32,988 nt of DNA from a virus (taxonomy: Duplodnaviria; Caudoviricetes). Below are positions 1 to 32,988 of the stretch, piece by piece. Each line of letters opens with the position of its first letter. Positions within the stretch are counted from its first letter, which is position 1. The stretch covers positions 1-32,988 of IMG/VR virus record IMGVR_UViG_3300020045_008704, one strand, 5' to 3'. The translations under genes were made by a program, and so were the position numbers. The notes under the pieces were generated by a model, which saw nothing but the letters and a program-made list of their open reading frames with translations, ran no database searches and was not told the DNA's origin.

Positions 1-2
1 TT

Positions 3-131
3 ATTGGACGCGGGGGTAGAGAGAATAACCCGCGTAGAGCTAGTGCGAAAAAAGAAGAACCTGCCCGATTAAAAATTCAGGAAGCTCTTCTCGAACAGCC
101 CGAAGTTCAACAACGCATCACGTCGATGTAA
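3..131 (+). other. Partial plus-strand reading frame running into an apparent inversion/chimera junction
   Basis: Frame open from the window start (IGRGGRENNPRRASAKKEEPARLKIQEALLEQPEVQQRITSM*), protein-like in composition; meets the minus-strand gene head-on where its GGDEF-like similarity stops. Confidence 0.4.
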
Positions 132-2713
132 ACCTGTGCGGGAAGCTTCTCTGACTCATTATAGGCTCGTAGATTCCCAATGCCAGTCAGTTCATGCGTA
201 AGTAATTCCTTACGCAGTTCTTCTGGGGTCATTTCGCTTACTTTTTTACGTTGCGCGATATCAACCCGGCGCTCTTCGACATTTCGGTTAGCCGGAATTT
301 GCGCTGCTTTTACAGAAACATTGTTGCTAACAGGTTGGGTCTTGTCTTCTGTCTTAAGCCAAGCCTTAAATTCTACTATCGGCATCTCGGTAATAGCGCC
401 GATACGATTAGGCTTCGGAGCCCCTTGGGGTAACTCCTGATCATAATTTCTCTGATAAACATCTCGCGCATCCGCTTCCGAAGTTGGGCCTAGAATAACT
501 TTATGCTCATCAAAAGTCTGGTTGCCCGGATCTACCTGATCGATTACGTAAGCTTTATCCGTTGCATCTACCTGTTCCCGCGAAAGCCCCGCAGGAATAA
601 ACACATCCACAGCGTCTCCATCCGCACCTTCCCCGAGTTTAATCTCTCCATAATGATCCTGCATTTGAGTTTTCCAGGAGCCGTCTTTCGCTTCCCGAAT
701 ACTTCCTGCTGGATTTTCAATCGCTATGGGCAGATCCTGAAAATTAACAAAAGCTTTTTTAGTATCTTCAGGTTTCTCTGCGGGTCGGTATCCATTAGCC
801 TCGTGTAATGGGTGTTCTCTGGCAATCGCGTCATCGATAGGAGTCTCGATTATTTTTTGCCCTTCTTCTGGTGATTTTTCTTGCGCGGTTGGGTTCTGGC
901 TTTGGTCATTAACTATCTCTGGTTGTTGGGGTATGGGTGCTTCGGGTGGCGCTTGTTCAATATTCCCGTTCCCTTGTCGGCTTGATTGAAGTCCTTCGCT
1001 ACTGATGGAGGTATCCCCACTTTTTTTGCGAAGCTCGGATTGTGCGCTGCTGCCGTCATTAGGCGGGCTTGCGCCGGGCTCTTGGACGGCATTTTCGCTC
1101 TCCGATAATTGCGCTCTGCGTTCACGTTCTGAATTAATAGCCTGTTTCTGCTCTATGGTCGCTGCTTTTTGGCGAAATAGATTCGTCAGATCCTTCTCAG
1201 ATAACTCCTGAATACCCGCGATAGGTGGTTGCGACAATTCAGCATTTACCCTAATTGCTTCGCCCTCATCAATTATCGGCTGCAATACCCCAGTATCCGC
1301 TCCCGCGATTACTGATCGGGCGGTTACTCCAGGATTTTCTGGCATCGAAGCGATAATGTTTTGAGCGACAGCCGTTTTTGCTTTTTGCACCTGTTCGTCT
1401 ATCGTAGGCGGAATGCGAGAAGTGATATGCGCTTCCATAGCATCCAGAATAGTCTGTGCGGAATCGCCAGCCTTTGACGGGATTTCCAATCTCGCGGCGG
1501 CGTCTGCGAGGCGTTTAGTTACTCGCTGACCACGGCCTGCTTCACCATAAGCCTGTTTATACCGATTTATAAAATCCTGACTCTCACTAAGCAGTGCTTG
1601 CTCTTCGGCATCGGGTGGTTGAAAACCTTGCTCCTGCGGAGCCGTAAACTCCGCAGTAGGAACATTTGTAGCAGGATTTGGCCTAGGTATATTAGACGAA
1701 GGCGCAAAATCTGCGGGTTCAGGCGCTAACCCTCGTTGCTGATCTGTGATCGCTTGCTCTTCCGGAGAAACATTAGGCGACGTAGGTTGTGCATGTATCA
1801 AGGCTCCTGCGGGAAGGCCCATGCCGAGTCCGGCTACGCTACCAAGTGCCGCTGCACTCCCGACACCTTCTCCGATATCTTTGCCCAAGGCGATATTGGA
1901 GGCGGCTTGCTCTTGCCCAGATTGAACTGCTTCCTGGGCCGCTTCAAGTCCCCCAGACTCTAACCCTCTCCTAGCAAAATTCTTAGTCGTCGGTGCAATA
2001 ACTTTCTGCCCACCGATGAATGCCGTAGATACATCCCCAACACCCAGTGCGTTAGCCGCCTTACCGAACCCTCCTGTTACTGCCCCTGTTACGGCTCCGC
2101 TACCCGTTAGCACTGCTATTTGCTCAGGCGTAAGTAATCCGTTTTCAGTTTGCTGCCGAACTTGCTCTATGTTTTGACCTGCAGTTACACCGCCTTCTCC
2201 TATAGCTCCTGCGGCTAGAGGACTTAACTTAGGCGCAAATTTCATGATGCCCTTAGCGATGCCCTGACCACCCAGCATATTCGGCACAGACTCTAAGATG
2301 GTGTGTCCCGCTACGGAGGGGTTCTCGGTTATAGCTTTTAACGTTGGTACAAAACCTTCGGTACTTTGTACGTTTTCAAAAGCCTGTTTCTGCGCAGGGG
2401 AGTAATTTTCAGAAAGAATGTCTTTAGCGCGTTTAAAATCAACCCCACTCTCCTCTAAGGTTTTACCGACCCTGCCACCTGTGGGGATATCGGCTAACCC
2501 TACTAGAGTCTCGGGGAAACCTATCACACCTTTTAATGCGGTTATTCCTACATCTTTTACCCGATCGCTTAAAGAAGTCCCTGGCTCCGGCGATTTCGGC
2601 TTAAAAACGTTAGCGATATCCGCCTCAAAATCATATTCCGGAGAAACATTAGCAATATCCGCCTCGAAATCATACTGTTCTGTTCCTGTAGGTGCCGTTT
2701 CTGGATTCGCCAT
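107..2713 (-). CDS. Large internal virion / polyvalent-type protein: Gly/Ala-rich N-terminus, InPase-like domain, start of a GGDEF-like domain; probably truncated
   Basis: IAIENPAGSIRE...WKTQMQDHYGEI...GADGDAVDVFI...VIDQVDP...FDEHKVILG...ITEMPIVEFKAWL (about nt 355-760) matches the inorganic-pyrophosphatase-like domain of phage polyvalent proteins; LLTHELTGIGNLRAY...VYIDV resembles the GGDEF N-terminus. Confidence 0.8.
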   Translation of the reverse strand: MANPETAPTGTEQYDFEADIANVSPEYDFEADIANVFKPKSPEPGTSLSDRVKDVGITALKGVIGFPETLVGLADIPTGGRVGKTLEESGVDFKRAKDILSENYSPAQKQAFENVQSTEGFVPTLKAITENPSVAGHTILESVPNMLGGQGIAKGIMKFAPKLSPLAAGAIGEGGVTAGQNIEQVRQQTENGLLTPEQIAVLTGSGAVTGAVTGGFGKAANALGVGDVSTAFIGGQKVIAPTTKNFARRGLESGGLEAAQEAVQSGQEQAASNIALGKDIGEGVGSAAALGSVAGLGMGLPAGALIHAQPTSPNVSPEEQAITDQQRGLAPEPADFAPSSNIPRPNPATNVPTAEFTAPQEQGFQPPDAEEQALLSESQDFINRYKQAYGEAGRGQRVTKRLADAAARLEIPSKAGDSAQTILDAMEAHITSRIPPTIDEQVQKAKTAVAQNIIASMPENPGVTARSVIAGADTGVLQPIIDEGEAIRVNAELSQPPIAGIQELSEKDLTNLFRQKAATIEQKQAINSERERRAQLSESENAVQEPGASPPNDGSSAQSELRKKSGDTSISSEGLQSSRQGNGNIEQAPPEAPIPQQPEIVNDQSQNPTAQEKSPEEGQKIIETPIDDAIAREHPLHEANGYRPAEKPEDTKKAFVNFQDLPIAIENPAGSIREAKDGSWKTQMQDHYGEIKLGEGADGDAVDVFIPAGLSREQVDATDKAYVIDQVDPGNQTFDEHKVILGPTSEADARDVYQRNYDQELPQGAPKPNRIGAITEMPIVEFKAWLKTEDKTQPVSNNVSVKAAQIPANRNVEERRVDIAQRKKVSEMTPEELRKELLTHELTGIGNLRAYNESEKLPAQVYIDVMRC
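913..1092 (-). CDS. Small basic phage protein (59 aa, MPSKSPAQARLMTAAAHNPSFAKKVGIP...) nested in the +1 frame of the polyvalent gene
   Basis: GGAG 7 nt upstream of ATG at 1092; sequence resembles, from memory, the phage family MPS(K/T)S.(A/K)Q..(L/F)M.A.AHNP.FAKKVG(I/V)P.SV..(D/E)F..ADKG. Confidence 0.7.
   Translation of the reverse strand: MPSKSPAQARLMTAAAHNPSFAKKVGIPPSVAKDFNQADKGTGILNKRHPKHPYPNNQR
2606..2674. repeat. 39-bp-period duplication encoding YDFEADIANV twice
   Basis: aacgttagcgatatccgcctcaaaatcata and aacattagcaatatccgcctcgaaatcata; 3 synonymous differences. Confidence 0.9.
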
Positions 2714-2765
2714 TTACTATTCCTGTGGTATAAATTTTGATTTTGTAAGTAAGTGCCGCATAAAA

Positions 2766-4610
2766 TTATTGCGGGGTAGCATCAGACCCAAATTCTCTAT
2801 CAAATTGCGCCTGTAATTGCTGCTTATACTTCAAGGGTTTAGCTGGGTCATCGAGTAGTTTTAACATGCTCGCTTTGCGCGTCGCTAATTTCTGAGCTTC
2901 TGCCTCTGGGTCTATTACACGCCCCGTACTAGCATCTACTGTCCGTACTACATCCTTAGTTCCTAACATCGGGTTGTCCGGATCTATTGGCTCAGCTACT
3001 ACTTTAACCACGTTATTGGTTTTTTGCGCTAACTCTTGTCTCTTCAACTCCCGATCCGCTGCATCCTTTTCTCGATCATACGCCGCCTTTAATCCGGCAA
3101 TCTCAGATCCTTGCGCCAATGACTTATTCTGGATATCGTATTGCTGCTTACTCTGTTGCAGATGCCCCAAAATACCTAATACTTCTTTAGCCGCATTTTG
3201 TCTGCGCTTCGCGTTTCCAAATTGAGTAGGTGTCATATCTCCGGTAGCGCCGCCGTTAATAGCGATTTCTCGAAGTTTATCGATCTCCGAGGGTTGCGTA
3301 GGTTTCCCATCGCCGTACTTAGCTGTTTGTGCAGCCGTGTTAGCTGCATCTCTAGCAAAACGCGCTTCTTTTTCTGGGTTACTTAAACCGCCAGCGGCCA
3401 CCATTGCATTGACTCGATTAATACCCGCCGTGTTAGCAGAAGTAATTGAACCTTTATCCCCGAAACGCGCAATGTTCTTAGCCCCTGGCAGCATTTGTTC
3501 AGCAGGGAGCGGAATGTTAGATGCCAAAGGAATACCTGCGTTTTTTTGCATTACTTGTGGGACTTTTGATTCGGCTTTAGCAGTTTCAGTTTTAGGAATT
3601 TGTGCGGTATTAACCGCCGTGGGCTGTTCCGGAGATGCGCTAAATAATTTTTCTGCTGGTGTTTGTGCCCCTTCCCCATATAAAAAACTCTTAAAACTAG
3701 CATCAGGTTTTGTAATTATCGCGTTGTAAACCCCTTTAGCGCCTTGCGCTGCTATACCCCCTACATTTTTAGCGCCCTCAGCGTAAGCGCTGCCAAAATC
3801 ACTCATCGCTTTGCCTATAGCGGGTACTACAGGAAGCCTTTTATACTCAGAAACGTAATTAGTTAAGGGCCCCGGAGTCACGGGTTTTTGCAATTCCGTA
3901 ATAGGATGAGGCACCTTATCCTTGTCTACTTCGCCCCCATCCTGAAAACCTTGTAGATCAGTATTCTCCAAAAATGAGATATTCCCTACTTGACTCGGGG
4001 TGGAATTCGCAAACATTTTTGCGCGTAGCTCGGTATCCGTCGGCCCCGCCGCACGCCGCATCGCAAAAATTCCTTTTACTTCACCCCCATTTTGATATCC
4101 CTGTAAAATGCTCCCCTGCAGCGGATTATTTTTTAATGGGGTATTCGTACCGATAAAACCGGTATCTAAATTATTAATACCCGAAGTTCCATAACTCACC
4201 GGCGGCGCAAAGGAGCTCGCGGATGACGTGTCATAAACGGGTTTTACTGCGGCTCCGATAGCTGATTGTGCGCCTGTATCGCCTATGATCTCTTTAGCGA
4301 TATTATTCGTATTTTGGCCTTCTGTTTGAAAAACAGGGGAAGGTGTACTTATCGTAGGCGCCGAAGATAAACTGAAAGGAGTACTCCTTGGTGTTTGGCG
4401 ATCCGAGAAAGAATTTCCGTTCCGATAAATACCTGAAACTAAACCTCCATTTTGATAGCCCTGCACGTTTTGTTGTCTCATCTTTAAACCTGCTTGATTT
4501 GCTTTTACAAGATTATCGGCGCCTATCAGTGCTACTGCTTCTCGGTTCATGACGTGCTCCCCCGGTGTTAAGAGAGCGGGTACGGTATCTGTGGGGCCGG
4601 GTTTTGGCAT
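2766..4610 (-). CDS. Putative internal virion/ejection protein with repeated G(Y/F)Q(N/D)GGxV motifs
   Basis: N-terminal GPTDTVPALLTPGEHVMN...IGADNL motif of the kind seen in phage DNA-delivery proteins; three GYQNGG/GFQDGG copies; coiled-coil C-terminus; adjacent to the polyvalent gene. Confidence 0.6.
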   Translation of the reverse strand: MPKPGPTDTVPALLTPGEHVMNREAVALIGADNLVKANQAGLKMRQQNVQGYQNGGLVSGIYRNGNSFSDRQTPRSTPFSLSSAPTISTPSPVFQTEGQNTNNIAKEIIGDTGAQSAIGAAVKPVYDTSSASSFAPPVSYGTSGINNLDTGFIGTNTPLKNNPLQGSILQGYQNGGEVKGIFAMRRAAGPTDTELRAKMFANSTPSQVGNISFLENTDLQGFQDGGEVDKDKVPHPITELQKPVTPGPLTNYVSEYKRLPVVPAIGKAMSDFGSAYAEGAKNVGGIAAQGAKGVYNAIITKPDASFKSFLYGEGAQTPAEKLFSASPEQPTAVNTAQIPKTETAKAESKVPQVMQKNAGIPLASNIPLPAEQMLPGAKNIARFGDKGSITSANTAGINRVNAMVAAGGLSNPEKEARFARDAANTAAQTAKYGDGKPTQPSEIDKLREIAINGGATGDMTPTQFGNAKRRQNAAKEVLGILGHLQQSKQQYDIQNKSLAQGSEIAGLKAAYDREKDAADRELKRQELAQKTNNVVKVVAEPIDPDNPMLGTKDVVRTVDASTGRVIDPEAEAQKLATRKASMLKLLDDPAKPLKYKQQLQAQFDREFGSDATPQ

Positions 4611-4639
4611 ATCTGGATCTCGGTATGTTTTTATTAGGT

Positions 4640-4645
4640 ATTATA
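4640..4645 (-). promoter_or_regulatory. Candidate -10 element (TATAAT) upstream of the 614-aa gene
   Basis: Minus strand reads atgcgtTATAATacc in a 54-bp AT-rich gap; no clear -35. Confidence 0.35.
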
Positions 4646-4664
4646 ACGCATATACGCTAATTAA

Positions 4665-6425
4665 CTAGTATTCGAGCTGAGTGACTGAAACTGGATAGTG
4701 TAAGGCAACTCCCGAGTCTGATAAATCAGTAGGTAAAGTAGTTATCGCATTAGTACGTAAGGTAGCTAATAATGTAAATGGCCCTGAGACATTACCCCCA
4801 GCGTTACAGAACATTAACATTTTATCCGAGTACGCTAAATCACCGGGAAAACTCTCTACTCCACCAATTGCACTTTCAGCTCCACTTGTGAATCCTCCGA
4901 CGGGTACTAAAAATACATCTGCTGTTGGTGCTACCGATCCAACACTAGTCCCTGATGAGTAATCTGTTTGGAATGCCGTGTTCCCTGAATTTACATAATA
5001 CCGTAACCGACGATCTTGCACCGCTGTTATAGAGCTATTGTTAATGTTGGAGCCAATTAAATCGAATGTGATTGTCTGCGCGGACGATGAAAAATCCTCG
5101 CGTATCAATGCAGATTTATTTACGGACGAGAAAAAAACAGTCAACGGTGTAGTACTAGAAGAGTTTATGACATCAGTTTCTACATATCCTGATCCATTTC
5201 TAGTTATCGAAAATAGAGAAGAAAAAGTGCCGAAAGTAAATAACGTAGAGTAACCCTGGTTACTAATATATCCTAGCTGCAATTCACTAGAAGAACTAGA
5301 AGTTTGCGCATAAGCTATGTTATTGGTTCCCGTAGAATCTTGTTGAGCATTTCCATTCTGACTTCCAGTATACGATAAATAGTTAGCTCTTATAACAGAG
5401 AACTCTTCCCCATCGGGACGAATAGCCCTTATCATGGGGGCCCCACCTTGAAAAGTAGTCGTAGAAGAAACTGAAGTAAATCGTGGGTCATCCCCAACAT
5501 CTGACCATGCTCCTGTTATCACAATGGTCTGATACCGTTCATCGTACTTCAAATCCACTGTGTTAGTAGAATAGTCCGCTGAGAAGCTTAAAAAATACAC
5601 TTTTTGTCTAAAAGTAGGTGTGTCAAAGGTTTCCAGTACAGCTACCCGAGTGGCTGCCCTGTTAAATCCTGTATACGTTTCAGTAGTTCCCGCTGTTGGG
5701 ACACTGACCGTAGAAACTCCCATAAACGAAAAAATCAAAACAGGATCAACAGCACTTTTAGGCGTGTTTTCTTTTACACCATAAACTCGCAATGTATATT
5801 CTAAAGGAGTATTTTTCTTGCATAGTAAAATCAATGCTCTTGTATAGCCGGACAATGCTGGGAATCGAGTAAGCAAAGTGGTTGTTATTTTTACATGAGC
5901 TCCTGTTACGATATTAACTGAGTCTGGAAGTATAGCAATATCACCAAATTTCCCACCTATGTAAAAGGTATAAGGCAATCTCCATGATAAAGCTACCGAC
6001 CCACCGATCCAAAAACCTTCAGGTAAGGAAGGTGCAGGGAAAGATTGATTATACCAACGAGAATTGTAAAACTGTGTTTTTACTCGCTTCGAATTCGGAA
6101 GGCTATATAAAAAAATATCCGATCTGTCCTGATACGGTGCTAACCCTATATTTGGATAATCTCCTACCGCGCTTAATTTGTCTACTACAGTTACGAATAA
6201 TCCTCCGCCAGCATTTATGTGTATTCTGTTTGGCCGAGTATCTATCCGTATGGACACTTCGGATACTGGAGTAAAAGTCGCTGAAAGCGGCCCTGCCGTA
6301 CTTTGTAACATATGACTGAGCTTTGCTTTAGCGTATCCTAACCATTGCGCGCCCAGAACAGCATCCCCTTCATAGGATATGGCCGCTGCGCCAGGGTCTT
6401 GCCAAAGTCTAGTATTTCTAATCAT
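4665..6425 (-). CDS. Putative tail-associated virion protein, beta-rich (586 aa)
   Basis: Long Ser/Thr/aromatic-rich ORF between tail and ejection genes; no catalytic motif recognised. Confidence 0.6.
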   Translation of the reverse strand: MIRNTRLWQDPGAAAISYEGDAVLGAQWLGYAKAKLSHMLQSTAGPLSATFTPVSEVSIRIDTRPNRIHINAGGGLFVTVVDKLSAVGDYPNIGLAPYQDRSDIFLYSLPNSKRVKTQFYNSRWYNQSFPAPSLPEGFWIGGSVALSWRLPYTFYIGGKFGDIAILPDSVNIVTGAHVKITTTLLTRFPALSGYTRALILLCKKNTPLEYTLRVYGVKENTPKSAVDPVLIFSFMGVSTVSVPTAGTTETYTGFNRAATRVAVLETFDTPTFRQKVYFLSFSADYSTNTVDLKYDERYQTIVITGAWSDVGDDPRFTSVSSTTTFQGGAPMIRAIRPDGEEFSVIRANYLSYTGSQNGNAQQDSTGTNNIAYAQTSSSSSELQLGYISNQGYSTLFTFGTFSSLFSITRNGSGYVETDVINSSSTTPLTVFFSSVNKSALIREDFSSSAQTITFDLIGSNINNSSITAVQDRRLRYYVNSGNTAFQTDYSSGTSVGSVAPTADVFLVPVGGFTSGAESAIGGVESFPGDLAYSDKMLMFCNAGGNVSGPFTLLATLRTNAITTLPTDLSDSGVALHYPVSVTQLEY

Positions 6426-6431
6426 AGGGTA

Positions 6432-6464
6432 ATTATAGCGTTTTACAGCATCCGATGCTATAAT
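6432..6464. promoter_or_regulatory. Back-to-back divergent promoters: TATAAT on minus (6437-6432) and extended -10 TGcTATAAT on plus (6456-6464)
   Basis: Inverted repeat ATTATAGC...GCTATAAT with an inner palindrome AGCATC-C-GATGCT; each -10 faces a gene start. Confidence 0.65.
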
Positions 6465-6470
6465 ATAGCA

Positions 6471-6518
6471 GTGGATAGCTCGACGGAGCGAAAGTACCCT
6501 TCAGTAAGGTATTTCCAC
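6471..6518 (+). ncRNA. Predicted structured leader RNA (three-way junction) upstream of the endonuclease gene
   Basis: GTGGA/TCCAC outer stem, GCTC-GACG-GAGC hairpin, GAAA linker, GTACC/GGTAT hairpin; begins 7 nt after the plus-strand -10. Confidence 0.5.
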
Positions 6519-6555
6519 ATAACCAAATACTGTTAGACTTAACTGGAGTTTACTC

Positions 6556-7095
6556 GTGAAGATCCAAATACCCGATTATCTAACCCAAGAAAAACTAACC
6601 GTCGCCCTAAAACAAATAATTCCTGCTGAAGATTGGATTGGGGAAGAGCTAAAAGTTCCGGGAACTCGATGCCGCTGGGATATGGGGTATATCTATCGCG
6701 GTAAAACATATATTGTAGAGTTCGACGGTGATCAACACTATCGCGATAGCATCGTTATACGTAATGATAAAATAAAAGATTTGACAGCCCTAAGATGCAA
6801 TTTCAAAGTCATACGAATTCCTTACTGGCTACAGCTAACACCCCAAACTTTAGAGCTACTATTTAACATAAATGCCGAGATAGAACAGAATTTTTCGCAC
6901 GGCTTCGTAGCCTCTAAAATTTTCCCTGCATCTTACTGCGAATACGGGACGTATCGATTCGAAAGAGAATTCAATAGCCTACCACGAAACATAAAACAGG
7001 AAATAACTGAGACTTTGCGCACCCAGATCTTAAAATACGATTTTGAAACTGTCCTACCCACAAGCTTATTAGCAATTATGCCGAAGTTGCTATAG
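6556..7095 (+). CDS. DUF559/Vsr-like (PD-(D/E)XK-type) endonuclease; the only well-supported complete plus-strand gene
   Basis: EELKV...RWDMGY...IVEFDGDQHY...DKIKD...FKVIRIPYW pattern; GGAG RBS at 6545-6548 before GTG; own promoter. Confidence 0.75.
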   Translation: MKIQIPDYLTQEKLTVALKQIIPAEDWIGEELKVPGTRCRWDMGYIYRGKTYIVEFDGDQHYRDSIVIRNDKIKDLTALRCNFKVIRIPYWLQLTPQTLELLFNINAEIEQNFSHGFVASKIFPASYCEYGTYRFEREFNSLPRNIKQEITETLRTQILKYDFETVLPTSLLAIMPKLL

Positions 7096-8980
7096 ATACC
7101 ATTGAGTTTAGGCTTTGTAAAGTGGCACTGGCCATGTTTGAATAACCAGATGCTATTGCTTCCGTTTTCTTCAAGTCAAGCTCCGTATACCCCTGTTGTA
7201 GTCGATAGAAATTGGATAAAGATTCCACGCTACCTTTAAACGCCTCTATCCGCGCTTGGATAAAGGCAATATCTTTCTGCAAAGTCCCCTTGTAGACTTC
7301 CAGATTGGCTTCAACGTTAGTCTTGTATACATCCAACCCTAATCTCTTGATCTCTGCCTCAGATGTAAATTTCTGCAACGCGATTTCTGCCGTAGTTTTG
7401 TACGCATCAATTTGGGCGCTATATTGCGTAATTTTCGCCACATTCGTTTTTACATCGGCATCGAGTATCGTTTTTTGAACGTCAACCTGAAGTGTAATTG
7501 CCTTCAACTGCGCTTCGTAAATGCTCAATTTAGAAAGTTCCCCTTCCAGCTTAGCTTTATCTCCATCAATAGCCGCTCGATAAGCTTCAAAAGCCGCTAC
7601 GCGAGCCCTTACATTCGTCTCAAAAACTTGGGCCCTTACGGAATACTCTTTTATTTTTAACTCTTCTACTGCCGCGCGTCGGCTAATTGCCTCCGTTATC
7701 GCAGAGTATCGTTGAACTTCTAATTGCTGAAGTTCTATTTGAACTTTGGCCCCTTCAATTTGCTTCACTTCAACATCGGTTCGAAGCTTTAATGCCTCCA
7801 ATTCCAGTTTATACCCTTCTAAGCCGGATAAAGCCGCTTTTAATTTGACCTCATACTGTTCGTTCAGAGCTTTGATAACGGCTAACGTGAATTCGTGCCG
7901 TGATCGTTCATGTTCAAATAGCGTTATCAATTTATCCGCGAGTTCTTTCGATAGAACCGTAGATGCCTGGATCATTCCTAGCCCTGTCTGAGCATATTGG
8001 ACAGCAAGACTTCTGACTGCCTGCACCTGCGAAGATGCTAGATTTAACACAAATTGAAGGTGCTGAACTTCTATTTTACGCCGCTCTATATAGACTTCGG
8101 TGGCTTGTCCAGATAAAGCTTTAGCTCCTTCGATCCGAGCTTTATTTAAAGCGGAAGTTACGGCTCCCGGAGGAATTATGAACCCCCTTTTCTCACCGTT
8201 TTCAACAATGGCTCTTTCTGCGGCTTTATATTCCTCTTCGGTTCGTGCTCTAGCTCTTGAATAGAGCGCGGCCTCGAATTGGTCTGGTAGCACCCCGCCT
8301 TCCATCCCGCTCAATAATTTATCGTTAAGAGCGTCCCGCTGCGCATAATATTCAGGTGCAAATTTGGATACCCACCCATCGACTACATCATCGATAAAGG
8401 CTCGCATTTCAGGTAACGAAGCATCATATTTAGCTTTCATGTATGCGGCATAGTCTACAGGCGCCGGAATAGCTTCGGGAGCAGCTACGGCTTCATATTC
8501 AGGTAATTGTAACGCTGGTGGCGTAGCTAGAGTAATAGCCGTTATCTTGGGTATGTCAACGGAACGTAAAATAGGAACCGCAGTAGCAACCAGATCGTTG
8601 TATATCTCGTCTACCTTTAAATCCGGCGGCGCTTCATTCCAATCCGGCATAACGCTAGAGGGTAAGGTCGCTGTAAACAACCCCGCCGTATTTATTGTCG
8701 GCGCTACAGGAAGCGTAGGCGAAGCAATTGAGGGTAAATCTACCAGCGTAGGAACACCCGGCAAAGTCCCTGTTGGCGGGGTATAGGTCGGAAAAGGCGT
8801 GGTATCGGCAGGGACAGACGTATAACTCGCGCTAAATTCAGTAGCATCCACACCAATCGTAGAATATCCTATAGTCCCCCGTTTACCATCAATCTCTGAA
8901 ATAGCCTCGGAAGCCGCAGCCGCAAATTGATCCGATCTATCTACCGCTATTTGTACTAATTGATCTACTGTAACTGCCAT
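7076..8980 (-). CDS. Virion structural protein with Pro-rich N-terminus and long coiled coil (634 aa)
   Basis: Composition and position in the tail/ejection block. Confidence 0.65.
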   Translation of the reverse strand: MAVTVDQLVQIAVDRSDQFAAAASEAISEIDGKRGTIGYSTIGVDATEFSASYTSVPADTTPFPTYTPPTGTLPGVPTLVDLPSIASPTLPVAPTINTAGLFTATLPSSVMPDWNEAPPDLKVDEIYNDLVATAVPILRSVDIPKITAITLATPPALQLPEYEAVAAPEAIPAPVDYAAYMKAKYDASLPEMRAFIDDVVDGWVSKFAPEYYAQRDALNDKLLSGMEGGVLPDQFEAALYSRARARTEEEYKAAERAIVENGEKRGFIIPPGAVTSALNKARIEGAKALSGQATEVYIERRKIEVQHLQFVLNLASSQVQAVRSLAVQYAQTGLGMIQASTVLSKELADKLITLFEHERSRHEFTLAVIKALNEQYEVKLKAALSGLEGYKLELEALKLRTDVEVKQIEGAKVQIELQQLEVQRYSAITEAISRRAAVEELKIKEYSVRAQVFETNVRARVAAFEAYRAAIDGDKAKLEGELSKLSIYEAQLKAITLQVDVQKTILDADVKTNVAKITQYSAQIDAYKTTAEIALQKFTSEAEIKRLGLDVYKTNVEANLEVYKGTLQKDIAFIQARIEAFKGSVESLSNFYRLQQGYTELDLKKTEAIASGYSNMASATLQSLNSMVSIATSA

Positions 8981-8982
8981 TT

Positions 8983-10047
8983 TTATTTAACCCGCCGCTG
9001 TATTTGATCGGGTAAGTATTCTACCCCTTGTAGATATTTTATACCCTCGATCTTAAAAGCCCAATATCTGCCTTTGCTTCCTCTACCTAAATGTATTTTA
9101 CGCCCCGAGAATTGAGAATTCTGGCTAGTCTTATTAACCCCGTCTACAATGGGCGTTACTTTATAGGTATCATCGCCATTAACATAAAGATAAGGGACAT
9201 TTTTAGATTGGAACACTCCGAAATCTGTGTCTTTGGTTATTACAGTTCCTGTTACCGCTGAGGTTAAATCCGTAGTACCCCCCAGCAAATAAAGACCATC
9301 GGATTTAACACCGTAATATTCTTTTCCTATTTTAATTAGGTGCATAAATGGGTAATTAGTATACCGGCTGACTTCGGATGTTAATAGGTTCATGACTAGC
9401 GCTTCAGTATTTAGTGAAGCCGAAGCGAATTGGATAACCGCTCTAGTGGCGAACCCGTTGCCCGATACCACAGCATGGAATAACGTGCTTCCAAACCCTC
9501 TACCGGTAACAGTTATACTTGTCGGAGCATTTGAATAAGAATCTAAAGAAGCAAGAAATCCTCGCCCCGTTACAGTGATTAGCTCACTAGCCGTAACGAT
9601 AGACTCAACTGTAGATCGGAATCCCTGTCCTAATACAATAGCCCCGCCTAAAATAGTAGGGCTGGAAGCAAATCCGCGACCCGATACCGTACCGTTTGAA
9701 TTGGCTACATAATTAAATTCAAAAGCGGTTGAGAACCCTCTGCCGACAACATTGAATTCGTTGGATGCTTGTGTAAAACTGGATAGCGTGGTGGCAAAAG
9801 AATTCCCACTTATCGTAGCTCCGCCGTAGATACCCGGAGAAGTCGAGAAACCTCGACCCGTAACGGTATAATCAAAATTGGGTACTATCGTAATAACTGG
9901 GAATGGCGTAGAAAACCCACGACCGGAAACTGCCAGATCCGGTATATTCAGCGCCGAGGAAAATCCTCGCCCTGTCGCATTAATATAGGTTACGGAACTC
10001 GCAGACCCGTTTATCGTGCTCCCGTTTATAGCCCCACTATTGATCAT
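8983..10047 (-). CDS. Putative tail protein with about 10 (V/I/A)xGRGF-type repeats
   Basis: Repeats visible in translation; N-terminal INSGAINGSTING; C-terminal globular part (VMNL...SRYTNYPF...GRGSKGRYW). Confidence 0.65.
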   Translation of the reverse strand: MINSGAINGSTINGSASSVTYINATGRGFSSALNIPDLAVSGRGFSTPFPVITIVPNFDYTVTGRGFSTSPGIYGGATISGNSFATTLSSFTQASNEFNVVGRGFSTAFEFNYVANSNGTVSGRGFASSPTILGGAIVLGQGFRSTVESIVTASELITVTGRGFLASLDSYSNAPTSITVTGRGFGSTLFHAVVSGNGFATRAVIQFASASLNTEALVMNLLTSEVSRYTNYPFMHLIKIGKEYYGVKSDGLYLLGGTTDLTSAVTGTVITKDTDFGVFQSKNVPYLYVNGDDTYKVTPIVDGVNKTSQNSQFSGRKIHLGRGSKGRYWAFKIEGIKYLQGVEYLPDQIQRRVK

Positions 10048-10050
10048 GTT

Positions 10051-11550
10051 TTACAACCAGTGCTTAGCGTAAAAACCTTTAAAATAAACTTGTCCCAACA
10101 TCGTAGTACCTGTAGCTAACGTGTCTACGTTAATAACTAAACTATCAACAGCTTCAGTAGATAATACTTGCCAACGCTGAACTTTATTAGCGGCTGTTAA
10201 CCCCGTTGTTTGAGTACTGGCTAAAAATTGGGTAGTTGCTCCCGTCTTGCCAAATGACACAAAGGGTTGTGCTGTAATTGATGTATACTCAAAAATGACG
10301 ATACCTATTTCTTCTACAATGAAATTATTAGGTAGCGACAACGTATATCCTACTAGCGGTACAGCTTTCCAGATACCTGCGGTGCCATCAGATACTCCAT
10401 CGAAAGGGCCGCTTTGTGAAGTAGGCCATATCGGTTCACTAGACCCCGTTGATCCTGGAGTATACGAAACAGTCTTGGAAAATAAATCGTACTTGGGGTC
10501 TTCCAGGTAATACATAAAAGCGTTAGGGACAGTGGGTTTTACCACGCGCCCGTGAGATTTGGAAGTCGAAGCAGCCCAGGTAGCCCCGCCAGTAAAATCA
10601 ATAGGTTTAGACCATATAACGCCGACTAGATTAGTATCAATAACCCCCGTTGCAAAATTGACAGAGTTGTTGATAAACAAATCATTCAACTGCGCCGGAA
10701 CCGGTTTCGCTGGAACTATCCCGGTAAATAACCCGTTAGAGTGATTAGCCTTCGAAAAAGGGCCAATTGAGACTGAAGAGCTCGCCGTACAAAGCGCAAA
10801 CGTACCCAAGCTTATAGACTCATGCTGCATTGTTTGAGCACCGCTGCCTATGGCAACAGAACGATTCCCCAATGTTAATGTTCGTAAGGGTATGCTCGCG
10901 CTTTCCACGCCGCTAATAGCAATAGAACCTTTGCCAAAAGCATCGCAGTATTTACCTATCTTAGTCCCGTAATTCGTAGCTTGATGGATAGGATTGACCG
11001 CCACGGATGTAAATAAAGCAGTTCCATCGGTACTTAAATTCATATTGCTGACAGAAGGCACAGTACCGCTTCGAGTTCCAGCGCGAATATAAATGAAAGC
11101 CTGCGCTTCCGAAGAATTTCGAATAGTAACATCCCCTACCGCAGCTGCCGAAGATGCCGTCCAATAAGTGTTGGTTTCCTTTCCGGACTCTATACCAGTC
11201 TCTATATCACTAACACCCCCGTAAGCCGCGAAGTCTTTAACTGGAGTCTGCGCGAACTGATTCAGCATTTCTTTGGTTATGCGTAACTCGACGACAGCAG
11301 AAACATTCCATGTCTGTGTTGTCGTACCTTCAAGTCCACGCACTAACGTATACGTAGTTGGCCCCCCTGTAACAGAAACGATCTCTATATTTATGCCGTC
11401 GGTTAACGTCATCGTATACTGAGTACCTGCCGGGATCGTAGTCGGGGATATGGGATTTACGCTGAACAGCGTAGCCGCCATCGATGTATTACCCGCCGTC
11501 AACGTTCCTGTCAGCGTCGTCGATTTATTATTTTGGAATACATTAAGCAT
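10051..11550 (-). CDS. Tail fibre / receptor-binding protein
   Basis: N-terminal NN..TTL...EIV.VT...RGLEGTT...W....VELRIT anchor-type domain; YadA-head-like repeats (SIAISG, SVAIGSGA, SISLG, SVSIG); W.AST...EPIWPT module. Confidence 0.7.
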   Translation of the reverse strand: MLNVFQNNKSTTLTGTLTAGNTSMAATLFSVNPISPTTIPAGTQYTMTLTDGINIEIVSVTGGPTTYTLVRGLEGTTTQTWNVSAVVELRITKEMLNQFAQTPVKDFAAYGGVSDIETGIESGKETNTYWTASSAAAVGDVTIRNSSEAQAFIYIRAGTRSGTVPSVSNMNLSTDGTALFTSVAVNPIHQATNYGTKIGKYCDAFGKGSIAISGVESASIPLRTLTLGNRSVAIGSGAQTMQHESISLGTFALCTASSSVSIGPFSKANHSNGLFTGIVPAKPVPAQLNDLFINNSVNFATGVIDTNLVGVIWSKPIDFTGGATWAASTSKSHGRVVKPTVPNAFMYYLEDPKYDLFSKTVSYTPGSTGSSEPIWPTSQSGPFDGVSDGTAGIWKAVPLVGYTLSLPNNFIVEEIGIVIFEYTSITAQPFVSFGKTGATTQFLASTQTTGLTAANKVQRWQVLSTEAVDSLVINVDTLATGTTMLGQVYFKGFYAKHWL

Positions 11551-11577
11551 GAAGCCGCACCCCTTTGGGTTTTAAAA

Positions 11578-12054
11578 TTAGGAGATATTGGTAACAGGGA
11601 TATTGAAGCTTTGGATAACGCCCGTTTCGCCGATGGCGTAGGTCACTTTAGACATTTGAGCATCCCCCGATGTCACGCCTACTGAAAAATCGATACGTGG
11701 CAACGTAGTAGACACCCCTCCCGCATCCGCTGGGTTTCCTATAAATCGGCCCCACCCGATAGTTCCGGCTACGGAACATACAAACTTCCACTCTTCAGCG
11801 GAAGCTTTATCAAGAGACGCCGCTCCCCCAGTTCCGTCAACCACGGCTCCGAACTCCAGGCCATTAGTCGGCGATCCTGCGGCCCAAGCGCCGCCCGCTA
11901 AAGTGGCTCGCCCCAAAAATGTTCCAGTAGGAGCTGCATCAGGGCTTGCTGGTTGAGCCCCCGAATAAAAATCGATCACCCCATCAGCTAAAGCCGTTTT
12001 TACAGCTATGTTAAGGAAATCGTGGAAAATTTTGGTACTGTATCGAAAGGCCAT
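11578..12054 (-). CDS. Phage tail-associated structural protein (158 aa)
   Basis: I.FYSGAQPASPDAAPTG...GTIGWGRF...RIDFSVG pattern typical of small phage tail proteins. Confidence 0.65.
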   Translation of the reverse strand: MAFRYSTKIFHDFLNIAVKTALADGVIDFYSGAQPASPDAAPTGTFLGRATLAGGAWAAGSPTNGLEFGAVVDGTGGAASLDKASAEEWKFVCSVAGTIGWGRFIGNPADAGGVSTTLPRIDFSVGVTSGDAQMSKVTYAIGETGVIQSFNIPVTNIS

Positions 12055-12086
12055 TAACTTACTCCGGTAAATTGTTGTAAAATCTG

Positions 12087-13184
12087 CTAAAACTTATTAA
12101 ATGCCTCGCCTCCGGCATCGTGTAGGGCAACAAATCGTTGTACCCCGTTATTGTACACCATAGCCGTAGAACAATTAGCCCCCATTGGTAAGGAAACATT
12201 AGCTTCTGTTAAGGGTGTAAACGGGAAAGCGCGGCATATTCCCCGAACAGTATATATCAATAGGGCGCCCGTCGGTAGTTTAACTATAGGTCTTCCAGGA
12301 ATGACGCCGTAATTAGCGAGTTTAGCTAAAATACCATCTGGAGTGTAGGCGTAAATCTCTTTAGCCGTCCCTATAACCATCCCTTGTTCAACTGCCCGAA
12401 GAACCTCTATCTTTCCAGGTATTACTATGTAATCCGTATCGTAGTTAAACAAATGATAGTGATGGGGCTTACTGAACCAGACCACCGAATGATCTCCTAA
12501 ATCTTCACTTACCCACAACTTTGATTCAAAAAATTCTATTTTATCTGCGTTGTCCGGAATCGGGCCTGAATTTATATTGGGCGGCGCTAACTGATTTCCA
12601 TATTTAATATCATAGAAAACTTCACCGCCCGCCTCCGTCATGTATATGTTAGTTGTATACCCTGTTAATTCTTGAGGAGTAATGAGTATTTCTCCAGGGG
12701 ATAGCAGTTCTACTGTCGTCACCAAAGAAGCTCCCCCTTCTAACCCGTCGGAATTCGAGTAGGTGTACACAACGCTGTATCTACCAATAGGCTTAGTTCC
12801 GCCGGTAATAACAATGTCAGGGCTACTAACAGGTGTTGGAATCTTCAGGTGCGCTACTGTTTCTTGAAAAACTGAGAGCCCGTCATTAGTAAACAACGTC
12901 CGGGAAAAATCACAAAACTCCGTCGCAGTAGAAGCCGCAATCTGTGTCAGCCCTAAATCTTCTCGAACGCGATACAGAATCCCATTGGAAATAATGTATG
13001 ACTCGTCATCTAAAGTCGTATAGGCTGTCGTAATTGGCATGGGCAACACTGATTGATATCCTAATCTTGCTACCAGCCCCCCAGCGTTATTAATATCCAC
13101 GTTAATAGCCTCTTGCAAAGCATTGCCCGGTATGTCTCGGGGGGATACCGTATTATAAATGCCTTTAAAAGAATCTATTATCAT
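12087..13184 (-). CDS. Putative tail tubular/nozzle-like protein (365 aa)
   Basis: FKGIYN...LQEAINVDINN.G...R.G N-terminus; beta-propeller-like segments (VWFSKP, GMVIGT). Confidence 0.55.
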   Translation of the reverse strand: MIIDSFKGIYNTVSPRDIPGNALQEAINVDINNAGGLVARLGYQSVLPMPITTAYTTLDDESYIISNGILYRVREDLGLTQIAASTATEFCDFSRTLFTNDGLSVFQETVAHLKIPTPVSSPDIVITGGTKPIGRYSVVYTYSNSDGLEGGASLVTTVELLSPGEILITPQELTGYTTNIYMTEAGGEVFYDIKYGNQLAPPNINSGPIPDNADKIEFFESKLWVSEDLGDHSVVWFSKPHHYHLFNYDTDYIVIPGKIEVLRAVEQGMVIGTAKEIYAYTPDGILAKLANYGVIPGRPIVKLPTGALLIYTVRGICRAFPFTPLTEANVSLPMGANCSTAMVYNNGVQRFVALHDAGGEAFNKF

Positions 13185-13685
13185 CTAGCGTTCCGCTACT
13201 TTAAACTGTAACGTGATATCATTTTCTTCCCCATTACTTTTTACGATATGATTAGTTATGCTAAAAACAGTGACTCCTGCGGGGACAGCAGATATCATAG
13301 TCTGTGTAGTATTAGCTGTGTTGGAGGAATTTGTGAGCGTTACGCTATCCGTAGCTGTAAAATTAGACGTAACAATAGATTCAGTTGGCGGGAGTAAATT
13401 ATAAGCCACCGCTTCCCAAGTTACGCCGTCGGTAACAGTTTCTCCTACTGTAGTAGGCCAAATAGGTTCAACCGCTCCGGATAGACCTGGGCTTATAGCT
13501 TTAAAGTAAAGCCCCTTAAAATTCGTAGGTACGACTACATCATAATCATCGACAGCTCTGACATAATACACCGTATTTGCTGCCCAAACATCTGGTCGAT
13601 ATATGATTCCCACAAGGCGTTTGTTATCCCTGTCGTGAAATCCCGGAATTTTAAAAGGGCCTTTCGCAGTAGCACTATATATCAT
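13185..13685 (-). CDS. Tail-associated protein with W.A.T.Y...EPIWPT...DG..W module
   Basis: Start moved from 13712 to the ATG at 13685 (MIYSA), downstream of AG-rich sequence; start is tentative; abuts the next gene. Confidence 0.6.
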   Translation of the reverse strand: MIYSATAKGPFKIPGFHDRDNKRLVGIIYRPDVWAANTVYYVRAVDDYDVVVPTNFKGLYFKAISPGLSGAVEPIWPTTVGETVTDGVTWEAVAYNLLPPTESIVTSNFTATDSVTLTNSSNTANTTQTMISAVPAGVTVFSITNHIVKSNGEENDITLQFKVAER

Positions 13686-13732
13686 GAGAATTCTCAATGT
13701 CCTAAGTAGCAATAATAAGATATCTACGCTTC

Positions 13733-13741
13733 AGTATACCA
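13733..13741 (-). promoter_or_regulatory. Extended -10 promoter candidate TGgTATACT
   Basis: TGn-TATACT in the intergenic gap, oriented with the genes. Confidence 0.45.
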
Positions 13742-13746
13742 AAGAC

Positions 13747-15606
13747 TTACGCATCTTCACATATCACTGTATCAGATCGACTTTCTGCGAGGATTTTATG
13801 CCCCCTAGACTCCACGATAACCCATTGTACAGATTCCTTCCCTGCTAAAAGAGAAACTACACCTGCATATAAAGTTACTGGAGTTCCGTTCACTAAAACG
13901 GAAATAGCGGTCAGCGTACTTCCTGTTAGACCTGTTATCGCAGTTCCTTCTAAAGCGGGCGCTAAAGCCGCTTGTAACGCCCCTAAATCTAAAGCCGAGA
14001 AAGAACCTGAAAGACTGTTTGCTATCGCCGAGGTTATTATCCCTTGCACAGCGGATAAAGCACTTCCCGTCAAGGGTACTGTTACATCCGATGACGTTAT
14101 TGTTATTGTACCTTGTGCAGAAGTTAATAATGCTCCTGATAACGCGGTACTAGTCGCTGCAAGGATAGCGTCACTGAAGCTGGACAGGATAGCTCCGGTA
14201 AGCGCTTTAGCGATATTTACACCTAATGACCCCGGGGATAATATCTCCTCTAAACCGACTAAAGCGACTACCGATGAAGATATCGGCGTTAAAACGCCTG
14301 TATTCGTTGTAACCGCGCTTCCGGACAACTGTACAAAAGTACCCGTAGTAGCTGTTACCGTTCCTGTTTGGCCCGCAGCGGCAGCCCCCAATAAAAAGGC
14401 AGCAGAGTCTACCGTCAAAAGACCCTCGGCAGAAGCTAAAGAAACTCCAATCAGAGTTGGGTTACTAGCTGGCTGAATATCCCCAGTACTTCCGGCAGCG
14501 GCTATCCCCGTGATAGCAATTCCAACGAGGGGTGTTACTGCTCCTGTAGAAAAGGTAGCGGCCGCCCCTGTCAAAGCCGCTGATATGCCAGAATCTGTCG
14601 AAGCGGTTACTGTACCCGCAGAAAAAGTTGATGCTGCGCCGGTTAGAGAAATCTCCGCCGAAGCGGTTACTGTACCCGCAGAAAAAGTTGATGCTGCGCC
14701 GGTTAGAGAAATCTCCGCCGAAGCGGTTACTGTACTCGCAGAAAGAGTTGATGCTGCGCCGGTTAGAGAAATCTCCGCCGAAGTGGTTACTGTACCCGCA
14801 GAAAGAGTTGATGCTGCGCCGGTTAATGCGCTCCCGCCCGCCGCCGCATTAGCGAAAAAATGAGGGCTAATGTCGTTTTGTTCATATAATTGCCACGGGT
14901 TGATTGACAGCGCCTTAAACATAGCCTCAGGCATGAGCTTTGTTCCGCGCGCCACCATGCCAACAATTTCTGAGCCTATTACAGGACTGGCACCACGAAC
15001 AATCGCACCTATGGATTCATGAACAAACGTCGCTGTAAAAGTCGTATCCGCAGAGCCTGTTAGGTCGGTCGTGTATTTTTCGCCATTGACATAAATGTAC
15101 GCGTCCGCTTTGAGATTGGACGGAAATACAGCAACCACGGTAACGGGACGGTTAGCTGTTCCTGCAATAGCTGTTTTTGTAATAGCAGCGCCCGAATTAG
15201 CGCCGCGTAAAGTCGCTGATATTTTGTTATCGGTGTTATTGCCTGATGATATGGTGACATAGGCTCCTGCCGATGCTGCGCTACTGCCCATTGCATAAAC
15301 GGGCTTTGAATTGCCGTTAATAACGCTCGGTACAAAATGAGCCATCATCCATAACGGCTGCGCGGCATAACTTATAGTTCGATCGTAATAGCCAGTTGTG
15401 CCGTTACTCTTGATCCCCAGTATATTGATAAACCGTCGATCTACAGTTCCTGTTTTTGTATAGGGGGTATGTATCTTGTCTGCTTTATCATTTGCGTTTT
15501 CTGGAAATAGCGTTAATACCCGTGTGCTATCAACGTACGGGTAGAACGTTTTTGATAGCCGAACCGGATCGTTCGGCTGGGATAACATAACCTTATGTTT
15601 ATGCAT
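13747..15606 (-). CDS. Tail/whisker protein: lectin(LamG)-like N-terminal domain plus an Ala/Gly/Ser/Thr-rich LTG..A....G repeat stalk (619 aa)
   Basis: IYVNGEK...IGA...ALSINPWQLY resembles a LamG-like C-terminus; many imperfect 20-aa repeats follow. Confidence 0.6.
   Translation of the reverse strand: MHKHKVMLSQPNDPVRLSKTFYPYVDSTRVLTLFPENANDKADKIHTPYTKTGTVDRRFINILGIKSNGTTGYYDRTISYAAQPLWMMAHFVPSVINGNSKPVYAMGSSAASAGAYVTISSGNNTDNKISATLRGANSGAAITKTAIAGTANRPVTVVAVFPSNLKADAYIYVNGEKYTTDLTGSADTTFTATFVHESIGAIVRGASPVIGSEIVGMVARGTKLMPEAMFKALSINPWQLYEQNDISPHFFANAAAGGSALTGAASTLSAGTVTTSAEISLTGAASTLSASTVTASAEISLTGAASTFSAGTVTASAEISLTGAASTFSAGTVTASTDSGISAALTGAAATFSTGAVTPLVGIAITGIAAAGSTGDIQPASNPTLIGVSLASAEGLLTVDSAAFLLGAAAAGQTGTVTATTGTFVQLSGSAVTTNTGVLTPISSSVVALVGLEEILSPGSLGVNIAKALTGAILSSFSDAILAATSTALSGALLTSAQGTITITSSDVTVPLTGSALSAVQGIITSAIANSLSGSFSALDLGALQAALAPALEGTAITGLTGSTLTAISVLVNGTPVTLYAGVVSLLAGKESVQWVIVESRGHKILAESRSDTVICEDA
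14599..14825. repeat. In-frame 60-bp tandem repeat, about 3.8 copies (EISLTGAASTFSAGTVTASA)
   Basis: Near-identical consecutive 60-nt units with a few substitutions. Confidence 0.95.
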
Positions 15607-16075
15607 CGGTATAAATCAGTGTCCACGGTCTCCATGCAACGGTATTGCCTGATGCAGCTAATGCTATATTGCCTCGATTCCTGAACGCGAATTTATATTT
15701 ACCACTAGGCAATTCAACACCTCTAAGAGTCATGCGCTGTGCCGCTGTAGCGCCAGTGGTAGATACAAATCCGACAAAATATAAATCATTCTCTTGTTCG
15801 TCGGTTGCTACGTTGCCCGTCCAGTTGGGATAGTTTGTACCATCAACAGTGGGGATCAAAAACGCTTCAATGCCTGAATCTGTGCCAGTAAATGCGGCCG
15901 ATGCCAATACAAAGTGCAGGTCAACAAATCGGTATTTATTCGTTGAATTGTCTATCTCGTCCGAAAGGTCTGTAAATTCATTATCGACTGCTGAATTAAG
16001 CGCTTGTCCTGCTGCCCATGTAATAGCGGTTTCAGTTGCTAGATAGCCGGAGAGTTTTTCAGTGAAAGTAGCCAT
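15599..16075 (-). CDS. Hypothetical phage protein, beta-rich (158 aa)
   Basis: Overlaps the next gene by 8 bp and starts 1 bp after the upstream stop; IDNSTNKY...L.PTVDGTNYP pattern. Confidence 0.7.
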   Translation of the reverse strand: MATFTEKLSGYLATETAITWAAGQALNSAVDNEFTDLSDEIDNSTNKYRFVDLHFVLASAAFTGTDSGIEAFLIPTVDGTNYPNWTGNVATDEQENDLYFVGFVSTTGATAAQRMTLRGVELPSGKYKFAFRNRGNIALAASGNTVAWRPWTLIYTDA

Positions 16076-16076
16076 T

Positions 16077-16568
16077 TTATGGTGCCATTGCTAGAGTAAC
16101 ATCCTGTTCTGTAAACTGTAGGTTCACAAATGCAGTTGCTGGGTCTACGGTAGTTCCTGTTCCAGTAGCAAATAATTTTTCTATTCGCGACGCTTTTCGT
16201 TTGGACAGAGCTATAATAGCCGTCTGAACAGCTAGTTTCGCTGCTGTTCCTGACCACACGTCAGCTATACCTGCACGAATATTGGGTTTGGATGGGTCGC
16301 AGAACCCCTCATGAAGGATAAAGCTGCTCCATTCATCGCGCTTGCCCTGAGTTAACCCGTCAACCAAAGTAAAATTAAATCCAGGGTCAGCATAAATATC
16401 CATAGCCGCAAGGTTGGTTTTCCAGACAATAAAATCAGGAATTGCTGCCTGGTTATACCAATTGAAAATAGCAGGCGTTTGCCCGAAAGTTCGATAGCTG
16501 GCCAGTTCTGGGTCTGTTTCTGCTAAAAACGCCGCTTTAAATAGTACTGCCTGTTCTGTAGTTAACAT
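16077..16568 (-). CDS. Hypothetical phage protein (163 aa)
   Basis: AGGGGG RBS; WYN...FIVWKT...RKASRIEKLFATGTGT..DPA pattern. Confidence 0.7.
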   Translation of the reverse strand: MLTTEQAVLFKAAFLAETDPELASYRTFGQTPAIFNWYNQAAIPDFIVWKTNLAAMDIYADPGFNFTLVDGLTQGKRDEWSSFILHEGFCDPSKPNIRAGIADVWSGTAAKLAVQTAIIALSKRKASRIEKLFATGTGTTVDPATAFVNLQFTEQDVTLAMAP

Positions 16569-16770
16569 GATAGCCCCCCTGGGATTATGGTTACTGTATA
16601 AGATCTAACTAGGTTGCGGATTGTGGTTGCCAAATCATTGGTTTCATCAGTTACTCATAAAACTTCACTATTAACTGTGTCGGCAAAACGCATTGGGTAT
16701 CGCCACCACTAGAGTATCGGATGCTGCGTCTTGTTTACCAGAAATACTGCCCCATTAATCATAATCCATT

Positions 16771-16840
16771 GTTTACGCTAATCGAATAATACCCGTAGTC
16801 GCATCGTTTACGCTAACCGGATAAGACCCGTAGTTGCGTC
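16771..16840. repeat. 35-bp diverged tandem duplication of the 3' end of the 152-aa gene
   Basis: gtttacgctaatcgaataatacccgtagtcgcatc versus gtttacgctaaccggataagacccgtagttgcgtc; 30/35 identical. Confidence 0.9.
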
Positions 16841-17266
16841 ATTCGTAGGCATAGTGAGAGTAAAATTGCCCGCTGTAACCGTTTGCGATCCGAAAGTAAA
16901 AGTCCCGACAGCGTTTTTACCTGCAGCCGTATCATTATATATCGTCAGCGCGTCGAATGCAGTTGCCAAAGTTACGGTAGTCCAAACGAGCGATGCACTA
17001 GGTGTCCAAAATGCAGTCGTGCCTGTAGACGTAGGCGCCGTAGCATTAGTTACAGCCGCTCCCCCTGCGGTATACCCCGTGCCCGATACCTCATTTGTTG
17101 CAGAATACGCTGTAGTTCCTGCTCCTTGAGATCCAGTAGCTACGTAAAGCGCACCTTTAAAGGAGTCTTTTGTTGTCGCGGCGCGAACAACGGTAGTGCC
17201 GAAGGCATGAAGTCCGTTTAGGAGATCAACTTTAAAACTGGTAGATAAAGCTTGCGAATTAGCCAT
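16808..17266 (-). CDS. Phage structural (tail fibre-associated) protein (152 aa)
   Basis: MANSQALSTSFK.DLL.G.H.F...FKGALY...TTAYSATNEVSGTGYTAGG...FTLTMP pattern; AGGA RBS. Confidence 0.75.
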   Translation of the reverse strand: MANSQALSTSFKVDLLNGLHAFGTTVVRAATTKDSFKGALYVATGSQGAGTTAYSATNEVSGTGYTAGGAAVTNATAPTSTGTTAFWTPSASLVWTTVTLATAFDALTIYNDTAAGKNAVGTFTFGSQTVTAGNFTLTMPTNDATTGLIRLA

Positions 17267-17285
17267 GATATTGTCCTGTCAATTT

Positions 17286-17498
17286 TTACGAAAATACACT
17301 TTGTTCACCTAGCACAGCCAACGCTTTTTTAACATAGACGTGCGCACTTGATTTAACCAATTCATCCCCTAAATAATAATTTTCCATAAATTTAAGATAA
17401 TCTTCTGCGTCTTCCCATCCTGTTTCATACCGCAATTCATTTACAGGAAGGTTGCCTTTTATCGTCCAAATTAAGGGTGTGTTTATATTTTGGGTCAT
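17286..17498 (-). CDS. Hypothetical phage protein (70 aa)
   Basis: Start moved to the ATG at 17498 behind a TAGGA RBS; the upstream ATG at 17540 overlaps a promoter-like element. Confidence 0.65.
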   Translation of the reverse strand: MTQNINTPLIWTIKGNLPVNELRYETGWEDAEDYLKFMENYYLGDELVKSSAHVYVKKALAVLGEQSVFS

Positions 17499-17530
17499 AG
17501 AAATCCTATTAGGTATCTTAATATCCCGGT

Positions 17531-17539
17531 AGTATATCA
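17531..17539 (-). promoter_or_regulatory. Extended -10 promoter candidate TGaTATACT
   Basis: TGn-TATACT; two GGGTAG direct repeats lie just upstream on the minus strand. Confidence 0.45.
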
Positions 17540-17586
17540 TAATAATTTTAGCTACCCGAAAATCCGATTATCCTACCCAAACGAAG

Positions 17587-18255
17587 TTATTTGATAGCTC
17601 GCATAGCTCGTTTCCCTTTGAGATTATCTAATTGATATTGTAGATCCCGGATATCATCATTTTGGTGTTCTTGAACCTTTTCAAACTTGTCTAAAATCGT
17701 TCGGACGCTCGAAAATTCAGCTTCCATATTTCGGTAAGCATTCAAGCTTTTATTAAGCTCAGGGTACAATGCGGCTTGCGCTTGCGCAGTGGCCGTCAAA
17801 CCCACTACCGTTAGCCTCAAATTATCTACTACTTGGTAGCCGTAGGCTCCGGCACCACCGACAAACGTTGCCGTTATCCCTACTATCCAAATAAGAACTC
17901 GTAAAGATCCCCGACTGGAAGTCACAATATCATGATACTCCAATAACTCTTTTGCATTCGCTGCCAGTTGTTTTTGCAATTCGTTTACCCGTCCTGCGTG
18001 TAACTGTATCTCTTTTTGTAACGACTGCTCTAAAACGCTAATGCCTTTTATTATCCCTGTTGTCTGATTGGTAAGAAATTGTAGTACTTGTAACCGATTG
18101 CGTTCTTTTACGTCGTTCTCTTCCAGGATCATCTTTTCGATGTCCGCGAGTTTAGTATCAGATTGCCGTTGATTATAGTCCGATGACATCATTACTCCTG
18201 CATTTTCTGCTTTTTCTATCAATAGGGGGCATCCCAAACAATCGGAATTGTACAT
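17587..18255 (-). CDS. Coiled-coil protein with one transmembrane helix (possibly lysis-associated)
   Basis: Hydrophobic VLIWIVGITATFVGGAGAYGY flanked by heptad-rich segments; follows the spanin genes. Confidence 0.6.
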   Translation of the reverse strand: MYNSDCLGCPLLIEKAENAGVMMSSDYNQRQSDTKLADIEKMILEENDVKERNRLQVLQFLTNQTTGIIKGISVLEQSLQKEIQLHAGRVNELQKQLAANAKELLEYHDIVTSSRGSLRVLIWIVGITATFVGGAGAYGYQVVDNLRLTVVGLTATAQAQAALYPELNKSLNAYRNMEAEFSSVRTILDKFEKVQEHQNDDIRDLQYQLDNLKGKRAMRAIK

Positions 18256-18265
18256 GTCCCTATCA

Positions 18266-18436
18266 TTATTCAGTGTCTAATTGGAAAGCTACCCTACGAT
18301 ACTCAGACATTCGGAGAGTATCAAGTCGAAAAATAGTATCCGCTAATTCCTTCGCACGATCCGCATTTTCTGCGTATAGATCGATACCAAAAATAGGCTC
18401 GTCTTCCTGATAATATATAACTTTATATTTTTGCAT
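18266..18436 (-). CDS. Small hypothetical protein (56 aa), not in the ORF track
   Basis: MQKYKVIYYQEDEPIFGIDLYAENADRAKELADTIF...; AAGGA RBS; fills the gap; followed by TAA TGA TAG. Confidence 0.6.
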   Translation of the reverse strand: MQKYKVIYYQEDEPIFGIDLYAENADRAKELADTIFRLDTLRMSEYRRVAFQLDTE

Positions 18437-18458
18437 CTAGCATTCCTTAACTATCTAG

Positions 18459-18989
18459 TCATTCACAAATGACGTTAGGGTTTTTACAGAGCTGATTAAT
18501 TTCTTTTACGGTTTCTTCAACCCAGATGCCGATGAGTTGATCCCGTTTGATTCGGGAGTTAATAAAATCCTGAAACTCTCGGCTAAATCCGGACTCATCT
18601 CCTTGGGGGGCGTTCTTATAAATTTCGATAGCGCTATCTTTGGGCAAGGAGCTTGGACTACCTCCCCCACATAGGCTTCTTTGGTGCAACCGACTAACGG
18701 AATTATTAAGATCCACGGTCGTAGCCGTGAGTTTATGAACCTGATCAACTTTTTCATTATATTCGTCCTGGATAAAACTAGCGTAAGCCCGCGATTTAGC
18801 CGTTTCTACGGCGGCCTCTTGCGTCTTGGTGTTTAACAATTTTTCAGCCACGTCTTTTTGGGATGATAGCGCTTTTTCGTATTTATCTTCGGCTCTGGTA
18901 TACCCGTTATAATCTATAAAGTAAATAACAGCGCTTAAAGACCCCAGGATTAAAACCCATTTAATTAACGCCGCATACTCCCCGAACAT
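18459..18989 (-). CDS. Rz: Inner-membrane spanin (Rz-like)
   Basis: Single N-terminal TM helix followed by coiled coil; downstream of the endolysin; contains an embedded lipoprotein ORF. Confidence 0.75.
   Translation of the reverse strand: MFGEYAALIKWVLILGSLSAVIYFIDYNGYTRAEDKYEKALSSQKDVAEKLLNTKTQEAAVETAKSRAYASFIQDEYNEKVDQVHKLTATTVDLNNSVSRLHQRSLCGGGSPSSLPKDSAIEIYKNAPQGDESGFSREFQDFINSRIKRDQLIGIWVEETVKEINQLCKNPNVICE
18506..18757 (-). CDS. Rz1: Outer-membrane spanin lipoprotein (Rz1-like), embedded in the +1 frame of Rz
   Basis: Basic N-terminus, hydrophobic stretch, lipobox LVG|C at Cys24, Pro-rich mature part with a second Cys. Confidence 0.75.
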   Translation of the reverse strand: MKKLIRFINSRLRPWILIIPLVGCTKEAYVGEVVQAPCPKIALSKFIRTPPKEMSPDLAESFRILLTPESNGINSSASGLKKP

Positions 18990-19142
18990 TTACTTTTCCT
19001 CGAAATAGAATGTACTGTGGCCACTAAACAGGCTGCGCCCCCCATTAGCGTTAATATAGGATATATTTCTAGCTGGTAGTAATAAAATCCCTCTAAAATT
19101 AAAAAGACAATAATGCTGTAAGTACTCATATCCGGTTTCCAT
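18990..19142 (-). CDS. Small hypothetical protein (50 aa, METGYEYLQHY...)
   Basis: Stop abuts the Rz start; ATG 5 nt after the upstream stop; weak RBS. Confidence 0.4.
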   Translation of the reverse strand: METGYEYLQHYCLFNFRGILLLPARNISYINANGGRSLFSGHSTFYFEEK

Positions 19143-19147
19143 CGCTA

Positions 19148-19315
19148 TTATTTTCCAGTGTGGCAGTATGTTATAAACCGCTGCCACCAAGCTTTATATT
19201 CGGCTAGTTCTTTTTCATCCTTCTGCAGTTCCCATTTCTTAACCGCTATAAGTCTCTCCGCCCAATAAACTATTGCATAATAGTTATGGGGCTCGTACAT
19301 CGTCTTTAAATCCAT
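19148..19315 (-). CDS. Small hypothetical protein (55 aa, MDLKTMYEPHNYYAIVYWAERL...), not in the ORF track
   Basis: TGATG overlap with the endolysin stop and GGAG RBS. Confidence 0.55.
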   Translation of the reverse strand: MDLKTMYEPHNYYAIVYWAERLIAVKKWELQKDEKELAEYKAWWQRFITYCHTGK

Positions 19316-19860
19316 CAAAGCTCCGTTAAAGCTGCCGTGTAGTATTTCCGGCGCTCTGTTAAACCTTTCGTCCCACCATTAATACGCTTGGTTATCAATA
19401 AAAAATTTCCAACATCCGCTAACTCATTAAGTCCATGCGTTTTCCAAAAACAAGCCGCGATTTTAAAAGCGACTTCCGGGTCAGAAGCTTGTTCAGGATT
19501 AACTTCTAAATCCAGTCCTAACAGTTCACTATATTTTTGGTAATTAGCTCGCCCCGTTAATTGTATCGCCCCTCGACCTCTATACTTTTTTCCATCCCCT
19601 TCTTGAATATTGCCTAATTCTATCGCTTTTTTATTTGGGTATTCATACCGTTTTTGCGCTTCGGTAGGCCCCCAAATTTCACGCATCCACCTAAATACCC
19701 CTGTCTCATGCCCAATCTGTGCTAAGAATGCGGCTGCACGTAATTTAGTATTTATCTCGAATTCGCGCATAGCCGTATTTATATACGGTAAATACTTATC
19801 CCCTAACTCTTTTGTGAGTGTAGGAAATATCTTAAAAAACTGCTCTTTTGTTATTTCCAT
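19315..19860 (-). CDS. Endolysin, glycoside hydrolase family 19
   Basis: AAFLAQIGHETG, LGNIQEGDGKKYRGRGAIQLTGRANY, ITKRINGG motifs. Confidence 0.93.
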   Translation of the reverse strand: MEITKEQFFKIFPTLTKELGDKYLPYINTAMREFEINTKLRAAAFLAQIGHETGVFRWMREIWGPTEAQKRYEYPNKKAIELGNIQEGDGKKYRGRGAIQLTGRANYQKYSELLGLDLEVNPEQASDPEVAFKIAACFWKTHGLNELADVGNFLLITKRINGGTKGLTERRKYYTAALTEL

Positions 19861-19862
19861 CG

Positions 19863-20042
19863 TTAACGCCCCGTTTCTGAGAATTGAATTTCATCCCAAT
19901 TATCCGGAAGTCTCGGATCTTCAGTCTCTACCATAATAGATACTAAGGCTCTTGCTACTCGTTCAGTGTCCGCATCCAGTATAAGATTCCCTTTATAGGA
20001 AGGTATCCCCTTATACAAAAATTGCACAGTGAATTGTTTCAC
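19863..20042 (-). CDS. Small hypothetical protein (59 aa, MKQFTVQFLYKGIPSYKG...), not in the ORF track
   Basis: GTGA overlap with the holin-candidate stop; ends 2 nt before the endolysin start. Confidence 0.55.
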   Translation of the reverse strand: MKQFTVQFLYKGIPSYKGNLILDADTERVARALVSIMVETEDPRLPDNWDEIQFSETGR

Positions 20043-20326
20043 AACTTAGGCGCTTTATTCAACCCACTGTCTGCTGTATACCCTGCGGTGACAGCCCCTA
20101 CAATGTCGGATAGAGAGAAATGCCACCCCGTAGTATGCAGTAAGCTAAGACCTATCTCGGCAAAAAAAATAGCCGTTAAAGCATGAAACGTTGCTTTTTT
20201 TTCTAGGAAAAGATACTCCGTGAGACTGCATGCCGTAGTTCCATCGTAATACCGTTTTTTCAAATAGTGCCCGGATCCGCCCAGAGCTCCGAGGATTAGA
20301 TAAATAAGCGCTATCATGTAGTCCAT
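20039..20326 (-). CDS. Holin candidate (95 aa, 2-3 hydrophobic segments)
   Basis: Size, hydrophobicity, basic C-terminus and position upstream of the endolysin. Confidence 0.55.
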   Translation of the reverse strand: MDYMIALIYLILGALGGSGHYLKKRYYDGTTACSLTEYLFLEKKATFHALTAIFFAEIGLSLLHTTGWHFSLSDIVGAVTAGYTADSGLNKAPKL

Positions 20327-20329
20327 AAA

Positions 20330-20653
20330 TTACCTTTTCGTTCTCTTACAATTAAAAACTTGGCGAGTTGGTGTAGAATTTTTCGGAGTGCAAAATAATT
20401 TTTTACCTAAAGAAGTATTTTCTATTCTGTCTTTTCTCAAAGATTCCAAAGGTGTCTGATACTGCATATTGACAGGCGCATCCAGACCCCCGTTGAATAA
20501 ACTACAAACGTGATCCACAATAAACCCCTCTCGGCCATGAGGGTAGCCATTCATTACGTCAAATTTATGCTTTATCGCAGAATTTCGACAAGTTGAAAAT
20601 CCACTTAGCGAAAAACTTAACAGAATTATGGCCAATACTGTTCGGTTTACCAT
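20330..20653 (-). CDS. HNH-like protein with an N-terminal signal peptide
   Basis: GFIVDHVCSLFNGGLDAPVNMQYQT...KDRIE; N-terminus MVNRTVLAIILLSFSLSGFS. Confidence 0.65.
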   Translation of the reverse strand: MVNRTVLAIILLSFSLSGFSTCRNSAIKHKFDVMNGYPHGREGFIVDHVCSLFNGGLDAPVNMQYQTPLESLRKDRIENTSLGKKLFCTPKNSTPTRQVFNCKRTKR

Positions 20654-20656
20654 TTT

Positions 20657-21352
20657 TTAGCCCACAGTCATATCTAAGGGGACATCTGTTTGGCGTTCCC
20701 TTAGTACTACTGCGGGTAGCCGTGGCCCAAAACGCTCTTCGAACCTAGCAAATTCTCTGTCTGATTTTTTCTCATTGAAAGTATCCGCATCCCGTTTCAA
20801 ATACGCTAAGGCCGTTATCCCATAGATTAAATCTGGATGCCAGATCTCATCGATCTCCGGAACATCTCCGTCAGATTCCAACAAAACGGGTAGGCGTAAT
20901 ACATCCATATACGCAGTATCCGCTTTAGTTGGCGCGCCAATGAAAGTGATAGACCGTACAAAAATACCCGCATCATCCCCCGTACCAGCTTGTGTTTGAT
21001 CCAACGCATAAGAATAGGGTGTCCCATCGAAGACCGGACGGCCCCCGTAGTATTGCTCGTGTCGCCTAAAGCTGGTACGAGTAAGAGAAACTTGGGGTAG
21101 TAAACCCAAATAAACTGATTTAACCGATAAAATACCGCTGGGCAGCGCGTACTTGGAGTTCCACGTCAAATCAACTTTTTGAGTAAAAGGAATAGGGATA
21201 TCATCCTGGACAACTAAGTTAGCGCGTAAACAAGCATCCCTTACGGTATCATTAATGATATCCAATAGCTCTAAATCTGACCACAGATAAGGAGCTACAA
21301 GATCATCGAGGCGCGAACGCGCTCTTCTACGAATATCGGCGAGTGTCAACAT
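20657..21352 (-). CDS. Head-tail adaptor protein
   Basis: MLTLADIRRRARSRLDD...YLWSDLELL..IN...PEIDEIWH..LIY...AYLKRDADTF pattern; position after the capsid genes. Confidence 0.7.
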   Translation of the reverse strand: MLTLADIRRRARSRLDDLVAPYLWSDLELLDIINDTVRDACLRANLVVQDDIPIPFTQKVDLTWNSKYALPSGILSVKSVYLGLLPQVSLTRTSFRRHEQYYGGRPVFDGTPYSYALDQTQAGTGDDAGIFVRSITFIGAPTKADTAYMDVLRLPVLLESDGDVPEIDEIWHPDLIYGITALAYLKRDADTFNEKKSDREFARFEERFGPRLPAVVLRERQTDVPLDMTVG

Positions 21353-21398
21353 AATCTTTAATACATTAAAGGCCGATCAAGCTACCGGCATCGCGTGT

Positions 21399-21710
21399 TT
21401 AGATTGATTCGCTATCCGCAGTGGGCGTAGCTTCAGATTCAACAACTGCTTCAGGGACATCATCTGCCACGAGTTCGCTCACCACTTCAGGAGTAACGTC
21501 AGCAGGCTCAACGGCTTTAGATTTTAGTTGCTTTGCGAGCATGATCCCTGCTTTTGAAGTCGATAAAATGCTAAAGTTACCCATAGCATCCTTAAAAACT
21601 TCTACCCCGGAATGCGTAAATGCACACCCATCCTGAAAGAAGAAAGGTTCATGGTCTTGAACGATGCCGTGGGCGTGGTCATAGGGTTTGTCTCGGTTTA
21701 AAACAGCCAT
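21399..21710 (-). CDS. Hypothetical protein (103 aa, MAVLNRDKPY...)
   Basis: Start moved to 21710 (GGAG RBS; removes the overlap with the 79-aa gene); acidic tail. Confidence 0.65.
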   Translation of the reverse strand: MAVLNRDKPYDHAHGIVQDHEPFFFQDGCAFTHSGVEVFKDAMGNFSILSTSKAGIMLAKQLKSKAVEPADVTPEVVSELVADDVPEAVVESEATPTADSESI

Positions 21711-21714
21711 TTGT

Positions 21715-21954
21715 TTAGTTCTCCAGTCTATTTTTTGAGCGCACTTTTGACATATACCGCGTTTCTTCAGTTTCATAGCGCTGGCCTTGTCCGTAGTCCG
21801 TACCCGCCGATGTATCATACCAGAGAGAAGACCCCGTGGGGCCAGACGCGCTACCTTCACAGATATATCCAGTTTGCAAAGAATCACCCATCTCTTCAGT
21901 AGGTGATTCTTCGCTCCTTAATCCGATAACTGCACTTACTCGGATTGAGTTCAT
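21715..21954 (-). CDS. Hypothetical protein (79 aa)
   Basis: Packs with 3-4 bp gaps on both sides. Confidence 0.6.
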   Translation of the reverse strand: MNSIRVSAVIGLRSEESPTEEMGDSLQTGYICEGSASGPTGSSLWYDTSAGTDYGQGQRYETEETRYMSKVRSKNRLEN

Positions 21955-21957
21955 GGC

Positions 21958-22209
21958 CTAGTACCGGAACTTAAAATCTTTACCGTTCTTGGAACCAGCG
22001 GCCTCGTCTATGCACTCTTGACGAAAAACATTGTTGTTAGTCTGCTGTTGCGACTGAACGGTGCCACGAGTAAGATTTTCCACCATACCAAGACCTGATT
22101 CAACCCCCGCTTTTAACCCAGAATTCGGGAATTTACGAGTATCTTTCATGTCGTTTGCTTTGTCCACGTCAAAATCGTGAACATTGTCTCTACCTGCATA
22201 ACTGCCCAT
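21958..22209 (-). CDS. Hypothetical protein (83 aa)
   Basis: GGAGA RBS; tight packing. Confidence 0.65.
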   Translation of the reverse strand: MGSYAGRDNVHDFDVDKANDMKDTRKFPNSGLKAGVESGLGMVENLTRGTVQSQQQTNNNVFRQECIDEAAGSKNGKDFKFRY

Positions 22210-22264
22210 AGCAATCTCCGCTTAAATGTAATGTTCTATAGAGCTTAAAAACTCTATAAGTATT

Positions 22265-22705
22265 TTAGAACCAAGCCAAAGTAATTTCGGCTACTGCAGC
22301 TCCTGCAGGCGTACCACCAGTATTAGCAGTAAAAGTTATCAAGACCGGGCCAAGAGCTTCAATAGCGGGTTGCGAAACGCTTATCGCTGCTGGGTTAGAA
22401 GCACCTGTTAAGTCAATAACGGGGATTAACGGATTAACGCCCTTATTGAATTGCGTGGTAAATCCTACAGTAGATCCTGCCGCAGTTGTGCCGAATGATA
22501 ACGATCCGCCAACGCTAAGGTTGTTAGTCACGCCTACAGCCAACGTCGCAGCAGTTGTTACCGCGTTATAAGTTGTCGTTACTGAAGCTTGAATGTCAAC
22601 TACTCGACACTGTGTAACCCCTGGAGGTGGAGACACCGCCCAAGTAGCGTTAGTGACCGCAGTAGACCGAGTGTAGGTCACGAATTTAGGGTTTGAATAG
22701 GCCAT
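22265..22705 (-). CDS. Putative capsid decoration / minor head protein (146 aa)
   Basis: Immediately after the capsid gene; GAGGA RBS; Thr/Ala/Val-rich beta composition. Confidence 0.55.
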   Translation of the reverse strand: MAYSNPKFVTYTRSTAVTNATWAVSPPPGVTQCRVVDIQASVTTTYNAVTTAATLAVGVTNNLSVGGSLSFGTTAAGSTVGFTTQFNKGVNPLIPVIDLTGASNPAAISVSQPAIEALGPVLITFTANTGGTPAGAAVAEITLAWF

Positions 22706-22736
22706 CTTATTGTCCTCAATTAAAATCTGTTGGTGA

Positions 22737-22760
22737 AGCCCGCCTTATCACATGCGGGCT
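22737..22760 (-). terminator. GC-rich hairpin after the capsid gene (weak terminator or mRNA stabiliser)
   Basis: AGCCCGC-10 nt-GCGGGCT; only a short U tract. Confidence 0.4.
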
Positions 22761-22773
22761 AGTATACCGTAAT

Positions 22774-23784
22774 TTACGCGGCGCTGTCCCATTTGATTAC
22801 ACGGGCGTCTGCTGCGTTCGGATGACTTAGACCAAAACCTTCCAGCGCGTACCAAGCGATACCGCGACCGCGACCGTAATCGTCCGGGATCTTACCGCGA
22901 ATTTCTTCAGGAATCGCGATACCTTCAGCAACGGTGTCCGCACCCATGAAGAAAATCCAATCGGATTTCGCGTTGTTCCAAACGTCGGCCGTGCCTGTTT
23001 GAGCGTTAAACGTAACGGAGTCAGCGGCGCCACCTGCAGGAATGTGAGTTTGTTCGATAAAGCGGATACCGCGATAGCGTCCGATTTCACCATTCTTGAT
23101 TTGGGCTAAACCTGTTTCTGTGTAGGTTTGAATACCTTCCAGATCAGATTTTAACTGTACAAAAGTAGAAGGGCGAGCCACTGCTAAGTAGTCCCCCGCT
23201 TCATAAGCTGGGATACCCCGTTCTTTCATCAACGTAGATATCGGCTCTACGTGACCTTTACCAAAAGCGATGTTATTAGTAACTGTCGCGGTACCGTTAG
23301 TTATCAGCGCGTCTAAGGCCGTGGTGCTGTTTCCGCCTAATGGAGATACTCTCAACGGAGTCTGGTTGAACTGCGCCCAGGCTGCTACGTCAAAAGTTTC
23401 AGCCACGTCGATCTTCAACAGCTTGCGGATGATCTCTTTGATCGGTTGCTCGGAAAGATCGTCCAGTTTTCCGGTGTACGGTACCGCTTGACCATATTCA
23501 GTCATCGTGCCTGAATATTGTGCAACTTTGAAACCGCTTTCCGGCATTCTTTCAGTTTCGTCCAACGCACGGCCTTTAACAGCCAATTTGTTATAGACGT
23601 TCCAATACCATTTTTCGCCACGGGATTTGCCAACCAGAGGTTTACCATCAGCATCGTTTTCTCTTACGTCGCACAACTGGCGCCATTTTACAACAGGCAA
23701 GTTTTGCAAACGCAGATAATCAGATAAGTTGGGAGCCCACATGTATCCGCCTTCATCGGCTACTGACCAGATTTGACCACTCAT
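22774..23784 (-). CDS. Major capsid protein, N4-gp56-like (HK97 fold)
   Basis: EYGQAV.YTGKLDDLS, GEIGRYRGIRFIE, DDYGRGRGIAWYALEGFG motifs; follows the scaffold gene. Confidence 0.88.
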   Translation of the reverse strand: MSGQIWSVADEGGYMWAPNLSDYLRLQNLPVVKWRQLCDVRENDADGKPLVGKSRGEKWYWNVYNKLAVKGRALDETERMPESGFKVAQYSGTMTEYGQAVPYTGKLDDLSEQPIKEIIRKLLKIDVAETFDVAAWAQFNQTPLRVSPLGGNSTTALDALITNGTATVTNNIAFGKGHVEPISTLMKERGIPAYEAGDYLAVARPSTFVQLKSDLEGIQTYTETGLAQIKNGEIGRYRGIRFIEQTHIPAGGAADSVTFNAQTGTADVWNNAKSDWIFFMGADTVAEGIAIPEEIRGKIPDDYGRGRGIAWYALEGFGLSHPNAADARVIKWDSAA

Positions 23785-23807
23785 ATTTTTTCACCTACTT
23801 GTTTCGT

Positions 23808-23849
23808 GGAAGTCATACTTCCTATTGGTTTATAGCCGCCGACTGGCGG
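23808..23849 (-). promoter_or_regulatory. Two hairpins in the capsid gene leader
   Basis: CCGCC-agtc-GGCGG and GGAAGT-atg-ACTTCC upstream of the TAGGTG RBS. Confidence 0.4.
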
Positions 23850-23864
23850 AGTTAAATAAGCTCT

Positions 23865-24914
23865 TTACGCTTGTCCGCGTTTTTCTTTCATGAGCTGAAT
23901 GGCATCAGCTCGCGTCGGAACTTTCGGCGGCGCGGTTTCTTCTTTTCGCGCATTAGCACTAGGCAAAGTTACAATTTTGCGTTTATTTGCCATGCGGTCT
24001 TCCATTGGCGGAATCATTTCTGCTGCCGGAGGTTCCATCGGTGCTTCCATTTCTGCTGCCGGAGGTTCCATCGGTGCTTCCATTTCTGCTGCCGGAGGTT
24101 CCATCGGTGCTTCCATTTCTGCTGCCGGAGGCTCTATCTTTGGTGCCACGGGATACAGATCAACTACCGCTTGTTTTAAGGCTTCAGATGCGGACATCCC
24201 TTCTTGGCGATAGACATCTGACAATGCCATAACTTTACTAGCGGGTAAGCCATCTTCTCCTAACTCGGGATGCTCGGCTACCAAAGCATTAGCCGTATCG
24301 ACATAAGCCTGTGCTTCCTGTTCTGCTTGGGCTGTGCTTTTAGTACGATGTACGTTTTCAGCATAGCGATGTTCTTTTAACTGATAGTACAGTTCTTTAG
24401 CTTGCTGAATGTCCCCGAAAGCCAGCGCCTCATGATACTTATCAACCAATTCGTCATGTGATTCGCCTTCAGGCGGAGTGTATTCCCCGACGGGTTGCAT
24501 GACTTGTTGGTGCCCAGGCTCTTTAGCCTCTTCTTTAGCAAATTGCTCAATGGCGCCAGAATCGCTATGCTCCGGTTCCATCGCTTCTTCCTCAGCGAAT
24601 TTCTCAATTGCCGTTTCAGGTTCTTCAATTACGGCTTCAGGGGCATCTTCAACGACTGCTTCCAGTTCCTTGTTTGCTTCTGCGACGATCCCGCCTTCAT
24701 CTTCTGTTGCGGCTTCATTACTAACCGCAGGACTTTCTGGTTCTGGCGCTGCGCCTTCCGCTTCGGCATCTAGCGGTTTACCCGCATTACGATTAGAACT
24801 GCGACGACCGGCACGCATACGCGCCTTGTTATTATCGTCTTTCAAGTAATCTTTTTTAAATTCCGGTGCGGGTTCGCTCACGCCTTCATCTTTAATATTT
24901 TCTTCATCGTTCAT
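23865..24914 (-). CDS. Capsid scaffolding protein (acidic, 349 aa)
   Basis: Glu/Ala/Pro-rich, helical, basic C-terminus (MKEKRGQA); directly upstream of the capsid gene. Confidence 0.75.
   Translation of the reverse strand: MNDEENIKDEGVSEPAPEFKKDYLKDDNNKARMRAGRRSSNRNAGKPLDAEAEGAAPEPESPAVSNEAATEDEGGIVAEANKELEAVVEDAPEAVIEEPETAIEKFAEEEAMEPEHSDSGAIEQFAKEEAKEPGHQQVMQPVGEYTPPEGESHDELVDKYHEALAFGDIQQAKELYYQLKEHRYAENVHRTKSTAQAEQEAQAYVDTANALVAEHPELGEDGLPASKVMALSDVYRQEGMSASEALKQAVVDLYPVAPKIEPPAAEMEAPMEPPAAEMEAPMEPPAAEMEAPMEPPAAEMIPPMEDRMANKRKIVTLPSANARKEETAPPKVPTRADAIQLMKEKRGQA
24015..24131. repeat. In-frame perfect 33-bp tandem repeat, 3.5 copies (EPPAAEMEAPM)
   Basis: catttctgctgccggaggttccatcggtgcttc x3 plus a partial copy. 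Confidence 0.95.
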
Positions 24915-24971
24915 AATTTCAGTCCCGAGTTCGAGAAGGGTTAATACACAACACCACAGTTACTATAGTTC

Positions 24972-24999
24972 AATATCATGAGTGTATCTTAGGTGTCAA
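24972..24999 (-). promoter_or_regulatory. Sigma70-like promoter upstream of scaffold/capsid
   Basis: TTGACA-16 nt-GATATT in an 89-bp gap. Confidence 0.5.
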
Positions 25000-25003
25000 C
25001 TTT

Positions 25004-25531
25004 TTAAATAAAATCTTCGTCTTCTGGTTCTAGTATTTCTTGCGAAGCATTTTGCTGTTCTTTTTCCTGCCGCCTATATAACATTTGTTTTAATTCTTCG
25101 GGTAGATTTTTTATTTCATTCCTTAAAAATCGGGATTGCCGGAAAGTAATAAGGGCAGTTAAAGGGCCAGACATCATTTCCCCGCTAAACCTATGCGGGT
25201 AGACTCTTTGTTTCCTGAGTGTTGTATGCAGCATTCCCGCGTGCGCCACATAAAAATCTCGCCCATTAGCCAGTTCAAAAAAAATTAAGGCGCAAAAAGC
25301 ATCGTAGAAAAATCGGGTTTCTGCCTTGGTATACCCTGTCATCGCGCTGATAATGGTAACAATTTCATTACGGTTTAATTTTCCATAGACATTTGGATCT
25401 TTTATGCGCGTTGCCCGCTTTGTAGACCAATGCGCTTTTTTCTTCTTCGTCCACGCCACCCATGTTTTTTGTCGTTCCGGTTCCCGCTCCAATTCCGGTA
25501 CAGCCCATTCTGATAAATCTAATCCCCCCAT
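25004..25531 (-). CDS. HU/IHF-like DNA-binding protein with N- and C-terminal extensions
   Basis: LNRNEIVTIISAMTGYTKAET...ELANGRDFYVAHAGML...RKQRVYPHRFSGEMM...ITFRQSRFLRNEI follows the HU helix-helix, arm (R.GRNP.TGE-like) and F..S..L(K/R) pattern. Confidence 0.75.
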   Translation of the reverse strand: MGGLDLSEWAVPELEREPERQKTWVAWTKKKKAHWSTKRATRIKDPNVYGKLNRNEIVTIISAMTGYTKAETRFFYDAFCALIFFELANGRDFYVAHAGMLHTTLRKQRVYPHRFSGEMMSGPLTALITFRQSRFLRNEIKNLPEELKQMLYRRQEKEQQNASQEILEPEDEDFI

Positions 25532-25534
25532 AAA

Positions 25535-25837
25535 TTACCGCGCAGCTTCTTCTTGTAAAATTATTTCTTCAGCCGCTTTACCCTCCGCGATGGCTTCTTC
25601 CAACCATTGTAAAAACATATCGGGTATTCGGGCTTTCCATTGCAGTTGTGCTATTGCCCCGTGCGCTGTTGGATTAACAGTAGCCAATTCCTCCAATGCC
25701 GCTACCCGGCACCGATGCGCCCGTTCGATCAAATACCGCCCCATTTTGTCATAGGTAACAAAATGCTCGGCATCCAATCCCAGCGATACCGCTCGCATTC
25801 CCGAGTCATTGACATACTCTCCTGATAAATCAACCAT
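25535..25837 (-). CDS. Hypothetical protein downstream of portal (100 aa)
   Basis: GGAGA RBS; 3-bp gaps; helical. Confidence 0.7.
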   Translation of the reverse strand: MVDLSGEYVNDSGMRAVSLGLDAEHFVTYDKMGRYLIERAHRCRVAALEELATVNPTAHGAIAQLQWKARIPDMFLQWLEEAIAEGKAAEEIILQEEAAR

Positions 25838-25840
25838 TTT

Positions 25841-28252
25841 TTAATCTCCGATAGTCGGTGTTCTGATACCCTTGTGGATCCCCGATGCGCCAGAATCCGG
25901 TTTAGGTGCTAAATTAGGATGGGTATTCCCCTCCGCTATCGGAACGGGATTAATATCCATCGGAGGAGACACAGCTTGCACTACCGGAGCCGCATTATGA
26001 TCCACGAATCCAGCAGATTTTAAAATTTCGTCACTGACCGGCGCAATTCCCGGATTTTGGGCAACTACTCCGGCTGCTTGCGATGCCTCATATACCGCAG
26101 TTACATTAGCTGTTACTTTATCCGCCGTCGTTTTCTCTGTCTGCGCAACCATTAGATTTATCTTGGCTTCCAGTTCCAGCATATTTGCCTGCATTTTTCG
26201 ATTTTCCAGTTCCAGTCGGCTGTTTTCAATCTGTAATTTACCCTGCGCGATTTCAAGTTTGCCCTGATCGTTTTGTGCTTTTGCTTCCAGTTGAGCTTGC
26301 ATAAGTTGCTGTGCAGGATCCGCAGGGGGATTTTTCTTCAATTCCTCGACTTTGGCGAAATCAAAGAACCGGGATCCGTTATCAAAGCCAGCGGCCCCGA
26401 AAATCTCTTTTGCTATTTCATCACCACGAATAGCGGCTCCTGCATCCGGCACCAGACTCACCGTAGTCGCTACAGCGCTTTGGATACGCTGCATTCGTTG
26501 CGTTGGGCTAACTGCACCCATGCCTACATTAACGGAAACCGAAAATTTATAGTTAAAATATTTTGGCAAAATTTTAAGTAATTTAGCTTTTTTGGCGGCG
26601 ACGGTGAGTGCTATGATATCGGTTTCGTACATCGCTTCCAATTGCACAATTTGACGCAATACCGGTTCGATCCATGACTCTGTAAAGGTGCGCAACTCCA
26701 TTTCCCGCACTTGGTTAGCTGCTTCGTTCATGAGGTTCATGCCCGTCGCAGTTTCATGCAGTTTTCGATTAGAGTTAACGGTGGCCCCGGATGTAGACCC
26801 GGAGAGATCATCCATCGCCAAAGATAGCCTGTCCATTTCCTGATAACTGGAAGCGGTAACGTCTTGTACAGGGAGCGGCGATACGTGGCTGTCGAGTGAC
26901 CCTGGCGCACTGACACCTATTAAACCGCCGGGAACATTGCGGCTTAAAGCTCTAACATCGACTTGATTCCCTTGCCGGTACAAATATCGGCGATTCAACA
27001 CCTGACGAATGTTATCGTACCTCTGGTTATTGAGCTCGTTAACTGCTTTTTGCAAGCCTGTTGTCAGTTCTACAGGACTGCTCGGATAAGGGCGATCTGT
27101 TTCAATCTCCATCTTGCCGAGAACATAGTCCCGTTTTCCATCAGCCCAAGGGATTATTTGGGATAATGGTACAGGATCCGAGAGCAGCATATTGACACCG
27201 ACCGTATAGTAGAGCCAATCTATCCCGTCATACCTAACGATATTTCGATGGATCCAGACGATTTTAAATTCATCTACCGTTTCCATCATGTTTGATTTTG
27301 GATCAAGTCGTCGTGACCCCGATCTTGCTCGTCGAGTGGTGTCCAGATTATCTCGATTTCCACCCGCGATTAACTGTCCGGGGCCTAATTGTTTCCAGGC
27401 GGGTTCTCCGTTTTTAATATTCTGGTTCTGTCCTTCTTTGATCTTTGTTAACACATCCCCCAGATACATTGGCATTAATTCTATCAAGTAAGGAGACGAA
27501 TTTGCCGGATCCAACCAATCCGCCGCTGGTGAAATCCGTATGTTTTCAATAGGGACTAACCGGACGTTGGGTTTGTCCGCTAAAATACGGGTTTCATAAT
27601 ATTCCCTGACATCTCCGGTTTCTGGGTCTTCATCCCGGCCCACCAGGATATCCGCTTCTCTGAAATCCCAAGATTGGTGAGAGGCTATCGTGCCTAACAC
27701 CGCCGTTTCTGCGATACCGCCCAATACTAATTGATACCAGGGAATCGTCTGAGATAATCGATAATTAACCAAGCCTTTCATTAAGTCCGCCGCTTCCCTC
27801 TGTTCGGAATTATCTGAATCCTCCGCTTCAATCGCTACGACATCCGAACTGGTGAAATAAGCGGAAGCTGCCGCCGCTTGTATGGCGCGTACTAAAGTTC
27901 TGGATTTAGGCCAGAAGTAGTTGGAGCGGTGTCTATTGGCATCTGACAGAATAGGCGAATCGGGCGCGTGCTCGGATCGATAATGCGCGAAATTTCTCGC
28001 CCAAATTGCCCGCTGATTCACCTGCAGCCAGGATTCGCTGGACTCGTAGGCGTTCCGCGCCATGCGTACCCAATCCGTTTTCTGCCCGGCGGCGGTTGAA
28101 CCCCCTTGCTGCGTTTTAGGTTGGTTTGCCTTTTGAGCGTTGCCCTGCCCTATCTCGTCAATGGAGTTAACTATCGGAGCTGCCAAGGCGTTGGATGGGC
28201 GGTAATTACCCCCCTCAAGTGAAGGTTGTGGGTCAGTAGGGCTTAATAGCAT
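25841..28252 (-). CDS. Portal protein (podovirus type, long C-terminal helical barrel)
   Basis: Size and position; LQKAVNELNNQRYDN, ETATGMNLM, SVNVGMG motifs; Gln-rich coiled-coil C-terminus. Confidence 0.85.
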   Translation of the reverse strand: MLLSPTDPQPSLEGGNYRPSNALAAPIVNSIDEIGQGNAQKANQPKTQQGGSTAAGQKTDWVRMARNAYESSESWLQVNQRAIWARNFAHYRSEHAPDSPILSDANRHRSNYFWPKSRTLVRAIQAAAASAYFTSSDVVAIEAEDSDNSEQREAADLMKGLVNYRLSQTIPWYQLVLGGIAETAVLGTIASHQSWDFREADILVGRDEDPETGDVREYYETRILADKPNVRLVPIENIRISPAADWLDPANSSPYLIELMPMYLGDVLTKIKEGQNQNIKNGEPAWKQLGPGQLIAGGNRDNLDTTRRARSGSRRLDPKSNMMETVDEFKIVWIHRNIVRYDGIDWLYYTVGVNMLLSDPVPLSQIIPWADGKRDYVLGKMEIETDRPYPSSPVELTTGLQKAVNELNNQRYDNIRQVLNRRYLYRQGNQVDVRALSRNVPGGLIGVSAPGSLDSHVSPLPVQDVTASSYQEMDRLSLAMDDLSGSTSGATVNSNRKLHETATGMNLMNEAANQVREMELRTFTESWIEPVLRQIVQLEAMYETDIIALTVAAKKAKLLKILPKYFNYKFSVSVNVGMGAVSPTQRMQRIQSAVATTVSLVPDAGAAIRGDEIAKEIFGAAGFDNGSRFFDFAKVEELKKNPPADPAQQLMQAQLEAKAQNDQGKLEIAQGKLQIENSRLELENRKMQANMLELEAKINLMVAQTEKTTADKVTANVTAVYEASQAAGVVAQNPGIAPVSDEILKSAGFVDHNAAPVVQAVSPPMDINPVPIAEGNTHPNLAPKPDSGASGIHKGIRTPTIGD

Positions 28253-28263
28253 GATTCTATCTC

Positions 28264-28710
28264 TTATAGATTGTTAAATTGCTCCTTTACTTTGCTATAA
28301 CCCGGATTTTTTTCTGGCATTGCAGCACTATCTGGAACAATAAGACCGGCTGGCGTCCGTTTCAAGCCGTGTATTTCATCGTGCCGATTTCGAGTTCTCG
28401 ATAAGCCTAACGCTTCTAAAAACTCCCCTCCAGCTCGCATAATGCAAGACATGTTATCCCGATCCATGTCCGCGTAATTTACCAAATATACCACATCCGT
28501 CGGTACATCTTGCAATCGAATAATCAAAGCGCCTAGAACACCCCCCACTGTTTCAGACCATTCCAGTCCCCATTTCCACCCTTTATAGTGCCTGTTTAGA
28601 ATCGCCATTGCCTCATTAGCAATTATTTTCTGCTCAGGTAGCCAATCTTTCGGCATAGTTTCGACAACGGGGTCATTTTTGTGTTGGACTTCGGATAAAT
28701 CTAGTGCCAT
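28264..28710 (-). CDS. Hypothetical phage protein (148 aa, MALDLSEV...)
   Basis: Start moved to 28710 behind GGAGA; L.RHYKGW.W...MRAGGEFLE pattern. Confidence 0.65.
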   Translation of the reverse strand: MALDLSEVQHKNDPVVETMPKDWLPEQKIIANEAMAILNRHYKGWKWGLEWSETVGGVLGALIIRLQDVPTDVVYLVNYADMDRDNMSCIMRAGGEFLEALGLSRTRNRHDEIHGLKRTPAGLIVPDSAAMPEKNPGYSKVKEQFNNL

Positions 28711-28806
28711 GTTTTCTCCAGTTTTTTGGTTAGCTAATTTGCAACTATAGGGCAAGGGGTAAAATAAGGGAGTTTTTATCCGCTCGTTTTACCGCAGTTA
28801 ATTTTT

Positions 28807-29079
28807 CTACAGGCAGGTTTCCGGCTCCTGCGTTGGGCCATCTGCGGTTGGATCAACAGCTTGCCGCCAATGTGCAGGGCCCAGCATCTTAACGGGAAGT
28901 CCTTCGAATTCCAGAATTTCTCCGACTGAGGCGCCGATGCCGTTATTCGCCAGATAGATAGTTCGTGGGCGGCACCCGTTACACGTCAGGTAATCTCTTA
29001 TTATATTAAAAGCGCATCGAGTGATAGTCTGCGTATCCGCTGGTTGATGCTCCAGATTGATTTGCCAAAATACAGACAT
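28807..29079 (-). CDS. Hypothetical protein (90 aa)
   Basis: GAGG RBS; packing. Confidence 0.55.
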   Translation of the reverse strand: MSVFWQINLEHQPADTQTITRCAFNIIRDYLTCNGCRPRTIYLANNGIGASVGEILEFEGLPVKMLGPAHWRQAVDPTADGPTQEPETCL

Positions 29080-29088
29080 ACCGAGCCT

Positions 29089-29331
29089 CTAAGGATTATG
29101 CGATACTAAATCCGGATCAGGCAAGTGCGTTGTAACGCCCCCCGATACAGAAACGGGCTTACCGTAGACCCCTTCTGGTTGAAGATTACTCCAGAACGTT
29201 TTTCTGTCGCCGCCGAACTGATAGGTTGGGTACGGCTCTTCCGGCCCCTGCCGAGCGCGTTGGAGCAAAATATCATACTCGATAATCGTTTCTGTAACCG
29301 CAAATAACGGGGGTTGAAGGATATTAGCCAT
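29089..29331 (-). CDS. Hypothetical protein (80 aa)
   Basis: GAAAGG RBS; packing. Confidence 0.6.
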   Translation of the reverse strand: MANILQPPLFAVTETIIEYDILLQRARQGPEEPYPTYQFGGDRKTFWSNLQPEGVYGKPVSVSGGVTTHLPDPDLVSHNP

Positions 29332-29428
29332 GATAACTACCTTTCTGAAATAAGAAGCTAAGGGTCACTGGATCCGAGTTTAGCATGTTTTACTTTTGCA
29401 TCCAATGCGAATCAGTTATGTGGGGGTA

Positions 29429-29638
29429 TCATCGGTTACAGTCGAAAACATAACGCTCCGCCGCTTTAATCATCCAGAGAGCATCTTTCAACTCCATTCG
29501 GCTGGATCTAGTAAAGAAATCACCGTCCTGGTCGTATCCGATAACCAAAACATCCTGTAAGTTTCTATGCAGGCAATCGTTTAACGCCTGCTCTACCGTA
29601 AAGTTCGCTGAGGGCTCTAAGCGTATTACTTTATTCAT
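29429..29638 (-). CDS. Hypothetical phage protein (69 aa)
   Basis: 8-bp overlap with the upstream gene; L.DVLVIGYD.DG....SS pattern. Confidence 0.65.
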   Translation of the reverse strand: MNKVIRLEPSANFTVEQALNDCLHRNLQDVLVIGYDQDGDFFTRSSRMELKDALWMIKAAERYVFDCNR

Positions 29639-29843
29639 TATCGTTTAACGCCCTGAGCTTATCTAACCGCTTATCCATTTCTGCTTTATCATCCATAAAA
29701 GTCGTGACGGTACTTCCATAGTTATCAGTAATTTCAAATTCCGATATCGCCCAGAGGCCCTGTTCCACTAAAACGCTTAGCAGCAAATACCTCTTTGCAT
29801 CCTCAAAAATCTCATCCGTATTTCGTTGGTCTATTATTGACAT
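29631..29843 (-). CDS. Hypothetical protein (70 aa)
   Basis: Starts 2 bp after the terL stop. Confidence 0.55.
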   Translation of the reverse strand: MSIIDQRNTDEIFEDAKRYLLLSVLVEQGLWAISEFEITDNYGSTVTTFMDDKAEMDKRLDKLRALNDNE

Positions 29844-29845
29844 AA

Positions 29846-31582
29846 CTAAAACCCCAATTCCGGTGCCTCAAAATAACTTTCACCATACTCATTCCCAAAC
29901 GGCCCCCCAGAATTACCGGCGGCTGAGAAAAATCCGGCTGCTTTTGCCTGTGCTGCTTGCAAGAATGCGTCTGCACCATTACTCTCTGGCCCGTGCCTCG
30001 GAGTATTGCGCCAAGTTCCTGTTCGGGGATTCCATTCCTTGCGGTACGCCTCCAAACGTTTTATGCCTAGCTCACAGTGCTTTTGATCAAAAACGCATTG
30101 CGACAATAAAATTCTCCCCTGCTGAATCGCCATTTGCTTATCCGGGGTCTTGGGAACCAACCAAAATCGCCAATGCGGTGCTACGCTCTGAAACATCTCC
30201 TCCGGCGTCAGATTTCTGTCCGCGCCTTGCCTCCGGTGGTTCGCGTCATGCGGCAAATACACGTAATCCAATACATAATTCATCAGATCCACTTCCCGTA
30301 CAAAATAAGAAAAGGGCTCCCCACTCGCTTCCATATAGTTAATAACCGCGTAATACGTCCTTTTGGGCTGAAAAAACCACAGCGCTGTTTCGTCGTTAGC
30401 TCCGATATCGCAGAAAATACTGACCGGGAACATGGGGTCGTAAGGGCATAGTCCTATCCGTTTGTCTTTCCGCATTTGTGAGAATTGCTCTTTAAAATAA
30501 GCCCCCTCCATCGATACTGCGAACGCCTCATCCGGAGTCGAAGGCATTTCTGCCCACATCAGTTCCTGATCCCCCGAGTAGGTTACATCCCGATATTTTA
30601 CGTACCAAGCCCGTTGGTGGGGCGTAATTTCTCTGTTTATCTTCAATTCCAGATCGTTGAAATAGTGCTCGTCCCGCGCGGAAACAATAGTAGTACCGGG
30701 CGGCATTACGTAAGCCGGATCTTCCCACCAACCGAAGAAATGAAACTTAAAGTCCAGTTTCCACAGCTTTTCCCCCGAATCCTGAATCTTCCGCGCTGTT
30801 TCCACCAGATTAAAAAATTCCCCTTCCTGCCCTTCTGCCGTAGACTCTACAAAAATAAGACCGTCTTCCGGCACCGCTGTAATCGATCCTGTAATAATTT
30901 CCCGCGCCTTGCCGGGATCTTTAGCCGCGATCTTGCCGAATTCCGAAATATGCAAAAAAGTCGGCGTGGTGCCTCGCGCTGATGTACGAACTTCTACGCG
31001 ACTGCCATTCCGAAAAGCGATACTGCTTTTGGATGCCGCCCCTTCCAGCGATGTCGGTTCCGCCAGTTTAAAAATTTCAGGCAGGTTATCATACGCAAAC
31101 TTAAACACGTCTCTAAAAATAGCTTCCGCGATTTCCCGATCCTGCGCAATTACTACGCAACTTTCGTTCGGTGAGAATAGCGCCGTGTCCAGCATGAAAA
31201 TTTGAATAAAAGTGGAAAACCCCATTTTCCGAGCTTTCAAAATGATATTTCGTGTGTGAAAGCCGTTTAACAGCTTAAGTTGCGCTGCATTCGGCTTAAA
31301 CGTAACCACTCGTTTTTTCTTATCGACAATCTTGTACAAATGCGACATCCGCCAAACCGGATCCCCCATATGCTTTGCCAAATCATCGACTGTAAAATCA
31401 AAATGACTTAAATCCAGACTCCGCTTAGCGGGCTGCTGCGAGTGTTCGTGTTCGTGCGAATATCGTCCCGGCGGGTACTGTCCGGGCGTGGGCTGAGACG
31501 CCTCACCCGCTTTCGGCGGTCGTCCTCTCTGCCTTTTTTCGGGTGTCGGGTGTATCTGTAGTGATTTGGGTCTATACCTCAT
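29846..31582 (-). CDS. terL: Terminase large subunit
   Basis: Q motif (PNAAQ), ILKARKMGFST (Walker A region), LHISEFG (Walker B), VESTAEG coupling motif, nuclease DIGAND...LPHDA...GADAF. Confidence 0.93.
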   Translation of the reverse strand: MRYRPKSLQIHPTPEKRQRGRPPKAGEASQPTPGQYPPGRYSHEHEHSQQPAKRSLDLSHFDFTVDDLAKHMGDPVWRMSHLYKIVDKKKRVVTFKPNAAQLKLLNGFHTRNIILKARKMGFSTFIQIFMLDTALFSPNESCVVIAQDREIAEAIFRDVFKFAYDNLPEIFKLAEPTSLEGAASKSSIAFRNGSRVEVRTSARGTTPTFLHISEFGKIAAKDPGKAREIITGSITAVPEDGLIFVESTAEGQEGEFFNLVETARKIQDSGEKLWKLDFKFHFFGWWEDPAYVMPPGTTIVSARDEHYFNDLELKINREITPHQRAWYVKYRDVTYSGDQELMWAEMPSTPDEAFAVSMEGAYFKEQFSQMRKDKRIGLCPYDPMFPVSIFCDIGANDETALWFFQPKRTYYAVINYMEASGEPFSYFVREVDLMNYVLDYVYLPHDANHRRQGADRNLTPEEMFQSVAPHWRFWLVPKTPDKQMAIQQGRILLSQCVFDQKHCELGIKRLEAYRKEWNPRTGTWRNTPRHGPESNGADAFLQAAQAKAAGFFSAAGNSGGPFGNEYGESYFEAPELGF

Positions 31583-31758
31583 TTACCACCTACTTTTGGT
31601 AGGCCCAATTCCCTTAGCGCGTCATTCAATCCGCAGATACAACCCCCGTAAAACATACGACAGCCAGGATCGTGTCGAGCATAATTCTCGATTAATTCTT
31701 CCAACTGCGCGACTCTTGAGTAAGCCTCATCCAAGTCTTTCTCATTAATAGCTGTCAT
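31579..31758 (-). CDS. Small His/Cys protein (59 aa) between terS and terL, not in the ORF track
   Basis: ATGA overlaps at both ends; MTAINEKDLDEAYSRVAQLEELIENYARHDPGCRMFYGGCICGLNDALRELGLPKVGGK. Confidence 0.7.
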   Translation of the reverse strand: MTAINEKDLDEAYSRVAQLEELIENYARHDPGCRMFYGGCICGLNDALRELGLPKVGGK

Positions 31759-32477
31759 ATAAAATCCTCATCTTCTCCAAATAACTCTGCGAAGGTAGCA
31801 GAGAGAGCAGGAGTAGAGGCGGCGGTTACTGATGCGGGCGTTGTGACAGGCGCTTCCGTAAACTCTGCATATTCCGTCGCCGCAGTTGACGTAGAACCGA
31901 TATCCGGCATTGCCCGCCCTTCCAGTGGGGGGCGTAAAACTTTCCCCTGCAACGCCAGTAAAAGCTGCGACAGCGTATCCCCGGTTTCTACCGTCTGCGT
32001 CGATTGAGTCTTTTCAGCCCATCCGTGATTATTCTTCAAATCAAAAATAACCCCTGCCGGCGCACTGGACTTCAGCAATAATTCATTTTTCCATTCTTCA
32101 ATACGTGTACGCGCCACTTCCACGACGTGCGCGTATTCTTCCCCCTTATCTTCATACGCCTTTAATGTTTTTGTGCTTTTGAACCCTAATGCAAGCGCTA
32201 GTCCAGCAAGGGTTGGAGGGCGTTTTTCTTCCGCTATAAGTGCGAAATAAGCATTAATGGCAAACTCAATCGCCTCTACCGACCGGTATACCGGATAAAA
32301 TCCTAGCTGCGCTTTATACGCAGGCGAATCTCCCATGCCAGGGCCTCCGATAGTCCGTACTTTAGGCTGCAGCCCGGTATCAAGGGCATGTTTCTTTTTC
32401 CGAGGCGGAGGAAACATGCGGGGATTCTCCTTCGCTATCTTATTTTTATCATAAAACTCAGATCTAAAATCACTCAT
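31755..32477 (-). CDS. terS: Terminase small subunit (P22 gp3-like)
   Basis: SVEAIEFAINAYF...PPTLAGLALALGF...Y......Y..VV..AR.RIE...GVIFDLKNNHGW; upstream of terL. Confidence 0.85.
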   Translation of the reverse strand: MSDFRSEFYDKNKIAKENPRMFPPPRKKKHALDTGLQPKVRTIGGPGMGDSPAYKAQLGFYPVYRSVEAIEFAINAYFALIAEEKRPPTLAGLALALGFKSTKTLKAYEDKGEEYAHVVEVARTRIEEWKNELLLKSSAPAGVIFDLKNNHGWAEKTQSTQTVETGDTLSQLLLALQGKVLRPPLEGRAMPDIGSTSTAATEYAEFTEAPVTTPASVTAASTPALSATFAELFGEDEDFI

Positions 32478-32524
32478 AGCATGACGTGTATAGTGTAGCG
32501 CGGTATAGCGCGATGTGGTGGTAT

Positions 32525-32557
32525 GTAGAACAACGCGGGTGACACGTAGAACAACGC
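32525..32557. repeat. 12-bp direct repeat GTAGAACAACGC, 21-bp period, in the terS leader
   Basis: Exact copies at 32525-32536 and 32546-32557. Confidence 0.8.
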
Positions 32558-32587
32558 AGTGTGTTTTACACCTTCAGAATACGTTCG

Positions 32588-32616
32588 AGCATAGAGCAAC
32601 CGCTAGTTTTTGTCAA
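32588..32616 (-). promoter_or_regulatory. Sigma70 promoter upstream of terS
   Basis: TTGACA-17 nt-TATGCT. Confidence 0.75.
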
Positions 32617-32617
32617 G

Positions 32618-32950
32618 TTAGCGGGTGGGCTCAGGTAGGTGCGTGAGGTCTGTGGGCGGTACGAATCCATTATCCCCCATATAGAAATCCCAAAGATATC
32701 GGTACAGAATTTCTCGATACCTCTCGGCAAAGGATTTGTGTGTCGTCTTCAATTCTGTGGCTGTCTCGTTCAAAGCTTGAACCCCCGAGTGCAATAGAAG
32801 AGTAACCCCAATCGGGCAAGCCTGGAGAAACCTACCCGATTGGAAGCGACGACATTCTACAACAATATAAAGTCCTCGCCACTTAATATTAGCTGATTGT
32901 TGATTCTTTTGGTAAAAATATTTTTTATATTTTCTTGAAAGTCTTCTCAA
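32618..32950 (-). CDS. Hypothetical protein (up to 110 aa; start uncertain)
   Basis: Open frame with TTG start and no clear RBS. Confidence 0.45.
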   Translation of the reverse strand: MRRLSRKYKKYFYQKNQQSANIKWRGLYIVVECRRFQSGRFLQACPIGVTLLLHSGVQALNETATELKTTHKSFAERYREILYRYLWDFYMGDNGFVPPTDLTHLPEPTR

Positions 32951-32988
32951 AAATAGGGGGGGGGTACTGTCAAGATAATCCTTATAGG

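What the first reader, a model, noticed from the sequence alone, without database searches (positions are those of the whole stretch)
913..1103. A recognisable small phage gene overprinted inside the giant virion-protein gene
Seen: a 59-codon ORF with GGAG-7nt-ATG lies wholly in the +1 frame of the 868-aa gene (offset 1621 nt). The host frame there reads as a disordered linker (SENAVQEPGASPPNDGSSAQSELRKKSG...), while the nested frame reads as an ordered basic peptide (MPSKSPAQARLMTAAAHNPSFAKKVGIPPSVAKDFNQADKG). From memory, not a search, this matches a small protein found as a free-standing gene in many uncultured phages, and ENA(V/I)QE-type linkers recur in polyvalent proteins. Inference: the linker is the shifted-frame shadow of a captured gene, and such nested genes may be a widespread, unannotated dual-coding system. 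The peptide could bind DNA or partner the acidic ejection protein. This is the best novelty candidate in the window.
Basis: partly seen in the sequence, partly recalled or inferred. Interest (0 to 1): 0.85.

Follow-up and report, generated by a model that had tools for sequence, protein, structure and literature searches.

The report
Free phage gene inside giant gene
A small gene that stands alone in many phages here lies whole, in a shifted reading frame, inside a giant phage protein gene, and dozens of other phage sequences show the same nesting, so these giant genes likely swallowed it and still make both proteins.

Summary
Confirmed. A 59-codon gene (913-1092, minus strand; GGAG-7-ATG) lies in the +1 frame of a polyvalent virion-protein gene. 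That gene is cut short at the contig end; its orthologues have 3004-3371 aa. The small protein belongs to a large family (PHROG 16759; phiKZ gp165.1; at least 1213 clusters). Members stand alone, cap larger proteins such as virion protein CBB_322, or are nested. With DNA in hand, 37 distinct copies of this family and its MPFKS sister family (window included) are nested in long ORFs, all in +1 and none in +2. Substitutions spare the small protein (82% versus 48% identity), while the host frame only avoids stops and aromatic residues. The giant's linker is therefore the passenger frame, which reverses classical overprinting. One relative has an HNH endonuclease gene inserted in frame at the same site. 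Translation and function are untested; a basic three-helix DNA-binding head protein is my best guess. My literature searches found no description. This scan has reported nested genes in giant DarB-like phage genes on other DNA before.

The parts
913..1092 (-). Nested 59-aa gene of the PHROG 16759 / phiKZ gp165.1 family; basic (pI 10.8); predicted three-helix core at residues 6-39 with a variable K/R/P tail
1100..1103 (-). Shine-Dalgarno-like GGAG, 7 nt before the nested ATG; an SD-like word is present in 10 of 10 nested MPSKS-type copies
107..2713 (-). Host ORF: N-terminal 868 aa of a polyvalent / DarB-like virion protein (pI 4.7), likely truncated at the contig end
1748..2569 (-). Gly/Ala-rich N-terminal domain of the host (residues 49-322, phrog_30335)
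914..1093 (-). Host residues 541-600: acidic, low-complexity linker that is the shifted-frame reading of the nested gene
353..766 (-). InPase domain of polyvalent proteins (PF18823; residues 650-787; 113.6 bits against a cut-off of 26.8)
119..208 (-). Stub that aligns with P0160 up to the first residues of its GGDEF domain, where the host ORF breaks off
3..128 (+). Probable inverted fragment of a downstream part of the same giant gene (assembly or amplification chimera; weak match)
850..909 (-). 19-codon K/R-rich +1 ORF starting 3 nt after the nested stop; unproven, may be a by-product of the Q/E-rich linker

Best explanation
The 59-codon ORF is a conserved member of a widespread phage gene family, lying whole in the +1 frame of a giant polyvalent virion-protein gene; it is likely translated from its own internal SD-ATG on the same late mRNA, was likely absorbed by the giant gene from a free-standing state, and its product likely works as a basic DNA-binding protein inside the phage head. 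Shown: family membership, nesting, and selection on the nested frame. Inferred: absorption happened when an upstream frame lost its stop, ran through the small gene and joined the next coding block, or when the small gene was inserted in frame into an existing linker. The passenger frame is tolerated because it reads as an A/G/Q/E/P-rich flexible spacer. Selection then purged T from the nested third positions, which removes host stops and aromatic residues. Inferred, weaker (about 0.45): the product neutralises or tethers packaged DNA or helps load cargo, as its fusion to virion proteins and the head-gene neighbours of free copies suggest.
For: Selection (9 nested copies, 41 codons, 36 non-independent pairs): identity is 82% in the nested frame and 48% in the host frame; differences by nested codon position are 0.17, 0.14 and 0.44; changes silent in the nested frame but not the host run at 0.72 per site against 0.11 for the reverse class. 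Host-frame tolerance: T at nested third positions is 3.0% in 10 nested against 20.9% in 147 non-nested MPSKS copies, and 2.4% in 23 against 16.8% in 65 MPFKS copies; the shadow has 0% C and W and at most 0.3% F and Y. Spread: 4 of 80 IMG/VR loci, 1 of 12 GTDB loci, 2 of 76 unique metagenome loci, and 25 of 100 unique MPFKS loci with >=300 open codons on both sides. All are +1, although in non-nested copies the +2 frame is open more often (34 of 136 and 35 of 65) than the +1 frame (18 of 136 and 11 of 65). A profile of the host-frame shadow hits 99 clusters at 50% identity, 43 of them >=1000 aa; 10 of the 16 long ones scanned carry polyvalent-type domains. Capture in progress: L008 differs from its relative L368 (78% nt identity upstream) by a 546-nt in-frame insert holding a +1-frame HNH_3 gene (44.4 bits, cut-off 24.8) whose TAG abuts the small gene's ATG. 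L384 shows an upstream ORF reading through the family core and then stopping. One origin of the nested MPFKS copies is rejected (p-AU 0.014). Head link: the family is the N-terminus of CBB gp322; CBB_322 was found in virions with 30 unique peptides (PMC5259590 passages). Free copies lie next to portal or major head genes in BUCT555 (position between terminase and capsid genes) and in 6 of 28 loci scanned. The AlphaFold model has three helices at mean pLDDT 86.
Against: No translation or expression evidence for any nested copy. One origin of the nested MPSKS copies is not rejected (p-AU 0.418); the trees have 44-50 columns and no root, so the direction of capture rests on constraint and distribution. 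The selection signal is weaker for MPFKS copies (0.54 against 0.32, ungapped and saturated). No free copy was found between two genes matching the two halves of a host; only L091 has a host-like giant gene as neighbour. The 201phi2-1 record marks gp382 as found in virions by mass spectrometry but not the homologue gp383. The CBB table does not say whether peptides cover the N-terminal module, and I assumed RefSeq gp322 equals CBB_322. DNA binding rests on charge and on non-significant HTH-like Foldseek rows (best E 2.6). The 89% against 21.5% encodability test on protein-only hits is partly circular, and one hit (P0147) is false.
Confidence: 0.62

Rival explanations
1. The nested protein is a dedicated chaperone or loading partner of the giant protein, and nesting keeps the two genes co-expressed and inseparable (in the manner of P1 Ulx for DarB; recalled, no call).
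For: The nested protein is basic (pI 10.8) and the host acidic (pI 4.7). Its position after the N-terminal region is fairly constant (median host residue 673, quartiles 572-778). In Rhizobium phage RHph_TM3_14A the free gene lies 200 nt after an InPase-bearing giant gene.
Against: Free copies in phiKZ, 201phi2-1 and BUCT555 have no giant gene in the regions fetched. The giant genes of six cultured phages plus L091 carry no detectable copy in either shifted frame. Host domains downstream of the nested gene differ widely.
Confidence: 0.17
2. The family was born de novo by overprinting inside a polyvalent-protein linker and later escaped as free genes and N-terminal modules.
For: Q/E/G-rich linkers give K/R-rich +1 frames by codon structure. 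One origin of the nested MPSKS copies is not rejected. The trees are unrooted.
Against: Constraint lies almost wholly on the nested frame. Free and fused copies are far more numerous and include jumbo phages. Nested copies are scattered among free ones (4 and 11 label changes). An HNH gene, a family known as free-standing, was inserted at the same site.
Confidence: 0.1
3. The +1 ORF is reached by programmed frameshifting, giving a shorter virion protein with a basic C-terminal tail rather than a separate small protein.
For: The family does occur fused to other proteins. In the PBC5 record the upstream half of the giant gene runs in frame into a different nested family.
Against: An SD-like word and a start codon are kept in 10 of 10 nested MPSKS copies. 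Known fusions place the module at the N-terminus, starting with its own Met. In several copies the +1 frame has a stop just before the ATG. No conserved slippery site was seen by eye, and none was searched for.
Confidence: 0.07
4. The ORF is an inert relic or an artefact of this contig.
For: 14% of synonymous shuffles give an ORF of this length. The contig end looks chimeric. No expression data exist.
Against: Purifying selection in the nested frame across phages with 43-55% GC. Two orthologues of the window's host keep the shadow at the same place (P0123, 34 of 37 core residues encodable; P0160, 31 of 37).
Confidence: 0.04

Closest known systems
Embedded same-strand phage genes: Rz1 inside Rz (annotated so in PEp14); phiX174 E inside D and comS inside srfAB (recalled, no call)
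   Same: A small gene with its own start lies wholly inside a larger gene, in a shifted frame on the same strand.
   Different: In those cases the embedded gene is usually taken as the newcomer and as tied to its host gene. Here the nested gene belongs to a large free-standing family, carries the stronger constraint, occurs in hosts that fall into 3 similarity clusters plus 7 singletons, and the site accepts further genes.
Phage-type polyvalent proteins (Iyer et al. 2017, PMC5512222; abstract and searched passages seen)
   Same: Giant virion-type protein with InPase; orthologues and other hosts carry LPD38, LPD39, LPD23, ART-PolyVal, ddrB-ParB, SLT, methylase and helicase domains.
   Different: A term search of the main text found 0 occurrences of 'overlap', 'linker', 'disordered' or 'low-complexity'; coding in the spacers is not described in what I saw. 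Its supplements were not examined.
PHROG 16759 (phiKZ gp165.1, 201phi2-1 gp383, PhiPA3 gp316), N-termini of PHROG 22033 and 25121 (CBB gp322), and the sister family PHROG 1375 (MPFKS type)
   Same: Same sequence family. The two types align profile to profile at 97.4% probability.
   Different: In the records examined these are free hypothetical genes or N-terminal modules; none is annotated as nested, and no function is given.
DUF3008 (PF11450)
   Same: An ESM Atlas cluster at 0.92 has DUF3008 on 23% of its members.
   Different: 0 of 128 and 0 of 98 aligned members matched DUF3008 by hmmscan; a lead only.

Membership tests
PHROG 16759 small-protein family | Profile match over the ~43-residue core | tested here: met
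   E 1.1e-20, residues 1-43
Nested (embedded) overlapping gene | Whole ORF inside a larger ORF, shifted frame, own start signal | tested here: met
Nested (embedded) overlapping gene | Purifying selection on the nested frame | tested here: met
   0.72 against 0.11 changes per site; 82% against 48% identity
Nested (embedded) overlapping gene | Host frame kept open and shaped by selection across the overlap | tested here: met
   Hundreds of open codons with Pfam domains on both sides; T depletion at host first positions. Openness itself was the criterion for calling a copy nested.
Nested (embedded) overlapping gene | Both products translated | not testable with these tools
   needs ribosome profiling or mass spectrometry
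De novo overprinted gene (classical overprinting) | Nested frame is younger and has a narrower distribution than the host frame | tested here: not met
   The family is widespread as free genes where no host frame exists; trees unrooted
Phage polyvalent protein (host) | Very large protein combining unrelated domains typical of the class | tested here: met
   InPase in the window; orthologue P0160 has InPase, GGDEF and LPD39; the window copy is truncated
Phage polyvalent protein (host) | Packaged in the virion and injected | not testable with these tools
   predicted for the class in PMC5512222; position after tail and head genes
Helix-turn-helix DNA-binding proteins | Significant fold match to an HTH domain | tested here: inconclusive
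   Foldseek best E 2.6 with many HTH rows; VIA-align best Z 3.4, unrelated helical proteins
DUF3008 | Pfam match above cut-off | tested here: not met

The most novel reading that the evidence does not exclude
Giant polyvalent phage genes grow by swallowing whole neighbouring genes: the giant reads the captured gene's DNA in another frame as a flexible linker, while the captured gene keeps its own start and protein. Linkers thereby become internal expression slots that accept new passengers, even a homing endonuclease. One 'gene' is then a hidden operon, and a class of phage proteins, including products of cultured phages, is missing from annotations.
Probability: 0.55. Interest if true: 0.87.

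Novelty: new variant of a known kind. Interest (0 to 1): 0.74.

Why it matters
Overlapping genes in viruses are usually explained by a new gene arising inside an old one. This case points to the opposite route, an old gene engulfed by a growing neighbour, and the family is also found free, so the direction can be tested. It explains the recurrent N/D-A-x-Q-E linkers of giant phage virion proteins as shadows of a conserved gene. It offers a mechanism for how polyvalent proteins assemble, and it implies unannotated proteins in many phage genomes. A second nested family sits in the DarB-like genes of cultured phages (PEp14, VvAW1, Itty13, Atu_ph08, SopranoGao), and free homologues exist in phiKZ and BUCT555, so expression and function are directly testable.

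Tried and rejected
DNA of close orthologues of the window's host: scans of viral contigs and metagenome contigs found none, so SD, ATG and stop could not be read for P0123 or P0160. Sequencing runs: no RNA holder listed; one DNA run holds two 151-base contigs, uninformative. Plasmids: no match. PDB by sequence profile: 0 matches; by fold: none at E<=1e-3 and none at Z>=5. Pfam: no family for the peptide. A split 'pre-fusion' arrangement was sought in 249 non-nested loci with 2.5-8 kb flanks and not found. No MP[S/F]KS copy in the shifted frames of the giant genes of six cultured phages plus L091. phiKZ gp165.1: 0 papers and no row in 5 supplementary files of PMC10449902, one of them cut when stored. 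DUF3008: 0 papers. Searches for a published description returned listings of general overlapping-gene papers, none on this system by title or abstract start; the library lacks most subscription journals. ORF length alone was rejected as evidence. +1-frame copies L042, L057, L072, L077 and L225 were not counted as nested, because their open frame upstream is short and looks non-coding. No complex prediction was obtained, so oligomeric state and partners remain open.

Full report
Observation. The ORF is at 913-1092 on the minus strand, 59 codons plus TAG, with GGAG seven bases before the ATG. It starts at residue 541 of the ORF 107-2713, in the +1 frame. The window is a 33-kb phage record, 36% complete, with terminase, SU10-type portal, head, tail and lysis genes on the minus strand. 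The length of the ORF is not evidence: 282 of 2000 synonymous shuffles of the host gene give an equally long +1 ORF with SD and ATG.

The small protein. It has 1213 homologous clusters among 1214 candidates and matches PHROG 16759 and the N-termini of two virion-protein PHROGs. In cultured phages 152 records match, including phiKZ gp165.1, 201phi2-1 gp383, PhiPA3 gp316, BUCT555, Rhizobium phage RHph_TM3_14A and the N-terminus of CBB gp322. The five records I opened show free genes or an N-terminal module. A sister family starting MPFKS aligns with it at 97.4% probability, with intermediate members. AlphaFold gives helices 6-17, 19-25 and 29-39 at mean pLDDT 86. No solved structure matches significantly; the best BFVD matches are family members. 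The protein is basic, pI 10.8.

The host. It carries an InPase domain and matches DarB-like PHROGs, which places it among the phage polyvalent proteins of Iyer et al. (PMC5512222; abstract and searched passages seen). Two orthologues of 3004 and 3371 aa keep the same linker at the same place. The window's ORF ends where P0160's GGDEF domain begins, and the first ~128 bases read on the plus strand weakly match a later part of P0123. The 868-aa length is therefore probably a contig-end artefact, about 800 bases from the nested gene.

How common the nesting is. With the peptide as query, 4 of 80 IMG/VR loci, 1 of 12 analysed GTDB loci (of 13; one was cut off) and 2 of 76 unique metagenome loci have the gene in the +1 frame of a long ORF. 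Targeted scans added more; among 172 unique copies, 9 were nested, window included. A DNA pattern for SD plus an MPFKS start gave 120 loci, 100 unique. Of these, 33 were flagged, all +1; 25 have at least 300 open codons on each side, 7 are short loci open to both ends, and 1 is borderline. The total is 35 plus 2. A profile of the host-frame shadow found 99 clusters among 1.84 billion representatives. Of these, 43 are at least 1000 aa long, with the shadow at median residue 673; one of them is a false hit. Of the 56 shorter ones, 40 carry it within 60 residues of their end, either as read-through tails or as contig-cut fragments. I scanned 16 of the 43 long ones against Pfam: 10 have polyvalent-type domains, 5 have none, and 1 is the false hit.

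Which frame is constrained. Across 9 nested copies and 41 codons, the nested peptide is 82% identical and the host peptide 48%. Changes silent in the nested frame and non-silent in the host run at 0.72 per site; the reverse class runs at 0.11 (pairs are not independent). The host frame still shapes the DNA. T at nested third positions, which are host first positions, falls from 21% to 3% (MPSKS) and from 17% to 2% (MPFKS), removing stops and C, W, F, Y. The +1 preference is not due to openness, because in non-nested copies the other frame is open more often. An SD-like word is present in 10 of 10 nested MPSKS copies against 50 of 147 non-nested ones. The MPFKS selection signal outside the search pattern is weaker (0.54 against 0.32).

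Origin. Nested and free copies are interleaved on unrooted 44-50-column trees: 4 label changes for MPSKS (free copies thinned to 65 of 147) and 11 for MPFKS; short undecidable loci were left out. One origin is rejected for MPFKS (p-AU 0.014) but not for MPSKS (0.418). Host N-terminal parts form 3 clusters and 7 singletons. L248 has an MPFKS copy near the start of a 395-aa gene of another kind. Two cases show steps of capture. In L384 an upstream ORF of about 207 codons reads through the family core before stopping. L008 differs from L368 by a 546-nt in-frame insert containing a +1-frame HNH endonuclease gene that ends directly before the small gene's ATG, with the giant frame open throughout. 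I found no free copy flanked by two half-hosts, so fusion by read-through and in-frame insertion cannot be told apart.

How it likely works. Ribosomes would initiate at the internal SD-ATG on the late mRNA and make the small protein, while others read through in the giant frame and make an acidic spacer between the N-terminal virion domain and the enzyme domains. For function, I commit at about 0.45 to a basic head-internal DNA-binding or loading module. The family caps CBB gp322, and CBB_322 was found in virions with 30 unique peptides and 43.57% coverage (PMC5259590, passages seen; equal numbering assumed, coverage of the module unknown). Free copies adjoin portal or major head genes in 6 of 28 loci scanned, and other late genes in several more. 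Against this, 201phi2-1 gp383 lacks the mass-spectrometry note that gp382 has, and the HTH likeness is not significant.

Beyond this family. A second nested family of about 105 aa lies in L081 and, with SD and ATG in the +1 frame, inside the giant genes of PEp14, VvAW1, Itty13, Atu_ph08 and SopranoGao, unannotated in those records; in PBC5 the record has it fused in frame to the upstream half. Earlier notes of this scan report such nested genes on other DNA; I treat them as leads, having reached the second family before reading them.

Novelty and verdict. Embedded genes are known (Rz1 in Rz is annotated; other examples are recalled). My paper searches (listings only, plus passages of PMC13299392) found no description of nested genes in polyvalent proteins. 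The library misses most subscription journals, and I did not see the supplements of PMC5512222. I class this as a new variant of a known kind: a real, conserved, widespread nested gene whose host frame looks derived. Interest 0.74; expression and function are untested.

Noticed in passing
L008:3605-4000 (+), also L373; compare L368: An HNH_3 endonuclease gene lies in the +1 frame of the giant gene, in a 546-nt in-frame insert absent from the relative L368, and ends directly before the small gene's ATG.
   Followed up: yes
L081:10453-10773; L357, L359, L360, L361, L362 at 12001: A second nested family (~105 aa, SD and ATG, +1 frame) lies inside DarB-like giant genes of cultured phages PEp14, VvAW1, Itty13, Atu_ph08 and SopranoGao and is not annotated there.
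   Followed up: partly
L358:5767-21515 (PBC5): The two annotated DarB-like genes look like one gene with a frameshift; the upstream half runs in frame into the second nested family. It may be a sequence error or a real split.
   Followed up: no
L360:6987-19323 (Itty13): An open frame of at least 4112 codons on the strand of the virion genes is annotated in RefSeq as three hypothetical genes on the opposite strand.
   Followed up: no
L357 host residue 822; L358 second gene residue 1540; L359 residues 475 and 562; L081:9043-9180: Further +1-frame ORFs of 42-76 aa with SD and ATG in giant genes; several read like real proteins.
   Followed up: no
L248:1478-2665 (-): An MPFKS copy is nested near the start of a 395-aa acidic gene downstream of a portal gene (scaffold-like by recall), a different kind of host.
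   Followed up: partly
window 1-128: The contig end appears to hold an inverted piece of the giant gene, which creates a false stop at 107.
   Followed up: partly
window 850-909 (-): A 19-codon K/R-rich +1 ORF follows the nested stop by 3 nt; both orthologues keep a similar host-frame N-D stretch there.
   Followed up: no
window 2766-4610 (-): The 614-aa gene upstream of the host repeats a short Q-[N/D]-G-G motif; similar GG motifs follow the MPSKS module in many fused copies and could be processing sites.
   Followed up: no
window 6556-7095 (+): An HNH-like nuclease gene lies on the strand opposite to the virion genes.
   Followed up: no
window about 14500-14860: The 619-aa gene at 13747-15606 (-) contains a tandem peptide repeat, visible in the translations.
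   Followed up: no
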